From a virus: a DNA stretch of 64,000 bases. Made by a program: the position numbers and the translations under genes. The stretch covers positions 35,181 to 99,180 of IMG/VR virus record IMGVR_UViG_3300048583_000034, one strand, 5' to 3'. Below the pieces are notes generated by a model. It was not told the origin of the DNA, ran no database searches, and saw only the letters and a list, made by a program, of their open reading frames with translations. Positions 1 through 64,000 of this stretch are shown in pieces. The number at the start of each line of letters is the position of its first letter. Within the stretch, counting starts at the first letter, position 1.

Positions 1-153
1 CATCGAAACAGATAAGATAGGATTCTCAGTCATCACTGGCTTTCTCCTCGCAGGGAACTTTAAATGATACTCGTCTCCGTTCTCAAAAGCTCACTGTCGC
101 AGTAGGTTCGCAACCCTGTATGTTAGCGGTTAATTTTGAGCGGTTTACTAAAC

Positions 154-224
154 GCCTTGTTCGTATAACGGTATTACAGTGGATTTGTAATCCTCTAACG
201 TGAGTTCGACTCTCACACTCGGCT
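154..224 (+). tRNA. tRNA-Thr(TGT)
   Basis: Cloverleaf; anticodon loop TT-TGT-AA; T-loop TTCGACT; two acceptor mismatches. Confidence 0.85.
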
Positions 225-245
225 CTGTAAGTGATTGATAATAAA

Positions 246-321
246 TGGGGTGTAGCTCAGTGGTTAGAGCAATCGGTTGATAACCGATAGGCCGACAGTT
301 CAAATCTGTCCACCCCAACCA
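246..321 (+). tRNA. tRNA-Ile(GAT)
   Basis: ATCGG-TTGATAA-CCGAT arm; encoded CCA. Confidence 0.95.
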
Positions 322-323
322 AA

Positions 324-397
324 GGAACATTAGCATAGTGGCTTAATGCACCTGCCTGTCGAGCAGGATATCGTCGGTTCGAATCCGTCATGTTTCG
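324..397 (+). tRNA. tRNA-Asp(GTC)
   Basis: CCTGC-CTGTCGA-GCAGG arm; G73. Confidence 0.92.
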
Positions 398-403
398 CAT
401 AAT

Positions 404-459
404 GGGGCTATAGTTTAGCGGTAAAACTCTGGATCTGCTTGCAAAGTTAGTCTGCCCCA
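404..459 (+). pseudogene. truncated tRNA remnant (acceptor + D arm, no T arm)
   Basis: TGGGGC/GCCCCA stem and GTTT-AGCGGTA-AAAC D-arm; rest missing. Confidence 0.5.
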
Positions 460-465
460 CTAAAT

Positions 466-1011
466 ATGTATATGGAAGATTTATTCTTTATACAGAACGG
501 TGTCAGAAGACGAGCAAAAGAAATTGAATGTGGTCATTGTAAAAATAAATTTCTTACTAGATTAAACGCAGATACAAAATACTGTAGCAGAACTTGTAAT
601 GGTGCTAGTATCAAAACTTCGATAGAGTTGGAATGCTACGAATGCAAAAAGAAATTTGAACGAAATAAATATAAAGCCGAAAATGCCAGTAAACATAACT
701 TTCATTTCTGTTCTCGTTTATGTAAAGAAAAAGCACAGAGTTTAAAAGGTTCATGTATAGAAATAAGACCGCCCCATTATGGTGAAGGAAACGGGAAAAA
801 TTCATACAGAAAGTTGGCATTTAAATCTTTTGAGCATAAATGTAATAGGTGTGGATATAATAAAATTGTTGAAGTTTTACAGGTCCATCACAAAGATAAA
901 AATAGAGAACATAATGTAGTAGAAAATTTAGAGATATTATGTCCGACTTGTCACATGGAATTCCATTTCATTGATTCGAGTGGGCTATGGGGGATGGGAT
1001 TGCTGGGGTGA
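466..1011 (+). CDS. HNH homing endonuclease with Zn-finger N-terminus
   Basis: CxxC pairs; VHHKDKNREHN...LCPTCH; TAAATA at 461. Confidence 0.9.
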   Translation: MYMEDLFFIQNGVRRRAKEIECGHCKNKFLTRLNADTKYCSRTCNGASIKTSIELECYECKKKFERNKYKAENASKHNFHFCSRLCKEKAQSLKGSCIEIRPPHYGEGNGKNSYRKLAFKSFEHKCNRCGYNKIVEVLQVHHKDKNREHNVVENLEILCPTCHMEFHFIDSSGLWGMGLLG

Positions 1012-1065
1012 ACACCTCATTTGCAATGAGGCATCAGATGGGTTCGATTCCCATATCCTCCACCA
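989..1065 (+). tRNA. tRNA-Ala(TGC)
   Basis: CCTCA-TTTGCAA-TGAGG; G3:U70; CCA; overlaps HNH stop. Confidence 0.9.
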
Positions 1066-1152
1066 TATGAAAAGAAGAGGATTTATAGGAAGTTTAATTG
1101 GTTGTATCGGTATTCCGTTTCTTCCGAAGGAAACAAAAAGCCAGTCTATGAA

Positions 1153-1302
1153 ATGGAGATACCATCAATTAATATTGATGGTAGACCACGTAAATTGAAG
1201 GCTAATTGGGGAGTAGATATCGAGAAAGACTTGATGTTGATGATGAGTATAGATATACAACAAGAGATAGATCGAGAGATAATTAATAAAATGGCTGGGT
1301 AG
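1153..1302 (+). CDS. short ORF resembling a segment of T4-like major capsid protein (possibly frameshift-fused to ORF 1067-1198)
   Basis: RKLKANW...EIDREII resembles gp23 RQLKAAY...EINREVV (recalled). Confidence 0.55.
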   Translation: MEIPSINIDGRPRKLKANWGVDIEKDLMLMMSIDIQQEIDREIINKMAG

Positions 1303-1366
1303 ACCAACGGTAGGAGTCAAGGGTCTTAGAAGCCCTCCAGTGTCGGTTCGAATCCGACCCCAGCTA
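1293..1366 (+). tRNA. tRNA-Leu(TAG), short variable loop
   Basis: AGGGT-CTTAGAA-GCCCT; T arm GTCGG-TTCGAAT-CCGAC. Confidence 0.88.
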
Positions 1367-1371
1367 CATAA

Positions 1372-1443
1372 CCACTCTAAGCTTTAATGGTGAAGCGACT
1401 GTCTGAAGAACAGTAAAAGTCGATTCGAGCACGACAGAGTGGA
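1372..1443 (+). tRNA. tRNA-Phe(GAA)
   Basis: ACTGT-CTGAAGA-ACAGT; acceptor CCACTCT/AGAGTGG. Confidence 0.85.
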
Positions 1444-1447
1444 CATC

Positions 1448-1627
1448 ATGACAGCAACATTCGCAGTTAATTTTTGTGATAACGAAGGATATGTTATCGA
1501 CAATGGTGTGTTCGTATTTTGTAACGATGATATTATATTAAAATTTGTGAATAGTGATGAATTGAAAGCCTTTGGAGAAAGATGTATTAAAATGTCAGAA
1601 GAAATTTACGAAACATACAAATATTAA
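1448..1627 (+). CDS. hypothetical protein
   Basis: ORF following tRNA-Phe. Confidence 0.6.
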   Translation: MTATFAVNFCDNEGYVIDNGVFVFCNDDIILKFVNSDELKAFGERCIKMSEEIYETYKY

Positions 1628-1630
1628 ACT

Positions 1631-1894
1631 ATGAAACTAGGAGATTTTAAAAAGGTTCCAATATCAGAAGCCATAAAAATACCAAGTGTTGGTGGTCATT
1701 ATGACTTAGTAAAAGATATGTGGTGGGGCGTGACAGATGACGAATGTATTCTGTATTACAGAGGATATTCTAGGCAATGTAACAGAAATAAAAGTATCAC
1801 AGAGTCAATCATAAATTCAGACACCCACCCAGCAACCAAGGTAATTTTTCTGGAGAGTGTTTGGGAGAAACATGATTGTAAAGATTACGAATAA
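1631..1894 (+). CDS. hypothetical protein
   Basis: ORF packed between previous ORF and tRNA-Arg. Confidence 0.7.
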   Translation: MKLGDFKKVPISEAIKIPSVGGHYDLVKDMWWGVTDDECILYYRGYSRQCNRNKSITESIINSDTHPATKVIFLESVWEKHDCKDYE

Positions 1895-1967
1895 GGATCG
1901 TTAGTAGACTGGATTATAACGTCTCTTTACGAAGGAGAAAAAAATGGTTCGATTCCATTACGGTCCA
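1895..1967 (+). tRNA. tRNA-Arg(ACG)
   Basis: TCTCT-TTACGAA-GGAGA arm. Confidence 0.88.
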
Positions 1968-1987
1968 CAATTGGGGATTGATGTAAT

Positions 1988-2062
1988 TGATGCGTAGTGT
2001 AACGGTTTAGCACCAGTGGTTTTGAACCACTTAGAGTATGGGTTCGATTCCCACCGCATCTA
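1988..2062 (+). tRNA. tRNA-Gln(TTG)
   Basis: AGTGG-TTTTGAA-CCACT arm. Confidence 0.88.
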
Positions 2063-2064
2063 CT

Positions 2065-2796
2065 TTACCCCCAATACCCTCTGGGTGGTTTGGTCAACCC
2101 TAATTTCTTAATATGTTTCTCAACAGCTTTATCGCTAACCCCTAATTCCTTCGCTATCTTAGTTGTTGGTTTACTCCACAATAATGATTTTAATTCCTCT
2201 GAGGAGGGCCAAATTATCTTTTCTCTTTTGGGGCCACGGCATTTGTTGCAAGACGTTGATAGTTTATGTTTTTTCTCACCACAATCACATAAAGTAATTT
2301 TCTTATTTTTTTTGCCAGCATATGAAGAAGTTTGTGTATGACAATTTGGACAAAGAAAACACAAGTTTTCTAAACGGTTATCGTTCGATATTCCATTTAT
2401 ATGTTCCAGTTGTAATGATAGTTGTTCGCCTAACCAAGATCCATCGTTGGAACATTTAACACATTTATAATCTACCAATTCAAATTTTACTAAATAAAGT
2501 TTAAGATTATATCTATTTCTTTCAGAGTTTTCAACCAACCAATTTTTAATAAAGTCTTCTTTTGACAATTCTCTCGTAAGATTCGATGCGTCTATTCTGG
2601 AAAGAAAATGAGAAGTTTCTAGATTCAGCTCAGATACTCTCTTTTTAACAATATGGAAGTTGTTTCCTTTGTTCTGTAAACCAAAATAATTCAAAACATC
2701 TTTCATGGATTTACTAGTTGCAACTAATTCGATAAATTTTTCATCTTCTAATTTCCAAATTTTTGATCTCTTCGCTCTTGATTTTATGGTAAGCAT
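2065..2796 (-). CDS. HNH homing endonuclease with C-terminal HTH
   Basis: LQLEHINGISNDNRLENLCFLCPNCH; TAAATA upstream. Confidence 0.92.
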   Translation of the reverse strand: MLTIKSRAKRSKIWKLEDEKFIELVATSKSMKDVLNYFGLQNKGNNFHIVKKRVSELNLETSHFLSRIDASNLTRELSKEDFIKNWLVENSERNRYNLKLYLVKFELVDYKCVKCSNDGSWLGEQLSLQLEHINGISNDNRLENLCFLCPNCHTQTSSYAGKKNKKITLCDCGEKKHKLSTSCNKCRGPKREKIIWPSSEELKSLLWSKPTTKIAKELGVSDKAVEKHIKKLGLTKPPRGYWG

Positions 2797-2830
2797 ATGT
2801 ATATTTAGTTCATCAGTGCTAACTTGTCAA

Positions 2831-2849
2831 TAAAACACTAGAACATAAT
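2831..2849 (+). promoter_or_regulatory. phage early-type promoter AAACACTAG-N2-(T/C)ANAAT driving second tRNA block
   Basis: TAAAACACTAGAACATAAT 8 nt upstream of tRNA-Ser. Confidence 0.75.
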
Positions 2850-2857
2850 CAAATAAA

Positions 2858-2950
2858 GGGTGTGTGGTCGAGTCCGGTTTATGGCACCTCACTTGAAATG
2901 AGGCGATGGGGTTAGTATCCTGTCCGCGAGTTCAAATCTTGCCGCACCCG
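2858..2950 (+). tRNA. tRNA-Ser(TGA)
   Basis: CCTCA-CTTGAAA-TGAGG; long variable arm; G73. Confidence 0.92.
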
Positions 2951-2954
2951 CATT

Positions 2955-3170
2955 ATGCTTAACGATAATAATAAGATATATGGTGATCCAAGAAGTGAGG
3001 AATCTATGAAACTTATTTCTAGTTTTCTCATAAAACATCACACAGATAAAGATGAAAATTCTTTGTGGGTGAGATTTAATCAACTGATGGGCAAAGCACA
3101 CGATCAAGAATTGGATCATAGGGCAACATGGAACTCATATCTAAGAGTCGTAGAAGAAAAAATGAAATAA
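2955..3170 (+). CDS. hypothetical protein
   Basis: ORF filling gap between tRNAs. Confidence 0.6.
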   Translation: MLNDNNKIYGDPRSEESMKLISSFLIKHHTDKDENSLWVRFNQLMGKAHDQELDHRATWNSYLRVVEEKMK

Positions 3171-3171
3171 A

Positions 3172-3243
3172 GGGGAATTGTTGTAATTGGTAGCAAAACT
3201 GGGTTACATCCAGCTAGTAAGGGTTCAAGTCCTTTATTCCTCA
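3172..3243 (+). tRNA. tRNA-Val(TAC)
   Basis: CTGG-GTTACAT-CCAG arm; T-loop TTCAAGT. Confidence 0.85.
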
Positions 3244-3245
3244 CA

Positions 3246-3360
3246 AACTAATAACTAGAGAGATCGACTAATCCGGTCGAGAAAATTAACGGAAAAGCTC
3301 TGCGGACGATGGTGAACAGTTGGAATCCTGACGAAAATTTAATGCCCGCATTATTAGTTT
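3246..3360 (+). ncRNA. unknown structured RNA (~115 nt)
   Basis: Closing stem AAACTAATAA/TTATTAGTTT fills the gap between two tRNAs; internal hairpins. Confidence 0.55.
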
Positions 3361-3362
3361 AT

Positions 3363-3452
3363 GGAAGTTTGACAGAGTGGTAATGTGCCTACTTGGAAAG
3401 TAGAGGCCAACTTTAATAGGTTGCGGGAGTTCAAATCTCTCAACTTCCGCCA
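3363..3452 (+). tRNA. tRNA-Ser(GGA)
   Basis: CTAC-TTGGAAA-GTAG; long V arm; CCA. Confidence 0.92.
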
Positions 3453-3456
3453 CATT

Positions 3457-3541
3457 GGAAGATTGGCAGAGTGGTAATGCGTCTGGTTGCTAACCAGTAG
3501 CCTACCGAAAGGTAGCGGGAGTTCGATCCTCTCATCTTCCG
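3457..3541 (+). tRNA. tRNA-Ser(GCT)
   Basis: CTGG-TTGCTAA-CCAG; long V arm. Confidence 0.92.
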
Positions 3542-3570
3542 CATTGTTTTGTGATATGTTTAAAAATAAA

Positions 3571-3642
3571 AGGTCCATCGTATAATGGTTAATACAGAGG
3601 CTTCCAACCCCTCTGATCTGCGTTCGATTCGTAGTGGACCTG
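3571..3642 (+). tRNA. tRNA-Trp(CCA)
   Basis: Loop TT-CCA-AC; A1:U72, G73. Confidence 0.8.
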
Positions 3643-3645
3643 CTG

Positions 3646-3889
3646 TAAGATTATTAAGGATGTTGGCCTAAAGGTAGCAATCATATAATGAGTAACGAAT
3701 ATACAACAAGAAATTAACCTAGGTGTAGGGAGAAATCGGTAGAGTATATCGGGGAAACTGGCTAGAGTTTGATATGTTTGGTCCCCTTAGCCAAAGGGAC
3801 TTAATGATTATATAGATACACTGGAAAATAATCAGATGCATATCAAGACCCGCAGAGTTTTTGGTGTAATAACACGCTTTCTAATCTTA
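3646..3889 (+). ncRNA. 23S rRNA H42-H44 (L11/L10-binding, GTPase-associated centre)-like RNA with ~170-nt insertion
   Basis: AGGATGTTGGCCTAAAGGTAGCAATCATATAATGAGT ... GTGTAATAAC; closing stem TAAGATTA/TAATCTTA. Confidence 0.75.
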
Positions 3890-3894
3890 TTAAT

Positions 3895-3965
3895 GTCTCG
3901 TTGGTCAAATGGTAAGGCGGCGGATTGCAAATTCGCAGTTGGGGGTTCGATTCCCTCACGGGACT
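3895..3965 (+). tRNA. tRNA-Cys(GCA)
   Basis: GCGGA-TTGCAAA-TTCGC; U73. Confidence 0.9.
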
Positions 3966-3966
3966 C

Positions 3967-3994
3967 TTGACTTCTTAAAACACTAGGTTACAAT
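3967..3994 (+). promoter_or_regulatory. early-type promoter with -35-like TTGACT
   Basis: TTGACTTCTTAAAACACTAGG-T-TACAAT; first 21 nt identical at 19943. Confidence 0.75.
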
Positions 3995-4005
3995 ACGAAT
4001 TCAAT

Positions 4006-4464
4006 ATGAATCAGCAATTACTAGATCATGACTCTGAAACACTCAAGCATGTTAACTGTGTTCGAGAAAATTTATGGACTCTGATCAAAGAACTGGATAA
4101 GCGAGCACAAGTCCATGATGCTTCTAAATTTGAAGAACCTGAACGTAGTGTGTTTGCAGAGAATACTCCTAAGTTGGCAAGGACTGAATATGGCACACCA
4201 GAATATACAGAACTCCTAAAAGAAGTTAAGGTCGCCATTGATCATCATTATGCCAAGAACACTCACCATCCTGAGCATTGGCCAAATGGTATTGAGGATA
4301 TGGATCTTTTGGACTTGGTGGAAATGTTGTCGGACTGGGCTGCTGCAACTAAAAGGAACAAGAATGGGAACATTCATAAATCGATTGAACACAACCAAAC
4401 AAGATTTGGTATCAGTGAACAGTTATCGAAAATCTTTACCAACACAGTGAATAGATATTTTTAA
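4006..4464 (+). CDS. HD-like metal-binding protein (DUF5662-like)
   Basis: HDASK, HHYAKNTHHPEH, EMLSDW motifs. Confidence 0.7.
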   Translation: MNQQLLDHDSETLKHVNCVRENLWTLIKELDKRAQVHDASKFEEPERSVFAENTPKLARTEYGTPEYTELLKEVKVAIDHHYAKNTHHPEHWPNGIEDMDLLDLVEMLSDWAAATKRNKNGNIHKSIEHNQTRFGISEQLSKIFTNTVNRYF

Positions 4465-4465
4465 T

Positions 4466-4732
4466 ATGACTACTACAAAATTAGAACTTGGCGACTATGT
4501 CGAATATAGGGATTACCTCTTTGAGGTGATGATGGATAAAGAGGGTAAGGGAAGATTGGAATTGGAACATACAAAAGATTGGTATTATGGTGAAAGAATA
4601 CCGATGAACGAAGTAGACCAATCCCAATGTATGGTGGTTAGAGATCATAAAAATTGGAAATGGTCTCCAAAGCAAAAAATGCATGGTTTCGGGTGGTCAA
4701 TAAATCCAAGATATCAATATATCCCAGCATGA
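4466..4732 (+). CDS. hypothetical protein
   Basis: Operonic ORF, ATGA overlap with next gene. Confidence 0.7.
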   Translation: MTTTKLELGDYVEYRDYLFEVMMDKEGKGRLELEHTKDWYYGERIPMNEVDQSQCMVVRDHKNWKWSPKQKMHGFGWSINPRYQYIPA

Positions 4733-5271
4733 AGTTCACACAACTCTTAAGAAGTGTTCTCTTAACTGAGAACTCCAAACCAAGATCTTATTCTTGTCTA
4801 ATGGTAGATTGCACAGACTTTGAAAAACACTTGAAAGTTATTCAAGATGGAATCGAGAAACAAGATCTATATGATGAAGAAGGATATGGTCTTGAGAAAG
4901 AACCACACATCACAGTTCTCTATGGGATTCATGAACAAGATCCAACAGTTGTAAAACAATCTTTGGATCTTGTTCCGGTTGAGTATGAACTCACTGGACT
5001 CTCATTATTTGAAAATGATAAGTATGATGTCCTCAAATGTTCAGTCAAATCCAAAGATCTAAAAGCTTTGAATAAGCAATGTTGTGAGAACCTAGAGTTC
5101 ACCAACGATTATCCTGATTATATCCCTCACCTAACGGTGGCATATTTGAATCCGGGTGCTGGTAAGAAATATGTTAAGACGAAGTCCGAAGGATTCGGTA
5201 AAGAATATAAGTCGGGAAAATTCATCTTCTCAAATAAAGATTCGAAGAAAACAAATTGGACTATCTCATAA
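4729..5271 (+). CDS. 2H phosphoesterase (LigT / T4 57B-Acb1 superfamily)
   Basis: Two HxT motifs PHITVLYG and PHLTVAY; start reassigned to ATG 4729. Confidence 0.85.
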   Translation: MKFTQLLRSVLLTENSKPRSYSCLMVDCTDFEKHLKVIQDGIEKQDLYDEEGYGLEKEPHITVLYGIHEQDPTVVKQSLDLVPVEYELTGLSLFENDKYDVLKCSVKSKDLKALNKQCCENLEFTNDYPDYIPHLTVAYLNPGAGKKYVKTKSEGFGKEYKSGKFIFSNKDSKKTNWTIS

Positions 5272-5293
5272 AACACTAGGTTATAATTGTGAT

Positions 5294-5827
5294 ATGTGGT
5301 ATCCAATCAATCCTCAATACGATAGAGGTCTCCCAATCAACGCCCATCCGGGTGCATTTGGAAATGCTCGTAAATATAACTTCCATGAAGGCATCGATCT
5401 TTATGGAAAAGAAGGAATGTTTGTTTATGCTATTCATTCTGGAGTAGTTGTTTCAAATGAAAGATTTACTGGTCCTTCTGTTGGCCACGATTGGTGGCTT
5501 GAGACAGACGCAGTGACGATCAAATCCGATACTGAATACTTTGTCTACGGAGAACTCAAGAGCGATTTAAAGGTTGGTGATGAAGTTAAATGGGGTCAAG
5601 TGATTGGGGAATTAGTTCCAGTCCTTCCACCTGAAAAAATTCGATCATACATTCCCCAACACTCGAATGTTATGCTTCACTTAGAAAAGTGGAACTTTAA
5701 ATATCCGGGTCAATGGAAAGCTTGGACAACCAGAGAAGATAGACCTGAATGGTTGGAAGATCCAACACCAGATCTTATTAATATCTTAACTAAAGCACAT
5801 CAAAAAGTATTTTTTCTGACGGTATGA
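5294..5827 (+). CDS. M23-family peptidase-like protein
   Basis: HEGIDL (HxxxD) and MLHLE (degenerate HxH); promoter 5269-5287 just upstream. Confidence 0.75.
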   Translation: MWYPINPQYDRGLPINAHPGAFGNARKYNFHEGIDLYGKEGMFVYAIHSGVVVSNERFTGPSVGHDWWLETDAVTIKSDTEYFVYGELKSDLKVGDEVKWGQVIGELVPVLPPEKIRSYIPQHSNVMLHLEKWNFKYPGQWKAWTTREDRPEWLEDPTPDLINILTKAHQKVFFLTV

Positions 5828-6114
5828 CTACATACACACTATATGAATCAGCATCCACGGATGGTTACACTACATCCGGTGATGGTAAGTATTTCCTCAG
5901 TGAAAAGGATGCTGGTAGCCATGCTTATTATAAGCATGGTGGACATGGTAGAGTGATTTCACACCATTATATCGTTCGCATAAACGAAGAATACTATAAA
6001 TTAGTATCACCAAATCCTGTCGTTCTATATGGGTCTAAACAATATACCGAATTATTAAAGCAGAGAGCATTTGATAAATTAACTAGAGAGGAGCAAGAGG
6101 CTTTAGGATTATGA
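5824..6114 (+). CDS. hypothetical protein
   Basis: Coupled ORF; KLTREEQEALGL phage-type C-terminus. Confidence 0.75.
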   Translation: MTTYTLYESASTDGYTTSGDGKYFLSEKDAGSHAYYKHGGHGRVISHHYIVRINEEYYKLVSPNPVVLYGSKQYTELLKQRAFDKLTREEQEALGL

Positions 6115-6764
6115 AAATTTTAATAACTAGCGGAGGATGCAAAGTCCCCATTGATGATGTGAGAAACATTGGAAACTTTTCATCTGGAAGATATGGTTCA
6201 TCTATAGCTGAACACTTTACAGATAAAGAAAATGTAGATATCATCTTCTTTCACGAAAGAGGAACTAACCATACACAATACGGCCCTGTGGATGTAGAGC
6301 TATATAATAATTCTCGTATAAGATTTATCGAGTATAAAGATTATTACGATTATCTTAAAGTAAAAGATCTTATCAAAGAAGAGCAACCAGACATCATTAT
6401 CTCCGCAGCGGCAATCTCTGATTACATCGTAGATAAAACTGAAGGGAAGATTTCTTCGGATGGTGATGAACTCGTTATCAGATTGAGGAAAGGTGAGAAA
6501 GTTATTAAAAGCTTTAGATCGCTCGCTCCAAACGCCATCATTGTAGGATTCAAACTTTTAGTTAGCCCTAATTCCGAGGAAGTTCAAAATGCTATCTCCA
6601 AAGTCTTCAAAGCTGAAGTTGATTATGTTGTCTTCAACGATTTAACCGAACTTCGAAAAGGAAATCAGAGAAGAGTAGCGATTGGAAAGTTTGATTCATT
6701 TTATAGCGAGATTCCAGAAGCCAAAGACTTAGTCGAGTTATTAATTAAAAGGGTTTACCCATGA
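6111..6764 (+). CDS. coaB: phosphopantothenate-cysteine ligase
   Basis: ITSGG..VPIDDVRNIGNFSSGRYG, AAAISDY, VGFKL. Confidence 0.9.
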   Translation: MKILITSGGCKVPIDDVRNIGNFSSGRYGSSIAEHFTDKENVDIIFFHERGTNHTQYGPVDVELYNNSRIRFIEYKDYYDYLKVKDLIKEEQPDIIISAAAISDYIVDKTEGKISSDGDELVIRLRKGEKVIKSFRSLAPNAIIVGFKLLVSPNSEEVQNAISKVFKAEVDYVVFNDLTELRKGNQRRVAIGKFDSFYSEIPEAKDLVELLIKRVYP

Positions 6765-7276
6765 ATGTATTACTAGGAGTAACTGGAAGTGTTGCGGCAA
6801 CACTGAATCCGAAGCTGGAATATGCTATGAAGGATGCTGATCATATTATCAGAACTGTCTTAACCGAGTCTGCTAAGAGATTCACATATTCTACTCAAAC
6901 ATCATATGATGATGAAGATGAATGGAGATATTATGAGGCAGAATCTAGAGTTCTGCATATTGACTTAGTCAAATGGGCCGATATATTCTTGATTGCTCCT
7001 TGCACTGCCAACACCCTTTCAAAAATCGAAGTCGGTATTTGTGATAATCTTTTAACATCTTGTGTCAGAGCTTGGCCTATGGATAAGAGGAGAATCATAT
7101 TAGCACCTGCAATGAATACAGAGATGTGGAACAAACCACATATCGATAGACAATATGATTCTATGGCAAGATCTGGTAATTATGATTGGGTTATGCCAGT
7201 GGAAAAGAAATTATATTGTGGAGACACAGGCATTGGTGCCATGGCAGATATTAGAGATATTATAAAAAGATTATGA
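6761..7276 (+). CDS. coaC: phosphopantothenoylcysteine decarboxylase (HFCD flavoprotein)
   Basis: GVTGSVAA, VLHI, APCTANTLSK, PAMN, CGDTGIGAM. Confidence 0.9.
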   Translation: MNVLLGVTGSVAATLNPKLEYAMKDADHIIRTVLTESAKRFTYSTQTSYDDEDEWRYYEAESRVLHIDLVKWADIFLIAPCTANTLSKIEVGICDNLLTSCVRAWPMDKRRIILAPAMNTEMWNKPHIDRQYDSMARSGNYDWVMPVEKKLYCGDTGIGAMADIRDIIKRL

Positions 7277-7677
7277 GTAAACAAATAGAATTGGTGGAGG
7301 AATTGTTTGACGAGTTACATGAATTAGCAGTCTGGGAGGGTTGCGAAACTGGGGATTTGTGTCATAGTCTGATGGATATTTGGGAAGGTTATAGCTCATA
7401 CATGTCATTAGACCTTCAGCAATCATTAGAGAATGAGATTAGATTACTGTATGGAATTTTAAAAGAACAAAAGGATGAAGAGGATGCTGAGAAAGAATTA
7501 GCCAAACAAATCTTCGGACCAGCTACAAGGATCTCGATGAAAATCAATGATCTCACCTTTGAAGTTACTCTCAAAAGAGAAGTAAATAATAGAGACCATA
7601 AAGACATGGCACTAGCTCTTAAGGAAGTTGTTGCGATGTTGGAAGCTGAAGAAGTAGAAGACCCAGATATTTTTTGA
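7273..7677 (+). CDS. acidic hypothetical protein
   Basis: Coupled ORF. Confidence 0.7.
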   Translation: MSKQIELVEELFDELHELAVWEGCETGDLCHSLMDIWEGYSSYMSLDLQQSLENEIRLLYGILKEQKDEEDAEKELAKQIFGPATRISMKINDLTFEVTLKREVNNRDHKDMALALKEVVAMLEAEEVEDPDIF

Positions 7678-7681
7678 TACG

Positions 7682-8131
7682 GTGAAGATGCAATTAGTAA
7701 AGATTAAACTAATCCACCCGGATGCTAAGGTTCCATTCAGACACCACAACAACGATGCTTGTTATGATTGTGTTGCTGTGGGTAAGACAGACATGGGTAA
7801 TGGTATTATCAAGTATGACTTGGGATTTGCTCTGGAGATCCCAGAGAACACACAAGTAGATTTCAGACCGAGATCATCCGTATATAAAACTGGTCTATCC
7901 CTAAGCAACTGTATTGTTACAGGAGATGAAGGATACCGTGGTGAATATATGGTGGTATTCTATCATGTTCTACCACAACTTCCAGCTTACGAAATTGGTG
8001 ATAGGATTGTTCAGATGCAAATTAGAACAAGAGAAGACTGTGTTTTTGAGATCGTGGAAGAAATGTCTGACTCTAGTAGAGCGACAGGTGGATTTGGTTC
8101 TACGGATTTACTAACCCCACCGACTAAATAA
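7682..8131 (+). CDS. dut: trimeric dUTPase
   Basis: RPRSS, DEGYRGE, GDRIVQ, RATGGFGST. Confidence 0.92.
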   Translation: MKMQLVKIKLIHPDAKVPFRHHNNDACYDCVAVGKTDMGNGIIKYDLGFALEIPENTQVDFRPRSSVYKTGLSLSNCIVTGDEGYRGEYMVVFYHVLPQLPAYEIGDRIVQMQIRTREDCVFEIVEEMSDSSRATGGFGSTDLLTPPTK

Positions 8132-8135
8132 CTAT

Positions 8136-8840
8136 GTGTTCAATAAAGTAACAATAAATGAAGAGGAGACAATTCGTAGGTATGGGTATCTACCAAAAGA
8201 GAATAACCGAGACGGTAATAAAATGTGTGTTGTTAAATGCACACACTGTTCAAAGTTAATAGATCGTCAGTTTTCTAATAAAGATTCTATGCATAGTTGT
8301 CCTATAATAGATGGACAAAATAAAAAATGTTTTAAGTGTAAAACTTGGAAAGATTATTCCCTTTTTGTAAAAAATAAAAAGGGAAGTGGTGGGGTGGGAA
8401 AATTGTGTAGAGAGTGTTATAATAACTATGATTGTGTTAAACTAGCGGATAAAAGAAAGAACGAAAGATTGAAGTCGTCATTCACCAATGATCTCAATTT
8501 ATACTTATCTAAACGCGAGAGTCAGATCAAACATCAAGCCAAATATAGGGGACATGAATATGATTTAGATGTTGAATATGTTCGAGAATTGTGGGATACC
8601 CAAAATGGGAAATGTTATTACACCGGATTGGACATGATAGCAGATGGTAGAGTAAATGGCTTTCAGGGTTGGAATTGTCCATCATTTGATAGAAAGTCTC
8701 CAGAGTTGGGTTATGTAAAAGGAAATGTGGTGTGGTGTTGTTTTGCAGTGAATTCGTTTAAACAAAGCTTAAGCGAATCAGAATTTGGGGAAAAAATTAA
8801 ATCTATAACATGGCCATTTTTAAACAAATCAAATTTGTAG
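8136..8840 (+). CDS. HNH-like homing endonuclease
   Basis: CxxC fingers; GKCYYTG...SFDRKSPELGYVKGNVVWCC; TAAATA at 8125. Confidence 0.8.
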   Translation: MFNKVTINEEETIRRYGYLPKENNRDGNKMCVVKCTHCSKLIDRQFSNKDSMHSCPIIDGQNKKCFKCKTWKDYSLFVKNKKGSGGVGKLCRECYNNYDCVKLADKRKNERLKSSFTNDLNLYLSKRESQIKHQAKYRGHEYDLDVEYVRELWDTQNGKCYYTGLDMIADGRVNGFQGWNCPSFDRKSPELGYVKGNVVWCCFAVNSFKQSLSESEFGEKIKSITWPFLNKSNL

Positions 8841-8841
8841 T

Positions 8842-9150
8842 ATGAACGAGAAGATCTTAAACTTATACAACCAGATGGAATGTGTTGGTCTTCAAGATGG
8901 TGCGTCGTTCAAAGCTGTTATCATGGTGTATGGTAAGTGTATGAACTCCGAAATTTCGTGTGACAAGTATGCGAAATTTCTGATCAACGACTTCAAAGCT
9001 TTAGAAAACAAAATAGGGACAAGCATCTACACTATCGTAGACCCATTGAAACTTAGGACTCTTTTTTCTATATCGGAGCAATATAATTGGTTCAACAGAA
9101 AAGAACTCGTTTCCTTTGTAGACTATTATATCTCAAGGGATCTCCCATGA
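8842..9150 (+). CDS. hypothetical protein
   Basis: ORF. Confidence 0.65.
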   Translation: MNEKILNLYNQMECVGLQDGASFKAVIMVYGKCMNSEISCDKYAKFLINDFKALENKIGTSIYTIVDPLKLRTLFSISEQYNWFNRKELVSFVDYYISRDLP

Positions 9151-9282
9151 GAATCCGATGTCTGCACCTTTATACTCTCCTTGTTCACCAGTTTTAAACT
9201 CTGTAGTGACTTTGTTGGGGACTGGAGCACATGCCAGTAGAGACAGAGATATAATAATCACTAATGAAATTTTCATAACTAA

Positions 9283-10065
9283 TTAAAGATTAGCTGCTTG
9301 CATGTGCATAAAATCGTAGTTTCTGGCTTTACCTAAAGAAGTCCATCCTTCGGCTTCGACAATTTTCCAGAATGGTGCATATTCAGGACGAGCAAAGTAT
9401 GCTCTAGTTTTATCCCACTTCAATTGATTTCTATCTGGGTCAAGATCGATGGCAGCACCCCAAGAGTGGATACTCCAAGAGCTTCCACCTCTCATCTTAC
9501 GAACGTTTAGACATCCACCGAAAGAGTCTAGTTTAAGTTCTTTGATAGTCGCTATACCATAATGGTCAAGTGTATTCTTTAGAATTCTTTCTAAAGAATC
9601 ATGAACCTTTTCGTGGCAGGTGATTTTTGAAACCACCGAATCTTTATCCCATGCAAGATACATCGGATATGGTAGTTGTAGAGAAGTTTGGTTTGTTCCA
9701 ACTTTACCATAAAATTTAACCATACTATCGTAATCTTGCTTAGGCCAATCGTTATATCTTTTCTTGATATCTACGACTTGCGATACTTCTGGTTTTTTAT
9801 AAACCAAACTATCCTTTTTCAAGAGTTTTTCGTAAGCAGCTTCAGTCATGTTTCCCCACAGGCCATCAATCTCTCCCACTTGAATACCGGCGCGGATAGC
9901 AGCCACTTGGATAATACCAGCGACTAATCTTTCAGAGTTCCATGTCCCCGGAAAATTGTAATATTTATATGCGGCAGTTTGACTAACTTTACCAAAATCC
10001 CCATCTACTTTGCCAGTATATAAACCAGCGTCCTTCAAAATAGTTTGTGCTAGTTTAGTTTTCAT
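9283..10065 (-). CDS. endolysin: PG-binding repeats + M15 peptidase
   Basis: VDGDFG/IDGLWG PG-binding; SIHSWGAAIDLD and DFMHMQ. Confidence 0.9.
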   Translation of the reverse strand: MKTKLAQTILKDAGLYTGKVDGDFGKVSQTAAYKYYNFPGTWNSERLVAGIIQVAAIRAGIQVGEIDGLWGNMTEAAYEKLLKKDSLVYKKPEVSQVVDIKKRYNDWPKQDYDSMVKFYGKVGTNQTSLQLPYPMYLAWDKDSVVSKITCHEKVHDSLERILKNTLDHYGIATIKELKLDSFGGCLNVRKMRGGSSWSIHSWGAAIDLDPDRNQLKWDKTRAYFARPEYAPFWKIVEAEGWTSLGKARNYDFMHMQAANL

Positions 10066-10451
10066 CTGAATGCTTGTGTGTCATCTTGTTCTACCCATTC
10101 TAAAGGAGCATAACTTGGATCGTTTGCGTAATCGTTTCTATATTGTAGAATAATGTTTTGATCTGGAATAGAATTATCTTCTTTCGAAATAATGATTCTC
10201 TTGGTTTCTTCTTTGACTTCTGTTTCCTTAATAGATTTGACACTATAAGCTTTAACCCAAGAATCACCAGAAGCACCCAAGATAAACAAGGAACCGATGG
10301 CTAGGAAGAATTGCATATATGGGGTCGGGTCAAATGCCACACCAATATAAACGTTTACTATTAAAACAATAAACGCACACCCGATGAAGACTGCACTCCA
10401 ACGTTGTCTGTTTCCTTCGAAGAATTTTTCCTTACTTAAAGGGTCTCTCAT
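10062..10451 (-). CDS. holin candidate (2 TM)
   Basis: Two hydrophobic helices; coupled to endolysin. Confidence 0.6.
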   Translation of the reverse strand: MRDPLSKEKFFEGNRQRWSAVFIGCAFIVLIVNVYIGVAFDPTPYMQFFLAIGSLFILGASGDSWVKAYSVKSIKETEVKEETKRIIISKEDNSIPDQNIILQYRNDYANDPSYAPLEWVEQDDTQAFR

Positions 10452-10453
10452 AA

Positions 10454-11182
10454 TCAGATTCTAAATTTGGCTATTGGGAAATAAATCATCAATATGTTTT
10501 TAATAATGGTCCATGCGATGAACCCGACAGCTAACCCGATAACCCACTTGCGATATACATCAGCCTTAGCAGATTTTTGTTTTTCTTTAGTTAATTGGCT
10601 TTGTAATTGTGTTACTTCATCATTTTTCTTTCCTAGTGAAAGTCCTAAGAAATTATTCTGTGCTCTCAAATTATCAGCTTCGGATTCCTTAGCTAATAAT
10701 TTTTGTTGAGTGATAGAAGCATTCTCTCTGGTTTCTTTAAGAATTTTTTCTTGATTTTTCGTAAGTTCATTTAAGTCTGAGTTTTGTTTTTCGATGAATA
10801 GGTTTCTAGCTTTTACCACCTTTAGGTTCTCTATATGTAGAGAAAGAGTAGCGTCGATAACCGCAGTATCAGGATTTTTCAATCCCTCCTTGATTTTCTC
10901 TGCTTCTGTGATAACTTCCACTATAGCTATTTGCTGATCTGTAATTTCTTTCTTCTGTTCACCAATTTTTTTGTCGATATTCTGATTGGATTTAATTACG
11001 GTGTCGATTCCATCTGAAACCTTTTTCAACTGTGGAACAACACTCTCTGTTTTTGGAGGTGGTGGTGGAACATTAGTTGGGGATGTTATAGGTTGAGCAC
11101 ATCCAAATAATACAAAAGCATATACTAAAACACTAGCCAATACTGTGTTCCTCTTTAATTTGGTGCGTTTCTTATAATTCAT
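10454..11182 (-). CDS. lipoprotein with coiled coil and C-terminal TM (unimolecular spanin candidate)
   Basis: Lipobox VLFGC, Pro-rich linker, heptads, C-terminal WVIGLAVGFIAWTII. Confidence 0.65.
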   Translation of the reverse strand: MNYKKRTKLKRNTVLASVLVYAFVLFGCAQPITSPTNVPPPPPKTESVVPQLKKVSDGIDTVIKSNQNIDKKIGEQKKEITDQQIAIVEVITEAEKIKEGLKNPDTAVIDATLSLHIENLKVVKARNLFIEKQNSDLNELTKNQEKILKETRENASITQQKLLAKESEADNLRAQNNFLGLSLGKKNDEVTQLQSQLTKEKQKSAKADVYRKWVIGLAVGFIAWTIIKNILMIYFPIAKFRI

Positions 11183-11511
11183 CTTTGTTCTTTTAATATT
11201 TGTTTTATTTCCACTAAAGACTCTTTGATAGCGATACCATTGTCTTCTAGTCTAGTAACTCTTAAATCCAATCTATTGTAATTAGTATCTAAAACATTCT
11301 TTGCTATATTCCAATCACTATTAGTAAATTTAGATCCCTCAAAAGAGGCTTGAGAAATTTCTATTTGTTGAATCTTTGTTTCCAATGCGGAAATTTTGCC
11401 CCATGCTTGGTTTAAAAACCAAGATGACGCAGCGATTGAAACAGACATAGCGATAGGGAGCAATTTACTAAGCCATGCAGGTTCTTTTTGTTCTGTGTGT
11501 CGATAAGTCAT
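11179..11511 (-). CDS. single-TM coiled-coil lysis-region protein
   Basis: Start reassigned to MTYRHTEQ; TAAATA at 11528-11533. Confidence 0.65.
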   Translation of the reverse strand: MTYRHTEQKEPAWLSKLLPIAMSVSIAASSWFLNQAWGKISALETKIQQIEISQASFEGSKFTNSDWNIAKNVLDTNYNRLDLRVTRLEDNGIAIKESLVEIKQILKEQR

Positions 11512-11575
11512 AATCCGGGTGTAATAATATTTAATCATTGACTTGTCAATTATCTTCAAACTCCTAAATAGAAAA

Positions 11576-11938
11576 ATGAGAATTATAATTACACTAATAA
11601 TAGGTTTTGTGTCACTAACTTCCTCATTAGGAAACCAAACAGGAGAGGCTTCTTGGTATGCTATTAAATGTAATGGTGGGACTAGAACAGCTAGTGGTGA
11701 AAAGTTGGTAGATTCTGCGTCAACAGCAGCACATAAAACTCTTCCCTTTGGGACTCTTGTGAAGGTGACGAATTTGAACAATGGAAAAAGTGAAATTGTT
11801 AAAATTAATAACAGGGGGCCATTTATTAAAGGTAGGATAATCGACGTTACCGTAGGAGTAGCCGAACGGTTGGGCTTTAAGAAAAATGGTGTAGCTAAGG
11901 TAAAAGTAGAAGTTGTAGGTAAAGTAACGACAAAATGA
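11576..11938 (+). CDS. rlpA: RlpA-like (DPBB) lytic transglycosylase
   Basis: GEASWY, TASGE, TAAHKTLPFGT, RGPFIKGRIID. Confidence 0.9.
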   Translation: MRIIITLIIGFVSLTSSLGNQTGEASWYAIKCNGGTRTASGEKLVDSASTAAHKTLPFGTLVKVTNLNNGKSEIVKINNRGPFIKGRIIDVTVGVAERLGFKKNGVAKVKVEVVGKVTTK

Positions 11939-12318
11939 AATTTAAAATCTGGAACAATATATTGGAAAAGTTTGTGGATGGTTCGGAGTGGTATGTTAAT
12001 CCATCTGGTCAAGTATTTTTTGAAGATATGATGAATGGTGGGTTGGTGATGGCAGTAGATGACATATATAAAGTTTTGAGGTTTACTGGTCTACACGACT
12101 TATATGGCCAAGAAATTTATGAGGGAGATTTGGTCTCTTTATATTACCATCACGAAAATATCAAAGTGGATGTGTATGAGATCAAGTATGGTTCTGGTAA
12201 ATGGATGCTTGATGATTGGGAGTGTTTGACGGAATACTACCTAGACCACACCCCAAAGTTTGGGGATGTTTGTCGAGTGGTAAAAATTGGGAATGTTTTC
12301 GAGAAGCGTGTTGACTAA
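11935..12318 (+). CDS. YopX-family protein
   Basis: FTGLHD..G.EIYEGD, IGNVFE. Confidence 0.85.
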   Translation: MKFKIWNNILEKFVDGSEWYVNPSGQVFFEDMMNGGLVMAVDDIYKVLRFTGLHDLYGQEIYEGDLVSLYYHHENIKVDVYEIKYGSGKWMLDDWECLTEYYLDHTPKFGDVCRVVKIGNVFEKRVD

Positions 12319-12345
12319 TCTCGTCTTTGTGTTATAATTAATCCA

Positions 12346-13197
12346 ATGATTACTGCAAAGATTATCGCGGACAGCGTCTCCCCACACAATAAAAGATTGA
12401 CAACATTTGAATTGGAATACCCGAGGTTTATCCATTCAGAACTGCTAACCCATCGAATGTTATCAAAGAACGCTGCATCGTCCAGAGCAATCCCTTTGAA
12501 GACTATGATCGGTCTAGTGTGGGACAACCCCGCTGAACCTGTCGAGTGGGGAAAGAACCAGAGTGGGATGCAGGCTAAGGAAAAACTTACAGGGTGGAAC
12601 CTAGCCTTGGCCAAGTTTCTTTGGCACTTCTCCGGGAAGCTTGTTTGTATTTTAGCTTGGATGTTAAGCTTCTCTAAAGTTCATAAGCAAATTGCCAACA
12701 GAATTCTAGAACCTTGGTCACACATTAAAGTTGTAGCTAGTGCAACTGATTGGGATAACTTCTTCCATCTTAGGAACCACAAAGATGCCCAGCCTGAGAT
12801 CCACGAACTTGCGAGACAAATGTGGGAGTTATACAAAGCTTCTGAACCAAAAGCTTTGAGAGAAGGGGAGTGGCATTTGCCATATTTGGATGGATATAAT
12901 GTTTTTCCAGATGAAGATTTTGTCCCATTTAAAGATAATGACATTTCATTATCAGATGCTAAGAAATTATCTGCATCTCTTTGCGCTCAAACATCTTATA
13001 GAAAAGCTGACGAGTCTATCGAAAAAGCTTTGGGTATCTATGATCGCTTAGTAATATCCGTTCCCGTCCATGCTTCCCCATTCGAACACCAAGCTACACC
13101 AGCTAAGAGCAACATTGTGATTTCTGGTAATTTTAGAGGTTGGGTGCAGTTTAGACAAGAAATCCCGAATAACGTTTGTAAGAAATACGTCGCATGA
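12346..13197 (+). CDS. thyX: flavin-dependent thymidylate synthase
   Basis: ELLTHRMLSKNAASSRAIP, AQPEI, HASPFEH. Confidence 0.92.
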   Translation: MITAKIIADSVSPHNKRLTTFELEYPRFIHSELLTHRMLSKNAASSRAIPLKTMIGLVWDNPAEPVEWGKNQSGMQAKEKLTGWNLALAKFLWHFSGKLVCILAWMLSFSKVHKQIANRILEPWSHIKVVASATDWDNFFHLRNHKDAQPEIHELARQMWELYKASEPKALREGEWHLPYLDGYNVFPDEDFVPFKDNDISLSDAKKLSASLCAQTSYRKADESIEKALGIYDRLVISVPVHASPFEHQATPAKSNIVISGNFRGWVQFRQEIPNNVCKKYVA

Positions 13198-13451
13198 TTA
13201 CATTAGATGGGACATATACCGAAGGTCTACAAGAACTAGAATACGTATGCAGAGTTATACCATACCATGGAGACTATTATGACCCCATTGGAAGATTGAT
13301 GACAATTGATCATGGTGATGTCCTCTATATGTTGGGTAAGGGAACATGGTTCGCATTATACCAAACACATGAGAAAAGACTTCAGACATTAGAATCTTTG
13401 AATATCTCCGCAATGGAACAATTAAATAATTTACCAACCTATGTCACCTAA
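13194..13451 (+). CDS. hypothetical protein
   Basis: Coupled ORF. Confidence 0.6.
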   Translation: MITLDGTYTEGLQELEYVCRVIPYHGDYYDPIGRLMTIDHGDVLYMLGKGTWFALYQTHEKRLQTLESLNISAMEQLNNLPTYVT

Positions 13452-13824
13452 GAAATTCAGAGCTTATTATAAAGGGGATTTTGAAACTCCTGATGGTCCT
13501 TTAAAGTTTGAACAAAAGGTTATCCATGATGAACTTTGGTTTGCATATGATGAAATTCTCAAATACCCTTTTGAATTTCCTTTCTTAGATGATGGTTGGA
13601 TTATTAATCAATGGACTGGGTTATCGGACAAACATGGTAAAGAGATCTACGAAGGTGATATCGTTTATAGTCCCAAGATGGATTATAACTTGGTATGTAA
13701 GTGGGATGTTCGTGGGTGTTGGGTTTTTAGATTACATGATGATGATAAAAGCTTCCATCTGTATTCTACAGAGGACACATTCGAAATCGTGGGTAATTTA
13801 TATGAAAACCCTGAATTAATATAA
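13441..13824 (+). CDS. YopX-family protein
   Basis: QWTGLSDKHGKEIYEGDI, VGNLYENPELI. Confidence 0.9.
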   Translation: MSPKKFRAYYKGDFETPDGPLKFEQKVIHDELWFAYDEILKYPFEFPFLDDGWIINQWTGLSDKHGKEIYEGDIVYSPKMDYNLVCKWDVRGCWVFRLHDDDKSFHLYSTEDTFEIVGNLYENPELI

Positions 13825-13873
13825 TCGTGCAAAAAGTGCAGAAAAATAATCCTCTAGATTAAATATAGGTGCT

Positions 13874-14425
13874 ATGAATGGACAGATTATAGAAACTCCA
13901 AAATCATCAACGATTGATGAGGCTTGGAAAATGATACCTTCATACGAAGATTATATGATATCCAATTTGGGCAGAGTTAGTTCAAAAAAAGGTAATGCGA
14001 TTGCTCATACTTTAATGAGTCCAACCAACATGAATGGCTATAAAAGAATCAAGTTGAGCAAATTTGGGAAAAGTAAAACCTATTTGGTTCATAGATTAGT
14101 TCTAATAGCGTTTATAGGGATAGATGAAACAAAATCCTTTGCTAATCACAAAAATGGTAATAGGTCAGATAATCGATTAGATAATTTAGAATGGGTAACT
14201 GCTAAAGAAAATGTCAAACATGGGTTTGATGTGTTGGGCAGGACCATGAATTTCGTTAAACCCGTTACACAATATTTAGAAAATGATAGTTTTGTAAAAG
14301 ATTGGACATCTATTATGGAAGCGAGTAAAGGCTTGGGCCTATCTCATTCGTCAATTTCTCAATGTTGCACCCAGAAAAGAAAATCTTGTGGTGGTTATAT
14401 GTGGAAATATTCAAACCAAAAATAA
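13874..14425 (+). CDS. NUMOD4-HNH-NUMOD1 homing endonuclease
   Basis: YMISNLGRV, VHRLV, NHKNGNRSDNRLDNLEW, SCGGYMW. Confidence 0.92.
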   Translation: MNGQIIETPKSSTIDEAWKMIPSYEDYMISNLGRVSSKKGNAIAHTLMSPTNMNGYKRIKLSKFGKSKTYLVHRLVLIAFIGIDETKSFANHKNGNRSDNRLDNLEWVTAKENVKHGFDVLGRTMNFVKPVTQYLENDSFVKDWTSIMEASKGLGLSHSSISQCCTQKRKSCGGYMWKYSNQK

Positions 14426-14427
14426 AT

Positions 14428-14628
14428 ATGAGTATAATTAGAATCGATAAACATAGTGTTCGCTTATGCTGCAACAAGCGAAACTGCCCCGTAGTCACCG
14501 ATTTGGGTAATGGAATTATTCAAATAACGGATGATGATGGTAAAACTATCACCATGAAGCAAGAAGAAGCCGAGATTTTATCTGACGGTGCCAAACTTCT
14601 AAAAGGGGAAAAATTGATCCTTGGCTGA
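14428..14628 (+). CDS. small hypothetical protein
   Basis: LCCNKRNCP; start reassigned to 14428. Confidence 0.65.
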   Translation: MSIIRIDKHSVRLCCNKRNCPVVTDLGNGIIQITDDDGKTITMKQEEAEILSDGAKLLKGEKLILG

Positions 14629-14911
14629 GTTAATCCAACAATCTTTGACGCTAATAGGCTGTTGCTTTATTATAAAGTATGGAAGTATATTAGAACCAAT
14701 TAAAACCAATTTATACAAAATCCACAAACTAAAAGAATTATTAACATGCTCACTTTGCTTAGGTTTTTGGATAGGTATCATCTTTGGATTGCTATGGACT
14801 GGTTTAACTATACATGTGTTGGAATCAGCATTTTATTCTTCATGCATATGTTGGCTAGCTGATCATCTGCTGATGGTCATGCAAAGGTATATTTACGGAG
14901 AGGATAGTTAA
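14621..14911 (+). CDS. membrane protein (DUF1360-like)
   Basis: LLTCSLCLGFWIG within TM segments. Confidence 0.6.
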   Translation: MAELIQQSLTLIGCCFIIKYGSILEPIKTNLYKIHKLKELLTCSLCLGFWIGIIFGLLWTGLTIHVLESAFYSSCICWLADHLLMVMQRYIYGEDS

Positions 14912-14919
14912 ATATTTGA

Positions 14920-17292
14920 ATGAAGTTTAATCAAATAGTCGAAAGGCTAAATCCTTTCCTACTACATGAAAGGTATTATAATTATACCTTCCCAGAAAAA
15001 AAGTCATTACAGATGTATGACTTCTATGTTTTGGATTATTTGAGATATCTGGTGGAGAATATGTCTCCAAAAAATTTTCGAGACCTTCCTATGGATTTGG
15101 AAGATAGTGTTAAGGACTCGGTGAATAAATTGTTCCCTGCCCTGAGACAGGAATTGTTGAACGCAGTATTCTATGCCGTGTGTGCTGAGATGCGACATTC
15201 AGATGGTTCCAATGGTGGAAATAAATCACATAGGCAATTGTTCACTGGTGGAACAAAAGATGCCAAGATTTATAATGCATATTTGAAATATATGCTATAC
15301 CATAAGGCCAATGATAACGACAAGAAAGAGTTGGTTGATATCCATGGTGCGGAGAAGCCTAGAACTAGAGCACAGATCCCTTCGACCGAAGTTGATAATG
15401 ATGAATTGAGAAATACTTCTTATAAGGCAGCTAGATATGCCATTAAGAAAACTGGTTTATCTGAGAAAGATTTCATGGAGATGTGTCTAAAGATCTTCAC
15501 TGAAGGTGGATGGTCTCAATCCTATGGTGGAAACGCTTGGGGATCAATTGCAAAGGGGTGGCTTATGCTTAATGATGCTGACCAAATCAATCCACCACCA
15601 GCAAGAAAAGGTTCAGAGGATCGTGCCAAGAAGCCTATGAGTGTGGCTATTGACCACGTTTATGATTTACAACACAATACTGATACTGTCTTCAATAAAC
15701 TCAAGAGTTATTATGGAGATAGTGGATATGCTTGGATTGGTAACGTCCTAGACCACAAAGCAAATACTCATAGTTATTTTGATTTACTTAGCCATTGCTC
15801 TAGCATGGTTAAGAATATGGCACAGCCTATATTATATAATCGTCTAGGTTCTACTTGGGAGAATGATATCAAAAATACCTCCCCAGAAGATGATATAGAC
15901 TTAGGGCAATACAATAAAAAGGCGATGTATTATATCGAAGAACCGATCAATGGTAAATTTGTTATATGCACACACCCATTGGCATCTGCTGGCTTCACAA
16001 GAGATAAAATTTATAAAGTCCTCAACTATAAGGATGGTTCTCTTCTTCTTAGAAATGATGAGAAAAAGATTAAAAAAGTTTCAACTGGATATTTCAATCT
16101 TTTAGTTAAAAAAGGCGATGAGGTGGAACAAATTGCTCTCGAAGAGCCTACACCTCAAAATACGAGTAGTAATATTCCTAACACAGATGTTCACAAATCT
16201 AAGTATTATAGCGATGTTGTGACTGGGGACAAGTTGAGAGTTGTCGATGCAGATGGATCGGGAATATTTGGAGATGGTGATATTATCACATATATTAAAG
16301 ACACATATGATACCCACGATGATAAAAAAATGATTGATATCATCGTAGATAAAAACGGTAAGAAATCTTCTGGGTGGAGGAGTAAAAGATTCGAACCTAT
16401 TAAAAAAACAATAGAAAAAACTCATAAATTCAAAAAAGGAGACATGGCTAAGTGTATCGATGACTCTGGTTGGGCTGAAGGTGTCCTAACCAAAGGAAAA
16501 TTATATGAAGTTTTACATTATTCCATAGATGGAGAATCTGAGGAATTTAATACGATTGGATTTGTAGACGACAATGGTGACAAAATTTCTGCATATGTCA
16601 AAAGATTTGAACCACCAAAGGAAAACACGGGATCATTTGAAGAAACCTCGGAATCAGGAACCTTTAAAGTGGGTGACAAGGTAAAATTAAAATATGGTGA
16701 ATCATACCCCGGCTTAACACCGGGTAAAGTATATACTATTACCACCCTACCTGTTTCTAATGATCCAAAAAAATTAACTGCGGTTATTGATAACGATGAT
16801 GATGTTAATGTTATATTTATTTCTAGGTTAGAACCAGTAGATGTCTCTCAGAAAAATAAACCGGGATTTTTCGAGATTGGTTCCAAAGTTAAATTAAAGA
16901 GCAACGAACATTACCCAAACGTTACAAGTGGTAAAGTTTATACGGTCGTAAGACCTAAGTTCATCTCAAGTGATAAATATATTATAACTTATATAACTGG
17001 AGATAATGGGGGAGTTATAGGGTTGTATAACACTAGGCTTCAACAAGTTAGGGATAGACCATCACAAATTGACGCCATAGCCAAGACAGAAGAAATGACC
17101 CAACCAAAACTTAAAATTGGTGATCGTGTGTCATATACTGGAGCTGATGGCAAAACACATACCGGAAAAATTTCACAGGCTAACTCATGGAGTGCCTTGG
17201 TTAATTGGGATGATGGGGTGGTAACACATTCAGTGCCTTTAAATACTCTAACCAAAATAGACTCTTCCAAATTTAGAGACATAAAGATATGA
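14920..17292 (+). CDS. large late protein: helical N-domain + tandem SH3/KOW-like repeats
   Basis: Repeats FKKGDMAKC, FKVGDKVKL, FEIGSKVKL, LKIGDRVSY; TAAATA upstream. Confidence 0.75.
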   Translation: MKFNQIVERLNPFLLHERYYNYTFPEKKSLQMYDFYVLDYLRYLVENMSPKNFRDLPMDLEDSVKDSVNKLFPALRQELLNAVFYAVCAEMRHSDGSNGGNKSHRQLFTGGTKDAKIYNAYLKYMLYHKANDNDKKELVDIHGAEKPRTRAQIPSTEVDNDELRNTSYKAARYAIKKTGLSEKDFMEMCLKIFTEGGWSQSYGGNAWGSIAKGWLMLNDADQINPPPARKGSEDRAKKPMSVAIDHVYDLQHNTDTVFNKLKSYYGDSGYAWIGNVLDHKANTHSYFDLLSHCSSMVKNMAQPILYNRLGSTWENDIKNTSPEDDIDLGQYNKKAMYYIEEPINGKFVICTHPLASAGFTRDKIYKVLNYKDGSLLLRNDEKKIKKVSTGYFNLLVKKGDEVEQIALEEPTPQNTSSNIPNTDVHKSKYYSDVVTGDKLRVVDADGSGIFGDGDIITYIKDTYDTHDDKKMIDIIVDKNGKKSSGWRSKRFEPIKKTIEKTHKFKKGDMAKCIDDSGWAEGVLTKGKLYEVLHYSIDGESEEFNTIGFVDDNGDKISAYVKRFEPPKENTGSFEETSESGTFKVGDKVKLKYGESYPGLTPGKVYTITTLPVSNDPKKLTAVIDNDDDVNVIFISRLEPVDVSQKNKPGFFEIGSKVKLKSNEHYPNVTSGKVYTVVRPKFISSDKYIITYITGDNGGVIGLYNTRLQQVRDRPSQIDAIAKTEEMTQPKLKIGDRVSYTGADGKTHTGKISQANSWSALVNWDDGVVTHSVPLNTLTKIDSSKFRDIKI

Positions 17293-17405
17293 CAACTAGA
17301 GTCAATTGGAACGATCCATACGATGTTCTAATCTGTCACCCATCTATGTTGACTTTCTTGAAAACCATGATATCTTTGAGAAGTTAAATGAATTATGATA
17401 ACATA

Positions 17406-17443
17406 AAAATTCTCCCCGTTCCAAAATTAGAAGGGGAGAATTT
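17406..17443. terminator. bidirectional hairpin terminator
   Basis: AAATTCTCCCC...GGGGAGAATTT between convergent genes. Confidence 0.65.
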
Positions 17444-17506
17444 AAATAGATGGCTCAAAAGAGAATCAGCAAGATATGGAATTGAACATCTTAAAGATGG
17501 TAGGTT

Positions 17507-19030
17507 TTACCTTAAGAGATTCTTCAACATCTGAGAATAAGCTTCTTGGAACGGTCCAGAAAGAATCAACCCAGCAATCTCTTTCATCCTTTGCTCATCT
17601 GGATCTTCTCCAGCGTTCAACGTCTCTAGAACATATTCGTTTAGAGCGTCAGTTATTGAGCGAAAGTGTGTCTTATCCTTTTGCAAGACCGGAAACCAAG
17701 TCATAAGTTTAGCCCCATCGAAATATTGCTTTAACTTAAGTCTCGTTTCGTCTCTGGTTCCACCAATACGTTGAACCTTCTCTTCTGCTCTAGCAATCTT
17801 AGCGTTGAATTCATCAGCGTTAAAATGTGCTGGTCCTCTGGAAGCTTCGTCGCAATATCCAACAGCTTTCACAACTTCCCATGCTGGGTCGTTAATAAGA
17901 GCAGTCAGAGTCTTGATGTTAAGTTTATCCAGATTATGAATAAGCATATGCTTCTCCACAGCAAATAGAATATGTTTCTTATCTTGGGGAGAGAGTTCCG
18001 AGAACTTTAACGTCCTGAAGATCCTATCCACGATAGGAACACCTGCTCCATCATGACCGTGATAGTTCGAGAAGCCATTATCCTTACGTCCTCTCGTAGT
18101 CGCTTTACCAAAGTCATGGAAAAGAACGGCAAGGTTTATAACGGGATCAGTATATGGGGACACTTTCAAACATTCATAGATATGTCCCAGCACTTGAGCA
18201 TCACCTTCTGGATGATGTTGGGGATCATGATCGAATCCTTCCATAGCAGTAAACTCGGGAAGAATGTCGTGTAGAATGCCCGTCTCTTGTAACTTGTGTA
18301 GAAAGTTCGCCAGAGTCTTACCAGACTTCGCAGACTTATAAAACTCTTTGGAAATGCTTTCCTTGGAAATCGCCTCTGGATTAGATAACAAACTCTTTAG
18401 TTCGATAGCAGCTTGTTTGGTTCCTTCTTCAATATCGAAGCCCATCTTAGCAGCAAATCTAAAGACACGTAGAATTCTAGTGGCATCTTCCTGAAATCTC
18501 TTTTTTGGATCACCCACAGCACGCACCAGAGAGTTTTTCAAGTCCTCCAGACCACCCTGAAAGTCCACGATCTGTCCAGACGCATCCAGACCAAAGGAAT
18601 TGATCGTAAGGTCTCTACGCGCAGTGTCAGCTTCAAAGGAATCCGTCTCAGTGGAGACGTTGTTCTGTCTCCCGATGTCTCCCGAATCCGTTCTGAATTT
18701 CGCAAGGTCATACCAATAGTTTCCCCACTTAATTGTAAACACAGGTTGTAAATCATCCTTAGAGATATTTCTCATCTCATAAAGTTCTGATAACTTCTCC
18801 AGAGGAATATTGGTGGCCATATCCACATCATCAATTTCATTCCCCATAAGAAGATCTCTAGGAACCCCACCAACAATATAAATATCACCCTTTAGTTTTG
18901 ACTTGATATTCTTCATTAAATCAAGAGCAACTCTCAATTCTTCAGAAGATTCCACAGCTTTTATCCACTTGGCATCAAAGTCATCACCATACTTCTCTAG
19001 AAGCATATAGCGCAGTTTGTCGAATTTCAT
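17507..19030 (-). CDS. cca: class II tRNA nucleotidyltransferase (CCA-adding) with HD domain
   Basis: VGGVPRD..DVD, RRDLTINS, EDATRILR, HHPEG..H..HDFGK. Confidence 0.92.
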   Translation of the reverse strand: MKFDKLRYMLLEKYGDDFDAKWIKAVESSEELRVALDLMKNIKSKLKGDIYIVGGVPRDLLMGNEIDDVDMATNIPLEKLSELYEMRNISKDDLQPVFTIKWGNYWYDLAKFRTDSGDIGRQNNVSTETDSFEADTARRDLTINSFGLDASGQIVDFQGGLEDLKNSLVRAVGDPKKRFQEDATRILRVFRFAAKMGFDIEEGTKQAAIELKSLLSNPEAISKESISKEFYKSAKSGKTLANFLHKLQETGILHDILPEFTAMEGFDHDPQHHPEGDAQVLGHIYECLKVSPYTDPVINLAVLFHDFGKATTRGRKDNGFSNYHGHDGAGVPIVDRIFRTLKFSELSPQDKKHILFAVEKHMLIHNLDKLNIKTLTALINDPAWEVVKAVGYCDEASRGPAHFNADEFNAKIARAEEKVQRIGGTRDETRLKLKQYFDGAKLMTWFPVLQKDKTHFRSITDALNEYVLETLNAGEDPDEQRMKEIAGLILSGPFQEAYSQMLKNLLR

Positions 19031-19057
19031 ATTTGTATTTAAACGATAACCTAGTGT

Positions 19058-19924
19058 TTAAAAGGGTAAATCGTCCTCAGTATCGGGTTCGGTTGGGACT
19101 GGTGCCTTCGGTGTTGGCTTCTTCAGTCTCTTCTTTTTAGGTAACTCACCACCTCTTAAAGTTTTCGGTTGGACATAATCTGGGCTTTCATCATCAAAAT
19201 AACCTGCTTCCTGTCTGACATATTCATCATGATCTCTATAAGCATTAAACTCATAACCTTCCCATACAGGATCTATAAGAACATACTCACCATTAGCACG
19301 TTTCATGACATTACCAGCGTGCCAATCAGGAACACCGCCCCAATTTTCAGACTTCATTACCTTTTCTAGCATATCTTGTCCAACTAAAACATTGTATATT
19401 TCTCTGGGGAGGGCATCAACTTCTGATTTAAGATCTTCCATAACTGCCTTGGAATCGTTCTCATAAAATCTTATAAGTTGATCTGGATTGTTTTTATAAA
19501 AAGTGTATCTATAAACAACCCCTCTGCCTGCATCTATATCATTAAATTCTCCCTCTTCCAAGGGTTCCAGTTTTTCTATACGAGACACATACATCTCCTT
19601 ATCATATTCTTCCCTAGCATAAAAAGGGACTATTCTTTTAGGTGTCCCATAAAATTTGGGGAAAGGAGGATAAGGATTCTTATAAGCAAAACGAACAAAT
19701 CTCAAATATGGATCATCCTTTGTAAATGTCTTGATAACATATGGCCATTTTGGATGAGAATATACGGTCCCATACTTACCAGCACCGATCTGCTTACCAC
19801 CAGAAGCTTCAAACTCTTTCATGAGATCCCACCACCTCTTATCCCTATGTTCCGGGTTCAAAAGAAAGTCCGACACCGTATCAAAGGATTCGTTGATGTG
19901 GAAGAAGGAAGTAAATGAGATCAT
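19058..19924 (-). CDS. protein kinase-like protein
   Basis: GAGKYGTVY, VIK, DWHAGN, LIDP. Confidence 0.75.
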   Translation of the reverse strand: MISFTSFFHINESFDTVSDFLLNPEHRDKRWWDLMKEFEASGGKQIGAGKYGTVYSHPKWPYVIKTFTKDDPYLRFVRFAYKNPYPPFPKFYGTPKRIVPFYAREEYDKEMYVSRIEKLEPLEEGEFNDIDAGRGVVYRYTFYKNNPDQLIRFYENDSKAVMEDLKSEVDALPREIYNVLVGQDMLEKVMKSENWGGVPDWHAGNVMKRANGEYVLIDPVWEGYEFNAYRDHDEYVRQEAGYFDDESPDYVQPKTLRGGELPKKKRLKKPTPKAPVPTEPDTEDDLPF

Positions 19925-19976
19925 GCCCTAATATTTAAGGATTTGACTTCTTAAAACACTAGGGTATACTATATAC

Positions 19977-20177
19977 ATGATGGAGAGTGACGTTATCAAA
20001 ATACGTGTGGATGGTCAAGTATATCATCACAATTTGGCAGAGTTTTTTAGACAAGTGGCAAACGATATAGAGTTTCGACAAAAACAAGGTTGGGATGGCA
20101 AACACCACTCACAACAAGTTATGTGTGGAAAACATCTTACGCATTGGTCAATTGAAAAGAAAGATTACGCTAAATAA
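19977..20177 (+). CDS. hypothetical protein
   Basis: ATG 6 nt after early promoter 19943-19970. Confidence 0.7.
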   Translation: MMESDVIKIRVDGQVYHHNLAEFFRQVANDIEFRQKQGWDGKHHSQQVMCGKHLTHWSIEKKDYAK

Positions 20178-20181
20178 TTTA

Positions 20182-20946
20182 ATGCTGTCTTTTAATCAAT
20201 TCTACGAAAAATTTGAACGCGGAGAACTTCTACCAATTAATAGAAGACGCAAGATTTTAATTGAAGCACTATATGTTTATCCTTCCTCTGGAGACAAAGC
20301 TATCATGGATGTATATGCATTGTATGCTCTCTGGTGGGAACTCGGTGGTGGCAAGTCATCTTATGGATACGCAGAAACTTCCATAAGAAACGAGAGAGTA
20401 AGAGAAAAAGTAGACAGAGCATTCGAAGAAGCCTTGACCGTAATCTCAAACAAACTCCTACAGGAAACAAAAGAAGCCATCGCAGACGAAGCAGAGAACA
20501 TATTTGACGAACACTTAATACCCTCAAAAGATGTAGTCCTCTGGTTTAAACAAAACAACCTTTTACCAAAATTAAAGAAAGCCTACAATAATGGAGCAGG
20601 TGGCGTTTGGTTTGATACGTTCTCCTATGACGAAACTATACAGATCTTAGCAGCACCGTTCTGGGAAGAACATGCAAACTTATATGGTGGTAAGAAATGG
20701 TCCTCCATAACGGAAGTCACCAAACAACTCGATAACGCCATTCGAAGAGAAAACGTTCAGAGTCTATTAAGCACCTTTGACAAGTTCATGGATCTGGAAC
20801 ATAACACAGGATCTCTCTATTCCAAATTGAACCAAATGAAAGTCTCCAAAGAAACTCTAGACCTAAGAGCAGGTTTCCAATCAGTAAAGGATTTCCTCCC
20901 CTACGTCTCCGACCAAGTTAAAAAATTCATAGGATTAATGCGATGA
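20182..20946 (+). CDS. late protein, paralog of the N-domain of 14920-17292
   Basis: YGGKKWSSI and DLEHNTG match YGGNAWGSI and DLQHNTD; TAAATA upstream. Confidence 0.75.
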   Translation: MLSFNQFYEKFERGELLPINRRRKILIEALYVYPSSGDKAIMDVYALYALWWELGGGKSSYGYAETSIRNERVREKVDRAFEEALTVISNKLLQETKEAIADEAENIFDEHLIPSKDVVLWFKQNNLLPKLKKAYNNGAGGVWFDTFSYDETIQILAAPFWEEHANLYGGKKWSSITEVTKQLDNAIRRENVQSLLSTFDKFMDLEHNTGSLYSKLNQMKVSKETLDLRAGFQSVKDFLPYVSDQVKKFIGLMR

Positions 20947-21221
20947 AACCAGTGAATTATAATGAACTCTCCCGAGAACAAAGGCGAGAAGTTCGTATAC
21001 AATATATTGAGGATCAAAAAGGTTTGTGTGCTCATTGCAAGGGATCTCTAAGAGAATCACCACCTAGGGAAATATCAAGTAAGTATATTAATAAAAACCT
21101 GTTCCCCGCAAACTTCTTTAATTGGCCCGTGCATCTCCACCACGATCACGATACAGGCATGACCATAGGAGCAGTTCACGCAAAATGTAATGCGGTTCTC
21201 TGGCAATATCATGGAGAGTGA
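20943..21221 (+). CDS. endonuclease VII-like His-Me domain protein
   Basis: CAHC...HLHHDHDTG...HAKCN. Confidence 0.75.
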   Translation: MKPVNYNELSREQRREVRIQYIEDQKGLCAHCKGSLRESPPREISSKYINKNLFPANFFNWPVHLHHDHDTGMTIGAVHAKCNAVLWQYHGE

Positions 21222-21350
21222 TAAAACCCGAAGTATTTCATAAAACACTAGATTAGGATGTGGTCGCAACAATTTCGGGAAAAATCCTGTGATCATTTTC
21301 ATAATTTTATTAAAAAATTTTTTCTATGGCCTCCCCAAATTTCAATTTCT

Positions 21351-21417
21351 ATCTGATATCTATCTGCTATTCCTAACACGGGGTGTTCACATGAACACTA
21401 TCAGATAGATATCAGAT
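21351..21417. repeat. 16-bp perfect inverted repeat with inner hairpin
   Basis: ATCTGATATCTATCTG / CAGATAGATATCAGAT; inner GTGTTCA/TGAACAC. Confidence 0.85.
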
Positions 21418-21422
21418 GCGAC

Positions 21423-21465
21423 AAAAAAAGCCCTAGCAAGAACCAATGATGGAACTTGCTAGGGC
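21423..21465 (-). terminator. intrinsic terminator of the minus-strand early arm
   Basis: GCCCTAGCAAG/CTTGCTAGGGC stem followed by T7 on - strand. Confidence 0.75.
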
Positions 21466-21514
21466 AAACACAACCAACCAAAAAAGGTTAGGAAATTTCA
21501 CAGGGTTTTTCAGG

Positions 21515-21652
21515 TTGACCCTCAACCGTTGGCGATGGTTCCCTTTCCATCATGAGGACTGCGCCCAGTAGCTAACTGGCACGCCTAACTCATGACCCTC
21601 TCCGCACTCACGGGAGGCACCCCACCGGGTGGATGAAAGGGGTTAGGGTTAA
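21515..21652 (-). ncRNA. GC-rich multibranch RNA
   Basis: Nested stems CCCTTTC/GAAAGGG, TCATGAG/CTCATGA, CCAGT/ACTGG, CACCC/GGGTG. Confidence 0.5.
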
Positions 21653-21659
21653 AAAGTGA

Positions 21660-21791
21660 TTAGCACCCGCAGCAGGGGGCATCCTCGCACCCGCAGGGTG
21701 CATCATTAGGACTGTCCATCCCATCCTCCCAGAGGGAAAGGGCGAGAGCAAAGAAGGCGAGCTTGGCTTGGCGAGATGTGGTGATTCTCAT
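21660..21791 (-). CDS. 43-aa Cys-rich peptide (...APCGCEDAPCCGC)
   Basis: ATG 6 nt after promoter 21798-21815; below ORF-track cutoff. Confidence 0.7.
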   Translation of the reverse strand: MRITTSRQAKLAFFALALSLWEDGMDSPNDAPCGCEDAPCCGC

Positions 21792-21818
21792 AAGTGGATT
21801 CTATTCTAGTGTTTAATC

Positions 21819-22043
21819 TCAGACGTTTCGCCATCCATAAGTGCGGACAGCGTAATCACCAGAGGGAAGCTTGCGGATGCTGGACACACCTTGCGAGACA
21901 TGCCCGCAACAGTCATGCTCACAGTGGCAGCGATAGCGCATGTGAGATTGAATCTCATTCTCATCCGCAGCGCGGACGATGGAGATGGAACGAACGGACT
22001 CACCCGTTTCATCCCATCTATCTTTACCTTTAATGATTTCCAT
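21819..22043 (-). CDS. small Cys/His-rich protein
   Basis: CHCEHDCCGH; own promoter. Confidence 0.8.
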   Translation of the reverse strand: MEIIKGKDRWDETGESVRSISIVRAADENEIQSHMRYRCHCEHDCCGHVSQGVSSIRKLPSGDYAVRTYGWRNV

Positions 22044-22069
22044 GTGAGTGAATTCTATTCTAGTGTTTA

Positions 22070-22165
22070 ACCTCTCCCGGTGGGTGCCTCGTCACGATCC
22101 CCGCGATTACTGGCGTATAGGATTAAAGAGGAATGGGTGAACTGTCGCACCCACCGGGTCTAGGC
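22070..22165 (-). ncRNA. promoter-driven small RNA
   Basis: 12-bp stem CCCGGTGGGTGC/GCACCCACCGGG right after promoter 22176; no ATG. Confidence 0.55.
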
Positions 22166-22288
22166 TTATTCTGTCCTAGTGTTTAACTCGTTGCACTCTC
22201 TGGCCTATCCTCAGAAGCTCCAAGGATAGGCTAGAAAGCCCTTGGCCTAGCCCGTGAGAGGGGACTAGGCCAAGGGGATTTAGATCGA

Positions 22289-22795
22289 TCAGGCACCCGC
22301 TGGGGCGGTCTCTTCAGCCTTTGGGGCAGCTTCACCGCGAGCGGCAAGCGCATTGTCGATCATCTTTTGAATGCTTTCGTCGGAGAGCTTCAATTGCGCC
22401 CCCACCTTGCGGAGGGATTTGATGATGGACTCGGTCGAGTTTGGGTCGGTCGCGGTGGCGGAATAATCGCGCTCTTTGATCTTGCTCCATTCGACTTCGA
22501 AGAGGTCAACCGTTTCGAATTTCGGATTTCCATCTTCATCCATGGCTTGCAATTCGATTCCGTCAACCGTTTCCATGACTTCGACAACCTTGAAACGGCG
22601 GTCGGTGGCGACGGTGTGAAGGACTTCGAGAATTTCCTTTTCCGTCATGGCGACAGGTTCGGCATTCTTGACAGCGGCAGGGCGGGAGAACTCGTTGCGG
22701 AGTTCAGTAAGATCACCCTTGATTTTCTCGGAAACTCCGAAGGTGAATTGCTTTGGCTTGGCGGTAGTGGCGACTGGCGTGGTGGTGTTGGACAT
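22289..22795 (-). CDS. GC-rich early protein, putative ribbon-helix-helix DNA-binding N-terminus
   Basis: KQFTFGVSEKIKGDLTELRNEF; paralog of 41353-41760; double hairpin 22196-22277 downstream. Confidence 0.75.
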   Translation of the reverse strand: MSNTTTPVATTAKPKQFTFGVSEKIKGDLTELRNEFSRPAAVKNAEPVAMTEKEILEVLHTVATDRRFKVVEVMETVDGIELQAMDEDGNPKFETVDLFEVEWSKIKERDYSATATDPNSTESIIKSLRKVGAQLKLSDESIQKMIDNALAARGEAAPKAEETAPAGA

Positions 22796-22948
22796 GGTTT
22801 GATTCTGTTCTAGTGTTTTATTCGGTGGATGACTCGTTTCGAGTGAGTCAGTCTCATGCTGGTTACTATTGGTAAGACCCTTCCCGAAACCTTAGTGGTA
22901 AGCGGTTCGTCATTTCGTGGCATCATTCTGTCCTAGTGTTTAACTAGG

Positions 22949-23029
22949 TTATCGTTGCCAACTGGCAACCTCTAATGCGATGGCGTCAATTATTTCATCG
23001 GTGGAGTCAATGGGGATGGTGATGGTCAC
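22949..23029 (-). CDS. 26-aa peptide
   Basis: GTG after promoter 23044: MTITIPIDSTDEIIDAIALEVASWQR. Confidence 0.4.
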   Translation of the reverse strand: MTITIPIDSTDEIIDAIALEVASWQR

Positions 23030-23043
23030 CCACCCATTCTGTC

Positions 23044-23208
23044 CTAGTGTTTATCCAATTCCTTGGCGACATACTCAAAAGCATTCAAACCAGCATAACC
23101 CGCCTTATGAAGAGCAGAGTCGGCAGCGTCATGATTTGAAAGGTAAATTGCAGTAATAATAATTGCAATTAAGAAAGCAAGGGAAGTAAAGGGAAGGAGA
23201 CATTTCAT
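23044..23208 (-). CDS. 54-aa membrane peptide
   Basis: N-terminal TM; stop TAG lies inside next promoter. Confidence 0.6.
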   Translation of the reverse strand: MKCLLPFTSLAFLIAIIITAIYLSNHDAADSALHKAGYAGLNAFEYVAKELDKH

Positions 23209-23233
23209 CGTGCTTCAATCCTATCCTAGTGTT

Positions 23234-23401
23234 TTATTCTCCAAAGTCTCGGAATCCGATCACTTTCAACCACCATCCAAGCTCTTTGTGTAATACGCGC
23301 TTGAATTTTATCCATTTAGATACTCTCTTATTCACTAGAGTATTTATTACCCGGCCTTTATACTCATAAGAAACAAGGTCAATGTATAGAGTATTTTTCA
23401 T
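23234..23401 (-). CDS. 55-aa hypothetical protein
   Basis: Fills the interval between two promoters. Confidence 0.65.
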   Translation of the reverse strand: MKNTLYIDLVSYEYKGRVINTLVNKRVSKWIKFKRVLHKELGWWLKVIGFRDFGE

Positions 23402-24195
23402 CTTGAAACAATTCTATCCTAGTGTTTAAATGATAAAGGCGGCTCAAGAAGTCTTTTCTTGCCCGCTGGAAACTGGTTGTATTGATATGATAAGCTCAAT
23501 CAGACTTTCAATATGTGTGCAGGGATTAAGATGCGTGCCACCTAACTCTTTATTTTGATTTAAGTGAAGATTAGTTTCTTGAATTCTTCACTTGTTTAAA
23601 CTTCTGATATTATGCAACTCGACCCGAGGGCGCATGAGATTTTATAGCTAAGTGATCTTTTGTCTTCACTTATTTAGTCTATTCTAGTGTTTAATGCGGG
23701 GAATGCCCGCGCTCACATATCACCACAACCTGTGAGCGCGGGTCTTATCACCACCTAGAAAAGTTTACCAGATAAACAAAGTTATTATATTTACAAAGTT
23801 ATGGTGAGAAAACCTTCATGAATACCTTATTCTCGTACATTATAATGAAGTGGTTACACCGCATACGTCACACCACACTTCATTAAATCTGACACTGTAT
23901 GTTTTTCCTGATACTTAAATGAAGTTGTCAAATTGAAAAAGTTATCAGGAAAACAAAGTTATATTATCAGACTCAGAATCTATACACAGTTGTCACGGGA
24001 TCACAACTATATTCCGGGGTGGCTACACCCATACGCTTACACAATCCTATCTATTAGAACTACGATCATCTATATCTTTCGATACTGCTTGCATTCACAT
24101 TCAATGACCATCTCAATTCGTTGTGCTCAGGGAAATTCTAGGCTAGTGTTTAATGAATGTATTTACAATGTAAATCTTGGTGTGATACAATGTAA

Positions 24196-24387
24196 TTACA
24201 GAGACTTGAGCTTCTGAGTCAGATCATACTTATCACACAGATCATTGATGCAAGACTGAGGATAAACAACGATAACCACAGAGTTATGAGTAGCCTGAAG
24301 AGTAAGAACTCCATCCCTTGCGACATCTAATGCCCTACAAAGGAAGTTATACACAGACTCACCGGGAGTAGCTTCGAGGAATTTCAT
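24196..24387 (-). CDS. hypothetical protein
   Basis: Promoter-led ORF. Confidence 0.7.
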   Translation of the reverse strand: MKFLEATPGESVYNFLCRALDVARDGVLTLQATHNSVVIVVYPQSCINDLCDKYDLTQKLKSL

Positions 24388-24487
24388 GTCATTATCCTAA
24401 CCTAGTGTTTTACGAAAAAAGTGCCGTTTGTCCCTAGGAGAAAATCGACTCAAACCTATATTCTATAAGGGTTCCAGAAAATGTCAT

Positions 24488-24805
24488 CTAACTGATAATC
24501 TCAGCTTTCATCCAGAAGTTATCACCAATTTCGATGCCAGAGTCAATCAGAAAGGTTCTTTCGGAATAACAAAGTTCAAATTTAGTATCTTTAAGTTTCA
24601 CTTCACCATAATCTGTCCTCTTAACTTCACGAAATCCTTTCTTTTTAGGATTGAAATTAGAGAAAACAACTTCAACAGAACAATCCATGATATGATTCAC
24701 ATTCAAAAGCGTTCTGATAAATGGAATACATAAACCAAATTCTCGACCATCAGACCAAAAAAATGACTTATGAGATTCAAGTTTGAGTATTTTAGAAATT
24801 TTCAT
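24488..24805 (-). CDS. hypothetical protein
   Basis: Promoter-led ORF. Confidence 0.7.
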   Translation of the reverse strand: MKISKILKLESHKSFFWSDGREFGLCIPFIRTLLNVNHIMDCSVEVVFSNFNPKKKGFREVKRTDYGEVKLKDTKFELCYSERTFLIDSGIEIGDNFWMKAEIIS

Positions 24806-24959
24806 GTCAGTATTCTATACTAGTGTTTTATTCTTACCGATATTTCTATATTCTTATATAGCTACATAGCTATATAACGATAGAAGGTCTGTATCATTTA
24901 TTAGGTGATACAGACCTTACTTTTATTGATTGTTAAGGCGTTGTATCGTTTTTACGACC

Positions 24960-25145
24960 TTAGTAAGAATAATCTTGTGAGAAGGAAGTGGTCTTACCAT
25001 TCTCACGAATGATTGGAGTAGCACGGGAAGAGAGTGAACGCTTGATGATCACACCGGAAGTTTTAGGCTTAGAAAAAGCCATTTGAACCCAACTGGTCCT
25101 CAACGTTTTCTGTGGAGCGCGGAAATTATTGTCTGGTTTCTTCAT
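24960..25145 (-). CDS. basic hypothetical protein
   Basis: Promoter-led ORF; hairpin 24883-24918 downstream. Confidence 0.7.
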   Translation of the reverse strand: MKKPDNNFRAPQKTLRTSWVQMAFSKPKTSGVIIKRSLSSRATPIIRENGKTTSFSQDYSY

Positions 25146-25211
25146 GGCTTAATTATGGGCTAGTGTTTTATGGTTATTCCTCAAAAGACACTCAGAACAC
25201 TAAATAATAGT

Positions 25212-26036
25212 ATGAATAAGAAGTGTAATGATTGTGGAGGAGAGTTTGATAAAGATTCGATGTTTAATAAGAAGAGTGCTGGGAGATGCATTCCATGTTA
25301 TAAATTATCCAGAAAAAAGAATTATCTTGATAACAAGGATATCCTTCAAGAGAAAAGCAGGTTACATTATCAAAATATGAGCGATGAACAAAGAGAACGA
25401 TCAAAGGAATTGAGAAACGTTCGTCTCCAGAACAATAAAGAGAGTCATCTTGAATACAATAGGAAATGGCATCATGATAACAAAGAACGTTTAAAAACTG
25501 AAGGTAAGTGTTGGGACACCAATAACAAAGAAAGGATTAAACACTTACGAAAGCTGAGAGAATCCGATCCTCTTCATAAAGTTAAGAGATTAGAGTATCG
25601 AAGAGCTTACTACCAAAAGAACAAGGATAAAATCAAAATGAATGATGCCTTATGGGAATCTATCCCAAAGAATAAGATTGGTAGGAGATTGAGATCCAGA
25701 GTTCGCTCTGCATTGAAGAGAAATGTTTCTGGTGGTAGGAGTATTAAAACTGACAGCACACAAAAGCTCTTAGGTATATCTTACGATGAGCTTGTGGGTT
25801 ATCTCGAAGGATTGTTCAAAGATGGAATGTCTTGGGATAATTATGGGACTTGGCATATTGATCACATCATCCCCTGCTCATACTTTGATTTAACTTTAGA
25901 AGAAAACCAAAGGATATGCTTTAATTATCAGAACCTTACACCTTTATGGGGAGAAGATAATCATAGTAAGAGTGACTTGATATTGATTGATAATCCAGAA
26001 GAATTTATTCAAGCCATAAAAGATTCTCTCCCATAA
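25212..26036 (+). CDS. HNH-like homing endonuclease (antisense)
   Basis: MSWDNYGTWHIDHIIPC..NYQNLTPLW; TAAATA at 25201. Confidence 0.85.
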   Translation: MNKKCNDCGGEFDKDSMFNKKSAGRCIPCYKLSRKKNYLDNKDILQEKSRLHYQNMSDEQRERSKELRNVRLQNNKESHLEYNRKWHHDNKERLKTEGKCWDTNNKERIKHLRKLRESDPLHKVKRLEYRRAYYQKNKDKIKMNDALWESIPKNKIGRRLRSRVRSALKRNVSGGRSIKTDSTQKLLGISYDELVGYLEGLFKDGMSWDNYGTWHIDHIIPCSYFDLTLEENQRICFNYQNLTPLWGEDNHSKSDLILIDNPEEFIQAIKDSLP

Positions 26037-26145
26037 TTATGGATATTTGTTATACTCTGTCACTGCTTCACTCAGGTCTTGTGAGGCGAATACTCTTTCA
26101 CCCTGATTGAATACTTCATACCTTAGAGCGCATCCATTCATAAGA

Positions 26146-26490
26146 TTAGGATCGATGCTCGATTGCGGGTTGAGCCTCGTAGGAGAACTTCATACCCTGC
26201 TTCTTAAGATAAGCTAGGATTTCTTCCTTAGTATGAAGTTCATCAAAAAATGGTCCCGAGTTTGAAGCAAACCCACCTTTAAGACCTAGAAGGGCATAAG
26301 CTTTTTTAGCTGTGAGTTCATTATATTGGACATAGAGAGGTTGAACAAGAAGAAAAGAATTAGTTTCTCTTTGTGGGTCAACATAAACTCCACCAACTTT
26401 AAATGCCAATTCTTTTTGGATATATCCATCACGGATACACTTATCCAAGTCCAGCGAATAACTCACACCTTCAATTTCAATTGTTTTCAT
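26146..26490 (-). CDS. hypothetical protein
   Basis: Operonic ORF. Confidence 0.7.
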   Translation of the reverse strand: MKTIEIEGVSYSLDLDKCIRDGYIQKELAFKVGGVYVDPQRETNSFLLVQPLYVQYNELTAKKAYALLGLKGGFASNSGPFFDELHTKEEILAYLKKQGMKFSYEAQPAIEHRS

Positions 26491-26677
26491 AATAGTTTTA
26501 TAAGTAGTTCAATAATCCAATGAATATACGGAACTGATCCAATGACACCAATCAGAACGATAAGTGAAAAAGTCGGGAGGGACCACCATTTTTGACAATG
26601 GTTCATACACAATCCACCAAGGGCAAATAGTGAATAATACACCACCAGAAACCCGATAATATTTAATAGGATTATCA

Positions 26678-27202
26678 TTAGCTCAGTTTCTTATGGAGAT
26701 CAAGAATCTCTTGAACCTTGGCGATAGGGATGGTTTGACATCCGACGATGACATTATCACCATCAATCACTGCATCGTATTCATCGGAAAGTTTGATGAC
26801 ATTACCATCCAAAGAAACTTCAGCGAAAGGAACAGCAATGTCTTGATCTTCATCTTCGACCATCACACAATATCCATGCTCCTTGATAACTTTTTGAATA
26901 CCCTTGTCGGAAGTAGGATAAAACTTAGACCAGACAGAAACAGAAGAAATTTTAAATTTCTTACCCTCGAAGAGAACAGTTTTACCGATGAGAGAGAATG
27001 CGTGATCGAAATTATTTTGAATCGCTAGTCGAAACTCATTCCCATCCCACCAATTTGAATCTGCCTCGTCATCGAACAGATAAATTTCGTTATCTGAGAT
27101 ATCTTCGACTCTATAACCCTCCTTTTGTTCTAGGAAAAATTGTTCTGAGTCGGTGCCAGAAATTGGAATGACCAAGTCACCAATTTTGAATTGTTTTTTC
27201 AT
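26678..27202 (-). CDS. hypothetical protein with C-terminal VGCQ domain
   Basis: YDAVIDGDNVIVGCQTIP. Confidence 0.75.
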   Translation of the reverse strand: MKKQFKIGDLVIPISGTDSEQFFLEQKEGYRVEDISDNEIYLFDDEADSNWWDGNEFRLAIQNNFDHAFSLIGKTVLFEGKKFKISSVSVWSKFYPTSDKGIQKVIKEHGYCVMVEDEDQDIAVPFAEVSLDGNVIKLSDEYDAVIDGDNVIVGCQTIPIAKVQEILDLHKKLS

Positions 27203-27335
27203 GTTTTTGTTTTTGTTTTTCAGATTAACATACTTCTATGGTCATCACACAGAAGATTAAGAATGTGAGTAGATCGATACCAAAATCGATCAGATATTTG
27301 AAAGAATGACCATGTCACTACTATATCCTAGTGTT

Positions 27336-27875
27336 TTATGATGCAAGTTGCTTCAGGAGTTGCGCCATCTTATCTTCCAGAGGATTACCCTTCTTGATAA
27401 GAATAAGACGACCATAGCAAGTCCCACAGACGCGATTAGAACCCCTCAAGATCTTATTGTGGAGAGTTGTGGAGAGTTTAAACTCTTTACCACATCCACA
27501 TCCATAGATATGTTTGGTTTGTTTCTTAGTCTTAGTGACACTTGTATCATAAGAATGACAACGATCAGCAGGGATATGCATAACATTACGCATGATGAAT
27601 TTCCACTCACGACCATGAGCCTTACAATATCCATATTGTTGGAATTGGACATAGTGTGCAACTTCATGCTTGATAGTTTGGATGTATTCAAGCCCAACAT
27701 TTTCGGCGAAATCTAATTGGAACATAATCTCTTTAGTTCCCCAATTAGCATAACCACCACAAGTCCCAGATCTTTTGAAGATAACTGTCTTAGGACGCTC
27801 AAAAGATTTACCGTAAAACTTATCAGCAATTTTAAATGCTTCTTCCATTTGGAAGGAAATTTCGTCTTTCGTCAT
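27336..27875 (-). CDS. SprT-like zinc metalloprotease
   Basis: HEVAH, HGREWK, CGC...CGTC. Confidence 0.88.
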   Translation of the reverse strand: MTKDEISFQMEEAFKIADKFYGKSFERPKTVIFKRSGTCGGYANWGTKEIMFQLDFAENVGLEYIQTIKHEVAHYVQFQQYGYCKAHGREWKFIMRNVMHIPADRCHSYDTSVTKTKKQTKHIYGCGCGKEFKLSTTLHNKILRGSNRVCGTCYGRLILIKKGNPLEDKMAQLLKQLAS

Positions 27876-27935
27876 AGCCCAATAATAGTGTAGTGTTTTA
27901 TGGAGAAAATGTGCGTCTTCGGACTAAATATAGAT

Positions 27936-28811
27936 ATGAATGACACGATATCACACATTATTTATGATTCCTTGAAGGGCGAGGATATTATCTTCCACAA
28001 AGGAGAATTGATTAAAAAGTGTAAGGAATTAGGTATAGACAATACCAAGATTTCTAGGTTGAAAAGTAGAGGATTTGATTTTGTGTGTGAGAGATACATT
28101 TTATCTGAAAGAAAAGATGAATTATTGTTTACACTCGTCGATTTTGAAACGGGGGAAGAATTTGAATGCGTGTCTAATAAAACGATATTCTTACACCTCA
28201 ATTTGCCTTATAGTGAAACATGTAGTAAGTATATATACGAACTAAAGAGTAAAAGACAATATGTTGCGACGATTTGTAACCGATTGTTTTATTTGAAGGG
28301 TGTGGATAAGCCAACGGTTATAAAGACCGCGACAAAATCCGATCACTTGGCATCTGTTAAGAAATGTAAATCTAGTAATAGAGCACAACAGCGCATGAGA
28401 GGAAATTTTAGGTCCAGATTAGGATTAATGATACGTGAACGTTTGATGGTTAAACGTTATGGACATATGCAAGATTTACTAGGATGCGATAAAGATTTCT
28501 TCATAGAGTATATCGAATCTCAATTTACCGGAGAATTATGCTGGGACAACTATGGTAAAGTTTGGCACATCGACCACATCATTCCATGTTTTATGTTTGA
28601 TCTATTTGACGACGAGCAAGTTAAACAGTGTTGGCACTATACGAATTTGAGACCATTATTGGCAACTGAAAACTTGGCTAGGCCAAAGAATAAACCACAC
28701 TACAAAGATTCTTTAATGAAGAAATCATCCTCAGACCCCACCAATTCACCACCAGTAAGAGTAGTAAGACCCACGGTGGATTCATTGACATTACACACGA
28801 CCAACCATTGA
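27936..28811 (+). CDS. HNH-like homing endonuclease (antisense)
   Basis: WDNYGKVWHIDHIIPC..HYTNLRPL; TAAATA at 27925. Confidence 0.85.
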   Translation: MNDTISHIIYDSLKGEDIIFHKGELIKKCKELGIDNTKISRLKSRGFDFVCERYILSERKDELLFTLVDFETGEEFECVSNKTIFLHLNLPYSETCSKYIYELKSKRQYVATICNRLFYLKGVDKPTVIKTATKSDHLASVKKCKSSNRAQQRMRGNFRSRLGLMIRERLMVKRYGHMQDLLGCDKDFFIEYIESQFTGELCWDNYGKVWHIDHIIPCFMFDLFDDEQVKQCWHYTNLRPLLATENLARPKNKPHYKDSLMKKSSSDPTNSPPVRVVRPTVDSLTLHTTNH

Positions 28812-29109
28812 TCATGAGAATAAATAACGTCATAAGCTGTTGATTTCCAACATACTTGTTTACCCTCTCGGATAGCTTTTTTAATCTCTTGAAGCGTCAT
28901 GTTAATGATATTGGAGATATGAGACGGCTTGAGAAAGGAGAAACTCATCCCTCATCGTAAGATCGATGAACTCCTTAGCAGTTTCCAGAGCATTGATAAA
29001 TTCACGAATGACCTCTTTAGGAGTATCCTTGAGAACATCTTGAGAGTCTTGCCAAGTTACACACTTATTAAGTTTTTCTTTCATACTCTGATTCTAGTTT
29101 AGTGTTTAA

Positions 29110-29418
29110 TCACCTACCCTCGATTGCCCAACGGAAGAGTCCAATATAGGTATCAAATTGAAATACTTGATGGCCAGCTTGAAGGAGTTCATTCACAACC
29201 TCTTGAAGAGTATCATAATCATACTCATACCATTTATTAGATTTAGTCATACCATCAAAGAACCTAGCATTATAAGATCCACCATTACCATATTCCCCAG
29301 ATGAAGAGATAAAGCCGGGGGAATTTCCAGAGATGATAAACCCATAATACTTATCACTATCAATTTCATCAGAAGTAACAAAACTATTTTCAAGGGCGAG
29401 AATGACAGTCTTTTTCAT
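29110..29418 (-). CDS. hypothetical protein
   Basis: Promoter-led ORF. Confidence 0.7.
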   Translation of the reverse strand: MKKTVILALENSFVTSDEIDSDKYYGFIISGNSPGFISSSGEYGNGGSYNARFFDGMTKSNKWYEYDYDTLQEVVNELLQAGHQVFQFDTYIGLFRWAIEGR

Positions 29419-29678
29419 ATGATGATTCTATCTTAGTGTTTAACCTTGACCATTCTCTTCCATCTCATACTTATGACCATGGAGATAAATCATCTCAGAC
29501 AGCTTTTTCTTTGCTGTTCTCTTACACCAACAAGTTTTATCCTTATCTTTTAGATAAGCAACAACACCAGATGGATAAGTGATTTTGATTGAGTATTTCA
29601 TCTTGAAGTTATTCTATCTTAGTGTTTAACAATCCCGACTCAGGGTAGTTTAATGAGATACCCTAGCTCATGTTTGAA

Positions 29679-31205
29679 TCAATCTTCGCGTGAACGCTTC
29701 GAAGGGCAATCTGTGAGATGGATAAGAGTTTCCATAGCGCGGGTTGCCGCTACATACCTCAAATTTGTTTCCTGTACAAGCATCCAATCCAACTTAGCGT
29801 ATTTACTCGGAGAGAATTGAGCATCACCCAACCAATATACGGTTTTCCATTCAAGACCCTTAGCCTTATGAATAGAACTGAAGGTCACGATATCAGGAAC
29901 ATTACCGTCTTGCGAGTCAGTGAACATATCCTTGATTAGTTTCTCCAGAGAGTAAAGATCATCCTTACCAAGGGATTGGACACGCTCGATAAGAATAATC
30001 ATCGTATCCAGCTTATCTTCAAGCAGTTGCATCTTGGCATAAGAAGCTTTCTCAAACTCCTTATTAAAGAACTCAGTCAACTTGATGGTGAACTCAGTAA
30101 GATTGGAAACTTTCTTCCACTTCTTAACGAGCTTGATAAGATCGTTACCGATATCTTTACCTTCGATGCGGCATCCGATACCCTGACGAATAAGAGCAAA
30201 GGCAAGGGCAACATTAGGAGCATTGTTGCGGCAAAGAATCCCAACATTACGATCAAGAGTAAGAGTGCCAGCGATATCCACAAAACTTTGGTAAGTTTGT
30301 GAAGAGATGGAACCTTCACCATTACCCTCATAAGCTTGGATGTCAGGGAAGAATTGTTGAGCAGCTTCGATGATCTTCGATCCGCAACGATAGCAGATGG
30401 AGAGTGGAAGTTCCTCACAATCAAACATTTCACGAATGAGATTCATCGAATCATTCTCAGCACCAGTGAATCCCATGATTGCTTGTCCCTCGTCACCGAT
30501 GAAGATCATGCGACCATTAGGCTTGATAAGTTTACCAGCAAGAAGCTTGCGGCAAACATTAGTATCTTGAGCCTCATCGACCACAATCCAGTCATACTTT
30601 GCACCAGCAAGGTTATAGATAAGTGGGAGATATTGCATATCATCAAAGTCGATGACCTTGACATCCAGATTGGAATCTTTGAGAACCAACTTGGAAACTT
30701 CGATGATTTCATCATAAGTGCAATCCGACTCCAGAGAGATATCATGATGGGTGATGATTTGAAGCCATGCTTCATTGTCATCAATAGAAGTTTGGCCCTT
30801 AACACCGAAAGCATTTTGCTTGGCAAGACTTACAAGCTTGGCGATAAAGTTACGTGCCTTTTCCAGATCAGGAGTATTACAGAACTTTGCAGTCAACCAG
30901 AACACTTTGGAACCATCAACTTTATGATAACCCTTGGACTTATAGAGCATACCTTTACCAGCAGCATGGAAAGTCGATGCTTGGATATTGGGAACTCCCA
31001 TACGGGAAAGCTTATCTTTAAGCTGATAAGCAGCTTTATTACCGAAAGCCATCATAAGACCATCGCCTCGCATGAATTGCGAACAATGAACCATTGTGGA
31101 AGTCTTACCAGAACCAGCACGGGCCGGGATAAGAAGATTATTCTTTTCGGGGGTAGGATTACATACCCAAGCTTCGATAGCTAATTGTTGTGTGGATAGT
31201 TGCAT
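29679..31205 (-). CDS. UvrD/Rep-like SF1 helicase
   Basis: ARAGSGKT, VDEAQD, GDEGQAI, HKAKGLEW, YVAATRA. Confidence 0.92.
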   Translation of the reverse strand: MQLSTQQLAIEAWVCNPTPEKNNLLIPARAGSGKTSTMVHCSQFMRGDGLMMAFGNKAAYQLKDKLSRMGVPNIQASTFHAAGKGMLYKSKGYHKVDGSKVFWLTAKFCNTPDLEKARNFIAKLVSLAKQNAFGVKGQTSIDDNEAWLQIITHHDISLESDCTYDEIIEVSKLVLKDSNLDVKVIDFDDMQYLPLIYNLAGAKYDWIVVDEAQDTNVCRKLLAGKLIKPNGRMIFIGDEGQAIMGFTGAENDSMNLIREMFDCEELPLSICYRCGSKIIEAAQQFFPDIQAYEGNGEGSISSQTYQSFVDIAGTLTLDRNVGILCRNNAPNVALAFALIRQGIGCRIEGKDIGNDLIKLVKKWKKVSNLTEFTIKLTEFFNKEFEKASYAKMQLLEDKLDTMIILIERVQSLGKDDLYSLEKLIKDMFTDSQDGNVPDIVTFSSIHKAKGLEWKTVYWLGDAQFSPSKYAKLDWMLVQETNLRYVAATRAMETLIHLTDCPSKRSRED

Positions 31206-33904
31206 AAGTGGTGTTGCGTTACTCCTATATTCTAGGCTAGTGTTTTACTACTGTTCCAGAATCCCGATGGTGAAAGTATAATGGTTGTCTGAATCTTCAT
31301 CATTATACACTTCCAGAACTTCTTCAAGAGAATCTAATTCATCTTGAGTCAAAGGACGTTGAAATTGTTCACCAGCCCATGATTTGATAAGTTCTTTACC
31401 ATCTTCGAGAGTCTCGACAGAGATACACTTACCGAGAGTATTATTATGAATCTTTGCAACGATAATGTTTGACATGTCTCAATTCTAGGTTAGTGTTTAA
31501 TCAGTCTTGTTTGTAATATCTCTTAGCATTAACCTTCTTCTTAAATCCTCTCCACCCTCCACCGACACGAACAAAGTATTTATAATCGGGATAATCTTTG
31601 GGGTTATCTAATTGCATGATACCATTTTCTGTGGACATATCAAAAGTGATATGAAATTCATCACGAAGTTTCCAATCTTCCACGAAGAATCCAGAATCAT
31701 TAGGATCTATTTGATAATCTCGCATGGCCCAAGTATGGTTTAGTGTTTTTCACATGAAATAACCAACTTCGCTTTATGTCCTTGATATGGATCAGAGGCA
31801 AGGTAATCATGAAGCTCGGAAGAATATCCATCCCACATGATCGCTCGGCTTTGTGTTTCTATTCTACGAATGATTGCATCGATAGCATCTTCTACTGTGC
31901 TTTCGGAAACCTCTCCACAATACATATCCACTTCAATGGTAATTTTCTTACGCATATTAGATTATCTTAGTGAAATGTTTTTGCCATCCTCCAAACGCTC
32001 CGAAAGAAGTATCAGTAGGAGCCATCCAAGGTTGGTCAAACTCAGAGATAAGAACCCATAGAGGAAAGTCTGGAAGCTTCTGAAGAGTATAAGTAACTTG
32101 CTTTCCAGAAGCAGGTTCACTCATATCAAAGTTGAAAGAGAACTTATCTCCAGACTTCATTTCGGTGAATTGATCGACAGGTGGTTGCATGAGTAGCTTG
32201 TGTCTTGGTGTTTTAAGATTCACGGTTCCAATCATCAGCCCAATCATCCATTTTATGGAGTAGAAATCTTTCTTGTTTAGGTGTTGGGGAATAAAAGAAT
32301 TGATCAGTGATACTATCCTTATAAGAATACTCAAGAGCTACATCTAATGGACAATCGTGTTCATTCTCACGGATAAGATATGAGAAAACTTCTTCTCTCT
32401 GAACCCGAACAATCTCAAAATTTTCCAATGAAACTTCGCTCGAATCACATTGGTTTTCATGATAGATTGTAGTGGGATCATGATATTCAAATCCACGACA
32501 GACAGCATAACACTTTCCGGGTTTGAATACTGAGATTGGTTTAATACACTTGACGAACATATGATGATCTTAGATTAGTGTTTTATTCGCAGTCGTCCCA
32601 ATCTGCATCACAGAACCCTTCGTTCCAATCTCTATGAGCATCGGAGCCTTCTTCATATGGATTGTTTAAATGAGGATTTCTCATATAGGCTCTATAACCT
32701 TCATCATATGCAGGCATTGGATACTCATGATTAGTATCAACATAACTCTCACGAATTGTAACATGAAAGTCGGGCCAGATTGCAACGATAAGAGGTTTAT
32801 TGAAACAAACAATCGACTCATTTTTATGAAACTCCACAGCAGTCGAAGCTGATAATTTAACATAAGTTTTAGATAAGATCTCTGGATCAGAGAATCTTGC
32901 ACCAAGAGAAAGAGATTTAAATAGTATATTCATCGTGTTCTGGTCTTACCTCTTGTGGGTTTTGGGCCATAATAATCATATCCAGTCCAAGCATTCTGAG
33001 ACTTATGAACCTTTAGTTCTTCATCAGGCAATGCTTCTCTAATCTCAAACCATTTATATTGTTTGAGATTAGAACTCTCCAAAGCTTTCTTATAGTTTTC
33101 ACACTTTTGCTTTGAATTCGTTTCTAAGCGAACCATCTTTTTCTTGGATTTACCACCAAGTAAAGTATAAAGTTTCATTCTTCCCAAGGTTCTTTTTCCC
33201 ACTCTTCTTTGCCCAAATGGATTTGTTTAGAATATATGGGGACAATAGTATATGAACTAAATGCATCTAATTCCATCATGGCTTCGATGGCTTCACTCTC
33301 AGTATTATGGATGGACACATATTCCATTTTGGTAAATGTCTTTTCATGATAATTACTTGAGATTACTTCATCACGAAGACGATAAATCTTATAAATTTTA
33401 TCGATAAAGAACTTTTGCTTTTCCATGAATAGAGTATATTCTAGTGTTTAAAGGGTGATAGTTTCGGTTCACACTATCATATCCGAGGAGGCTTCTCCTA
33501 TATTGCTTAGTTTTGTGTGATTGGACTTGCACCAATAAAGGGTGATGATAGGATAGTTACATCTCCCCAATAATATTGAAAGCCTCCTCCCAATTACCAC
33601 TCTCCATTGTTATGGATAATGTTAATTGATCATACTTTCCAAGAGCATTGAACTTCTGTTCGAACTCCCTAGCTTGTTTCTCTGCCATCTCAGGAGATTC
33701 ATTCACTCCGAGAGTATAAGCAAAGAGTTGATTGTAATACTTTGGTGTGAGCATATCAGAATTTCAGAGAATAAACACACCAAAGAATTAGTGTAACAAT
33801 TGCTACAATTTTATTAATCAAATTTTGGTATTCGTGAAATAGAACTGATCCAACAGTCCAACCAATACCAAATCCCAAAATGAGTTCTATGATATGTTTC
33901 ATAA

Positions 33905-34240
33905 TTATTCCATTGTCCAATCTGTTTCTTCTTCATCGGGAAAGGATTCTTTCATATCCTCATCCAGATCATATCCATTGGATCGAAGGAGTGTGATAGC
34001 TTCTTTGGGGAGTTCAAATACTCCATCATAGTCACAAAGTTCTCCATTACCATTAAAAGATAATCCAATTATTGTTTCATCTTCATCAGCAGCTTGTTTG
34101 CCATAGTTCCAAATGATACATCCACCATATCCATCAGGTCGAATGTTTAATTCCATGCGATTGAAATGCATTCCAAGATCAATGCGTGAATAACTAGTTT
34201 GCAAATTGAGTTCCTGTTTGAATTCGAGGATGTTCTTCAT
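33905..34240 (-). CDS. hypothetical protein
   Basis: Promoter-led; DYDGVFELP. Confidence 0.75.
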   Translation of the reverse strand: MKNILEFKQELNLQTSYSRIDLGMHFNRMELNIRPDGYGGCIIWNYGKQAADEDETIIGLSFNGNGELCDYDGVFELPKEAITLLRSNGYDLDEDMKESFPDEEETDWTME

Positions 34241-34261
34241 GGTGTAAGTATATTCTAGTGT

Positions 34262-34732
34262 TTAATAAGTTGAGCCTGCATAATTTTCATCAGACCAATC
34301 AAAGATCTTGAATTGTCCACGATCCATACCGATATTATTCTTACTAAGATCGTTAATGTTGGGCCATTTGTTTTCAATGAACTTTATAAACTTTTTCAAT
34401 CTTCTAAACGCAGGAGTGTTATATCTCATTCTAGAACAACAAACAACTTTCTTCTGAATGACGATAGGAAAGTGTCCACTATCAATCAATAGAGTATCTG
34501 TGAAATGTTTATCTGAAGGGATATCACGAACATGTCTACCATTTGTTTTATAATGACTATCAAACATTACTTTGATGACATACTCAAAACCAGACCGAGA
34601 AAATGCAATTGATTCACAACCTCTACCAATAACATTGAATCCTCTCCTTTGAAGATATGCTTCAGCCATAAAGGGATTGTGTATAGCTTTCAACTCATTG
34701 ATCAGATACGTGACAACAGAATTGATTTTCAT
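34262..34732 (-). CDS. minimal protein kinase-like protein
   Basis: IGRGCESIAF, VIKV, DLSKNNIG, IFDW. Confidence 0.65.
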   Translation of the reverse strand: MKINSVVTYLINELKAIHNPFMAEAYLQRRGFNVIGRGCESIAFSRSGFEYVIKVMFDSHYKTNGRHVRDIPSDKHFTDTLLIDSGHFPIVIQKKVVCCSRMRYNTPAFRRLKKFIKFIENKWPNINDLSKNNIGMDRGQFKIFDWSDENYAGSTY

Positions 34733-34757
34733 GCTATTATTTTAGCTTAGTGGTTAA

Positions 34758-35132
34758 TCACTTTTGAATTTCGCCACGTAGATAATCTACAATATAAACT
34801 CTAGGAGCAAGTTTAATTTTCACCCAATCAGCATTATTAACCGTTCCAAAGATTCCAAAAATAATAGGAATCACAGTAATAAATATAAGCGGAGTCATTT
34901 CCCAATCATTATTCGTTTTCATCCATTTAATGAAAATAATGTTTAAAAAGATACCTACTACTAACAACAAACCAAATAATACGAAACAAACCAATGACAG
35001 ATAAAAATTGTATTGGAGAAGTTCCGTAATGTACAAGGGGGTTTGTTCAGATACAAATGCAACGGTAGTGGAAGTAGCTTGTTCAGCCCATGTTAATAGA
35101 TTACTCAATTGATTTTCTAGTTTGTCGTTCAT
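34758..35132 (-). CDS. membrane protein
   Basis: Two TM helices; IKLAPRVYIVDY. Confidence 0.75.
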   Translation of the reverse strand: MNDKLENQLSNLLTWAEQATSTTVAFVSEQTPLYITELLQYNFYLSLVCFVLFGLLLVVGIFLNIIFIKWMKTNNDWEMTPLIFITVIPIIFGIFGTVNNADWVKIKLAPRVYIVDYLRGEIQK

Positions 35133-35153
35133 AACATTATTTTATTTTAGTGT

Positions 35154-35441
35154 TTATACAGTATAGAATTTATCGTCTTCGATGATTTGCCCATTGAGAA
35201 TAGGCACACCTTTCACCGTATGAATGCTCACACCGGGAATACCATTAAGTCTTTCGCGGGTGGTCTTAGTATTCCAACCAGCAAGAGAGACCTCAATTTT
35301 ATCACCAGACTTCAAAGCAATTAGATTATCGTGGAGATAGTATCCGACATTGTGACGAGTCACATTAACTTCAGTATTATCAGATTTAAAATTGCATCCC
35401 TTTAGAAAGGCTTCGACAGCTTCTTTGGTAATCTTTCTCAT
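35154..35441 (-). CDS. conserved phage hypothetical protein
   Basis: MRKIT..LHDNLIA..GWNTKTTRERLN; start reassigned using promoter. Confidence 0.75.
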   Translation of the reverse strand: MRKITKEAVEAFLKGCNFKSDNTEVNVTRHNVGYYLHDNLIALKSGDKIEVSLAGWNTKTTRERLNGIPGVSIHTVKGVPILNGQIIEDDKFYTV

Positions 35442-35868
35442 GTGATTAGTATATTCTAGTGTTTTATGGTTGCATCGTGGGATGCACAAACCCAGATAGT
35501 TTTGTAATTTTATTGTATAGAGGATTTGGTTTACCTTTACCGAGATTTTTGATTGTTCCCTCTTCTCTAAATTGCCAGTGTTTAAACTTTATCGTATCAC
35601 CGACTCTCCATGAGGGGGAGGAGACATGAAACTTATCATCATCTACTGATACGATGTATAACTTATAAACAATCCAAGGAATAGTGACCCAATCACCGAC
35701 TTGTAGATCTTTACTATTCATTAAAAAATGATAGGTCGTCCTCACCCCTATCTTTGTGTTAAGTTTTTTCTTCTTTTCCGTTTTCTTATGCTTTACCGGG
35801 AAGTTGCAGGCAACACTTTATTCAACTCTTACATATTTCTATGCTTTCAACCATGAGAGGATTTAAGA

Positions 35869-35945
35869 TGGTGACTCGGATTGGATTCGAACCAATGACC
35901 CACGGTTTAGAAAACCGTTGCTCTATTCCACTGAGCTACCAAGCC
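35869..35945 (-). tRNA. tRNA-Arg(TCT)
   Basis: ACGGT-TTTCTAA-ACCGT; CCA. Confidence 0.92.
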
Positions 35946-37820
35946 TTTAAAATCTTATAGAAGATTATTTAGTCGCAAAACAAAACTGTCGATAAAATCC
36001 TGTGCTCTTTCTTCAGTTTTGACAAATGTTGGGGATAGTGTGACTTTATAGTAATCTTTCTCACCATCTGCGCGAACATAGCAAATAGAGTAGAACCATT
36101 CACCATGAATATCCCAAGGTTCACCAATAGAAACAATATTCTCTGTCCTGATATAAGGACCATTAGGGAGTCTAATTAGTTTACTAGTCATCGATTCGTT
36201 CCACTGTGATTTTATACTTACCTGTGCCAAGGTCGTCAATCTTTTCGATGAACTCCTTCACATCACCACCCAGATGATACTCGCCGTAGTAATAACTGAT
36301 ATCGTCTATGTTGATATCCAACTCAAAAACTTGACTGATTCCTTGATACATATCAGCAAACGAGTGTAGATTTTGTCTTAACTTCTTTGCGGAAAGTTTC
36401 AATATCACGATGCGAGAAAAAGTTTTGCCTAGCAGCAGCGTATTTATTCATCTCCACCAGTGCATCTTCGACTTGTTGTTTAAGGATCTGAACCCTTACT
36501 TGTTTCTCATTGAGAGCACACTCAACTTCGTTGATAGCTTGAACAGCTTCTTTGATCCTTGCATCGAGAACATTCTTTTCATGAATGTCGAGCGCAACTT
36601 GCATAATATCGTCTTCGATCATGATATGAGTATAGTGTAGTGTTTTATATTCTCTTGTGTTTACACATTCCACATACTTTCCACTTTTTATGGTGTGGAA
36701 CAGAACATTTACAGAAACAACCAAATATAGATAGTGGATGTTGCACAGAGAAAATATGGCAACCAGATAATTTCTTTTGGTAAGGCAAAAAGATAAGCAA
36801 GGAGCAAAAATCCAGCGAGTTGCCAATATCCGAATACTTGTTCGGTGAAGTGTGGTAGAATCCAAGTTCCCCACCAAGCTAAGAGTAGAGAATACATAAT
36901 ATAAACGACTCCATATGCAAAAATTCCCGGTTCTTCAGTTTTTTTCATGTAGTTATTATGTCCTAGTGTTTAATGATGTTATTATCTTTCAGATACCTGA
37001 TGATTAGATCTTGACCAGATTTCGTATACCAAATCTTCAGCTTTCGTCTGGTCTGTATGATATCAAGACCTCTATAAGTGTCCACAAAAGACTTGTGGAA
37101 CTTGAATGGTCCTACCTCCACCGTCTCACTCATAGCTTAGGATAGAATATACAAGCAGTGTTATCACTATTGATAAACCAGTAGCAATCTTTTGTTTTAT
37201 GGTCAGAGACAAATACACGATTCTCGTATAATTGCTCAAACATGAAAGCCTTACAGAAAGGTTGAGGGTTATCAGGATCTAACTTTGGGGCATGAATAAG
37301 ATCATCCAAATCAATATCACCACAAATGAATGCCTCTTGAGTCTTGACAATGATATCAGCGACCCACTCATCCCAAGTATATGATCTAAATGTTACGGTG
37401 TTCATATTAAAGTCCTAAACTTTCAAGGAATGAAATTTGTTGCGACCATTTCATATAACGTTGTGCAACTTCGAATGAATTAATTCCGCCGACCCCATCG
37501 AGGGAATCTGTGACAGTTTGAATATTTCCACCTGCGAGATGCAATAGAGTTGCTTCCAACCCAGTTTCATCACCAGCATAAGAATTGGCGATATCATGCA
37601 ACTCTTGAGAAATTTCTTTAAGCCTATCTAGTTTGTTCATACTATGATTGTATGCTAGTGTTTAATAGAGGTTCTATATAAGCGAATCCAGAACTTAACC
37701 TGTTCTCTTCTAGTCATTATAAATGTTGGGTATTTTCCATCCCAATAATCAATAATTTGCCCATCATGTCTTTTCTTAAAGGAATTGGATATCCACCAAA
37801 GATGATTGTTCATAAGTATA

Positions 37821-37910
37821 TGGTTCATGTGAGGAGAATTGAACTCCCGTATACCTTGTAAGGGCTTTCCATTTATAAAACAGAGACTCTGACCACTGAG
37901 TTACACATGA
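37821..37910 (-). tRNA. tRNA with TAT anticodon (Ile) and long variable arm
   Basis: TCTGT-TTTATAA-ATGGA; 19-nt V region with CCTT/AAGG stem; CCA. Confidence 0.75.
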
Positions 37911-37917
37911 CATTTTG

Positions 37918-38025
37918 TGGGACCGCTTGGATTCGAACCAAGGACCAAGGGTTTATTTTAAACTATCTCAATTTAATGCGATAGCTCCAAAGAGACCCCT
38001 GCTCTAACCACTGAGCTACAATCCC
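37918..38025 (-). tRNA. tRNA-Ile2/Met(CAT) or Lys(CTT) with 35-nt hairpin insertion in anticodon loop
   Basis: Intact acceptor, D and T arms; 42-nt anticodon loop. Confidence 0.75.
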
Positions 38026-38287
38026 TTTAATATCAGTTAACTCGTATTCGTGTCATACGACTATATTACTCTAGTGTTTAAAGAATCCACGTTCAACCAT
38101 TTTACATGATCGAATCTCTTTAAACCCATCTGATCGTTTCCAATCGCGAACAGTAGCGCCACCACCCAGAGGTGATAGTTCTACTTTACCATCACACACA
38201 TAACAATAATCCCAGTGAATAGGATGATCTTCTGGTAGGATTTCTTCTCCTTCTAATATGCCTTCGAGAATCATATGATTATTATTT

Positions 38288-38399
38288 TGGTATGCGCGGT
38301 GGGACTCGAACCCACAGATTACAGATTTTTTGGAATGGATTCTAATTAAGTATCCACTCGGAAAAAGTCTGCTGCCTATACCAATTCGGCTACGCGCAC
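38288..38399 (-). tRNA. tRNA-Leu(TAA) with 35-nt hairpin insertion in anticodon loop
   Basis: GCCGAATTGGTATAGGCAGCAGACTT[35 nt]AAAATCTG; CCA. Confidence 0.8.
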
Positions 38400-38619
38400 T
38401 TTACGACCTTGCTAAGGTTAGTATTTATCCCACAACCTCTTCGATATCACCAAATTCGACTAGAAAAGTTTCGAATCGTCCTTTATCATCTTTGAATTCG
38501 TAATACATATTTTCAAAGATTTGTTGAGCTTCTTCTTCAGATTCAGCGGGGATAAAGACGTTGATTGTCATAGTGATTCGGTATTCTTTCTTGTCCATAT
38601 GAATATGATATTGTAGTGT

Positions 38620-39429
38620 TTAACGAAGACTTACCATGGTGTCATAAATCTCAATGACCTTGGCATGAGGAATAACCTGACAACCCACTACAACATCAGT
38701 AGATGTGATTCTCGAATTATAACCAGCAATATATCCAATAGGTTCATCAGGTTCAACACTCTTATTTTGGGTGTCAGTGGCATAAGCTTCGATTTCTGCC
38801 AAGTCTTTTGAGAAATGATACTCCTTCTCATCATAAGAATTAGGAGAGTAAGTATCATTTGCTCCGACATACATACTATCAGAGTAAATTAGAACGCTAC
38901 GATAGTCTTTCTCATCCCAAGCAGCAATCCACTTTTCAACGGTGTCGTTATATCTATTGAGATATCCGAGTGAGCTTAGGACATAGATAAGTGCCTTTCG
39001 TTCAATAGAACTATTAATAGTGATATTCATGCGGAAATCGCGTTTTTTAACGGATTTCCTTGAAAGAATTTTATCACGAAGACCCGAGATAGTCTCAAAG
39101 GAGATATCAGCACCATTAATATAAAGCGTGTCACGATTGACTTCTGCCTTATAATCACCAACATTAATTGGTTTGGTTTTAAACAATGCTTGAAGAAACT
39201 CTGATAGATCTTTGGAGAAGATATATTCTCGATCAGTATAATATATGTTGGGGCCAGTATTACCGGCCAACCTCATATTGTCTTTGACGACAGTATTATC
39301 ATAACCATGATATATTGCATGGGCTTCTTGATATGTCTCTACTTCATGATACGTATATCCGAGAGAATATAGTAGAGCCATTAGAGCTTTATGCTCTGTT
39401 TTAGTATGTGTTGTGATGTTTAGTCTCAT
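38620..39429 (-). CDS. tandem-domain hypothetical protein (VGCQ family)
   Basis: Internal duplication L.SLGY...EY.FSKDL; paralog of neighbour. Confidence 0.8.
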   Translation of the reverse strand: MRLNITTHTKTEHKALMALLYSLGYTYHEVETYQEAHAIYHGYDNTVVKDNMRLAGNTGPNIYYTDREYIFSKDLSEFLQALFKTKPINVGDYKAEVNRDTLYINGADISFETISGLRDKILSRKSVKKRDFRMNITINSSIERKALIYVLSSLGYLNRYNDTVEKWIAAWDEKDYRSVLIYSDSMYVGANDTYSPNSYDEKEYHFSKDLAEIEAYATDTQNKSVEPDEPIGYIAGYNSRITSTDVVVGCQVIPHAKVIEIYDTMVSLR

Positions 39430-39430
39430 A

Positions 39431-40237
39431 TTATTGTGCTTGAAGTTTAATCATTGCGGTATAAGCCTCTTCGACCTTATCATATGTGATATATTGGCAA
39501 CCAACTCGAACAGTATCTTTACGAATCTCGACATCAAATCCTGCGATATCTTCGACTTTGCTCTTTTTAGATGAGCCTCCAGTAAGAAGAGGATAAAGTT
39601 CATCCATATCACGGGAGAATACATATTCGGTTCTACCAGTATACTCTCTGTATGAATAATTAGCACCGAAACTTTTCACATCACCATATACGACAATACT
39701 TTTATAATTTTCCTTGGAGCAATCATCACACCATTCTGCAATGGTTCCAAAATAACTATTGTAGCCAAATGAACTCAGAGCATGAATTAGAAATCTTCGT
39801 TCTGCATCATTATTCACGGTAATATGAAGCTGATCAAATGATTCTGGTTTGAAGGTAATGATATCATAAATTTCTTTGACTCGATCAAATGGAACAGTGA
39901 CACCGGGTCCACCGATAAAGAGTTCATCGGCAAAGACTTCAGCAGAATAATCGCCAAAACCAGAGACCAATACCGAAGGTTTTTCTGTCAGAAACTCCAC
40001 GAGTTCACCAATAGAAATATCTGAAATTGTAAAACTATTATGTACATACTTAGAATGGCTAGTGTAGTTAGCGCCAATGACTTTATCATCATAAATAATT
40101 ATATATGGATATTCCTTGAGAGCACCCACACACTTATCAAGTGTCAAGTTATCTTTTTTATACCCAAAAGAGTATAGGAGTGAAATAATTGCCCTTTGTT
40201 CTTCAGGGGACTTTGTTAGGAATTGTGCTTCTTTCAT
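39431..40237 (-). CDS. tandem-domain hypothetical protein (VGCQ family)
   Basis: L.SFGY repeats; VRVGCQYI; start reassigned using promoter. Confidence 0.8.
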   Translation of the reverse strand: MKEAQFLTKSPEEQRAIISLLYSFGYKKDNLTLDKCVGALKEYPYIIIYDDKVIGANYTSHSKYVHNSFTISDISIGELVEFLTEKPSVLVSGFGDYSAEVFADELFIGGPGVTVPFDRVKEIYDIITFKPESFDQLHITVNNDAERRFLIHALSSFGYNSYFGTIAEWCDDCSKENYKSIVVYGDVKSFGANYSYREYTGRTEYVFSRDMDELYPLLTGGSSKKSKVEDIAGFDVEIRKDTVRVGCQYITYDKVEEAYTAMIKLQAQ

Positions 40238-40251
40238 ATGATTATTATAGT

Positions 40252-40590
40252 TTAGTGTTTTATTAGGTCTGTCCAAATTTCTTGGACTCTTGTAATTAGT
40301 CTTGTTTCCCAATTAGGGACTCTATTGATTCTTTTTGATTTGATTACTCCCCTGTTTGTATTGGTGTTGATAACGGCGACACGAATAGCATCTTTACCGC
40401 ACCCAGCAGAGACTCCATTGTTCTTATTAAGCGAGGAGTAAACCATCAGCTTAATATATGGGCGAGACTTGAGACACTTGGTATAAACGATCTCAGAATG
40501 ATGACCGGAGTATTCTTTAACCCAATTCTTTTCAGGCTTAAAGATAGCATCCATTTCCAACTCAGTGATTGTGCAATAGTGAGCAGTCAT
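40252..40590 (-). CDS. hypothetical protein
   Basis: GKDAIRV..KRINRV..W. Confidence 0.75.
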   Translation of the reverse strand: MTAHYCTITELEMDAIFKPEKNWVKEYSGHHSEIVYTKCLKSRPYIKLMVYSSLNKNNGVSAGCGKDAIRVAVINTNTNRGVIKSKRINRVPNWETRLITRVQEIWTDLIKH

Positions 40591-41270
40591 GTATAGAGTT
40601 TACGTTAGTGTTTAATCAGCGCATCCACTCCAAGTCCTCATCATATACATTATCACTACCTGATTCTTTTCCCCAGAATGAAATATAATAATCTTCATTC
40701 CTCACAGGATTTCTACCAAGAAGTTTTGTCATTTTATCTTCAGAGATCTGAAACAACCACCCCCATGATCGATTATACTCCCAATCATCATGTTCGTTGA
40801 CTACCTTTTTAGATTGTTTATCGTAACAAATATATTTGATCCCACTATCAGAACAACATCCATCACCACAACTCCAACGATGAAGAGTTATATCTATATT
40901 GAATCTATGTCCCATGTTAGTTTTTCTTAACGTCTTTCAATCCAAGAATAAAAAAGAATGCTCCAGCGATACGTATAGCGATCTTAGGAAATCCTTCAAG
41001 AGTAATGAAATCGGGTATGATGGTTAGAACACCAGACCTGATAGCGAATGAATAGAGAATCAATCCCCAAATCATTCCAATAACATATCCAAATCCACTC
41101 CTACTATATCCAATAATAAGATACGCTCCCATCAGACCAGACATGAATCTTAAACCAGTCCCAATTCCCCAGCCGCTAAAATCCAAAAAGCAACCAAAAG
41201 ATAAAAGAAGAAGTCCAATAAAGATTCGTAGTCCACCGAAAAGATTTGTTATATTATTCATAAAAAGAGA

Positions 41271-41345
41271 AAGCTATCGTTGGGTTGTTCTATGAAAAAA
41301 ATACAAACAATTAGAAGCCACTCAGCTTCAACCCAACGATAGCTT
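41271..41345. terminator. 17-bp inverted repeat downstream of RHH-like gene
   Basis: AAGCTATCGTTGGGTTG / CAACCCAACGATAGCTT. Confidence 0.65.
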
Positions 41346-41352
41346 GGAATTA

Positions 41353-41760
41353 TCAGACTCCCGAAACAACCAGAGTTTCTGGCTCATCTGCTTCAGTAGT
41401 CTCGACAGAAGGAGCAGCAGCTTCAGCCAACTTCTTTTGAAGATTAGCAAGTTGACGCTCCAGTTTGCGTTGAGCCTTTTGTTCAGGAGTAAGTTCAACC
41501 TTCTCAACCTTTTCTTTCACAACCTTTTCAGGCTTGGCGAGACCAAGACCTTTGACAACGACTGCAAAGGTATCAACCTCGACAGGATTGCCATCATCAT
41601 CAGCGGTAACGCCTTGGCGACCATTGGTTGCAACTTCCAAGAGAAGTTCAATCACACTCTTGTCAGAGAGATTGAATTCTTCCTTCAGAGATTGAAGAGT
41701 TTCCTTTTGTTTCTCGCTGACATTGACAACGAACTGCTTTGTTTTAGTTTTAGTTTCCAT
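41353..41760 (-). CDS. putative ribbon-helix-helix protein, paralog of 22289-22795
   Basis: KQFVVNVSEKQKETLQSLKEEF..LLEVAT..DDDGNP. Confidence 0.75.
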   Translation of the reverse strand: METKTKTKQFVVNVSEKQKETLQSLKEEFNLSDKSVIELLLEVATNGRQGVTADDDGNPVEVDTFAVVVKGLGLAKPEKVVKEKVEKVELTPEQKAQRKLERQLANLQKKLAEAAAPSVETTEADEPETLVVSGV

Positions 41761-41790
41761 ACTCGTTCAGTATATTCTAGTGTTTTATGA

Positions 41791-41985
41791 TTAACGATTC
41801 ACAAAAGCTGCAATGATAAGAGCGACCACAATAATTAAGATCACAAGCAAAAAGCTAATCCAGAGAGGAGAAAGAACCCACAACCAAGACCATGTAATGA
41901 ATCCGGTAAGTTTGAGTCCGATAAATAGGACAGTTAGGAGACCAGCAAATCCGATCCCGCCACTTGATGATGTATTGTTTGACAT
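41791..41985 (-). CDS. small conserved membrane protein
   Basis: GIGFAGLLTVLFIGLKLTG.I.WSWLWVLSPLWI. Confidence 0.8.
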   Translation of the reverse strand: MSNNTSSSGGIGFAGLLTVLFIGLKLTGFITWSWLWVLSPLWISFLLVILIIVVALIIAAFVNR

Positions 41986-42180
41986 AATATTTTAGTTTAG
42001 AAAAAATGCAAATGCTTCTTTGATGATTGAAATTGATACTTGATGTGTGATCATCCACCACAACCATGAAATGGGCCAGAAAATCCAATTCATGATCGAC
42101 CAGAAAAGACTTCCGTGGATTCCATATCCGATGATTGCTGTGAGCAGCCCGATTAGTGTGTATAGTAGGTTTCGCATAAA

Positions 42181-42699
42181 TTAATAAGTTTCAGACCAAG
42201 TCTCGCCAGCAATATCCGATAAAATATAATCAGCTTCTTGAAATTGTTGGAATCTATTTCCCATGTAAATTCCAACGGCATCATTTATGGCACCGAATAA
42301 ACTTTTATGGGTGGAGTGTGTATTGTAATCTAGTGAAGGTGGTTCCCAATAAGAACCAGAATCATATGTTTCATAACCAACCTCGAATTGTCCATCCGCT
42401 GTCTCGAAAATGATAACACCGTCCAAAATCAGAGTATAAAGACTGTCATAAGACCCCAAGGAATCATCGACCTTATTGAATTGATCCTCGATATTCATAC
42501 CTTTAAGAAATTCATTGTACGAATCTTTGAGACTATCGAAATATCGAACCCTACTAATGATGGAACGAATTTCAAATTCGTCTTCCGTTCCATAATTAGG
42601 TTGCGCCATATGCCAATCCCTTTCAGGAGTTTTGACAAACAGTGCCTCCCAAGATGAATCATCATCTTCGAATCGTTCAACCATGAACTCAATTTCCAT
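42181..42699 (-). CDS. acidic hypothetical protein
   Basis: Promoter-led; start reassigned. Confidence 0.7.
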   Translation of the reverse strand: MEIEFMVERFEDDDSSWEALFVKTPERDWHMAQPNYGTEDEFEIRSIISRVRYFDSLKDSYNEFLKGMNIEDQFNKVDDSLGSYDSLYTLILDGVIIFETADGQFEVGYETYDSGSYWEPPSLDYNTHSTHKSLFGAINDAVGIYMGNRFQQFQEADYILSDIAGETWSETY

Positions 42700-42796
42700 G
42701 TTTAGATTGTATCCTAGTGTTTTATTGTGTGGGCAATTATTTGTGGATATACTCAAAAATCCACAAATAATTCAACGTAATTTATTAAATAATAAT

Positions 42797-43558
42797 ATGA
42801 CTGAATTGGAAAAATGTATCGAGGCAGAATCAAACTATCAAAGAACCTATTCCAAACCTAGGGGAAAACAATCTTTGGTAAAATTATTGAAGAATGGTAG
42901 TTATATTTTGCCAGAAAAGGAAGAGACTATTATTGCTTATATGATCAACAATAAAGATGTGGATTATCCACATTTAGTTGATATGTTTAATATCCCTAGG
43001 CCAATTTTAGAAAGATTGAGAGCGAAGAATAATCTACCACCTATCAAAAAGAAAAATGTCGAGAGTTTTCAAAAAATATTGTTATTAGAATCTAAAAGAA
43101 AATGTCCAAGTTGTCAGCATATAAAACCACTGAGCGAATGGTATACGAATAATCCAAGTAGGTGCATAGAATGTGAAAAGCTTAGAGGCCCCATTAAACT
43201 TTTAACTAAGCAAAAGAAGAACAATTCTTCTCTGGAAAATTATTTAAATAATAAATTAGTAGAGTGTAAACAGAGGAAAAAACTTCCCACATGCGCTCTG
43301 ACCTTAGAAGATTTATTGTGCCAATACTCTAAACAAAAAGGTTTATGTTACTATAGCGGGAGGGTAATGGAATTAGCATTAAAAACGGATACCGTCAACT
43401 CTCTATCTATCGATAGAATCGATTCTAGAATAGGATACAATAGAGACAACATCGTATTGTGTTGCTCTATTGTAAACTTTATGAAACAAGAATATCCAGT
43501 AGAACTCTTCTTGAAGATGTGTAACGAAATCAGCCTTCTACATCCTCTGGAATGTTGA
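42797..43558 (+). CDS. HNH-like homing endonuclease (antisense)
   Basis: GLCYYSG..SIDRIDSRIGYNRDNIVLCC; TAAATA; 14-bp hairpin 42735-42772 upstream. Confidence 0.85.
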   Translation: MTELEKCIEAESNYQRTYSKPRGKQSLVKLLKNGSYILPEKEETIIAYMINNKDVDYPHLVDMFNIPRPILERLRAKNNLPPIKKKNVESFQKILLLESKRKCPSCQHIKPLSEWYTNNPSRCIECEKLRGPIKLLTKQKKNNSSLENYLNNKLVECKQRKKLPTCALTLEDLLCQYSKQKGLCYYSGRVMELALKTDTVNSLSIDRIDSRIGYNRDNIVLCCSIVNFMKQEYPVELFLKMCNEISLLHPLEC

Positions 43559-44054
43559 GAATGTTATCTGCTTTAATTGTGAAACATGCTGGTCGATCTT
43601 CATCCGAAGGATCGAGAAGCTTTTTAGCTTCTGCGGGAGTCAAATACTTGGCAAATTCTGCTTTATCTACAAGTTCACCATCTACAAAGAAAACAGATTT
43701 TGGAATATGATTTGCTGCCCCACTTGGGTAAAGTCTGAGATAATCTTGATCTTTATGAGTAATAATGTAGGGGAACATACTGTTCCCAGATTCATCAAGT
43801 TTCCAAGTTCCCCAAGGGAGTTCTTGAACTTCTCCGCGAGTTCCATCAGCAATACCTTTCTTGACAGAAGAAAGATTGGTATAATTCACACCAGCTTGAA
43901 CAACAGCAACCGTGTGTTTTTCGAGCACAGTATTCTTATGCGCTGCCGCTGGCTTAGGATTGGATTTCCAAGCAGCCTTAACGAATTGTCCCTTACTGGA
44001 CAAAAGTTTGTTTTTGATAACGTCCGCTGAAAGCGCGATAGATGTAGTAGTCAT
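43530..44054 (-). CDS. conserved phage hypothetical protein
   Basis: AGVNY..LPWG..YLRLYP. Confidence 0.8.
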   Translation of the reverse strand: MTTTSIALSADVIKNKLLSSKGQFVKAAWKSNPKPAAAHKNTVLEKHTVAVVQAGVNYTNLSSVKKGIADGTRGEVQELPWGTWKLDESGNSMFPYIITHKDQDYLRLYPSGAANHIPKSVFFVDGELVDKAEFAKYLTPAEAKKLLDPSDEDRPACFTIKADNILNIPEDVEG

Positions 44055-44798
44055 GAGTAGATTATGTTCTAGTGTTTTATTAATAGTATTGCTTTACGAG
44101 AGGATGCATTTCATTCGGGAAGTGATAAGTCTTACCTTCCCATCCACGAATTTTATCACCATCTCCATTATAGAAGTGTCCAATCTTTCCATTGGTGGAT
44201 GATAAGATCATTGAGGTTGTCATCTTAGCGGACTTGATTTGATCATCATAGTTTCTAAGAGTGAGCTTGTAGAATTGTCGGGTTAGCCATTTCATATCGT
44301 TATGATACTTTAGTGTTTAAAGAAGATGTTTTCCACTGATATCCATCACTTTGTCAGAGAACAAAATCGTCTGAGCGGCAATTAGAATTATATTGTTATG
44401 AATTTTATCAGGACTAATCATTTGTTGGACCACGATACCATTTTCTACTCTATGAGTAGACAACCCATCAATGACAACCATATCATCAATCACTCGATGA
44501 TATACACCATGAAGTAGAGAGACATCCTCAGTAATTGGTTCGATGTATCTATGAATCTTGATCATATAAAGTTGGTTGAGGTTTCTGAAAAGTTTCGAAT
44601 CTTTCAAACATTACAATATTTCCACAATTAGCACACCTACATTTCGAGTAACCGTAGTAACAATAGTCATCTGACCTTGTCTCATATTCCCGGAGAGCAC
44701 AAAAGTTATCAGGCATCAGGATAAGTATTTCATGTTTACAAAAGTAAGCGCGAATTCTTCCGAAGAACCTTTTCATGTATTAAGTATAACCTAGTGTT

Positions 44799-45494
44799 TT
44801 ATAGTTCAATAACAAACCCACTAGTATCTTTTTTTCCTTTGGTTCCTTTGGCAATGAGTCCAATAATAACACCATTAGGATTCAAAAATCTGAGATCATT
44901 AGAGTCACCTTCTACGACCTCCTTACCCATATATTTTTTAGGGATACGATCCTTAAATACCATAGCTACCGATCCACCCATCCCCATAACAATTTCACAA
45001 GCATCTTGATTTGTCTCGGAACGAGAGAATGTGAGGTGATAGTTCTTAGGCATTTCACCCATTAGAAACTTGATCATCCTTTTAAGATTCTTCCCGTAAT
45101 CATAGAATTGAACATCAGGAAACATTTCCATAATGTTCTTACCATCAATCTTAATATTCTCCCAAGGGATATCAGAGGTAAGATTCAAACGAAAGCAAGG
45201 GATAAGACCATTCTTTCGAGTTCTACGAATAGCAGTTTCAACTTCACCGATTAGGGTTTGAAGGAAAGCTTTGTTATTGGAAGTGAAGAGTTGGGTCTTA
45301 CGAATCCGAGCTTGTTGAACAAATGGGTAGCTTCCAAAGCCCGCCCCGAATAAACAAGCCTTTGCACATCCTTCAGATGCATCAGGACACATATTTTTTC
45401 CTGATAACGTATGAGGTGCGAGATGAATCCCAAACGTGCGATAGCCCAGAGATAGGGACTTTTCTAATTTTGTATTTGTGGTAAGCAGCGACAT
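44799..45494 (-). CDS. Gp88-like protein
   Basis: CP.AS.GC...CL..AG, RLNLTSDI.W, QFYDY, GD..DLRF. Confidence 0.7.
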   Translation of the reverse strand: MSLLTTNTKLEKSLSLGYRTFGIHLAPHTLSGKNMCPDASEGCAKACLFGAGFGSYPFVQQARIRKTQLFTSNNKAFLQTLIGEVETAIRRTRKNGLIPCFRLNLTSDIPWENIKIDGKNIMEMFPDVQFYDYGKNLKRMIKFLMGEMPKNYHLTFSRSETNQDACEIVMGMGGSVAMVFKDRIPKKYMGKEVVEGDSNDLRFLNPNGVIIGLIAKGTKGKKDTSGFVIEL

Positions 45495-45555
45495 GCCATG
45501 AATATATTTTAGTGTTTTATCGAAAAGTTTGTCTTTATTCTACTAAATAAGAATA

Positions 45556-46185
45556 ATGATCAAACAATCTAAACCAAGGAAAATTTTTTCGGAAGAAATG
45601 AAATTAGAAATAATGGAGTTTGAAAAGAATAATACTATTTCGGATACCTGTAAAAAATTTGACGTATCTAAATACACCATCAATAAATGGAAAGGATGGG
45701 TCAGGAAAAACGCTTCCGAGTCTAATAAGAGATGGTATTCCAATAACGGCAAAGAGTATTATTCAGATCCACTCAATAAACAAAAGCATTTAGAGAGTAG
45801 TAGAAAACGTAGGAAAAATTTTCCAACCGAAGGGAAAGAAAGAAGTAAGATTTATAATAGTAAATGCAGATTTAAAAAATTGGCAGGATATGCCAATAGA
45901 ACTTTTATTAGAAAAAATAAACAGGATTTTTATGTTATAACTGCTGGAGATCTTTGGAAGATCGCAAAGAAACAAAGATTGATATGTCCTTTAACAGGAA
46001 TAAGATTGAATGCGTCTAATATGTCAGTGGATCATATTATTCCAATAAGCAAAGGAGGAACCAATCATCCATCCAATATTAGATTGGTTCAGAAATGGGT
46101 TAACATAATGTTACAAGATAAAACCGACGAAGAATTTTTCTTAATGTGTCGAACTATCACAACTTATCAAGAAAGTATTTCATAA
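45556..46185 (+). CDS. HTH + HNH homing endonuclease (antisense)
   Basis: SVDHIIPISKGGTNHPSNI; TAAATA at 45545. Confidence 0.88.
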   Translation: MIKQSKPRKIFSEEMKLEIMEFEKNNTISDTCKKFDVSKYTINKWKGWVRKNASESNKRWYSNNGKEYYSDPLNKQKHLESSRKRRKNFPTEGKERSKIYNSKCRFKKLAGYANRTFIRKNKQDFYVITAGDLWKIAKKQRLICPLTGIRLNASNMSVDHIIPISKGGTNHPSNIRLVQKWVNIMLQDKTDEEFFLMCRTITTYQESIS

Positions 46186-48012
46186 CTGAAATATATTCTA
46201 GTGTTTAATAAGATATCCCGTTCTTATGTAATGAAGCTTTCATTTTATCCAATTCCACTTTAGGAATGAGAACAAGATTCTTCTTGATGATGAAACTTTT
46301 GATAGTGGACATCACTGAGTCTTGTAGAGCATGACCTGACTTATACCACGTATTCTTATTATAGAACTTCTCTCGGAGTTCTTCTATGAATTTATCAGTT
46401 TCCATAACAATAGAATACTTTAGTGTTTAACCAAACCTTTTCTTGAAGGCGATGAATTGTCTATTCGATTTAAACTTAATATCTAAATCATAAACCTGAA
46501 TAGCTGGGATATAAATGGTATCCATATTATTACACTGATATGGTATCTTATTCCTCCCCAAGTAATAAACTACCTCACATAGCTTAATAACATTACCATG
46601 GGATCTCCATTTTCCTCTTATAGGAAGTTGCATGTTTGTTTGAAACATTCTGGTTTATCGATTCTAACATACTTAATAGACCCATTGTCATTGTTTTCCA
46701 ACTTGAACCAAGTTTCAGCATCTTCTTGATCGCCCCAACAGACATCATCGATCTCTCCGATGGTTCTTTTCTCGATCAAGAGATACTCATAATAACATTC
46801 GCACAGACCATAAGGAGAATCTTCCTGTTCGATAAGCGCAATTAATTCATCCCTATCCAAGAAACACCCACGATAAGCTTTACCAAGGTTGATTCTGGTT
46901 TCTGGAACGTGAGGATTTTCTTTTCTCCATTTGGTATGGAATTCTTTTCTTTCTTGCCTAGACATTCCTTCCACCAACTTCATGTAGTCCGCTTCATCCT
47001 TTCGCATCTTCTCCCACCCATCAATATGGGACTGTGAGAATGAAATGAGAGCGTATATGTTTTGTGGTGGATTCATGAATTTGTCAGATTTATAAGTTTG
47101 TCAGATCGATGAAGTTATATTATCCTAGTGTTTTAAACATCCCAATCTCTCGGAATCTTAGGATAAACAATAGGCTCACGTTTAGGTGTAATAGCTTCAA
47201 CGATCCTATCCCTGTCCTTCCAATAAATATCTGGACGTTTACAGTATTCGATAATGGCATCAGTCGCCACACCAGAAGAACATCCGCATAAAGTCCCGAC
47301 AACATTTTCCACCCATTCTTCTCGCTCTTTTACTAGATCAACTTCTCCACGCATTCTCTTAACGTGATACTCTTCATTTTCGTCAAAGTCTCTTACCAAT
47401 TCATCGTATTCTTCATCCGACATCAACCCAGCCTTATAGAAAATCTCAGCTATGTTAGAATATGTTAGGAATATTTCTTGATCCTCTAATACATCAGTTG
47501 CACTAGACATATTCCAAATGGAATGCAATAGATAGCTTTTACGATCTTCTTCCATATTAATGATCTTTCAAAAATGCTGCGAGTGAATCAATCTTAAACA
47601 TGCCCATCATCATAGCAGATGCGTGTTGTGAATACTTAAAAAAGTCCCCCGAATCAAATGATACACCTTCGGGATAGACAAACGCATAAGTGGTTGGAGA
47701 GAACTCATTAATAAAGTCAGGCTCATATTTACAGATATCCTTTTCCTTTATTTGTATCATCAGCTTTTCACAACTAGTTTTTTGTGATGGACCATTAGAT
47801 GTGAATATAAAACCGTGCCTATCAGAGTAGTTGGTCTTTAGTTCTTGTATTGATAAGTTTCGGTATGTCATAAGATGGGAGAGGTGGAATGCTATCGATA
47901 ATGATATAATCAGATTTTCTAAATGAATCAGGCTTAGGTTCAGGATGATGTAATAGAACTATCCTAATCCCATTATCCTTCATGGACTTGAAATACTTAT
48001 TAAATAAAGTCT

Positions 48013-48513
48013 TCATCCTCTAATGAAATATGTATAACCTTCAACTTCAATATCAAAATAGTCTACCTTTGCTTCTTCAGCAGCAGCTTCCCAATCCATA
48101 CTCATGTTGTTCCATGGCCAAGAGTCCAAACCCTTCGGTTCCTCATAACAATCACCAATCAAATCTTTGATATAATCCGTAAAATATGATTCGAGAATTA
48201 ATGAGGTTCCATAAATCCAATCAGGTGCATGTTCCGCATCTCTATTAACTTCGACCAGAGTATCCAACTCATCCTTGTCGAAGGATTGATTGAATTGATC
48301 CAAAGCTTCTTGAGCTTCTTCGACTGCCATCACTAAAGGTTCATCTTCATTCTCTACAAAATCAAGATTATCCATTCGATGGGCCATAAGATCATCTTTA
48401 GCATCTTCCAAGGCAGATTCAAGAAGATCGAACTCATCTTGGAATTCTTCCAGTCTTGTTATGACATCACGCGAATCGATTATATCGTCGCCCCAATCAA
48501 AATTTGCACTCAT
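48013..48513 (-). CDS. very acidic protein, ArdA/Ocr-like antirestriction candidate
   Basis: D/E-rich; DWEAAA..DY...TYFIR C-terminus. Confidence 0.5.
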   Translation of the reverse strand: MSANFDWGDDIIDSRDVITRLEEFQDEFDLLESALEDAKDDLMAHRMDNLDFVENEDEPLVMAVEEAQEALDQFNQSFDKDELDTLVEVNRDAEHAPDWIYGTSLILESYFTDYIKDLIGDCYEEPKGLDSWPWNNMSMDWEAAAEEAKVDYFDIEVEGYTYFIRG

Positions 48514-48888
48514 GTTAATATGTTATACTAGTGTTTAATTCTTCTCCAGAAATATGAACCAATCCCAATCGATAACCAGCTTCCCATTCTTTGTAATCAT
48601 CATAGATCATATCACCATAGATAACATGTTCATTCCAGAACGTTTGCCTATCTTGATCTTCATGATTCTTTGTAACTCTACCGAACTCGAACCCTTGGAG
48701 GGATAATGACTTAGTCTTCATTGTTTGCTATTTTTAGGGCTTGTCTATTACAATCCAGAACCTTTTCCAGAATGTCTATACATTCACACAATTCGTTTCG
48801 AGCTTCTGTTATAGTAAGCTCTGATATCAACTTAACACCTTTACCGGGAATATTAACTTGATATGTTTTCCAATCTTTCTTCATAAAA

Positions 48889-49466
48889 TGGTGTCCGGGT
48901 ATACTCGTCATTATTGAGGATTAAGATTTATCTATTCTTTCCTCGCAGACGCCGAACCTTTATGAGAGATTGGATGGAATCGAACCACCGACGTTGCAAC
49001 ATCCCTAACTACCATCTTCCACATAATTGAGTTGCAACTCGCATATGTATGCATTAGGACAATCCCTTTATTTTAAATAGGTAGGTCGCCACTCCTACTT
49101 CCCTTTCTCTTGATCTTTGGGGATTACTACTGGACTAATATCAAGTGTCTTCACCACTACATAAGTATGTCTCCGCTCGCATGAGGAATACGTCCTCGCC
49201 TAAACTTAGCTTCCACACTGCTATTTAAAATAAATCTATAATGATTAAGTGAGCAGGAATTGAACCTACAACGAACGATACATAATCGTTTTCAGGAATA
49301 ACATATCACCAGTGCCGACCCCAATGTATATTACCTTTATCCCGTCCTGTATTGATATACAACCACTCTCCAATAATGGTATCACTTAAAGAAGCATGTG
49401 TTGGAGTCGAATCCAACATCTCACGGATACTATCCGCCCGTCTTAAGAATTTAAACGAACACGCTT
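48889..49466 (-). ncRNA. cluster of 4-5 tRNA-like RNAs (acceptor + T-arm retained)
   Basis: T-arms GGTGG-TTCGATT-CCATC, GTAGG-TTCAATT-CCTGC, GTTGGA-TTCGAC-TCCAAC next to terminal stems. Confidence 0.65.
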
Positions 49467-49578
49467 TGAACTGAATTGTTTCTATTATACCCGCGACAGA
49501 AACAAGGAGAATTACGCATTGTATAGCCAGCGGTTCTTGTTATGATTTCCCCCATGTGTTTTACCACATAATCCAAAG

Positions 49579-49923
49579 TTATCCCTCGCTAGGGATATTG
49601 AGTGGATCGAATCCAAGATGACCCTTGAGAGCAATCTTATCATAATCCAGATCTCGGAAATACTTGATAGCACGCTTTTCAAGACGCTCGAAAGCATCAA
49701 GCACAGCCTTCTCACGCTCAGGCACACCCGGAAGTTGATATTGTGGAGCAGTAGCACGACCGATAGCGATCTTAGTGCCGAGCTTCTTATCCCAACGATC
49801 TAGGCGAGTGTTGCATAGGGAGAATCCGTAATCAACAGTATCACCGTTTTTAATCGCTACTGCGATACCACGGGGCTGTTTGGTTTTTTCGTCTCTGATA
49901 TATGTTTTAATGATAGTTTGCAT
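49579..49923 (-). CDS. conserved phage hypothetical protein
   Basis: GFSLCN..D.WDKKLG..IA; start reassigned. Confidence 0.75.
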   Translation of the reverse strand: MQTIIKTYIRDEKTKQPRGIAVAIKNGDTVDYGFSLCNTRLDRWDKKLGTKIAIGRATAPQYQLPGVPEREKAVLDAFERLEKRAIKYFRDLDYDKIALKGHLGFDPLNIPSEG

Positions 49924-49951
49924 ATTGCTAATATATTCTAGTGTTTTATTG

Positions 49952-50335
49952 TTAAAGTGTGCCGTCGTGGAGTCTACCACCATTTACAGTCATTTCAAAT
50001 CCATGTCCATAATATCCATTGTGGACATTGAACAGATGAAGATATTTCACTCCACCATTTGATTCATTCACAAGCTTGAAGATTGCCATTGCGCCATCGT
50101 AGCAACCCGCATTGGATTCTTGGAAGAATTCGGTGTCAAATCTATATCCTTCCAAATCTTCAGCAGCTTTATCATAGCCATCGTTGCTCTTATCGGTATC
50201 ATAATGAATTTCATTATTGATGAACCAGTCAGCATGTTCACAGCACGATTGTCCCATATCGTATCCAACTAAGACATTATTTTCATCAACAAAGTTTACT
50301 TTGCTGGACCAACCTTCTCCTTGAAATACTTTCAT
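49952..50335 (-). CDS. hypothetical protein
   Basis: QSCCE...HNGYYGH. Confidence 0.75.
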   Translation of the reverse strand: MKVFQGEGWSSKVNFVDENNVLVGYDMGQSCCEHADWFINNEIHYDTDKSNDGYDKAAEDLEGYRFDTEFFQESNAGCYDGAMAIFKLVNESNGGVKYLHLFNVHNGYYGHGFEMTVNGGRLHDGTL

Positions 50336-50771
50336 AATGTGATTATAGTCTAGTGTTTTATTGTTCTGCTTTTCCTTTTAGTTCCACCTGAAATGAGGAA
50401 CCCATGTTCCCACCCCATATATTACGTGGTTGAATCTCGACAATATCTACTTCTTTACCGATAAATCTCATATTGGTCTCGATCAAACTTTTAATATTTG
50501 GATCTTTTGCTTGAACAATTATTTGTTCATTTACGATTGTCGCAGTGGCAGGATGTTTAACATAAGTCCACTTACCTGCGGGTGCAATACTGCAAAAGAT
50601 TAATACTCCAATAGTCATAATTATACCAATTATCACACCAAATTCGTTATCAATAGCCACGCCAATAATAGAGATTGCTATACCAATTATTACCAAGATG
50701 AAAAATAGAAAAGGGTCCATATTATTTTGAGTTGTAAGCAGGGTGGTATTTCACACCCTGCTCCATTTGAA

Positions 50772-51791
50772 TTACAGCAATACTACAAGAGTTCCATCAA
50801 CTTGTGTCCAACTAGCTTCCAGAGATTGGAGAGCATCCAAGACTTCTTCTTTGCTCACCCAATTAGGTGTGAAAGAGTTTTGGATTTGTCGAACAGTGAT
50901 TTCATCTACACCAGCATTGCGCTTGTTTTGCATATATCTTGCAACCTTGGCGATAACATCCTTGCGGGAAGTATCAGCAGCACCATCATCAACCTTAGTC
51001 AAAGGTGCAAGGTTTTCATCGACAACAGAGAAGACGATTTCTTCAACGAAGTCAGAAACAACCTCATACTTAGTCACGCGGCACTTTTGACAATTGCAGT
51101 CATTAGGCACAGATACAACATCCTTTGGATTGACTTTGACGATGATAAGCTTTGGAGCAAATCCGCGAGCATAATCAAGAGATCCACAATGGAGACCAGA
51201 TGAACAATGAATATTACGATCATCGTTGACATCACGACGACGAACTTCGATAACTTCACCAATACCATTATAGATGCGTCCAGTATCGTCTACCTTGCCT
51301 TGGAGCACCTTTGTCTCAGTGTTACCAGTAGAAGAGTAGTAATCGGTTCTGACACCCTTGTAAGCAAGGAAACAACCATCTTCAGTAATAGCAAGTTCCT
51401 TATAATCCAAGAAATCTGTAAGTTCCTTAACGGATTGTGCAGATGGATTCTGTGAAAGGTTTTCCCAGAACTTGACAAAGTGATCAAGTGGAAGATCTTC
51501 AGCAACGATAGAGAGGATCTTATCTTGGAAAGCCTTTGGAAGTTGTTCACCATCATACCAGACACTTTCAACACCATCTTCCACAATGAAGTCAAACCCT
51601 TCGGATTGATTAATAATGGCAGCAGCATTGATCTTAGGATTAAGAATCTTATTGACAGCATCCTCTTGCTCATCAGCAGGAAGCTTGAAGACTTGAATAA
51701 TTTTCGCGTAATCCTTATCGGTCTTTTCGATACGGATATTCTTTCCTCCAATGAAGAGAAGAATCGCTTTCGTATTAATTGCGTATTTCAT
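50772..51791 (-). CDS. rIIB: RIIB-like protein
   Basis: FWENL..NPS, ITEDGCFLAYKGV, CSSGLHCG, KVNPKDVVSVP. Confidence 0.85.
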   Translation of the reverse strand: MKYAINTKAILLFIGGKNIRIEKTDKDYAKIIQVFKLPADEQEDAVNKILNPKINAAAIINQSEGFDFIVEDGVESVWYDGEQLPKAFQDKILSIVAEDLPLDHFVKFWENLSQNPSAQSVKELTDFLDYKELAITEDGCFLAYKGVRTDYYSSTGNTETKVLQGKVDDTGRIYNGIGEVIEVRRRDVNDDRNIHCSSGLHCGSLDYARGFAPKLIIVKVNPKDVVSVPNDCNCQKCRVTKYEVVSDFVEEIVFSVVDENLAPLTKVDDGAADTSRKDVIAKVARYMQNKRNAGVDEITVRQIQNSFTPNWVSKEEVLDALQSLEASWTQVDGTLVVLL

Positions 51792-51823
51792 GTTCGTATA
51801 GTTTACTCTAGTGTTTTATAAAG

Positions 51824-52150
51824 TCAAGGGGCAATTCCAGTATCCCAAGAGTATTCTCCATCTTGTTCATACTCTTCAACGAAATTTTCGTATTCTTTAG
51901 ATGGGGTGTCCAGAGAGATTCGATATTCTTCAAATTTTGCATCCTCACCGTCCCACCTAGCTTCTTTAATGATGACTGGGGTTCCTTTGATGATCCTCAT
52001 AACTTGATCCATCACCCAATCTTTATGATGTGATCCATCAATTTGACCATATGATGCGATCCAATATTCTATCCAATCAAGAGCAGTGTAATCCTTAAAG
52101 AATGAAGTCTTGGTAATATCGACATCAAATTCTCCTATATAACCTTTCAT
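51824..52150 (-). CDS. conserved phage hypothetical protein
   Basis: YGQIDGSHHKDWV..WDTGIAP. Confidence 0.75.
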   Translation of the reverse strand: MKGYIGEFDVDITKTSFFKDYTALDWIEYWIASYGQIDGSHHKDWVMDQVMRIIKGTPVIIKEARWDGEDAKFEEYRISLDTPSKEYENFVEEYEQDGEYSWDTGIAP

Positions 52151-52571
52151 GATTTGGCAGCATTGGATTTGATACCAGCCATAGTCCTACGATATTTACC
52201 GAGGATATCATAGAGTGGATTCTGGTGTTGTGACAGGAATACAGCTACATCAGTAGCAGTAAGATTACCACCCTTACCGGATGATTGGAGGAATCCACGA
52301 ATATTCAGCATGAGTTCATGGTTTTCCGCTTGAATGCGATCATCAAATAGACGACCATCCTTTGTTTTGAATGATTTTACTTGTTGCATATTAATCAATA
52401 ATTGTCATGTTTTGTTCTACGAACTCTTTGGTATTGGCATAGAGTTCACCCTTTGGTCCGATGGAAATATAGTCGGGATATGTAACGTTCTTGCGAGCAC
52501 TAATAGTCTTCCATTCCTTTGGAATGTCTTTGACTTCTTTGACTTTCATGTAAATAGCTTACGCTAGTGTT

Positions 52572-53060
52572 TTACCAATCGTATTCAAACCCGGAAGTCT
52601 TTGTCCTAATCACATACTCAGTTAGAGTATCGACTAGTTCATTGAAGGAAAATTTATATGTCTCTCCATCAAACTTAAACAATTCAAGAATAGGAGAATT
52701 CAATTCTTCTTCGGTGAAATCTTCGAATTCTCTTTCCATTTCTGGGTCAAATTCCATACCAACCTCATCCATGAATCCTTCAATGAAGGAAGAGAATGTG
52801 ATATTTTGATGCCTCTCAGCATAGTCCAAATAAAAATAAAATGGACGAACATGTGGAAGATTCTCATCAGGAACCTTACCTTTTAGAGTTTTCTCTGCTA
52901 AAGCTTTGAATGGGTAAGCAATAAAACTATCCACTGGATAGATATCATCAATCATCTCAAATTTGTTATATGGATCGATTGATGGATCTTTAAGGATCTT
53001 CTCAGCTTCTTCATATTGTAAAGCTTTCAGAGCTTCTAGTTTTGATTTATATTCACTCAT
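52572..53060 (-). CDS. acidic hypothetical protein
   Basis: Promoter-led ORF. Confidence 0.7.
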   Translation of the reverse strand: MSEYKSKLEALKALQYEEAEKILKDPSIDPYNKFEMIDDIYPVDSFIAYPFKALAEKTLKGKVPDENLPHVRPFYFYLDYAERHQNITFSSFIEGFMDEVGMEFDPEMEREFEDFTEEELNSPILELFKFDGETYKFSFNELVDTLTEYVIRTKTSGFEYDW

Positions 53061-53094
53061 ATAAGTATATTAGTCTAGTGTTTAATGAAGGATA

Positions 53095-53230
53095 GGTGGC
53101 AGTATTTCATACCACCCATCCGGGCCTACCGCTAGAGGTAGAGTCTCCACCACTTCTAATTATGTGGAATTTACTGTCGATCTTAATGGGTATTTCAAGG
53201 TTTCAGAATTCTTCCACCTACTATAAACCC
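53095..53230 (-). ncRNA. structured RNA downstream of NAMPT, L1-stalk-like motifs
   Basis: TAGGTGG/CCACCTA stem; TAGGTGGAAG...ACCTTGAAATACC. Confidence 0.45.
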
Positions 53231-53243
53231 TTTTTCAATATAA

Positions 53244-54827
53244 TTAGAAGTTCTTTGCGACTTTATCGCGAATCTCTTGAAGAGTCCAGTCCTTTTTCAG
53301 AACTCCATTAGCAAAGACTTGCACGAATGCACAATTCTTAACTTCATCCCAAGTAGCTTGATCCTTCATAGTGAAGATGCCATCAGCATCTTCATACACA
53401 GCAATCAAACCCTTAGCACTCTTCTTCAAACCATCATCGGTCTTAGGATCTTTGAAGATCTCAATACCTTTACGTTCGCCATCAACAAGAACTTCACCAT
53501 ATGTCGATTTGACAGCGAATCCATGAGTATCACGGGTGATGATAGCATCTTTATCGATAGCACCTTGATAAGTAAAGCTTCCGATACCATAGACAAGGTT
53601 TGTCGATGCGAATCCTTTAGCTTCCAAACGTTCACAAATTTGTGTGGCACGTTCCAAGGTAATACTATCACCATAAATTGCACCGATATGGCTATCGAGT
53701 TGTTTATAACCCTTACTGGTAGTAGTTCCACCAAAGATTTCCCAGAGACATACGATCATGCCCTTGACTTCATCTTCAGTAAGTTGTTTACCAGTAGATT
53801 TATCATAGAGATTACCGTCTCGAAGTCTACCAACTTCATCTGGCATATAACCAGTAACAATCTTCACTGGATCTCCACTATCAGGACGAATGACAACCTT
53901 GCCATCACGGGCCATGATAACATCTTTCAATGATGTAAGAATACCACCGCTAGGTGTAATCACATGCCAAAAATCATAAGTGTCGCTAACTAGACTAACA
54001 ATTCCACCGGGATAAACTTCAGTGATCATCCTCAAGAAATATGCAAAGTCATCAGCTTTACCATTTTCATCATAAGTAGATCCCATACAAGCGACCGAGT
54101 GTTCCGATGCTGCCACACTACCACCAACAAGTTCCTTATCGGAATCTGCATTATAGTATTGTTCCAAGAAATCAATAGCAGGAACAGTATCAGTTCCAGC
54201 AAAACTCAGCAAGTGAGCAGCACCACTCATAACAGCAGCTTCATAACCAAAGTGTCCACGGAAACTGAAGTCATGACCTTGCCATGGCACAAACTCAATC
54301 ATTTCAGGATTGGTCTTATTAGCCCACTCATTAAGAATCTTGCGATACATAAGAGCAGTGGTGGCACTTGTGCAAGTTCCCCAAGTCGATGCCGAGATAA
54401 TAGTTTCAATAGCATTGGTCAACCAGAAGAAACGATCATCAGTATTCCACATTACAAACATCGGAACACGAAGATCTACATTAGAACCTTCAGGCAATGC
54501 CCAAATTTCAAGTGGAAGATGTCCGAGAGCATGAAGATCACGAATATGTTGATCACCAATAGCATTAGGTCCAAGATAGTTATTGAGACGGCGTGTATAA
54601 CGCTTAACAACAACTTCGATGTCTTGAGAGAAGAAATCTCTATCCCAATCACCCATAAGGTGTTTCTTGATAAAGGCTTGAAGTCCAAACTTGATAACTT
54701 TCTTCAGACCTTTAACACGACTGCCACGGGCAGTCAAATTACTAAAGACCAAGAGACAGTTACTTGGATATTGGCGGCGATGGTCACATTTGTAACCATC
54801 ATAGGTTAGTTCAGGATTAATTGTCAT
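53244..54827 (-). CDS. nadV: nicotinamide phosphoribosyltransferase-like (Namat/NARP1 candidate)
   Basis: DGYK..H..QYP, HDFSFRG, ASEHSV, SDTYD, IRPDSG, YGDSIT, KKSAKG. Confidence 0.92.
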   Translation of the reverse strand: MTINPELTYDGYKCDHRRQYPSNCLLVFSNLTARGSRVKGLKKVIKFGLQAFIKKHLMGDWDRDFFSQDIEVVVKRYTRRLNNYLGPNAIGDQHIRDLHALGHLPLEIWALPEGSNVDLRVPMFVMWNTDDRFFWLTNAIETIISASTWGTCTSATTALMYRKILNEWANKTNPEMIEFVPWQGHDFSFRGHFGYEAAVMSGAAHLLSFAGTDTVPAIDFLEQYYNADSDKELVGGSVAASEHSVACMGSTYDENGKADDFAYFLRMITEVYPGGIVSLVSDTYDFWHVITPSGGILTSLKDVIMARDGKVVIRPDSGDPVKIVTGYMPDEVGRLRDGNLYDKSTGKQLTEDEVKGMIVCLWEIFGGTTTSKGYKQLDSHIGAIYGDSITLERATQICERLEAKGFASTNLVYGIGSFTYQGAIDKDAIITRDTHGFAVKSTYGEVLVDGERKGIEIFKDPKTDDGLKKSAKGLIAVYEDADGIFTMKDQATWDEVKNCAFVQVFANGVLKKDWTLQEIRDKVAKNF

Positions 54828-55859
54828 ATATAAATTATAGTCTAGTCTAGTGTTTTATTCACTCGCTTTAGACACATCACTATGGAATAGTGGAGCACCC
54901 GTCAATTCAGAAAGATTACAGTATGGCCTAGAGGTTCCTCTAAATTTAACTGGCATGAAAGCACCCCAGAAATTATGTGGATAAAATGCAAGAGGAGCAT
55001 TAGCTAGGGCAACCACTGCAACACCATCAGTAGTGTCTGCATCATGTTTGATGATGTCATCATCGGAAAAATACGCCCACAATCCTTCACCCTCTTCACC
55101 ATCCCAATCGATATTGATCTTTCGAAGATTTTCGTCTTTCAATTCAAATTCTTGAAAGCTCACACCATCACCTGATTTTAATTCAATTTTCATATTACAG
55201 TTTAAAGGACCAAACCTTATTCTTAGGGTGAACAAATGTGTTGAGGACACATTCCGCAATTTTTTTATGACTCATACCGTTAGAAGTCCCGAAAGAATAG
55301 GTAGTCGAATCATTCAATTCAACAGCAGATTCGGTAGATGATCCACCATCAGAAGGAATGCATAGATCTGGAGTATTGGTCGCCCATCCAAAGAAGCGAG
55401 CCACATCCATATCTGGTGTGCCATCTACAAATTCATCACCTCTAAGTGCATCCACTCCACACTTAATAGCTACATCTTGTGCTACTGCGAGACAACAACG
55501 ACCACCATTATCATACATATCACCAGTGGCTTTTTTCTTATTCTTCATAAGAGCATCGGCCCATAATTGGTTACGATACTTGATTTGTTGTGGGGTAGGA
55601 TTGAGTAAATTCTTTACTGGTTTCATATTTTTATTGTATTCTAGTGTTTAATGATTCATTTCGTTGGCGATGGCATCACCATCGACTATTTTAAGAGTGG
55701 CAGAGCATTCCTCACATCCAAGATAAAAGATGGGACCAATTTCGTTCATTTTAAGTCTACCATCTTGAACTCCACCATAGTTCCTAACATCCGCATGCCA
55801 AGTCAATTGGGTAGATCCACAATCTTTACATGATTCGGGGACTTTTAAAAATTTGAATT

Positions 55860-56174
55860 TCATAATGCTATTCCTAAACTTAAAACTAACGTGTCATCTA
55901 TAATGTTTGCGCTATGCTCAACGATATCAGGTCTGAACAAATGAAAGCTTCCCATATACTGGGTATCACCATAGATACCCTTAAAGAAGTTCCACTTACC
56001 ATATAGAGTCAGATTGAAACGATAATGTTTTTTACCTTCTACCAGATCAAGATGTGGTTCGATTTCAGAACCTTTACCTAATTTCAACAGGTAACAATCA
56101 GTATTGAACTTGCTCCATATCTTCAATTTCTTCAAAGACATGGTCGCATCTTGTCTACCTGTTTCCCATTTCAT
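55860..56174 (-). CDS. 2OG-Fe(II) oxygenase-like cupin
   Basis: W..GRQ, PHLD, FRPD..EHS. Confidence 0.6.
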   Translation of the reverse strand: MKWETGRQDATMSLKKLKIWSKFNTDCYLLKLGKGSEIEPHLDLVEGKKHYRFNLTLYGKWNFFKGIYGDTQYMGSFHLFRPDIVEHSANIIDDTLVLSLGIAL

Positions 56175-56823
56175 GATTTTTCAAATTTTTTCTTTAACTC
56201 TTCGTATTGAAGTCTTTCATAAGCTAAACGCCTATCGTCATTTTCTTTCTCATATTTGAGCCTATCAGCCTCCTCCTCCTCAGTCTCCAACCTATCACCC
56301 ATTAGCTCACAATAGTATCCGCCCTCATATACTATATCTTCATTGATTCTGAGATTAGAGTAATCTGAATATTTTTCTTTGCAGAAGTTTAGACGTTCAA
56401 TAATTTCATCAATCGTTCCATCCATGTCCAAACGAGATATAAGGGAATACGTTTTAATTTTTTTCATAATGCTATTTTAATGTGATGGTTCTTCGCGGAC
56501 ATCGTCCCATTTTTCTCTCGAACGAAGATCAAATAACGAGTCTATATCGTAATGAGGATCAAAGATACTCAAACCTTTATACTTGAAGTTTTCTCTAGCT
56601 TCATGCTCTTCATATTGTAGAACTGCTTTCAGAGCAGTTGTGACAACTTCAGACTTTGTCATGAATTGACTCCACTTCCATTTTCTACCCTTTGATAGAT
56701 AAGGCTCACCAGATCTATTACATTCGGTATACTCTTGCAATTGGATGTAGTCGTCTCCTACGACAAATGAAAACCCGTTTTTATATTCAACAAGTTTTAG
56801 AATATCTACTAGTTCAACTTTAG

Positions 56824-57174
56824 TCATGGCTTCTTGACAGCACCATATAATTTTGGTGGCGCTTGGGGAAAGTATTTAAAAAATGCAGGACACAACCATG
56901 GTTGGAGTTCCCTATCGGGATCATCATAAGTTGTTCCATACGGAGAAGTTTCTTCCAAAGAAAGATCGCACTGATGATCAGGAAATTCGATATGAGAAAA
57001 CAACAAAGCAACTTGAAGTCCATCCACAATATCATGACCAGACTCAGAAGCCATTTGATCAATTAGATCATTGGTTTGTCCTACGAATGGTTCACTGACA
57101 AGTCCTCTTTGGTTATCATCAAATGACCAGATACCAAAGTTTCTAACGGGGAATAATACAAATATTGAGTTCAT
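56824..57174 (-). CDS. conserved hypothetical protein (DUF6717-like)
   Basis: W.FDD...GL..EPFV, WLCPA..KYF..PP. Confidence 0.65.
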   Translation of the reverse strand: MNSIFVLFPVRNFGIWSFDDNQRGLVSEPFVGQTNDLIDQMASESGHDIVDGLQVALLFSHIEFPDHQCDLSLEETSPYGTTYDDPDRELQPWLCPAFFKYFPQAPPKLYGAVKKP

Positions 57175-57648
57175 TATGTAAATTTCTTTTTTAGTCTTTC
57201 AAATTCTTGTCGGTCGCGTTCTTCTTGCTCTTTCTTGCGATAAGCTTCGACACGGATTCTTTCCTTTTCTTCTCTTTCTTTCTTATCGGCTAAGAATTTG
57301 TCACAGACTGCACCAACTTGCTTATAATCTTCAGTAGCGTTTCGCTTTTCTTCTGAGTATTCTTCGACTTCGATGTAGATTGAGGAATATTTGATCCCCC
57401 TATTCTCCATTCTTTTATAATCAAAAGGATAATGTTTAGCCTCCTCTTCGGCTCTCACGATCCACTTATTATAATCTCTGGCAATAGCTTCGTATAGTTC
57501 TTCTATTGAATAAGCTGATAATTCATATTCATGATCAGAATCATTACTATAATCCCAACCATAGTCACCATGCCATCTATGCCAAGGGATTACTTTGATC
57601 TTGTATTCAATTTCTTCGCTCATGTGTTAACCTATTGGTGGAACTTTT

Positions 57649-58575
57649 TCAAATTTTGATATCGAAACAAGTAAATCTATTATCAAAAGTATACGTATAT
57701 TCATCATAATTTCTTTTAGAATTCGTGGTATATACATGATCAAAAAATTCAATGGCCTTTTGAACACCTTCCACACAATCAGAATGAGTGGTGAATAGCA
57801 TCAATTTCCCAGCATTCTTTTGTCTTAGAACATTCCCTAGACCAATAAACGTGCCAGCCATCGAATTTATATCATCACAGATTAGAGTGGGATATCCACC
57901 AAGGTCATCAGCTTGGACGATGAATTCTTTCAACGAGCCATCCTTAACATCACGAACCTTTTCACATCGGATAAGATTGACCGTATTTTGTGGCCATTGT
58001 GTTGCCAAATGTTGAGCAATTTTACCCACACGCTTACCAGCACCAGCATCAGGACAAACAATGTTAATAGTCGTATCTTCTCTACCCGGAAGAGCATCAA
58101 CCAAGATCTGTTCAATGTAAGTTAATTCATCAAGGATCTCCACATTGTTTAAGAGAGCACCAACAACTTCACTATGAGGGCAAAGGATCGTAACCTTGCT
58201 GAAATTACAGCTATTGATAAGGTCAGCAAAGATACGAACAGTCAAAGGTTCACCAACATTACAGACTCGATCTTGACGAGCAGCAGGAAAGTAAGGAAGA
58301 AGCAATTGAATATCTTTGAATCCCATACGACGAGCAGCATCATTAGCAAGAATGATATCCATGATGTCATTCGAGCTATTGAAGCGTTGCGTAATCACCA
58401 AGGAAAGGTTATCCGATTTGGTGATAGGCGTGAGGATTTGTAGGTGTCTTTCGCCACCACGGAAATCGAATTTCTTATGTTCTAAGAGAACACCGTCTCG
58501 AAATGGACGAAAATTTTCATCCAAGTTTAGAATATATGGAAATTCGGTAGTTGACCAAAATTGATGTTGTCTCAT
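57649..58575 (-). CDS. prs: ribose-phosphate pyrophosphokinase-like (Adps/NARP1 candidate)
   Basis: F.GGE, PYFPAARQDR, PDAGA, ICDDI..AGTF. Confidence 0.9.
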   Translation of the reverse strand: MRQHQFWSTTEFPYILNLDENFRPFRDGVLLEHKKFDFRGGERHLQILTPITKSDNLSLVITQRFNSSNDIMDIILANDAARRMGFKDIQLLLPYFPAARQDRVCNVGEPLTVRIFADLINSCNFSKVTILCPHSEVVGALLNNVEILDELTYIEQILVDALPGREDTTINIVCPDAGAGKRVGKIAQHLATQWPQNTVNLIRCEKVRDVKDGSLKEFIVQADDLGGYPTLICDDINSMAGTFIGLGNVLRQKNAGKLMLFTTHSDCVEGVQKAIEFFDHVYTTNSKRNYDEYTYTFDNRFTCFDIKI

Positions 58576-58600
58576 GCTATGATTGTAGTCTAGTGTTTTA

Positions 58601-60475
58601 TTACTTGAGATTCATGATCTTTCTAAGATCATCTCTGGTCAAAAGAGTGGAATAGTTATCCATACTTTTAAGGATTCGTGCTCTTGGACTATCTTCTGCC
58701 ATAATCTTATTCTTGATAGTCTTGAAGATATTCAATCTATCTGGATTCTTTACCATTCTAGCGATAGCCTTTTGATTAGGTTTAACTCTCCACATAACGC
58801 TAGTAGCATTGATTTGAAGAGATTCCAATTCGCGTTGTTTGCGAATGACAGAATTCAATTCTTCAACTCTATCCTTATAACGATCAGAAGAAGGATCAAG
58901 CCAACCAAGTTCATACATGGTAGCGCAAAGCTTCTTACTATTAGAAGTCCAAAATCCAGCATAGGAACCATACTTACTAGTAAGTCCGATAGTTCTGTGA
59001 TTCAGAGTGTCGATGGTCTTCGCATCAGCGACCCAATCTTCATCCATATCAACTTGACTATACTTCCTATTTACAAAATCTTCCAGTTCATCAGGAGTGA
59101 AATCACCTTTTCTATGTCCACAGAAATTGGCAACATACTTCATCTTATCACCAGAAGACATGAGCTTAGGGAGACCAATCTTCTTAACATCAATAAAGTT
59201 GACATCAGATAGATCGATGGTTCCACCCTCAATAAGCAACTTCATGTTGTGGGTGTTCTTAATCCAAGCGTATTCGAACGCTGGAAAGGTTTGGGTATAA
59301 AAGGTGTTCAACCTCTTAATCCAAGACCTATAAGAATCGATATCTGGAATCAGATAAATCATGTATTTGCCATTGTCATTATGCAGAGTCGTTCCATTAT
59401 TCGAGAAAACAATATTTCTACGAAGATTGAACTCACTATAAAACACATTATTCACATTATGCGTGAACCAATCAAGAGTTTTAGAACCACTATAATGAGC
59501 AGCCATAACTTCAGCACCGAATTTAGGCTTAGTGATGGTTGAAGCTTCAGCATCAGAGATTACCTTGAGAGCGTTCTCAATTTCTTCAAGAACAGCAGTG
59601 TTCGCAGCAGTGACTTCCAACTCTTCTCTAGAGATAGGAATAGAAAGCTTACCAATTGGAACATCCACTACAATTTTGCCATTAGGTGCAGGCATAGCCA
59701 ACCTATGTTGCATTTCATACACCACACCACCCATACGAATAGCTACCGTATTAGTAGAATAAGGATCAAATGACTTATCATAGAGATTGAAGACAAATCC
59801 ATCAACAGTCTGTTTGAAGATAGGAGTCATAGGCTCATGAACATAGCCAGATGCATCCGTATAGATGATGTTCGAATCAGGAAGAAAGTTATTAACGAAC
59901 CTTTTCGTAGTGCCACTGAAACCATATTGATCAGTAACAGGAAGAGATACTTCCAGACCAGTTTCACTAGTAGGTTCTGGATCACTAACCTTATAAATCT
60001 CACCAACAGGAACTCCATGAGAACCAGCACCCAGAATACATGCGTATTGGGTCTTGAATCCTTCATGATAAGAAGTCACATAAAAACTGTCAGAGACCGC
60101 AAATGGACTAAGAGCACCAATACCAAATCCACCGACTTGATCATTGTTACCACGCTTATCAGATCCACCATACATACCAAAGATGGTGCGGATGTTTGTC
60201 TCACTAAGACCATTGGCGTAATCACGCACAGACCAAACAAACTCTTGATTGATCTTAGAGAGTTTGACTTCAACTGGTGCAGTCACTCCAAACTTAACAT
60301 GTTCATCTCTAGCATTCGTGATAGTTTCACGAACACAAGCCAAGACCTTATCAGTATAGATTTTGTCCCGCAAGTAGGACGACAACATATCACCAGCACC
60401 TTCGGCCACTCCCATGCGAGATACCTCCATCTCTTCTGAGGCAATCGTTGGGGATGTATTAAACTGTAGTTTCAT
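58601..60475 (-). CDS. rIIA: RIIA-like protein (GHKL ATPase N-domain)
   Basis: RETITNARD, VRDYANGLS, GGFGIG, SREEL. Confidence 0.85.
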   Translation of the reverse strand: MKLQFNTSPTIASEEMEVSRMGVAEGAGDMLSSYLRDKIYTDKVLACVRETITNARDEHVKFGVTAPVEVKLSKINQEFVWSVRDYANGLSETNIRTIFGMYGGSDKRGNNDQVGGFGIGALSPFAVSDSFYVTSYHEGFKTQYACILGAGSHGVPVGEIYKVSDPEPTSETGLEVSLPVTDQYGFSGTTKRFVNNFLPDSNIIYTDASGYVHEPMTPIFKQTVDGFVFNLYDKSFDPYSTNTVAIRMGGVVYEMQHRLAMPAPNGKIVVDVPIGKLSIPISREELEVTAANTAVLEEIENALKVISDAEASTITKPKFGAEVMAAHYSGSKTLDWFTHNVNNVFYSEFNLRRNIVFSNNGTTLHNDNGKYMIYLIPDIDSYRSWIKRLNTFYTQTFPAFEYAWIKNTHNMKLLIEGGTIDLSDVNFIDVKKIGLPKLMSSGDKMKYVANFCGHRKGDFTPDELEDFVNRKYSQVDMDEDWVADAKTIDTLNHRTIGLTSKYGSYAGFWTSNSKKLCATMYELGWLDPSSDRYKDRVEELNSVIRKQRELESLQINATSVMWRVKPNQKAIARMVKNPDRLNIFKTIKNKIMAEDSPRARILKSMDNYSTLLTRDDLRKIMNLK

Positions 60476-60537
60476 AATACCTATAGTATATTTTAGTGTT
60501 TTATTGGAAAAATTCTTCCTACGGGATAAATAATAAC

Positions 60538-61260
60538 ATGACGAAAGAATGCAGTAAATGTGGGCAGGTTAAGAGTATCGAACATTTTGATAAATGCAAA
60601 TTGGTTAAAAGTGGATTATATCCATCTTGTAAAGTTTGTAGAAAGGAATGGCGTGCATCGCACAAAGAGACCACAAAAATCAAAGATAAAGAATATTATG
60701 ATCGAATAAAAGACACGGAGGAATATAAACAAAAATGGGATATTTATTACGCTAAAAATAAGGAGAAAATAAAATCCAGAGTTCGCGCACATTATAATGA
60801 TAATAGAACCATTATGAATAAAAGGGCCAACGAAAGAAAATCTAAAAAATATTATAATGATGAATCATTCAATCTTCTATGTAAGATAAGATCTATGATA
60901 CCTAGGACTATAAAAGGTAGAAAATGCAAATCCATCCATTATGTGGGAGTTGAAACCGCGAAACAATTTTTGGATATTATGTCTACCAAAACCAATAACC
61001 CTAATTGGATAAATGATAAGTATCAAATTGATCACATATGGCAGGTTCACTGGTTTGAAGACGCATTGAGAAATGATCCAGAAGCAGTATCAAGGATCAT
61101 ACATAATCACAGTAATCTAAGGCCCATCCCAGCCAATGAAAACATTAATAGGGACAAGTTTGATTATACTTGTTTATCATTGAGAGATTTGGAAAAATAT
61201 AAACCCTATCTAAATAAGAATATCCTCCAACAAATTGAAAATTATTTCATATTAGTATAA
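60538..61260 (+). CDS. HNH-like homing endonuclease (antisense)
   Basis: CSKC..CKVC; QIDHI..HSNLRPI..EN; TAAATA at 60527. Confidence 0.8.
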   Translation: MTKECSKCGQVKSIEHFDKCKLVKSGLYPSCKVCRKEWRASHKETTKIKDKEYYDRIKDTEEYKQKWDIYYAKNKEKIKSRVRAHYNDNRTIMNKRANERKSKKYYNDESFNLLCKIRSMIPRTIKGRKCKSIHYVGVETAKQFLDIMSTKTNNPNWINDKYQIDHIWQVHWFEDALRNDPEAVSRIIHNHSNLRPIPANENINRDKFDYTCLSLRDLEKYKPYLNKNILQQIENYFILV

Positions 61261-61551
61261 ATTTTCTGAAAACAGATAATCCTTTTGTCCATCATAACAA
61301 AGGCTCCTAATCTGATTTTGCTCTTCTGCAATTTTCCATGCTTCTTCTCTTGTCAAGAACTCGCCAAATTGATTAATGAACCCTTGATCCCAATTACCAA
61401 AATCTTCTGATTCCAGTTTTTGAGAACGCATGATAGCATCCCAGTGACGAGCACCACAGATGATTCTACCGGATTCCTTATTCTTATTGGCAGCACAAAC
61501 CACTCTGGAAGTAGGTTTGGTCAACCCATTATCTTTCCAGTAGTCGCTCAT
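61252..61551 (-). CDS. conserved phage hypothetical protein
   Basis: VCAA..CGARH..QGFINQFGEFLTREEA. Confidence 0.8.
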   Translation of the reverse strand: MSDYWKDNGLTKPTSRVVCAANKNKESGRIICGARHWDAIMRSQKLESEDFGNWDQGFINQFGEFLTREEAWKIAEEQNQIRSLCYDGQKDYLFSENLY

Positions 61552-61656
61552 CTAAAGATTCCTTTGAATAGGGCTTTAAGCAAGTGCCACAATCCGTAGA
61601 TCATGTATTTAAGTTCTGAGATCAATTTCATTATATGGTTATTATACCCTAGTGTT

Positions 61657-62241
61657 TTATGCATCATCACCCAATAAGGTAAACTCTGCTACTCTAGTCT
61701 CAGTCTCTTCATAATAAGACTCGTTAAAATATGGATTACTATCTAAGCTAAAGTGACAATAAGCACCTTCTTCTCTTATACAATAACCAGAACCTTCTTT
61801 TTTCAAAATGCCTTCAACGATAAAAACTCCATACTGGTTATTACCAGAATGAACTCTTACTTTCTTACCCAAAAATTTTTCCAAATTTTCTTCATATGAA
61901 GGATCTTGCTCGGGGAAGTATTTCAATAACTCTTCATCAGAGGTCTCAGCAAGATACTCATCAAAGTCTTTCTTAAACCTGTCGAGTCTCTCTTTGGATG
62001 TATAATACTTCTCAATAGCACCTAGGGCATTATGGATATAATAGTCCCTTTCCTTATCCTCGAACATACCATCACCTTTAGGATTGGCATGATAAATCAT
62101 TTCGCCACCACAATCAGGAACATTCACGGTAAAACTACCATGGCGCAATCTAAGATAGGCGACTTTCTGACCATCCAACATTACATCATATTGTTCTGGA
62201 CATTGAGAACACGTCTCAACTAATCTATAGTCTTTTTTCAT
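61657..62241 (-). CDS. hypothetical protein
   Basis: TC..CPEQYD..YLRLRHG. Confidence 0.75.
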   Translation of the reverse strand: MKKDYRLVETCSQCPEQYDVMLDGQKVAYLRLRHGSFTVNVPDCGGEMIYHANPKGDGMFEDKERDYYIHNALGAIEKYYTSKERLDRFKKDFDEYLAETSDEELLKYFPEQDPSYEENLEKFLGKKVRVHSGNNQYGVFIVEGILKKEGSGYCIREEGAYCHFSLDSNPYFNESYYEETETRVAEFTLLGDDA

Positions 62242-62277
62242 TGTTAAATAATTATACTGTTTAGGTTAAATAAAGAT

Positions 62278-63072
62278 ATGGATGGCGATACGAAAATTAA
62301 GATGTTGGAGATGTATAATTCGGGTATGGACGGGAGGAAGATATCAGAATTGCTAAATTTAAAGGTTCAAAAGGTGTATTATGAATTACAGCGAATGGGA
62401 TATCAATCCAGATCACAATCACAAATAAAAACAAAATATAAATTCGATGAAAACTTTTTAGAGATTATTGATTGTGAGTGGAAAGCTTATTATTTGGGAT
62501 TTTTATATGCCGATGGAAATCTTTACCAAGATGTTATAAGTTTACATTTAGCAGAAAAGGATAAATTTATTCTTGATAAATTTAATCAATTGATATTTGA
62601 ATCTTTGAAACCTATTAAAAAATGTAAGCGATATTCCGAAAAATCTCAGGTTAGTTACGTTTTAAATATAAACAATAAAAAGTGTGCAATGGATGTGTTC
62701 AAGCTAGGGATAGTCCCTAAAAAATCTTTAATTCTAAAATTTCCAAATATTAATCAAGTTCCCCTAGATTTAATGAATCATTTTATAAGAGGATATTTTG
62801 ATGGTGATGGATGTATCACCAAAACTAAATGGAATGGGAGAATTTCTATTTGTGGAAGCTCTGAGTTTTGTATTGGTCTTAAAAAATATTTGGGCGACTC
62901 ATATCAAATAGAATCCTATATAAACAAACACGAAAAAATCCATGTGTTATCAATCAATAAAAAAGATGCTATAAAAAAATTCTATTCTCTTATATACGAT
63001 GAGACTGATTCCGAACTTTGCTTACCCAGAAAGAGGGATTTGATGAAAATTATAATAGATGATATGTTGTGA
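62278..63072 (+). CDS. LAGLIDADG homing endonuclease (antisense)
   Basis: YYLGFLYADG and FIRGYFDGDG; TAAATA at 62267. Confidence 0.9.
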   Translation: MDGDTKIKMLEMYNSGMDGRKISELLNLKVQKVYYELQRMGYQSRSQSQIKTKYKFDENFLEIIDCEWKAYYLGFLYADGNLYQDVISLHLAEKDKFILDKFNQLIFESLKPIKKCKRYSEKSQVSYVLNINNKKCAMDVFKLGIVPKKSLILKFPNINQVPLDLMNHFIRGYFDGDGCITKTKWNGRISICGSSEFCIGLKKYLGDSYQIESYINKHEKIHVLSINKKDAIKKFYSLIYDETDSELCLPRKRDLMKIIIDDML

Positions 63073-63109
63073 TGCACCACATGTCATTATTAATTCGTAA
63101 TCTTTCATA

Positions 63110-63508
63110 TCAATAATCTGCGTCACTATAATGATAAGTTCTAATAGTAATCGGAAGAGTGCCACCAGCAGCAACATACGATGCGGTGCATTTGTCCAAA
63201 GATGCTACAATAATTTCATATTGTCTTCTCTTTCTAGCCAAGAAAGATTCAATTGCTTCTCTCCTAGTTTCGTGTGCGAATCTTTTACTTCCACTATTCA
63301 AAACAAATTTTTTGAAATTCACATTAGAGGCAAAGCTTTCTCCAGCCGACCAACCATTCATGATCCAACATCCTTTAGGTGTTTCTTTCAAAATCTTATA
63401 GCTATAACAGTATACGGTAACACTATTAACACCAGTGGAGGCATCACATCTGAATAAGAAATCTCCATTCTCTGGGCTATCGTCTGCATTAATTATCATA
63501 AAATCCAA
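63110..63508 (-). CDS. hypothetical protein
   Basis: KETPKG.WI..KRFAHET..EA..SF. Confidence 0.7.
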   Translation of the reverse strand: MDFMIINADDSPENGDFLFRCDASTGVNSVTVYCYSYKILKETPKGCWIMNGWSAGESFASNVNFKKFVLNSGSKRFAHETRREAIESFLARKRRQYEIIVASLDKCTASYVAAGGTLPITIRTYHYSDADY

Positions 63509-63963
63509 TTTGGTTTATCTCTACCTGTCCAGTTAAAGATATGTTGTTTCTCACCCATATAATAGTTGCGATACGACTCAATCGGATCAGAGGTTTTGTA
63601 TTGGTCAGGCATAGCCAAGGGGAATTGTGTCAGACCAGTTTTAGGAAATGTTAGTAGATGTTGGTTATCCCAGACCCACTTTAATAGCAAAGAACTTTTA
63701 TGAACGTTGTTATAACGATAATTGAATTCTTTGGAAAGAGCATATACGTATTGGACAACAAAATCAAAATTTTCAAATGACTCTCTAGTGAAGATAGCAC
63801 AAGGATGATTTTGATGTGTCTTCTTATATGGCGCATCAATACCTTGCATATGAAATGCGGTGCATAGAAGTTGCATGCCCTCAAGAATCATTTTGGAGCA
63901 ATGTTTATCGACATGATATTCCGCATTTGTGTCAGGATCACGGTCCAATAAAAAGATGTTCAT
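63496..63963 (-). CDS. pyrimidine-dimer DNA glycosylase-like protein
   Basis: MNIF.LD..DKH..KMILE..HQNHPC..YRNYY. Confidence 0.75.
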   Translation of the reverse strand: MNIFLLDRDPDTNAEYHVDKHCSKMILEGMQLLCTAFHMQGIDAPYKKTHQNHPCAIFTRESFENFDFVVQYVYALSKEFNYRYNNVHKSSLLLKWVWDNQHLLTFPKTGLTQFPLAMPDQYKTSDPIESYRNYYMGEKQHIFNWTGRDKPNWIL

Positions 63964-64000
63964 GTATATGTTATACTCTAGTGTTTAATCACAAATTTCT

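Follow-up and report, generated by a model that had tools for sequence, protein, structure and literature searches.

A phage RNA nested in a tRNA array that copies the uL11-binding domain of 23S rRNA and carries a structured insert

The RNA element described here occupies 3646-3889 on the plus strand of the window, by which we mean the whole 64-kb stretch of DNA that was analysed. It is a self-closed RNA of an uncultured freshwater phage, placed between two tRNA genes. The 99-kb IMG/VR virus record that is the source of the window is estimated to be 48% complete, and no LSU rRNA gene was found in it. The element starts 2 nt after the upstream tRNA (3571..3643, plus strand, without an encoded CCA) and ends 5 nt before a tRNA-Cys(GCA) (3895..3966, plus strand). 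An earlier reading of the locus made from the sequence alone, here called the sequence-only reading, had named these neighbors tRNA-Trp and tRNA-Cys. The tRNA-Cys is correct, and the tRNA-Trp is favored, although ARAGORN calls that gene Gly(UCC). In the Rfam alignment, its anticodon loop is UUCCAAC, which makes it Trp(CCA). It is probably tRNA-Trp because it has A1-U72 and G73, because a separate tRNA-Gly(UCC) lies upstream in the array, and because there is no other tRNA-Trp among the 26 tRNAs. Two open reading frames at 3719-3841 (minus strand) and 3836-3970 (plus strand) were rejected as genes; the second traverses the tRNA-Cys.

In the window, 45 copies of the nonamer AAACACTAG are present where 0.45 would be expected, for example at 2833, 3978 and 5271. 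Its copies are mostly on the minus strand in the 19-64 kb region, each 2 nt before a -10-like hexamer, and it looks like a phage-specific promoter element. One plus-strand box, at 2833..2841, is upstream of a tRNA-Ser at 2858. The next one on that strand, at 3978, is beyond the tRNA-Cys, so that the two bracket six tRNAs and the element; the downstream order is tRNA-Cys, promoter and a DUF5662 gene. No terminator-like site was found in 2700-4100. To judge from this layout, the box at 2833 is likely the start of a transcription unit in which the element is co-transcribed with the tRNAs. The claim that the RNA would be excised is plausible, given that the element is nested 2 nt and 5 nt from tRNAs whose processing could release it. 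Among 84 members of the family described below, a tRNA on the same strand lies within 3 kb in 60 and within 20 nt in 30. The neighboring tRNAs are co-oriented with the element in 407 of 407 cases.

The same array contains an amber suppressor-type tRNA(CUA) upstream of the window, at L194 3514-3585 (G000:C1:31513-31584), which heads a further 10-tRNA stretch. A tRNA(CUA) is nearby in 8 of the 84 member loci. The window phage does not look globally TAG-recoded. An HNH endonuclease gene (466-1011, plus strand) sits in the array between tRNA-Asp and tRNA-Ala and may be a homing element. Elsewhere, at 17507-19030 on the minus strand, the window encodes a 507-aa protein with a PolyA_pol head domain of the CCA-adding/nucleotidyltransferase type, which is relevant because array tRNAs such as that at 3571-3643 lack an encoded CCA.

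Numbered against the E. coli rrlH 23S rRNA, G3658 of the element is G1055 and U3693 is 1090, while G3864 is G1091 and C3877 is C1104. The two ends of the RNA correspond to H43, the 1082-1086 hairpin and H44 of the GTPase-associated center (GAC), with a 166-nt structured insert between them. The 5′ half of the GAC copy (3658..3693, 23S 1055-1090) contains H43 (3660-3684, with the loop at 3668-3676, A1067 at 3670 and U1072 at 3675), the 1082-1086 hairpin (3685-3689, with an A-U pair) and the 5′ strand of H44, GAGU (3690-3693). The insert, of a type we call class II, runs from 3694 to 3859, between 1090 and 1091. It is joined to upper H44 by a UUUG linker (3860..3863) that is conserved in the family. 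The 3′ half (3864..3877, 23S 1091-1104) supplies a G-C and a U-A pair, the hexaloop GUAAUA (A1095 at 3868) and then ACACGC. In place of H42 there is a closing stem, defined by the sequence and by covariance model alignment, with its 5′ strand at 3646..3657 and its 3′ strand at 3878..3889; all of these parts are on the plus strand. The strings quoted in the sequence-only reading are where it put them (AGGATG...GAGT at 3657-3693 and GT-GTAATA-AC at 3864-3873), and its closing pairing of TAAGATTA (3646-3653) with TAATCTTA (3882-3889) is present. To this are added pairs between 3656-3657 and 3878-3879, with TT/TC as an internal mismatch.

The likeness to 23S is well beyond chance in the 5′ half, where there are 27 identities in 34 positions to E. 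coli 1055-1088, a local score reached by none of 500 shuffles. A degenerate H43 pattern with up to three mismatches occurs once in the 64 kb against zero expected from shuffles. The 3′ half alone is too short for sequence significance and is validated by the family covariance model. In the H43 stem (1057-1064/1074-1081), six of eight pairs are standard, U1060.U1078 is kept, and there is one G1062.A1076 mismatch. The H44 region has A1082-U1086, G1087-C1102, U1090-A1101, the G-C and U-A pairs, and the loop GUAAUA with G1093.A1098. A C-G to U-A change in H44 had been pointed out as compensatory. It is real, and position 1072 is correspondingly a U, which preserves the tertiary base triple: U3675 (1072) goes with U3865-A3872 (1092-1099) in the U/U-A form. 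Features peculiar to the window include G1062.A1076 (5 of 75 members), G1103 (1 of 75), A1082-U1086 (10 of 75) and C1065. A thermodynamic fold of the whole RNA was not better than those of shuffles (z -0.73) and mis-paired H43, a calculation that is uninformative for a domain with tertiary structure.

Inserts in the family range from 41 to 365 nt. Those of the window's class start with NNC-GA(G/A) and end with GACCC-NN-AGAG-NN. Across 16 class II members, P1, P3 and P4 covary. P1 (3694-3696/3857-3859) is AAC/GUU in the window and has seven different complementary triplets among the 16, in which the adjoining tandem G.A (3697-98/3855-56) is conserved. P3 (3750-3753/3849-3852) changes from AGGG/CCCU to CGGG/CCCG in the window and in L043, and P4 (3769-3776/3839-3846) is an 8-bp helix of different sequence in almost every class II member. 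P2 (3699-3704/3744-3749), hairpin A (3781-3800) and hairpin B (3805-3834) are predictions only. All of the insert helices that had been named at the outset are present, these being P4 and the stems 3781-3785/3796-3800 and 3805-3811/3828-3834. Nothing in the window insert is significantly similar to 23S. A loop in hairpin B (AGAUAC-ACU-GGAAA) bears only a vague resemblance to the sarcin-ricin loop (SRL), and we claim no likeness. A sarcin-ricin-type hairpin, AGUACGAGAGGA, is found in the insert of six larger members (L018, L050, L073, L082, L097 and L112), identical in 13 of 13 positions to 23S 2653-2665, and is absent from the window element. Another insert class shares a 3′ motif, CACCCCGUAACUGGUAAGG, shortly upstream of the UUUG linker (L003, L026, L068, L074, L076, L078, L090, L110, L133 and L161). 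Two class II members, L044 and L046, have a second insert in the 3′ strand of H43, after 1077, and score 55-56 bits with the model R1 described below, from which it appears that the scaffold tolerates grafts at more than one site.

The family was recovered by scanning IMG/VR with the H43 pattern, which gave 30 loci. The genuine 23S continuation is present in only three of these. The others read ...AAAGAGU and then diverge, and all resume at UUUGG(C/U)GUAAYA(G/A)CACAC. Two added patterns, one for the 3′ half and one for the insert end, gave many more members, with 5′ halves that had not been selected for. Parsing left at least 84 distinct members in IMG/VR, 75 of them in register without core indels, and the true size of the family exceeds this count. 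The UUUG linker is in every 5′-pattern member that passed the parser, the regular expression of which required T[TA][TAG]G; the single member that it missed, L010, has UUUA. The traits of the family are all in the window, namely an insert exactly between 1090 and 1091, UUUG after it, A1101, and a closing stem adjoining G1055-C1104. Among the rejected candidates, the pattern AGCAATCATATAATGAGT gave, besides the known member L029, chance matches in coding sequences (L032-L034), and L037 is a chance match in an AT-rich giant-virus contig. Two viral contigs have the class II 3′ part, consisting of the insert end, UUUG and the H44 loop (L040, 1702-1788, minus strand; L042, 794-979, plus strand). 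The tail of L040 is much like that of the window. Both are without a recognizable H43 half, score 16-18 bits with R1, and may be truncated or decaying copies.

The covariance model R1 was built from 28 members, all with other insert classes and with the window excluded. It matches the window at 3648-3887 on the plus strand with 64.9 bits and an E value of 3.8e-15, over model positions 1-144 of 144, and this is the only full match in the 99-kb record. On E. coli 23S, it picks out exactly the GAC (1045-1114, 57.5 bits) with the insert positions deleted, and on three other 23S sequences, it picks the GAC at 45-62 bits. Run over 151 Bacillota genomes, R1 brought up the rrn copies and a single copy of the phage type (G050, already found). 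R1 matches of 140-144 nt in two Bacillota genomes had the appearance of 23S with a GAC insert; G155 is ordinary 23S with an extended alignment, and the other is G117. A 19-nt hairpin in the window, UAGGCUUAGAAAAAGCCAU (25064-25082, plus strand), looks like the H43 loop and scores 13.9 bits with R1 (E 0.05); it is probably due to chance, with ordinary sequence around it and no other GAC parts.

Several cultured phages have the same RNA, unannotated: Cronobacter GAP32, Xanthomonas XbC2 and XaC1, Erwinia Kaldavass and pEa_SNUABM phages, Pectobacterium CBB, Serratia BF, Acinetobacter ME3 and Yersinia fHe-Yen9-04. It is also present in prophage-like parts of bacterial assemblies, where genuine family members account for 14 of the 20 exact matches to one 3′ variant. 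For one isolate, comparison of the prophage copy with the GAC of the host itself shows 2 differences in 36 core positions. Near-identical relatives of the window element were found in DNA contigs of three freshwater metagenome runs from two studies. No RNA run was among the public runs listed as containing it, which does not bear on whether it is expressed. Close relatives differ by four substitutions, all in the insert; two of these change A-U to G.U in P4 and hairpin B, and the other two are in the loop of hairpin B.

Searches of the usual kind do not reach the family easily. Over the element, Rfam gave no family at the gathering threshold or at E<=10, only the flanking tRNAs and chance-level matches. 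The Rfam 15 covariance models of group I and II introns, GOLLD, ROOL and tmRNA gave no match in the window element at E up to 10, and the Rfam LSU model reached the 5′ half of a relative weakly (E 0.09). BLAST of the window element against the phage collection and E. coli genomes gave no match, since the core does not offer enough length and the insert has diverged too far. A full-text literature search did not find a description of the family. A 2023 screen of IMG/VR for structured RNAs reported no rRNA overlap (PMC10690425). The phage GAC-copy RNAs make up a large family that has no Rfam model and, in the literature searched, no description.

The fold of the copied domain is under selection across the family. 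In the 75 in-register members, pair 1058-1080 is UA in 45, GC in 16, AU in 11, CG in 2 and UG in 1; 1057-1081 is AU in 71 and CG in 4; 1082-1086 is UA in 49, CG in 15 and AU in 10; and 1092-1099 is CG in 48, UA in 20 and UG in 7. H43 pairs are 93-100% standard across the family, with compensatory changes, and the noncanonical pairs are kept, U1060.U1078 in 71 of 75 and G1093.A1098 in all 75. The closing stem covaries as well. Its first eight positions beyond G1055-C1104 are paired in 75-100% of the 75 members, with three to six pair types each. The base triple 1072/(1092-1099), attributed to Conn, Gutell and Draper 1998, reportedly covaries in rRNA (C with C-G, U with U-A). In the phage RNAs, C at 1072 accompanies C-G in 48 members and U accompanies U-A or U.G in 27, a concordance of 75 out of 75. 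In the 28-member alignment, 95.2% of the cells are paired versus 70% in shuffles (reached in 0 of 500) and 35-55% when the partners are slid, and the covariation score is 0.669 versus 0.171. Covariation among homologs was one of the checks that the sequence-only reading had named, and it bears out the helices and the triple alike. That reading's central claim is supported: the element is an RNA copy of the H43/H44 uL11-binding domain that stands by itself, and a folded insert has been grafted into it.

Real 23S is much less variable. The 23S of 29 genomes has only nine distinct GAC sequences, and A1067, G1068, C1072/C1092-G1099, U1082-A1086 and U1101 are invariant in that sample. The phage copies thus evolve faster, with the fold kept by compensation. 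What sets the family apart from rRNA is A1101, which pairs with U1090 at the junction, together with the insert and the UUUG linker. A1067 is changed to G in 15 of the 55 members found through the 3′ patterns, so the tip that contacts factors and tRNA is under looser constraint than on the ribosome. In the H44 loop, G1093, U1094, A1095 and A1098 are invariant in 20 members from the 5′ pattern, and 1096 and 1097 vary. A purine at 1061 stabilizes the isolated GAC domain. One third of the members have one, which would fit selection for folding off the ribosome. H42-like flanks are kept only by L017 and L025.

Compared with the bacterial 23S GAC (the tip of H42, H43 and H44; 1051-1108), the window RNA has the same helices, the same U1060.U1078 and G1093.A1098 pairs, the GUAAUA loop, and the 1072/(1092-1099) triple in its U/U-A form, and the family model and real 23S recognize each other. 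It differs in being free-standing, phage-encoded, flanked by tRNAs and outside any rRNA. The H42/kink-turn 42 stalk, the uL10 site, is replaced by an arbitrary stem. The phage copies have 41-365 nt of insert and UUUG between 1090 and 1091 (166 nt of insert in the window), have A for U1101, and vary far more in sequence, including at A1067. The mRNA leaders of r-proteins such as L10 and L1, which serve autogenous control, are likewise off-ribosome RNAs that imitate the rRNA site of an r-protein. They resemble rRNA only loosely and act in cis upstream of r-protein genes, whereas the phage element is a near-exact rRNA copy and a separate gene of the stable-RNA type in a tRNA array. No r-protein gene lies nearby or in 50 carrier records, and the idea that the RNA affects r-protein autoregulation is left with no basis. 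The T4 species 1 and 2 RNAs and the anti-defense phage tRNAs share its genomic niche and likely its maturation route, and by analogy with such tRNA-cluster RNAs, a counter-host role is plausible; those RNAs, however, are tRNAs or small RNAs without rRNA likeness. We know of no stable RNA from a phage tRNA cluster that copies a functional center of rRNA. GOLLD and ROOL are also structured noncoding RNAs often found near tRNAs in phages, and 6S RNA and tmRNA also act by imitating another nucleic acid. The window element differs from all four in that the thing imitated is an rRNA domain, and it matches no Rfam model at E up to 10.

As to a binding partner, the 58-nt 1051-1108 fragment of 23S is an autonomous uL11- and thiostrepton-binding domain. 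Since the uL11 domain is completely copied and H42 is not, binding of uL11 by the window RNA is likely, to judge from the sequence. Binding of uL10-L12, which had also been proposed, is unlikely, because a generic stem that covaries takes the place of H42, where uL10 mainly binds. In the 50 carrier records, of which 31 are 90% complete or better, we found no genes for uL11, uL10, an EF-type GTPase or RelA/SpoT, and for bL12, only one sub-threshold bL12-like stretch. Any partner would thus be host-made.

The reading we favor, at slightly better than an even chance, is that the RNA matures as tRNAs do and imitates the uL11 site away from the ribosome, where it would bind the uL11 of the host and serve as a sponge or decoy. 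It takes the homology, the conserved fold, the family and the genomic context as its footing, and from these proposes processing, binding and a decoy role. The promoter box at 2833 would probably drive one transcript that includes the element and the tRNAs around it. Nucleases of tRNA processing would free an RNA of about 250 nt (3644-3894), the 3′ end of which would be set by the RNase P cut at the 5′ end of tRNA-Cys. The ends of the RNA would join, closed by the generic stem, and take up the GAC tertiary fold of H43, the 1082-1086 hairpin and H44, with the insert leaving H44 between 1090 and 1091 as a separate multihelix domain. The folded core would bind host uL11 off the ribosome, and the RNA or the RNA-uL11 particle would imitate the ribosomal factor-docking site. 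As a sponge or decoy, it would divert uL11, or the usual recognizer of the site, to the benefit of phage translation. Several points count against this. G1062.A1076 and G1103 in the window could weaken H43 or the junction, and the A1067 tip is less constrained than in rRNA. A sponge would have to affect uL11 that already sits in ribosomes, and to do so within a single infection cycle. The insert makes up more than half of the RNA, yet the reading gives it no role, and the thermodynamic fold of the whole RNA does not stand out from shuffles.

A more specific form of the sponge can be drawn from the suppressor tRNA. Limiting L11 reportedly raises read-through of UAG. RF1 domain 1 touches the N-terminal domain of uL11 (PMC3677378), and this contact, the reported effect of L11 limitation and the presence of tRNA(CUA) here and near 8 of 84 members are the grounds for supposing that the sponge, by limiting free uL11 or by presenting its N-terminal domain off the ribosome, weakens RF1 termination at UAG. 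It would thereby aid the tRNA(CUA) of the array and blunt uL11-dependent activation of RelA. We consider this version distinctly unlikely. The same RF1 contact and the same tRNA(CUA), in the window phage's array and near the 8 loci, can also be claimed for a mimic of the factor site that directly engages one of the host factors (a translational GTPase, RelA, or RF1 by way of the uL11 N-terminal domain), with elongation, termination or the stringent response retuned as a result. On the ribosome, the factor-binding site is made up of the GAC and the SRL, and six large class II members have both. On the other side, A1067 varies in the family, the SRL is absent from most members, including the window, most carrier loci have no suppressor tRNA, and there is no geometric support for an insert reaching the ribosomal position of the SRL. 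On this evidence, we think such a mimic unlikely.

The SRL copies of the larger members also bear on a protective role, the SRL being another classic toxin target. By that account, the RNA is an abundant free decoy that spares the ribosomes from a toxin or antibiotic attacking the GAC, such as an ADP-ribosyltransferase, a nuclease or a thiopeptide. We know of no anti-phage defense system that targets the GAC, which counts against it, and a stoichiometric decoy has to outcompete tens of thousands of ribosomes. The invariance of G1093, U1094, A1095 and A1098 in the 20 5′-pattern members preserves the framework of the H44 loop; loop positions 1096 and 1097 vary, however, and the window member has no SRL copy. 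Tre23, a toxin of bacterial origin, modifies 23S H44 by ADP-ribosylation at 1095-1098 and blocks the GTPase activity of EF-G (PMC8661411), and phage tRNA arrays are known sites of RNA-level counter-defense. A protective decoy is in our estimation unlikely. The tight and consistent nesting among co-oriented tRNAs, along with the phage-encoded nucleotidyltransferase of the CCA-adding type, could instead mean that the element serves the tRNA array itself, as a structured spacer that guides processing or as a platform for tRNA elbows like the GAC on the ribosome, with no role as a uL11 site. Since the 3 kb around the element contain no tRNA in 24 of 84 loci (some of which are incomplete), and a spacer needs neither the exact GAC tertiary triple nor the noncanonical pairs, we hold this to be very unlikely. 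Finally, the element might be a functionless relic, either a captured fragment of host 23S or the remnant of an intron or intervening sequence with flanking pieces of exon. Introns are known to insert in the H44 region of organelle and fungal LSU rRNA, the core is nearly identical to real 23S (with 2 of 36 positions different between a prophage copy and the host GAC), and L017 and L025 retain more of the H42-like flanks. Against this, the family counts at least 84 distinct members in phages of very different kinds; these show compensatory changes, their closing stem covaries, and the site of the insert is fixed. The family-specific A1101 and UUUG linker are lacking in rRNA, and no Rfam intron or other family matches, even with E values up to 10 allowed. 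A relic is strongly disfavored by the covariation and by these features of the family, and we rate it as extremely improbable.

The GAC is among the most conserved functional centers of the ribosome, and imitation of an rRNA domain in trans by a virus is, to our knowledge, without precedent. If the uL11-decoy reading is true, phages of many lineages and habitats, cultured jumbo phages included, make an autonomously folding stand-alone copy of the GAC. It would represent a previously unnoticed layer of phage translation takeover or of RNA-level counter-defense, as well as an evolvable scaffold, provided by nature, that has the uL11/thiostrepton domain as its base. Culturable phage-host pairs in which this RNA occurs make the idea open to direct testing.

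Other parts of the window encode a NAMPT/NAPRTase-like gene (53244-54827) and a UvrD-type helicase (29679-31205). There are also unusual tRNAs on the minus strand at 37824-38399, where Rfam tRNA matches of 108-109 nt are found at 37918-38025 and 38291-38399, adjoined by a tRNA-Ile(UAU) of 87-90 nt at 37821-37910. The tRNAs of this segment appear to carry inserts of about 35 nt, which may be introns.

Follow-up and report, generated by a model that had tools for sequence, protein, structure and literature searches.

Almost all bacteria read AUA, alone among the sense codons, only after the essential enzyme TilS has rewritten a base of the tRNA. A phage tRNA gene that already encodes the anticodon UAU, and that carries an enlarged variable region as well, raises the question of what such a tRNA reads, which amino acid it carries, how the phage came by it, and what the additional arm is for. 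The gene lies in a stretch of viral DNA of 64,000 nucleotides (hereafter the window), the right-hand part of a viral record that is 99,180 bp long and that CheckV estimates to be 48% complete. Among the proteins of this record are a major capsid protein, a portal protein, and a tail-sheath stabiliser, all of T4 type. ARAGORN identified 16 tRNAs in the window, including the 90-nt tRNA-Ile(tat) at 37821-37910 (-), here called tRNA(UAU). When introns were allowed, it identified 28 tRNA genes in the record, including Ile(gat), three CAU tRNAs (a possible fourth is located at 37917-38025), and an amber-reading CUA tRNA. The 156 crude ORFs contain 387 ATA codons, corresponding to 13.4 per thousand codons and 18% of the Ile codons. 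The ORFs surrounding the gene have no Pfam or PHROG function, and no aminoacyl-tRNA synthetase was seen in the 99-kb record at its 48% completeness.

The tRNA(UAU) is a genuine, well-formed, and conserved AUA-reading phage tRNA (Table 1). The tRNA model RF00005 matched 37824-37910 (-) with 51.2 bits (E 4.6e-8 for the whole window), the minimum free energy (MFE) fold is a five-armed cloverleaf, and the canonical 7-nt anticodon loop has U33, A37, and A38. The UAU anticodon and the 19-nt variable region reported in the initial annotation were thus borne out by ARAGORN, Rfam, and the MFE fold. The folding-energy z-score is only -1.14, and the case for the gene is therefore based on tRNA models and comparative data, not on thermodynamics. 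Inspection by eye ruled out an alternative register of the anticodon, UUA (ochre-reading), which would leave two mismatches in the shifted stem.

Table 1. Positions of the tRNA(UAU) gene, its parts, and other tRNA genes discussed in the text (numbering of the window).
Feature	Position	Strand	Support
tRNA(UAU), 90 nt	37821..37910	-	ARAGORN; Rfam, 51.2 bits; MFE cloverleaf; leave-one-out family model R2, 78.5 bits
tRNA(UAU), acceptor stem, 7 bp	37904-37910 with 37825-37831	-	
tRNA(UAU), D arm: 4-bp stem, 8-nt loop with GG	37886-37901	-	
tRNA(UAU), anticodon arm: 5-bp stem with two G-U pairs, loop UUUAUAA	37868-37884	-	
tRNA(UAU), anticodon UAU (ATA on the + strand) in loop UUUAUAA	37875..37877	-	
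tRNA(UAU), variable region, 19 nt	37849..37867	-	
tRNA(UAU), variable-region hairpin: 3-bp stem GCC/GGU	37853-37865	-	MFE fold; kept in family alignment A2
tRNA(UAU), hairpin loop CUUACAA, 7 nt	37856-37862	-	
tRNA(UAU), T arm: 5-bp stem, loop UUCAAUU	37832-37848	-	
tRNA(UAU), A73	37824	-	
tRNA(UAU), encoded CCA	37821-37823	-	
Upstream neighbour of tRNA(UAU), 6 nt away; 35-nt hairpin insert in anticodon loop (about 37955-37991)	37917..38025	-	Rfam, 56.2 bits; ARAGORN with introns
tRNA(UAA)-type gene: class-I body, 5-nt variable loop, 35-nt insert (38330-38364) after U34	38288..38399	-	Rfam, 53.1 bits; ARAGORN
tRNA-Arg(UCU)	35869..35945	-	ARAGORN, Rfam
tRNA-Leu(UAG), 75 nt, 5-nt variable loop	1293..1367	+	ARAGORN

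The initial annotation had set a class II-like arm on an Ile-type tRNA against two Leu tRNAs with 5-nt variable loops, as though the two had exchanged arms. The short loops are real, both in Leu(tag) at 1293-1367 and in the tRNA at 38288-38399, and the short tRNA-Leu(UAG) is conserved at 74 nt in sister phages. However, the framing is misleading because the body of the tRNA(UAU) is of class-I type and its arm is a short, conserved hairpin, and because short-arm Leu tRNAs are known in bacteria, being documented in Streptomyces (PMC6614811). Long arms are present in the phage, since the variable regions of its three Ser tRNAs measure 18-22 nt, but these Ser tRNAs have a class II layout, which the tRNA(UAU) lacks. 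Assignment of the tRNA(UAU) to the bacterial class II tRNAs (Leu, Ser, Tyr) was rejected because their 3-bp D stem and enlarged D loop are absent; the D stem has 4 bp, the D loop 8 nt, and the variable stem 3 bp. Across the phage clade, conserved ‘Leu’ tRNAs of 74-76 nt do without a long variable arm (window 1293-1367 (+); L021, 3683-3756; L022, 6925-6998). Short-arm ‘Leu’ tRNAs also occur in a Verrucomicrobiales array that holds the same type of tRNA(UAU) (L354, at 5574-5649, 6167-6242, and 6344-6418), where odd T loops (TGCGA/TGCAA) and D loops lacking GG occur in some copies.

Relatives of the tRNA(UAU) were found outside the phage. A scan of a genome collection for the arm type of the window returned 38 stretches, 10 of which contained an 88-92-nt tRNA(tat), in Lachnospiraceae, Clostridia, Ruminococcus, Eubacterium, Bacillota, Paludibacteraceae, and Verrucomicrobiales. 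The copy in the Verrucomicrobiales metagenome-assembled genome (MAG) is one base off the 19-nt variable region of the window and has nearly the same D arm, and a viral homologue (L273), obtained from a scan without a fixed hairpin, has an arm almost identical to that of the window. In an alignment of 11 sequences (A2), 97.3% of cells pair and 18 of the 24 pairs show double changes, a level reached by none of 500 shuffles. The acceptor and T stems covary heavily, as do all five pairs of the anticodon stem, and C26, A44, and the CC/GG pairs of the hairpin are invariant. The loop letters C-U-x-A-C-A-A were set by the search pattern in nine of the 11 members, leaving the window and L273 as free observations, and the CC/GG pairs were not fixed. 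The family features present in the window tRNA are C26, A44, C47-G57, C48-G56, the 7-nt loop C-U-N-A-C-A-A, and A73. A model built without the window (R2, from alignment A3) gave the window tRNA 78.5 bits (E 2e-16), with GAU-type and ordinary tRNAs at no more than 58 bits, and membership is therefore established independently of model building. By these comparisons, the tRNA(UAU) is classified as a member of a conserved family that occurs both in phages and, across several bacterial phyla, in accessory tRNA arrays.

The distribution of this family is sporadic in cells. A further model (R1), applied with stricter filters, identified no further member among 150 additional Lachnospiraceae genomes or among another 150 from the phylum. 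Wherever examined, its members lie in dense tRNA arrays, e.g., 23 tRNAs in 3 kb; in two cases the tRNA(UAU) directly follows an ileX-like tRNA(CAU), and tRNA-Arg(UCU) often adjoins it in arrays elsewhere. A 151-nt contig from run X10 matches window positions 37823-37915 without differences and has unrelated flanks on both sides, with the 3' end of another tRNA upstream, which means that the same gene is present in another genomic context. As a member of a mobile tRNA family, the tRNA(UAU) was probably gained horizontally. Run X10 may represent RNA. Expression of the tRNA(UAU) itself is presumed. Scans of viral and metagenome contigs with the exact loop pattern yielded no orthologue and only an odd 84-nt tRNA-like gene with a poor anticodon stem (L071/L078). 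These loci belong to another large, low-GC phage and harbor two adjacent tRNA-like genes with weak T stems (L071, 387-470; L078, 977-1058 and 1488-1571), one with an 11-nt insert in the anticodon loop and the other with a 15-nt variable region, a UUUAUAA loop, and a poor anticodon stem. A 91-nt tRNA-like gene with the variable hairpin loop CUUACAA and a poorly paired anticodon arm was observed in a MAG labelled as an uncultured archaeon (L325, 139-229 (-)). Similarity of the variable arm to the Leu(UAA) tRNA of L004 and to phage Ser tRNAs was dropped as evidence of ancestry after the true family had been found.

Phage tRNA(UAU) genes carry a further type of extra arm. A viral scan requiring GATA in the arm returned at least 121 stretches, and a 90-94-nt tRNA(tat) was present in 70 of the 80 loci fetched. 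A viral scan that fixed only the anticodon loop, arm length, and T loop returned 80 loci, 29 with tRNA(tat), and GAT was found in the arm of 25 of its 28 long-arm tRNA(tat) genes, in loops such as CAGAUUA and CUGAUAA; L273 is one of the three exceptions. The long-armed CAU tRNAs of two sister phages (G002 and G003) are also of the GAU type, with loops UUGAUAG and UGGAUAA, and no loci other than L003 and L004 were recovered by a strict pattern for their type. The GAU-type family is larger than the CUNACAA family, spans about 88-96 nt with a modal length of 90 nt, and has hairpin loops of 5-7 nt. Both comprise 7/5 tRNAs of about 90 nt with an Ile-type anticodon and a variable-region hairpin bearing a 7-nt anticodon-loop-like loop, and both occur in phages and mobile arrays. 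They differ in the displayed triplet, which is G-A-U (rarely G-A-C) in the GAU-tipped family and N-A-C (UAC in the window) in the other, and in the hairpin stem, which covaries in the former and has fixed CC/GG closing pairs in the latter. Membership of the window tRNA in the GAU-tipped family was rejected, as there is no GAU anywhere in its 19-nt region. The window tRNA is a second, valine-loop-like type of extra-arm phage tRNA(UAU). Extra-arm tRNA(UAU) genes are common in phages. The initial annotation had named commonness in related phages as part of what would refute its reading, and in a broad sense this holds, but the type found in the window is present in none of the five closest relatives examined.

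The enzymes ValRS and IleRS are closely related members of class Ia, and the tip of a variable arm is distant from the site at which synthetases of this class bind the anticodon. Eleven nucleotides of the window hairpin (CCCTTACAAGG) are identical (11/11) to the loop CUUACAA and the two closing C-G pairs of the E. coli valT anticodon arm. Across the family, the position equivalent to the wobble base is U, C, G, or A and is followed by A-C, although the A-C is largely imposed by the search pattern. The anticodon determinants are G34-A35-U36 for IleRS and A35-C36 for ValRS (partly after PMC9976931). The triplet of the window hairpin is of the ValRS type (N-A-C), not the Ile type (G-A-U), and if the hairpin guides charging, valine would therefore be favored. 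Our working guess is that the hairpin is a conserved tag bound by a protein, either a synthetase or a wobble-modifying enzyme, and that it aids a tRNA with a poorly recognised anticodon. It is quite improbable that the two loops divide the work as two anticodons, with UAU facing the ribosome and the mimic in the variable arm (G-A-U or N-A-C) facing a class Ia synthetase; the N-A-C type would then be handled by ValRS, either as programmed AUA-to-Val or as ValRS capture. If true, such a division would make a mobile tRNA(UAU) chargeable in hosts whose IleRS rejects UAU. That two families have each fixed a hairpin with a tRNA-Ile- or tRNA-Val-like loop points to an undescribed recognition device on a textbook molecule. 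In the literature searched, including PMC8421152, PMC5389517, and PMC8450103 and supplements aside, no description was found of either hairpin type or of an extra-arm tRNA-Ile(UAU).

Sister phages were located with a UvrD-type helicase gene 6.6 kb from the tRNA(UAU) as the anchor, by which 18 viral loci were retrieved and five records examined (G001-G005). G001 (complete; helicase identity 77%) has a 76-nt tRNA(CAU) directly after a TilS-like gene. The complete G002 (about 65%) has a long-armed tRNA(CAU) of 94 nt with TilS about 0.8 kb away, and the complete G003 (about 67%) has a long-armed tRNA(CAU) of 92 nt, with no TilS found. No TilS was found in G004 either (57% complete; about 66%), which has an ordinary 75-nt tRNA(UAU), or in G005 (96% complete; about 56%), where no AUA decoder was seen in the parts examined. 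Protein matches showed that the tRNA cluster of the window is flanked by genes collinear with G001, in which the syntenic block comprises tRNA(CAU), TilS, an endonuclease-like insertion, and an insert-bearing tRNA-Leu(UAA). The clade thus keeps an AUA decoder at the locus in several forms, and among the clade forms examined UAU and a long arm are combined only in that of the window. With U34 encoded in the gene, no lysidine is required, and TilS (PF01171) had no match in the 99-kb record, although at 48% completeness the gene could be in the missing half; both observations support the independence from TilS proposed in the initial annotation. Because sister phages have tRNA(CAU) at the same locus, two of them with a phage TilS, the tRNA(UAU) most likely provides TilS-independent AUA decoding. 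Phages and mobile arrays with a ready-made UAU decoder would thereby sidestep the dependency on TilS.

Among cultured phages, blastn with the tRNA(UAU) gave only partial matches (E 0.8), and no cultured relative of the phage exceeded 39% helicase identity. Nothing relevant was obtained by blastn with 7.9 kb around the tRNA(UAU), and the neighbouring 269-aa ORF had no relative locus in viral contigs. TilS-like genes (PF01171; 120 and 87 bits) lie beside tRNA(CAU) in the sister phages L001 (about 1800-3300) and L003 (3587-5062). In L001, an opposite-strand endonuclease-like ORF is located between the duplicated 3' end of a tRNA-Leu and TilS, and in L003 an HNH-like ORF is located between the tRNA and TilS.

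The amino acid assigned to ATA was examined by comparing the phage ORFs with G001-G004 by tblastn, taking the best match of each at ≥35% identity and tallying the residue opposite each codon. Of 359 aligned ATA codons, 53.8% were opposite Ile, 10.9% opposite Leu, and 13.6% opposite Val, compared with 59.7%, 11.4%, and 14.1% for ATT (1229 codons) and 59.1%, 10.5%, and 14.0% for ATC (1186 codons); Leu codons were opposite Leu in about 65-67% of cases. At sites where at least three relatives agreed, ATA corresponded to Ile in 29 of 38 (Leu 3, Val 3), ATT in 93 of 106, and ATC in 105 of 124. Judged from these alignments, ATA is an isoleucine codon in this proteome, although the test reports what ATA sites are selected for and not what the tRNA(UAU) inserts, since AUA could also be decoded by host tRNA-Ile2 and by as many as four CAU-type tRNAs of the phage.

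The nearest bodies to the tRNA(UAU) are the Ile(GAU) tRNAs of the clade, followed by the syntenic tRNA(CAU), but the ranking is shallow, as the phage's own Ser(GGA) shares 30 of 49 core positions compared with 28 of 49 for Ile(GAU). The tRNA(UAU) has A73 and U12-A23 in common with the E. coli Ile identity set (PMC9976931), from which it departs at 4-69 (U-A, not C-G) and at 29-41 (U-G, not C-G). The non-standard charging suggested in the initial annotation found no support, in that ATA codons behave as Ile in the orthologue alignments and the body is closest to Ile tRNAs, but the valine-like loop of the hairpin leaves it some probability. With 29 of the 38 agreeing ATA sites being Ile, isoleucine is the best reading of the charge, and we place the probability that the tRNA(UAU) carries isoleucine at roughly 0.6. 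The tRNA(UAU) would thus act as a functional elongator that reads AUA through its gene-encoded UAU without TilS and that the host IleRS loads with isoleucine. It would have arrived by horizontal transfer, in a small cluster where sister phages hold tRNA(CAU), and its hairpin, borne on a class-I, Ile-like body, would serve as a protein-binding tag.

Two alternatives concern the amino acid itself. The hairpin may be a second, synthetase-facing anticodon that recruits ValRS, such that valine is placed at AUA as a deliberate or a tolerated Ile-to-Val change. This would fit the 11 of 11 nucleotides shared with the valT loop and its two closing pairs, the wobble-equivalent U/C/G/A with A-C kept, which mirrors the four-fold valine box, the G-A-U determinant set of IleRS displayed by the sister family, and A73, which suits both enzymes. 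However, ATA is not richer in Val than the other Ile codons (13.6% versus 14.1% for ATT and 14.0% for ATC, and 3 of the 38 unanimous sites), the invariance of A-C comes mostly from the search pattern, the tip of the variable arm is remote from the anticodon site of the synthetase, and the real anticodon has U36 and not C36; valine at AUA is thus quite unlikely. It is far less plausible still that a long-arm tRNA with an Ile anticodon arose from tRNA-Leu(UAA) by one anticodon change and inserts leucine at AUA, even though the nev-tRNAs offer a precedent (PMC3333845), UAU is one change from UAA, A73 is present, and, by eye, two short blocks of the variable region resemble the corresponding region of the L004 tRNA-Leu(UAA). 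The D arm is of class I (4-bp stem, 8-nt loop), the 15-48 pair is G-C and not the A15-U48 of E. coli tRNA-Leu (PMC6614811), the family relatives are all UAU tRNAs, ATA sites have 10.9% Leu against about 65% at Leu codons, and the phage Leu tRNAs themselves have no long arms.

Other explanations dispense with decoding or with function. A role as a decoy or sponge that engages a synthetase or a host anticodon nuclease, or as a regulatory RNA, would be in keeping with the anticodon-loop inserts of two neighbouring tRNAs, with a hairpin that is conserved in sequence beyond its pairing, as for a protein-binding site, and with the sporadic and mobile nature of the family. We consider such a role unlikely, as the decoding features are intact, all five pairs of the anticodon stem covary, the 7/5 acceptor-T geometry, A73, and encoded CCA are retained, and the family occurs in ordinary tRNA arrays beside other decoders of A-ending codons. 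The five closest relatives have no orthologue with such an arm, and the two G-U pairs in the anticodon stem and the z-score of -1.14 could likewise indicate a decaying tRNA gene with junk in its variable loop, but the strong covariation of the family, the identical copy in a different genomic context (the X10 contig), and a hairpin one base from that of the Verrucomicrobiales MAG make decay very improbable. An isoleucine-carrying elongator thus remains the preferred reading.

Several known systems share features with this tRNA. TilS-independent tRNA-Ile(UAU), or ‘tRNA-Ile3’, is described for Mycoplasma mobile, Bifidobacterium, Neorickettsia, and Lactobacillus (PMC8450103, PMC9976931; see also PMC8007984 on this kind of tRNA). 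It has the gene-encoded UAU, A37, A38, A73, and absence of lysidine in common with the window tRNA, which differs in being phage-borne and accessory and in its conserved 13-nt variable-region hairpin. The nematode nev-tRNA-Ile(UAU) shares the long variable arm and UAU but is tRNA-Leu-derived and Leu-charged (PMC3333845), whereas the window tRNA has a class-I D arm, an Ile-like body, and Ile-like ATA sites. The allo-tRNAs, a group in which UAU predominates, share the long variable arm and mobile contexts but have 8/4 or 9/3 acceptor/T stems, a long tRNA-Sec-like D stem with a tetraloop, and G73 or U73 (PMC5389517). Identity with an allo-tRNA was rejected, as the window tRNA is 7/5 with an ordinary D arm and A73. 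The tRNA-Ile of T4 is likewise a phage's own AUA decoder within the tRNA cluster of a T4-like phage, but it has a CAT anticodon and a short variable loop, and on account of that anticodon it depends on host TilS. If the hairpin of the window tRNA directs charging or modification, it would represent natural identity elements moved off the anticodon, with use for genetic-code engineering and for cross-host mobile tRNAs; if it is inert, a new and well-documented subfamily of AUA-reading phage tRNAs has nonetheless been described.

The two neighbouring tRNA genes with anticodon-loop inserts also bear on the locus. The gene at 37917-38025 has the anticodon CUU if its insert is placed after nucleotide 36 and CAU if it is placed after nucleotide 34, and ARAGORN called it as Lys(ctt). 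Its 5' half matches E. coli tRNA-Ile2(CAU) genes best (27/30 nt), with an identical D arm and variable loop, but comparison of the whole body is ambiguous. On sequence similarity, it may be an interrupted tRNA-Ile2 beside its UAU replacement. The gene at 38288-38399 has the anticodon UAA once the 35-nt insert, which the initial annotation did not mention, is omitted. A contig from run X2 joins 38329 to 38365 without the insert, giving the loop CUUAAAA and the anticodon UAA, and it is probably a relative, as the side of the joint is 29 nt; a contig from run X1 holds a CAA homologue. Hairpin inserts of 35-39 nt, directly after anticodon base 34, recur in tRNA genes of the clade (38 nt in L001, L002, and L006, 39 nt in L007, and 35 nt in L008). 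They are far below the size of group I introns, and in the literature searched, supplements aside, no account of 35-39-nt anticodon-loop inserts in phage tRNAs was found.

The phage genome encodes further functions related to tRNA. A nucleotidyltransferase of the CCA-adding/poly(A)-polymerase family is located at 17507-19030 (-) in the window, and an encoded CCA is absent from several of the phage tRNA genes. A 2H phosphoesterase (2'-5' RNA ligase/Acb1-like) is located at 4654-5271 (+), just after the main tRNA array. The amber-reading tRNA(CUA) is kept in the phage (C1, 31513-31584, outside the window) and in three relatives (L021, 7160-7233; L022, 2942-3014; L024, 637-711), and TAG serves as the stop codon in only 7 of the 156 crude ORFs of the phage.

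Follow-up and report, generated by a model that had tools for sequence, protein, structure and literature searches.

Two tRNA genes of an uncultured T4-like lake phage, coding for tRNA(CAU) and tRNA-Leu(UAA), are interrupted inside the anticodon by hairpins of 35 nt. Hairpins at the same site occur in related phages, and both the tRNA bodies and the hairpins are under long-term selection and are not decaying. On the strength of sequence comparisons and predicted folds, the best explanation, with roughly even odds, is that these inserts are true mini-introns, too small for self-splicing and removed by proteins. More tentatively, and with somewhat lower confidence, we propose that bacterial viruses have a protein-catalysed form of tRNA splicing, in which an endonuclease that measures from the tRNA body excises the 34/35 hairpin and a repair set of the T4 type ligates the exons. 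The prevailing view is that tRNA introns of bacteria and of bacterial viruses are all self-splicing. Splicing of tRNAs by proteins is regarded as an archaeal and eukaryotic hallmark, and we know of no bacterium or phage for which it has been established.

The window, i.e., the whole stretch of 64,000 nucleotides analysed here, corresponds to the last 64 kb of a 99,180-bp IMG/VR record that is estimated to be ~48% complete; its G+C content is 37.6%. Public sequencing runs sharing any sequence with the window are exclusively freshwater metagenomes, namely three DNA runs with small shares each; no RNA run is listed among them. According to ARAGORN, the contig carries 28 tRNA genes, and no interruption was found in the 26 tRNAs other than the two described here. 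Other odd tRNA-like RNAs are also present on the contig. Among the proteins that it encodes are a CCA-adding enzyme with an HD domain, NAMPT, PRPP synthetase, a UvrD-type helicase, a 2H phosphoesterase and a Kyanoviridae Gp96-like protein. Two HNH endonuclease-like ORFs (466-1011 and 2065-2796) are located inside the tRNA cluster of the window. UUA and UUG together account for 47% of the leucine codons of the contig.

Organization of the split genes and borders of the inserts

Both genes map to the minus strand. The tRNA(CAU) gene (37918..38025), which specifies either an elongator Met or a lysidine-type Ile2 tRNA and does not encode CCA, consists of a 5' exon ending with C34 (37992..38025), a 35-nt insert (37957..37991) and a 3' exon starting with A35 (37918..37956); these limits are set by intron-less DNA homologues and by consistency among three orthologues. 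The tRNA-Leu(UAA) gene (38291..38399) is of the short-variable-loop type and is followed by an encoded CCA (38288-38290). Its 5' exon ends with U34 (38365..38399), the sole junction giving a 7-nt loop with UAA, and is separated by a 35-nt insert (38330..38364) from a 3' exon starting with A35 (38291..38329), as delimited by intron-less homologues. Both genes match Rfam model RF00005 over its full length, with scores (56.2 bits for tRNA(CAU) and 53.1 bits for tRNA-Leu) above the gathering score of 29, and 38-39 bases remain unaligned in each anticodon loop. The four arms of both tRNAs are intact and the anticodon loops measure 42 nt. ARAGORN, run in intron mode, predicts a 35-nt intron in each gene, with differing anticodon guesses. 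The two programs confirm the description given in the initial annotation, i.e., two split tRNAs with intact arms and 42-nt loops.

A tRNA(UAU) gene with a 19-nt variable arm (37821..37910, minus strand; Rfam score 51.2 bits) completes a trio (Leu, CAU and UAU) that is conserved. A promoter-like box followed by a -10-like hexamer is found on the same strand 54 nt upstream of tRNA(CAU) (38063..38079). The box is recurrent, with 45 copies in the window, 39 of which are on the tRNA strand, and the copy upstream of tRNA(CAU) is a putative promoter. The two split tRNAs are separated by a minus-strand ORF of 67 residues (38071..38274), which has no match in Pfam and PHROGs. This ORF is missing between the corresponding tRNAs of a related phage (G001, described below) and is therefore probably outside the mechanism. 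Pfam and PHROGs searches also returned no match for the ORFs flanking the two split tRNAs.

Intron-less homologues of both tRNAs were identified in DNA contigs from three freshwater metagenomes. These contigs represent DNA of other organisms and are informative on borders, not on splicing; alignments to them skip exactly 37957-37991 and 38330-38364, i.e., 35 nt each, with no slack. Because of this exact fit, both inserts are placed between nucleotides 34 and 35, with predicted junctions CUC/AUAA in the CAU gene and CUU/AAAA in the UAA gene. The 21-nt D-arm of the tRNA-Leu was found in 65 viral loci, mostly within tRNA-Leu genes (UAA, UAG, GAG or CAA) that have an unusually short variable loop. 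At two of these 65 loci, the anticodon arm is the same as that obtained from the window when 35 nt are removed behind U34. Removal of the inserts restores canonical 7-nt anticodon loops, and ARAGORN recognises the genes spliced in silico as standard tRNA-Leu(taa) and tRNA(cat), both for the window and for every relative tested. The removal of 35 nt after base 34 and the resulting CAU and UAA anticodons, as initially proposed, are thus borne out by the intron-less homologues. The CTT junction that had been considered as an alternative for the first tRNA did not hold, since a CUU (Lys) reading would give CUU, CUU and CUC in three orthologues, whereas the 34/35 junction gives CAU in all three.

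Same-site hairpins in related phages and evidence of selection

Inserts at 34/35 were identified in five related phages, the proteins of which are 50-70% identical to those of the window; with the window included, the family comprises at least eight genes in six independent assemblies. The G001 record (196,721 bp, 96% complete) shows synteny with the window, with 34-74% identity between shared proteins. It carries the trio in the same order; its tRNA-Leu(UAA) and tRNA(CAU) genes have inserts of 39 and 35 nt, respectively, its tRNA(UAU) has the long variable arm of 19 nt, and an HNH endonuclease-like homologue directly adjoins the trio. A profile of the neighbouring 112-residue protein (22 homologues) was used to recruit 37 further loci. 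Leu(UAA) genes feature a 38-nt insert, identical in the two phages, in G003 and G004, and a 44-nt insert in G005. A different 38-nt Leu(UAA) insert and a tRNA(CAU) with a 35-nt insert are both present in G007. Uninterrupted genes were also found, i.e., Leu(UAA) in one more distant relative and CAU tRNAs in G003 to G005. Apart from the split gene, no tRNA-Leu of whatever anticodon is encoded by G001 (96% complete) or G004 (100% complete).

The insert of the CAU gene is 35 nt long in three lineages (window, G001 and G007). The Leu insert measures 35, 39, 38, 44 and 38 nt and is always a hairpin. The 35-nt length shared by the two window genes is consequently a fixed property of the CAU insert and a coincidence for the Leu insert, so that the ruler-like equal length suggested at the outset stands for the former and fails for the latter. 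Similarly, the TTT...AA ends shared by the window pair are not general, as inserts of the relatives start with UUU, UCU or CUU and end with A, G or C. Inserts of variable length and without structure, which the initial annotation would have taken as speaking against its reading, are not what the relatives carry: their inserts are structured, covary and occupy the same site.

Homology searches outside this set were less productive. No relatives were found for a 269-residue neighbour protein, and the 112-residue protein had no match in a tblastn search of GenBank phages and in a search of genome contigs. Comparison of the pre-tRNAs to GenBank phages by blastn gave single exon-sized matches only, and no cultured carrier of the 34/35 hairpin class. 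A pattern search with the apex of the CAU insert retrieved one true relative along with five palindromes that are unrelated. In a metagenome pattern search, a Leu-like tRNA whose loop insert measures 43 nt was identified. The interrupted tRNA of Aeromonas phage Aeh1 resembles hairpin inserts placed after the anticodon.

Alignment of the three CAU pre-tRNAs revealed that 99% of the structure cells are standard pairs, and that 15 of 34 pairs are changed on both sides, double changes being contributed by every tRNA stem. Any of five covariation measures was reached by none of 500 shuffles, and pairing falls to 34-54% when the partner is slid by 1-3 columns. The helix of the CAU insert comprises 13 pairs, 100% paired in the three sequences, with 4 double and 3 single changes. 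Five cells of this helix are G-U, which pair only in the tRNA-sense strand; selection therefore acts on the RNA. The Leu exons of the window and G001 differ by compensatory changes, 7 of them double and 2 single, and none of their pairs is broken. All 16 differences at paired positions are compensated, and one difference is found in 32 unpaired positions. The compensatory changes and the absence of broken pairs therefore mark these loci as selected genes and not as decaying pseudogenes. The CAU insert is conserved to much the same extent as its exons (25 of 35 positions and 51 of 73, respectively), and its apical part is nearly invariant in three lineages. In all eight genes the loop halves (CUU/AAAA or CUC/AUAA) do not vary, even though those of the CAU type are situated in an unpaired 3x3 loop.

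Folding predictions showed that the extra bases form a hairpin atop the anticodon stem. Compared with shuffled sequences, the whole pre-tRNAs of the window have z scores of -4.3 and -4.8, and the inserts alone have z scores of -3.8 (CAU) and -4.7 (Leu), within the range of -3.5 to -5.0 obtained for the inserts of all eight genes. In the CAU type, base 1 of the insert pairs with A35 of the 3' exon, base 2 with the last base of the insert (U-A, U-A and C-G in the three lineages, a double change) and base 3 with the next-to-last base. Above these 2-3 junction pairs are a purine-A mismatch, an 8-bp stem and a small conserved apex. In this register, which is supported by covariation, the 5' cut would coincide with the foot of the helix and the 3' cut would fall one pair inside, so that a single base pair would separate the required cuts, with a 5' stagger of 1 nt. 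The Leu insert of the window is composed of a 5-nt leader, an 8-bp stem, an AU-rich apex and a 3-nt tail. U-rich 5' and A-rich 3' sides make a slippery junction helix in four of the Leu genes; there is none in G007. The Leu hairpins have no sequence in common between genes. Common to all eight genes is the placement of the insert, 3 nt from the anticodon stem on the 5' side and 4 nt on the 3' side, along with a hairpin leader of 4-7 nt (mostly 4-5) and a tail of 2-3 nt.

Proposed splicing route and alternative explanations

As implied in the initial annotation, large self-splicing introns of the group I type do not apply. The inserts are 35-44 nt long and lack a catalytic core (P3-P9), and Rfam gives tRNA matches only, both in the window and at the loci of the relatives. 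Moreover, the group I splice-site rule is violated: nucleotide 34 of the CAU type is C, not U, and the inserts of both window genes end in A, that of one relative in C. A 215-nt "intron" called by ARAGORN at other loci has no Rfam group I match. The bulge-helix-bulge motif, in which two 3-nt bulges on opposite strands are separated by a 4-bp helix and cuts occur inside the bulges, had already been reported as not clearly visible, and the folds bear this out. Below the hairpin is either an internal loop of 3x3 or a U/A junction helix; nucleotides 29-32 cannot pair with the 3' end of the insert, and no central helix is formed. The EndA family (PF01974) was not detected in seven related phage records, two of which are 96-100% complete, the search yielding one 13-bit non-hit. 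Joint action of RNase P and RNase Z was also considered. The 5' junction is at the foot of a 12-layer helix, in the manner of an RNase P site; the 3' junction, however, lies one pair within this helix instead of following a discriminator. The inserts are not repeated mobile elements, as a blast search found no second copy of either on the contig. The apical loops are unsuited to serve as substitute anticodon loops, since they vary from 5 to 13 nt and are not conserved between genes.

Candidate processing enzymes were searched for in the phage and in its relatives. RtcB, Rnl1, Rnl2 and P-loop polynucleotide kinase have no match in the 99 kb of the phage itself (~48% of the genome). In G001, a 360-residue protein belongs to the family of T4 gp63 (RNA ligase 1), as indicated by a PHROG 562 match (E 2e-36, residues 33-354) and by a PF09511 score of 44.8 bits for the N-terminal 243 residues; the full-length protein was dropped by the HMMER filters. 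Motifs KxDG, EG and KxK are present in the translation, and a phmmer comparison with the solved T4 enzyme gave no direct match. Genes beside this ligase encode a P-loop kinase, which weakly matches polynucleotide kinase, as well as a phosphoesterase and a histidine phosphatase. Homologues of the gp63-type ligase are present in G003 (in two pieces), G004, G005 and G006. A second G001 ligase (463 residues), featuring an N-terminal OB domain and distantly related to T4 Rnl2 (Rnl2/Rnl5-like), adjoins a PTH2 peptidyl-tRNA hydrolase and is also found in G003 to G005. An Atlas look-up of a 233-residue ORF in the ligase cluster gave no lead. No RtcB, Tpt1, EndA or RNase III genes were found in the complete relatives. 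The search for RtcB, Rnl and Pnkp suggested in the initial annotation was partly rewarded, with an Rnl1-type ligase and a weak kinase match in the relatives, no RtcB, and none of these enzymes in the 99 kb of the phage itself. Judging from these genes, the clade is equipped, as T4 is, to heal and seal a broken anticodon loop. The ligase set is permissive, not specific, evidence for splicing because T4 has the same enzymes without having tRNA introns.

Removal by proteins, one of the routes raised in the initial annotation, is still the explanation we favour. In that case, the genes would give rise to pre-tRNAs in which the 35-nt hairpin opens the anticodon loop at 34/35. A host or phage endonuclease would cut both flanks of the hairpin. 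Its cut sites would probably depend on spacing, both from the anticodon stem (3 nt 5' and 4 nt 3') and from the base of the hairpin (4-5 nt ahead of it and 2-3 nt behind). The exon ends, kept together by the tRNA body, would then be healed and sealed within the 7-nt loop, plausibly by the gp63-type RNA ligase 1 of the clade along with the neighbouring kinase and phosphoesterases. The products would be tRNA(CAU) and a tRNA-Leu(UAA) reading the commonest leucine codons of the phage. We infer the cutting and rejoining of the RNA, as well as the identity of the enzymes, from gene sequences. The cut geometry matches no known enzyme and the searches yielded no candidate endonuclease, both of which count against removal by proteins.

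The main rival, unlikely yet deserving of attention, is that the hairpins are never removed and that the genes specify tRNA-shaped RNAs with a masked anticodon and another job. Such RNAs might sequester or withstand a host anticodon nuclease, interact with a synthetase or a modification enzyme, or carry leucine for non-ribosomal use. No splicing enzyme and no known splice motif were found, other odd tRNA-like RNAs are encoded by the contig, and the apex of the CAU insert is conserved in sequence in three lineages, as expected of a protein-binding site. Furthermore, E. coli LeuRS does not read the anticodon, and by this identity rule the Leu form could be charged unspliced. A non-decoding RNA, however, needs no exact 3 + 4 loop halves carrying the anticodon of its family, and all eight genes keep them; the preserved anticodon halves therefore make a non-decoding role hard to reconcile. 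A decoy for anticodon nucleases should show an intact loop, the Leu hairpins lack a common sequence, and the split gene is the sole tRNA-Leu in two near-complete relatives. We give little credence to the inserts being selfish or protective DNA, i.e., palindromes that destroy the target of a homing endonuclease and persist because the tRNA is dispensable or spliced, a view that would account for their origin and not for their removal. Introns protecting against a free-standing homing endonuclease are known in T4-type phages, and HNH-like ORFs are present in the tRNA cluster of the window, a homologue adjoining the G001 trio. Nevertheless, neither insert has a second copy on the contig, the tRNA bodies are clearly selected, and G-U pairs and compensation denote selection on the RNA strand, not on duplex DNA. 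Interrupted tRNAs were often scored as "pseudo" by early annotators, but it is scarcely tenable that these genes are pseudogenes or assembly artefacts: the same site is interrupted in eight genes from six independent assemblies, and the covariation counts, with no broken stem pair across a range of 50-70% protein identity, contradict decay.

Other explanations concern the agent of cleavage. Splicing could be coupled to defence, with a host or phage anticodon nuclease specific for the 34/35 bond cutting twice and repair enzymes joining the exons, so that the tRNA would be made only when the nuclease fires. The nuclease would encounter this bond twice in the interrupted loop, on the 3' side of nucleotide 34 and on the 5' side of nucleotide 35, and would thereby free the hairpin. 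Cleavage at or next to 34/35 is known for colicin E5, zymocin and RloC, which leave ends that T4 Pnkp and Rnl1 can repair, and this precedent, the set of Rnl1, kinase and phosphoesterase in the relatives, and the fact that the only invariant features of all eight genes are positions relative to the anticodon stem all favour the idea. We nonetheless deem this attractive idea improbable, as it is purely inferential: no such nuclease was found, the known 34/35 nucleases require anticodons or modifications missing from these tRNAs, and the joined product would be a substrate again. Cleavage of the extended anticodon helix by host RNase III, followed by resealing by a ligase, is very improbable. 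The anticodon stem, junction pairs and hairpin do form a long, nearly continuous helix, and RNase III leaves 5'-phosphate and 3'-hydroxyl ends, a chemistry that suits ATP-dependent ligases, which seal such ends directly. In contrast, with the register fixed by covariation, the required cuts would leave a 5' overhang of 1 nt where RNase III leaves a 3' overhang of 2 nt, a stagger that is off by three positions; no pair of cuts made in the RNase III manner would avoid a loop of 5, 8 or 9 nt or a wrong anticodon, and the Leu gene of G007 has no junction helix at all.

Comparison with known systems

Returning to protein-spliced mini-introns, a hairpin that does not self-splice is located in the sole tRNA-Leu of some members of the clade, and proteins must remove it if that tRNA is to work. 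Were this reading correct, enzymatic tRNA splicing would gain a third domain-level setting, phage RNA ligase 1 would acquire a routine job beyond damage repair, and tRNA repair and splicing would be one toolkit. The inserts would also offer a route to a new RNA endonuclease with a simple and portable recognition rule, and maturation of a key phage tRNA could be timed or gated by a phage or host anticodon nuclease.

Introns described as "enigmatic" have been reported in tRNA genes of Lak megaphages; one, of 93 nt, follows the anticodon, and another possibly contains a tRNA gene of its own (Devoto et al. 2019, PMC6784885). The inserts described here share the features of that unexplained type of phage tRNA intron, being non-ribozyme inserts in the anticodon loop of otherwise intact phage tRNAs, conserved between relatives and without an explained mechanism (PMC6784885). 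In contrast to the Lak introns, they are simple hairpins of 35-44 nt inside the anticodon (34/35), occur in T4-like lake phages, and are accompanied by covariation and a ligase context. Phage tRNA introns have thus been reported once before, and the 34/35 hairpins are a variant of the same unexplained kind; our literature search found no paper on short hairpin introns inside the anticodon, or on a mechanism for phage tRNA introns.

The group I intron of cyanobacterial and plastid tRNA-Leu(UAA), roughly 200-300 nt long, is inserted between U34 and A35, and other bacterial tRNAs also have group I introns in their anticodon loops. The same tRNA and the same insertion point are involved here, and in both cases the intron resides in a bacterial-type tRNA. 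Unlike group I tRNA introns, the inserts are 35-44 nt long, have no catalytic core and, in several instances, lack the required terminal G. In T4, Pnkp and RNA ligase 1 (gp63) repair tRNA-Lys cut by PrrC at 33/34. Similarly, a gp63-family ligase is encoded beside a kinase and phosphoesterases in the relatives, and sealing would take place inside a 7-nt loop. T4, however, mends damage caused by a host nuclease and has no split tRNA genes, whereas the ligase would act here in splicing. Archaeal and eukaryal tRNA introns, which depend on EndA/Sen and RtcB/Trl1, differ in being inserted at 37/38 and not at 34/35, and neither a bulge-helix-bulge nor EndA, RtcB or Tpt1 was found in the complete relatives. 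Like the phage inserts, they are short, ribozyme-free and located in the anticodon loop. They are cut and then ligated, as proposed here for the phage hairpins, and the putative phage activity would resemble the eukaryal splicing endonuclease in choosing its sites by distance from the tRNA body.

Neighbours of the split tRNA genes

The tRNA with anticodon UAU, which completes the trio formed with the two split tRNAs, maps to 37821-37910 on the minus strand of the window and features a 19-nt variable arm. The related phage G001 keeps tRNA(UAU) with the same 19-nt arm right after its two split tRNAs (at about 8040-8130 on the minus strand of locus L059). Comparable places in more distant relatives are occupied by either a tRNA(UAU) of the normal 75 nt (locus L087) or long-armed tRNAs of approximately 90 nt carrying the anticodon CAU (loci L080-L082).

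Two HNH endonuclease-like ORFs, located at 466-1011 on the plus strand and at 2065-2796 on the minus strand, are interspersed with tRNA genes in the window. A homologue directly adjoins the split-tRNA trio in G001 (L059 7264-8058, plus strand).

Short-armed tRNA-Leu genes and other atypical tRNAs

Class I-shaped tRNA-Leu genes, in which the long arm is replaced by a variable loop of 4-5 nt, constitute a widespread phage family, found among the 65 viral loci (L003-L067) that match the D arm of the split tRNA-Leu. Family members carry the anticodons UAA, UAG, GAG or CAA, and two of them map to the window, at 1293-1367 and 38291-38399. The same D arm is also found in a few long-armed members.

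The main tRNA cluster of the contig, G000:C1, includes an amber-suppressor-type tRNA with anticodon CUA, located outside the window at contig positions 31513-31584. TAG is seldom the stop codon of long ORFs, terminating just 4 out of 77. A series of tRNA-like elements spans 48889-49466 of the window on the minus strand; in one element, the first seven bases of the acceptor stem are those of the split tRNA(CAU), and the core differs.

RNA ligases of related phages

The gp63-type RNA ligase gene of the related phage G003 matches in two pieces, corresponding to residues 1-87 and 59-360, which lie approximately 1.27 kb apart (G003:C1 101556-101816 and 103083-103988). This arrangement suggests either an inserted element or a duplication. 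The G001 ligase (L119 3479-4561, minus strand) matched PF09511 in hmmscan with 44.8 bits when the N-terminal 243 residues were used. No PF09511 match was reported by hmmscan for the full 360 residues, and the protein was also missed by the PF09511 profile search of genomes; therefore, family searches can silently lose the G001 ligase.

Interrupted tRNAs in other phages and contigs

One unrelated phage features a GOLLD RNA among its tRNAs, adjoining a tRNA with an insert of approximately 50 nt (L001 8137-8588 and 9238-9360). A 373-kb phage, which encodes both Rnl1- and Rnl2-type ligases, carries a 20-nt hairpin insert in a tRNA with anticodon CAU or CUU (L002 8759-8851, minus strand). In a metagenome contig, the anticodon loop of a Leu-like tRNA (L071 12917-13013, minus strand) measures 50 nt, and no obvious 7-nt loop is restored from its halves.

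Aeromonas phage Aeh1 is a cultured T4-like phage. Its interrupted tRNA gene, 105 nt in length and annotated as “tRNA-Glu UUC” (AY266303.2 114904-115008; L118 7-111), holds in the anticodon loop a 28-nt insert that includes a hairpin with 10 bp, all perfectly paired, and a tetraloop. The identity of this tRNA depends on the junction chosen, the options being Arg(UCU), Arg(UCG) and Leu(UAG), and it provides a culturable test system.

Follow-up and report, generated by a model that had tools for sequence, protein, structure and literature searches.

A gene-free gap in an uncultivated T4-like phage contains on its minus strand a tRNA-like RNA of ~150 nt (unit 2, 49238..49390) that belongs to a conserved group of RNAs, described here by the covariance model R1, and that, as judged from the covariation of its stems, is a new structured RNA family. 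Coordinates are those of the window, i.e., the whole stretch of 64,000 nt analyzed (positions 35,181 to 99,180 of IMG/VR record IMGVR_UViG_3300048583_000034), and are obtained from those of the phage record (G000) by subtracting 35180. The original prediction for this gap was a tandem array of tRNA-shaped RNAs, which is largely real and was confirmed in part; units 3 and 5 are not tRNA tops. The units are packed back to back on the minus strand as had been proposed, 0-10 nt apart, a spacing resembling that of a tRNA operon. That they are tRNA-derived, non-decoding RNA structures is supported, and the interpretation first given to the array is so in part.

A family of ~150-nt tRNA-like RNAs

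From 5′ to 3′, unit 2 consists of an 8-bp terminal stem (TTAAGTGA/TCACTTAA, 49389-49382 with 49252-49245), a D arm with GG, a hairpin named P2, a long hairpin named P3, a GAAA linker and a hairpin named P4 (6 bp, 5-nt loop), which a linker of 4 nt separates from the T arm (49269-49253); the tail AAUCAU comes last. Both the stem and the T arm GTAGG-TTCAATT-CCTGC that had been read from the letters are present. However, the idea that only the acceptor/T-arm half of a tRNA is kept is wrong for unit 2, which also retains the D arm with its GG and an anticodon-arm-like hairpin. Because the D arm is retained, the elbow is probably kept as well.

The covariance-model comparison across phages suggested at the outset recovered a family of seven distinct members in aquatic T4-like phages of about 200 kb, with R1 scores of 126 bits for unit 2 and of 50-178 bits for the six other distinct members. 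In the family alignment 95.6% of the cells pair and compensatory changes occur in 14 of the 33 pairs, counts that come from an alignment fitted to the model and are hence biased towards that structure; none of 500 shuffles equals this covariation, and partners that are slid along the alignment pair only in 35-50%. The many G-U pairs in the family fix the strand. The D-loop GG and the T-loop UUCRANU occur in all seven members, and so does a P4 loop of 3-5 nt, a 7-nt anticodon loop being absent, while the P2 loop is of variable size, 9 nt in loci L002 and L005 against about 4 nt in the window. Against the Rfam tRNA model unit 2 scores 19.6 bits, which is sub-threshold. The homologues in L062 and G004 reside at different genomic positions, and the distance from the end of the homologue to an ATG is 5 nt in L062 and about 20 nt in L005.

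New members were sought by scanning with a signature composed of the T loop, the acceptor strand and AAUCA. The TTCGA variant of this pattern gave two new members in 48 viral loci; among the matches listed, the TTCAA variant gave none in 80 loci and the scan of cellular genomes none in 80 loci. In the ~1.7 Mb of unrelated loci covered, viral and cellular ones, R1 had no match at E <= 0.01.

The gap, its flanking genes and the neighbouring units

The gap (~667-670 nt, 49578 to 48885) is located between two minus-strand genes, A1 upstream (49579..49923) and a 57-aa gene downstream (48711..48884). No ORF of at least 45 aa lies wholly inside it with table 11 or with TAG read as Q, and reading TGA as W yields only frames of 46-111 aa that each need 1-3 read-through codons. 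Protein coding of the gap through TAG or TGA recoding was therefore ruled out, there being no credible ORF in any of the three genetic codes. Of the 25 occurrences of a strict T-arm motif in the 99-kb genome, 22 lie in tRNAs, one is antisense to a tRNA and two are in the gap. By chance its mean is 0.5 per 99-kb genome (Markov-1 random genomes), and ~0.004 occurrences are expected in the gap. Apart from the T arm, the units show no paralogy with the phage's own tRNAs, and no Rfam match to known ribozymes, riboswitches, GOLLD/ROOL, tmRNA or Y RNA was obtained for the gap.

Counted from the conserved Met, A1 encodes 114 aa (49983 is the start given in the ORF list), and it belongs to a conserved phage family with 19 homologues (58-96% identity) that has neither a Pfam nor a PHROG match. 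In the syntenic order rIIB, A1, RNA slot and downstream gene, it is A1 that anchors the slot. The content of the slot changes between related phages. In L012, a closer relative (A1 protein 77% identical), it holds four tRNAs that pass Rfam, three of them with an encoded CCA, and in L006 and L014 it is empty and both flanking genes directly abut. The cassette is dispensable, as L006 and L014 lack it, and the slot is a hotspot at which tRNAs and tRNA-like RNAs are exchanged between related phages. None of 50,697 phage records matched the gap region in megablast and blastn searches, and locus searches with the single flanking proteins were likewise empty; relatives were recovered only through an alignment-derived query.

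Units 1 and 4 are tRNA-like elements of a more degenerate kind. Unit 1 (49392..49466, minus strand, 75 nt) folds into the degenerate cloverleaf that had been predicted (fold z = -2.89), with an 8-bp terminal stem, a D-like stem without GG, a stem of 5-6 bp with a 3-5-nt loop and the T arm GTTGG-A-TTCGACT-CCAAC, which carries a 1-nt insertion and differs from the T arm of the phage tRNA-Met/Pro by one insertion and one substitution. ARAGORN calls it tRNA-Thr(AGT) only at -ps80 (80% threshold) or in mitochondrial mode, and it has no Rfam match. In unit 4 (48965..49066, minus strand, 102 nt), the pairing GGGATTG/CAATCTC and the T arm GGTGG-TTCGATT-CCATC are found as described before, the former as a 7-bp acceptor stem (49066-49060 with 48972-48966) and the latter as a canonical T arm (48989-48973). 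Its core comprises a hairpin in D position without GG and an 8-bp stem (GTTGCAAC/GTTGCAAC) closing a 30-nt loop, neither edge of which has a U33-NNN-R37 context. It scores 19.1 bits against Rfam tRNA (gathering score 29; fold z = -1.5), and an exact 22-mer of it has no match in IMG/VR.

Unit 3 (49067..49234, minus strand) is a 168-nt segment with a perfect 14-bp, AT-only terminal inverted repeat. This terminal stem was correctly foreseen; the GTAGG..CCTAC arm, in turn, encloses an 8-nt loop (AGTGGCGA) that is not a T loop. The fold of the segment is no better than that of shuffles (z = -0.80), and unit 3 is an AT-rich inverted repeat only, not a tRNA top. In L002 and L004 the segment at the same position is flanked by TTTAAGTAT/ATACTTAAA and has an unrelated interior with z about 0. 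No homologues of units 1, 3 and 4 were found among the related phage loci compared, a set without the records nearest to the window. Since units 1 and 4 have no detectable homologues and unit 3 has no significant structure, part of the array may be evolutionary debris, and units 1 and 4 may well be decaying tRNAs.

Upstream of unit 1, an 8-bp inverted repeat (TTGTTTCT/AGAAACAA) surrounds GGGTATAATAGAA (49476..49505, minus strand) and includes a -10-like TATAAT at 49484-49489, about 18 nt before the unit. A good -35 is missing from this segment, as is the phage-specific box AAACACTAG, and from its letters it is a possible weak promoter. A similar GGGAATATAATAGAA is present in L062 about 100 nt 5′ of the unit 2 homologue.

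At the other end of the array, unit 5 (48889..48958, minus strand) is a hairpin leader conserved in five loci. The 6-bp stem followed by ACCA that defined it in the original prediction is indeed there; the unit has no T arm and is not a tRNA top. Its closing stem (48957-48952 with 48898-48893) encloses an inner stem of 4 bp, the 3′ strand has a bulge of 7 nt, and 3′ of the closing stem come ACC(A) (48892-48889), UUUU and the ATG of the downstream gene. The same arrangement with covarying stems occurs in L011, L002, L004 and L020, its frequency in shuffles being 0.25-0.6% per sequence, and in the five loci the unit ends 5-10 nt 5′ of the ATG of the downstream gene family. In L010 the downstream gene is present and unit 5 absent. 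The protein of this gene (MKKDWKTYQ...) truly starts at 48884 and not at the ATG at 48911 inside unit 5: its homologues start with MNKKDW or MNRNDW, and translation from the counterpart of ATG 48911 would be in another frame or run into a stop in L011 and L002. The true ATG is not preceded by a visible Shine-Dalgarno sequence. A complementarity between the 3′ strand of unit 4 plus the linker and the downstream start region was set aside, about one such match being expected by chance (an estimate).

Comparison with known tRNA-like RNAs

Unit 2 shares with tRNA (RF00005) an acceptor-type stem, a D arm with GG, a UUCRANU T arm and the normal 5′-to-3′ order of these parts. It differs by its 8-bp terminal stem, by ~75 extra nt that make up two further hairpins and by the absence of an encoded CCA. 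Both unit 2 and unit 4 depart from tRNA by their scores (19-20 bits versus a gathering score of 29) and by the lack of a 7-nt anticodon loop. Units 2 and 4, but not units 3 and 5, have a T stem of 5 bp that carries a 7-nt UUCRANY loop and adjoins the acceptor 3′ strand; an anticodon stem of 5 bp with a loop of 7 nt (U33, purine 37) is absent from units 1, 2 and 4, and the D-loop GG, present in the unit 2 members, is absent from units 1 and 4. With default settings ARAGORN makes no call in 48800-49620, and its tmRNA mode gives none even at the 80% threshold; the region has no Rfam tmRNA match either.

The RNAs rnaC and rnaD, known since the 1970s, close the T4 tRNA cluster at its distal end. 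The first of them, also named species 1 RNA, has an unexplained function (PMC3014915). It is an earlier example of a stable RNA carrying a tRNA-type T arm and resembles unit 2 in several respects: it is a non-coding RNA of ~140 nt, stands back to back with tRNA-type genes, encodes no CCA and, like units 2 and 4, is sub-threshold against the Rfam tRNA model or the tRNA clan. Both RNAs are built of a terminal stem, a long hairpin, a further hairpin and, against the 3′ strand of the stem, a canonical T arm, which in rnaC has the sequence CCGGG-UUCGAAU-CCCGG and directly adjoins this strand. In contrast to unit 2, rnaC has neither a D arm nor a P2 hairpin, its terminal stem is broken by a 2x2 internal loop, and it resides at the main tRNA cluster instead of in a rIIB-linked operon. 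Run on T4 with filters off, R1 gives rnaC 11.3 bits (E = 0.14), no better than ordinary tRNAs, and a model built from five rnaC homologues (R2) does not exceed 10 bits on any unit 2 member and scores unit 4 at 8.7 bits. Since there is no covariance-model homology in either direction, the analogy with T4 is architectural only. The motif GGAACGUU, which occurs in T4 rnaC and, in three members, at the apex of P3, was rejected as evidence, as it is not conserved inside the rnaC family.

Hairpins that serve as RNase P substrates, e.g., the 4.5S RNA precursor and the phi80 M3 RNA, have a stem followed by RCC. The stem and ACC of unit 5 just 5′ of an ATG fit this picture, and also that of the t-elements, although the conserved 7-nt bulge and the inner stem set unit 5 apart from hairpin RNase P substrates. 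The t-elements are tRNA-like processing signals beside mRNA ends (PMC1920247), and the trait of a fold right beside a start codon is shared by unit 5 in five loci and by the unit 2 homologues of L062 and L005. YrlA and Yrn1 resemble the units described here in being non-coding and in mimicking tRNA with a T and a D arm. Such Y RNAs are found in some phages, and the YrlA of M. smegmatis is cut by RNase P and then given CCA (PMC4201824). YrlA is, however, circularly permuted with respect to tRNA and adjoins Ro60, whereas the units here are in normal order.

Possible functions of the cassette

The explanation that we favor, and hold to be somewhat more probable than its negation, is that the gap is a minus-strand small-RNA cassette of tRNA ancestry from which tRNA-like processing releases a stable, non-decoding unit 2 RNA. 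The cassette would lie in an operon of early type, after rIIB ... A1 and before the downstream gene. Its core would be unit 2, in which the acceptor-type stem stacked on the T arm and the D arm with GG would be combined with three hairpins replacing the decoding anticodon arm, and units 1 and 4 would be tRNA-like elements specific to their lineage, in which no usable anticodon loop is left. The acceptor/T-arm stack is what RNase P and CCA-adding enzymes recognize. In this model, host RNase P would cut the read-through transcript where each tRNA-like stem begins on its 5′ side, the 3′ sides would be trimmed by RNase E/Z or exonucleases, and CCA would be added by a CCA-type enzyme of the host or the phage, an addition proposed for units 1, 2 and 4 because none of them encodes CCA. 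Unit 2 would thereby be released as a stable, tRNA-shaped, non-decoding RNA and the downstream mRNA would begin at, or just past, the unit 5 hairpin, a processing logic that would be the same as that of the T4 rnaD-rnaC pair. In line with the original prediction, the phage does encode a CCA-type nucleotidyltransferase: a 516-aa open frame contains a PolyA_pol domain (PF01743, 85.8 bits, E = 2.3e-25; G000:53701-54063, window 18521..18883, minus strand), and this enzyme is from its domain match a candidate for the 3′-end maturation of the array. The roles originally put forward for the units, i.e., decoys, stability handles and substrates of CCA maturation, would be possible ones. The retention of the acceptor stack, the T loop and the D-loop GG together with the loss of the anticodon loop points to the tRNA maturation or binding machinery and not to the decoding center, and for unit 2 the most likely kind of function is that of a tRNA mimic binding a factor that recognizes tRNA.

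Several other readings of the gap have been weighed. That unit 5 is always found just before the ATG of the downstream gene, whatever stands upstream, is consistent with a role in cis, in which the tRNA-like folds would act as punctuation that cuts the polycistronic mRNA and sets the downstream 5′ end, its stability or its translation, unit 5 being the leader of the 57-aa gene. The lack of a visible Shine-Dalgarno sequence, the proximity of the L062 and L005 homologues of unit 2 to an ATG, the abutment of the flanking genes as if translationally coupled where the cassette is missing, and the t-elements of plant mitochondria as a documented precedent (PMC1920247) agree with this, as would the complementarity of unit 4 to the downstream start if it exceeded its chance level. 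However, a mere cleavage signal has no need of the covarying P2, P3, P4 and D arm of unit 2, whose homologues in L062 and G004 moreover lie elsewhere in the genome, and the downstream gene does without unit 5 in L010; we consider this reading rather unlikely. Decidedly unlikely is that the whole stretch is the functionless wreck of a secondary tRNA cluster. Decay would account for a slot with four tRNA genes in L012 and none in L006 and L014, for the absence of homologues of units 1, 3 and 4, for a unit 1 T arm that resembles a normal one with a 1-nt insertion, and for units 1 and 4 being below the default ARAGORN and Rfam gathering scores, without a D-loop GG or a 7-nt anticodon loop. It is refuted for units 2 and 5, which have conserved homologues and compensatory substitutions while a flanking protein is only 55-69% identical; given this conservation with covariation, these two units are not merely decayed tRNAs, and the outcome first named as refuting the prediction, a lack of conserved homologues, did not arise for them. 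Even in unit 1 (8 bp) and unit 4 (7 + 8 + 5 bp) the stems are still perfect, which is unexpected under neutrality.

Two further tRNA-based explanations fare worse. The phage has tRNAs (37918-38025 and 38291-38399; 56 and 53 bits) with inserts of ~35 nt in the anticodon loop, both conserved in one relative together with their inserts, and the 30-nt loop of unit 4 is closed by a stem in anticodon position. The extra hairpins of the units could therefore be introns or inserts whose removal yields decoding tRNAs. Against this, the extra RNA of unit 2 occupies the positions of the anticodon arm and the variable region instead of being one anticodon-loop insert, neither P4 nor P2 has a 7-nt loop, unit 4 lacks both GG in its D arm and U33-NNN-R37 at its loop edges, and ARAGORN in intron mode at default stringency makes no call, so that interrupted functional tRNAs are very improbable. 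Still more improbable, in our estimate, are mimics of the YrlA/Yrn1 type working with a Ro60/Rsr protein, an idea raised by the occurrence of such tRNA mimics in some phages (PMC4201824), by L009, in which T arm, hairpin and D arm follow one another in permuted order, and by a sub-threshold YrlA match 2 kb downstream in L002 (L002:7360-7490, 34.6 bits versus a gathering score of 69). Tandem tRNAs are, however, a known cause of false YrlA matches (PMC4201824), the YrlA model (RF02553) has no match in 48400-49900 even at E <= 10, and units 1, 2 and 4 are in normal tRNA order. Moreover, a TROVE/Ro60 gene (PF05731) is absent from the phage genome and from four related phage records (two of them complete) in a search in which the positive controls responded, although a host Rsr is possible.

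Phage tRNA clusters are now mostly seen as devices for codon supply or anti-defense, and to our knowledge the non-decoding tRNA-shaped RNAs that accompany them have never been explained; a literature search on phage tRNA-like decoy RNAs gave nothing relevant. Going beyond the processing model favored above, unit 2 could represent a new class of phage tRNA mimics with an intact acceptor/T/D elbow, CCA-tailed and perhaps aminoacylated, that does not decode and acts in trans on a tRNA-recognizing factor, such as a tRNA-directed defense nuclease or toxin, a processing or modification enzyme or the ribosome, and that is the counterpart of T4 rnaC. This stronger proposal is, as a whole, unlikely. 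If true, it would offer a comparative handle on the 50-year-old puzzle of T4 rnaC. With its seven covarying members, its structural model and the Infernal model R1, the unit 2 group adds a second, independently evolved family with the same type of logic. The hairpin-ACC leader formed by unit 5 is a second conserved element from the same gap.

A structured RNA family downstream of A1

The 667-nt gap between the conserved 114-aa gene A1 (49579-49923, - strand), which flanks the array upstream, and a downstream 57-aa gene, whose true start is placed at 48884 (-) because its homologues show that start, is a real tRNA-derived RNA cassette. No internal open reading frame of at least 45 aa is found in the gap, either under table 11 or when TAG is read through, and reading through TGA gives only frames of 46-111 aa with one to three recoded stops apiece. 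A scan of both genome strands for strict T arms (loop TTCRANN on a 5-bp stem that a G-C pair closes) gives 25 copies, 22 of them in tRNAs, one antisense to a tRNA and two in the gap (49269 and 48989, -), against a mean of 0.5 in Markov-1 random genomes. Immediately 3' of each gap T arm comes a strand that pairs with 7-8 nt located 100-140 nt upstream. The two arms belong to units 2 (49238-49390, -) and 4 (48965-49066, -), which score 19.6 and 19.1 bits with the Rfam tRNA model, both below the gathering score of 29. The units are spaced by 0-10 nt. The original prediction of a tandem array of tRNA-shaped RNAs is largely borne out by these T arms and by the cloverleaf of unit 1 (49392-49466, -), and fails at unit 3 (49067-49234, -), in which the proposed GTAGG..CCTAC T arm has an 8-nt loop and no T loop.

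Unit 2 is well supported as one new structured RNA family. Relatives were reached via the flanking protein A1, and four of their loci (L002, L004, L005 and L011) carry a ~150-nt element with matching ends, at most about 10 nt after the A1 homologue. R1, a covariance model of this family with four input sequences, picked up additional members: L011 at 107 bits, L062/L063 at 66 bits and one at 50 bits in the complete genome G004, those in L062/L063 and G004 sitting at other genomic positions. In viral and cellular loci that are unrelated (~1.7 Mb in all), R1 reported nothing at E <= 0.01. Across the alignment of seven distinct members, which was itself fitted to R1, 95.6% of cells are paired and both sides change in 14 of 33 pairs. 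This level of pairing and covariation was reached in 0 of 500 shuffles, slid-partner controls were 35-50% paired, and MAFFT/RNAalifold, run independently, likewise yielded 14 compensatory pairs. The transcribed strand is fixed by the many G-U pairs. The consensus consists, from 5' to 3', of an 8-bp terminal stem, a D arm with GG in the loop of all members, a hairpin (P2), a long hairpin (P3), a GAAA linker, a 5-6-bp hairpin with a 3-5-nt loop (P4), a 4-nt linker, a 5-bp T stem with the loop UUCRANU, the 3' strand and AAUC. From this fold, the RNA retains the acceptor/T stack and probably the D-T elbow; the earlier description of unit 2 as keeping only the acceptor/T-arm half is thus an understatement, the D arm with its GG being kept as well. 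The seven-member consensus contains no anticodon loop and, therefore, unit 2 is unable to decode.

Orphan elements and a conserved leader hairpin

Homologues across phages are found with covarying stems for units 2 and 5 and not for units 1, 3 and 4 among the relatives searched, of which L012 is the closest. The fold of unit 1 is a cloverleaf (z = -2.9) whose loops are all off-size; ARAGORN calls it tRNA-Thr(AGT) only at the 80% threshold or in mitochondrial mode, and its T arm differs from that of the phage's tRNA-Met/Pro by one inserted base and one substitution. In unit 4 the T arm is canonical and the acceptor stem is 7 bp long; the D-position hairpin lacks GG, and an 8-bp palindromic stem closes a loop of 30 nt. 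These two are orphan tRNA-like elements, which may be young tRNA derivatives or decaying genes. Unit 3, in which the 14-bp AT-only terminal repeat is present and the interior folds no better than shuffles (z = -0.8), is doubtful.

Unit 5 (48889-48958, -) does have the predicted 6-bp stem followed by ACCA; it is, however, one conserved leader hairpin and not a tRNA top. Five loci (the window, L011, L002, L004 and L020) share a closing stem of 6 bp on which an inner stem of 3-5 bp is directly stacked, with a 7-nt bulge in the 3' strand, and then ACC, followed by 5-10 pyrimidine- or U-rich nt and the ATG of one downstream gene family, 5' of which no Shine-Dalgarno was seen. Both the closing stems (GTTCGG/CCGGAC, GGTCGG/CCGGCC, GGGTGG/CCACCC, GGGCGG/CCGCTC) and the inner stems (CGTC/GACG, CGT/ACG, CATA/TATG, CCCA/TGGG, CGTAT/ATACG) covary, the interior ranges from ~40 to 100 nt between loci, and the arrangement arises by chance in 0.25-0.6% of shuffles per sequence. 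The 3' acceptor strand and linker of unit 4 (48959-48974, -; CCAAUCUCUCAUAAA) are complementary to the start and first codons of the downstream gene (48869-48887, -; UUUAUGAAGAAAGAUUGG), a pairing that would bracket unit 5 and of which we estimate about one by chance in the region.

Possible maturation and comparison with known RNAs

We infer that the cassette would be transcribed by read-through from the rIIB-side operon or from a weak -10-like GGGTATAAT at 49484-49492, which is without a -35 and without the phage's own AAACACTAG box. RNase P could then cleave units 1, 2 and 4, and perhaps also unit 5, at their 5' edges, the 3' ends would be trimmed, and CCA would be added by a host or phage enzyme, since units 1, 2 and 4 encode none. 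Unit 2 would accumulate as a stable tRNA-shaped RNA, and unit 5 would remain as, or mark, the 5' end of the downstream mRNA. In the main alternative, the folds would act chiefly to punctuate the mRNA or as its leader, much as t-elements do, which are a precedent for tRNA-like mRNA punctuation (PMC1920247). This explains unit 5 better than unit 2, and is compatible with the maturation of stable RNAs rather than exclusive of it.

The cassette belongs with the non-decoding stable RNAs of phage tRNA clusters. In T4, rnaD and rnaC, whose roles are given as unknown in the literature (PMC3014915; PMC9697503), directly follow tRNA-Arg. As with units 2 and 4, the match of rnaC in the tRNA clan stays below threshold, and its consensus fold in five T-even relatives (interrupted terminal stem, long hairpin, 10-bp hairpin and canonical T arm abutting the 3' strand) is the closest known layout to unit 2. 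However, rnaC is without the D arm and P2, and homology is undetected both ways (R1 on T4, 11 bits; R2, the rnaC model, <= 10 bits on the unit 2 family). By analogy, unit 2 may thus be likened to an rnaC-type RNA, yet it is not filed in the rnaC family. A tmRNA is rejected for want of a tag frame, and a split or intron-bearing tRNA for want of a 7-nt loop anywhere. A Y RNA is disfavoured: there is no YrlA match here, the order is not permuted as that of YrlA is relative to tRNA (PMC4201824), and a TROVE gene occurs in 0 of 5 phage records. Among the relatives, L002 has a sub-threshold YrlA (Y-RNA-like) match (7360-7490, +; 34.6 bits) and L009 the permuted order T arm, hairpin, D arm (5600-5700, +); no Ro60/TROVE gene was found in these two phages, and the signal could be a false match from tandem tRNA-like elements.

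Slot content and genomic setting

The order rIIB - A1 - slot - downstream gene is kept, and the slot is a hotspot whose contents vary among relatives. L012, whose flanking protein is 77% identical, is the closest relative reached and has four Rfam-passing tRNAs there (416-893, +), of which three encode CCA and two are odd. Two L012 tRNAs were missed by ARAGORN (38.7 and 42.1 bits), one apparently without a D arm by our reading of its sequence. In L002 and L004 the slot contains unit 2, a segment bounded by an inverted repeat, and unit 5; L011 has units 2 and 5 there, and L005 just unit 2. Conserved non-coding sequence of other kinds occupies it in L007/L009 and in L010/L020, and it is empty in L006 and L014. 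L007 (5585-5650, +) and L009 (5855-5925, +), without unit 2 at this slot, share the non-coding element GUAAGA(R)UCUUUUUCAUGCGGAGU...CCCGUUCUUAUA just 5' of the next gene. A different conserved non-coding stretch of ~190 nt follows the A1 gene in a separate sub-lineage (L010:5350-5520, L020:1875-2140, L021:3350-3610, all +), with a unit 5 homologue 3' of it in L020 and L021.

The relatives, which come from aquatic metagenomes, are phages of ~200 kb, and two are complete, with terminal repeats; the source record is 99 kb, with an IMG/VR completeness estimate of 48%. The window's phage encodes an rIIB homologue, at least 26 tRNA genes and a PolyA_pol/CCA-adding-type nucleotidyltransferase, its PolyA_pol domain (PF01743; 18521-18883, -; 85.8 bits) lying inside a 516-aa open frame. 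A recurrent box, (A/T)TAAACACTAG, 3 nt 5' of a TAnAAT-like hexamer (22130-22176, 23640-23684, 24100-24144 and 61648, -; 5280, +), looks like a phage-specific promoter and has no copy upstream of the array. The main tRNA cluster, outside the window, is headed by a tRNA to which ARAGORN assigns the amber-reading anticodon CTA and the label 'Pyl' (G000:C1:31513-31584, +), with which the phage may suppress or recode TAG. In two further, high-scoring tRNAs (37918-38025 and 38291-38399, -; 56 and 53 bits) the anticodon loop contains a hairpin insert of ~35 nt, one of the two being read as Lys(CTT) with a 35-nt intron in ARAGORN intron mode. The same pair, inserts included, occurs in the related phage G002 (L208:1400-1640, -), and the inserts are thus conserved rather than an assembly artefact.
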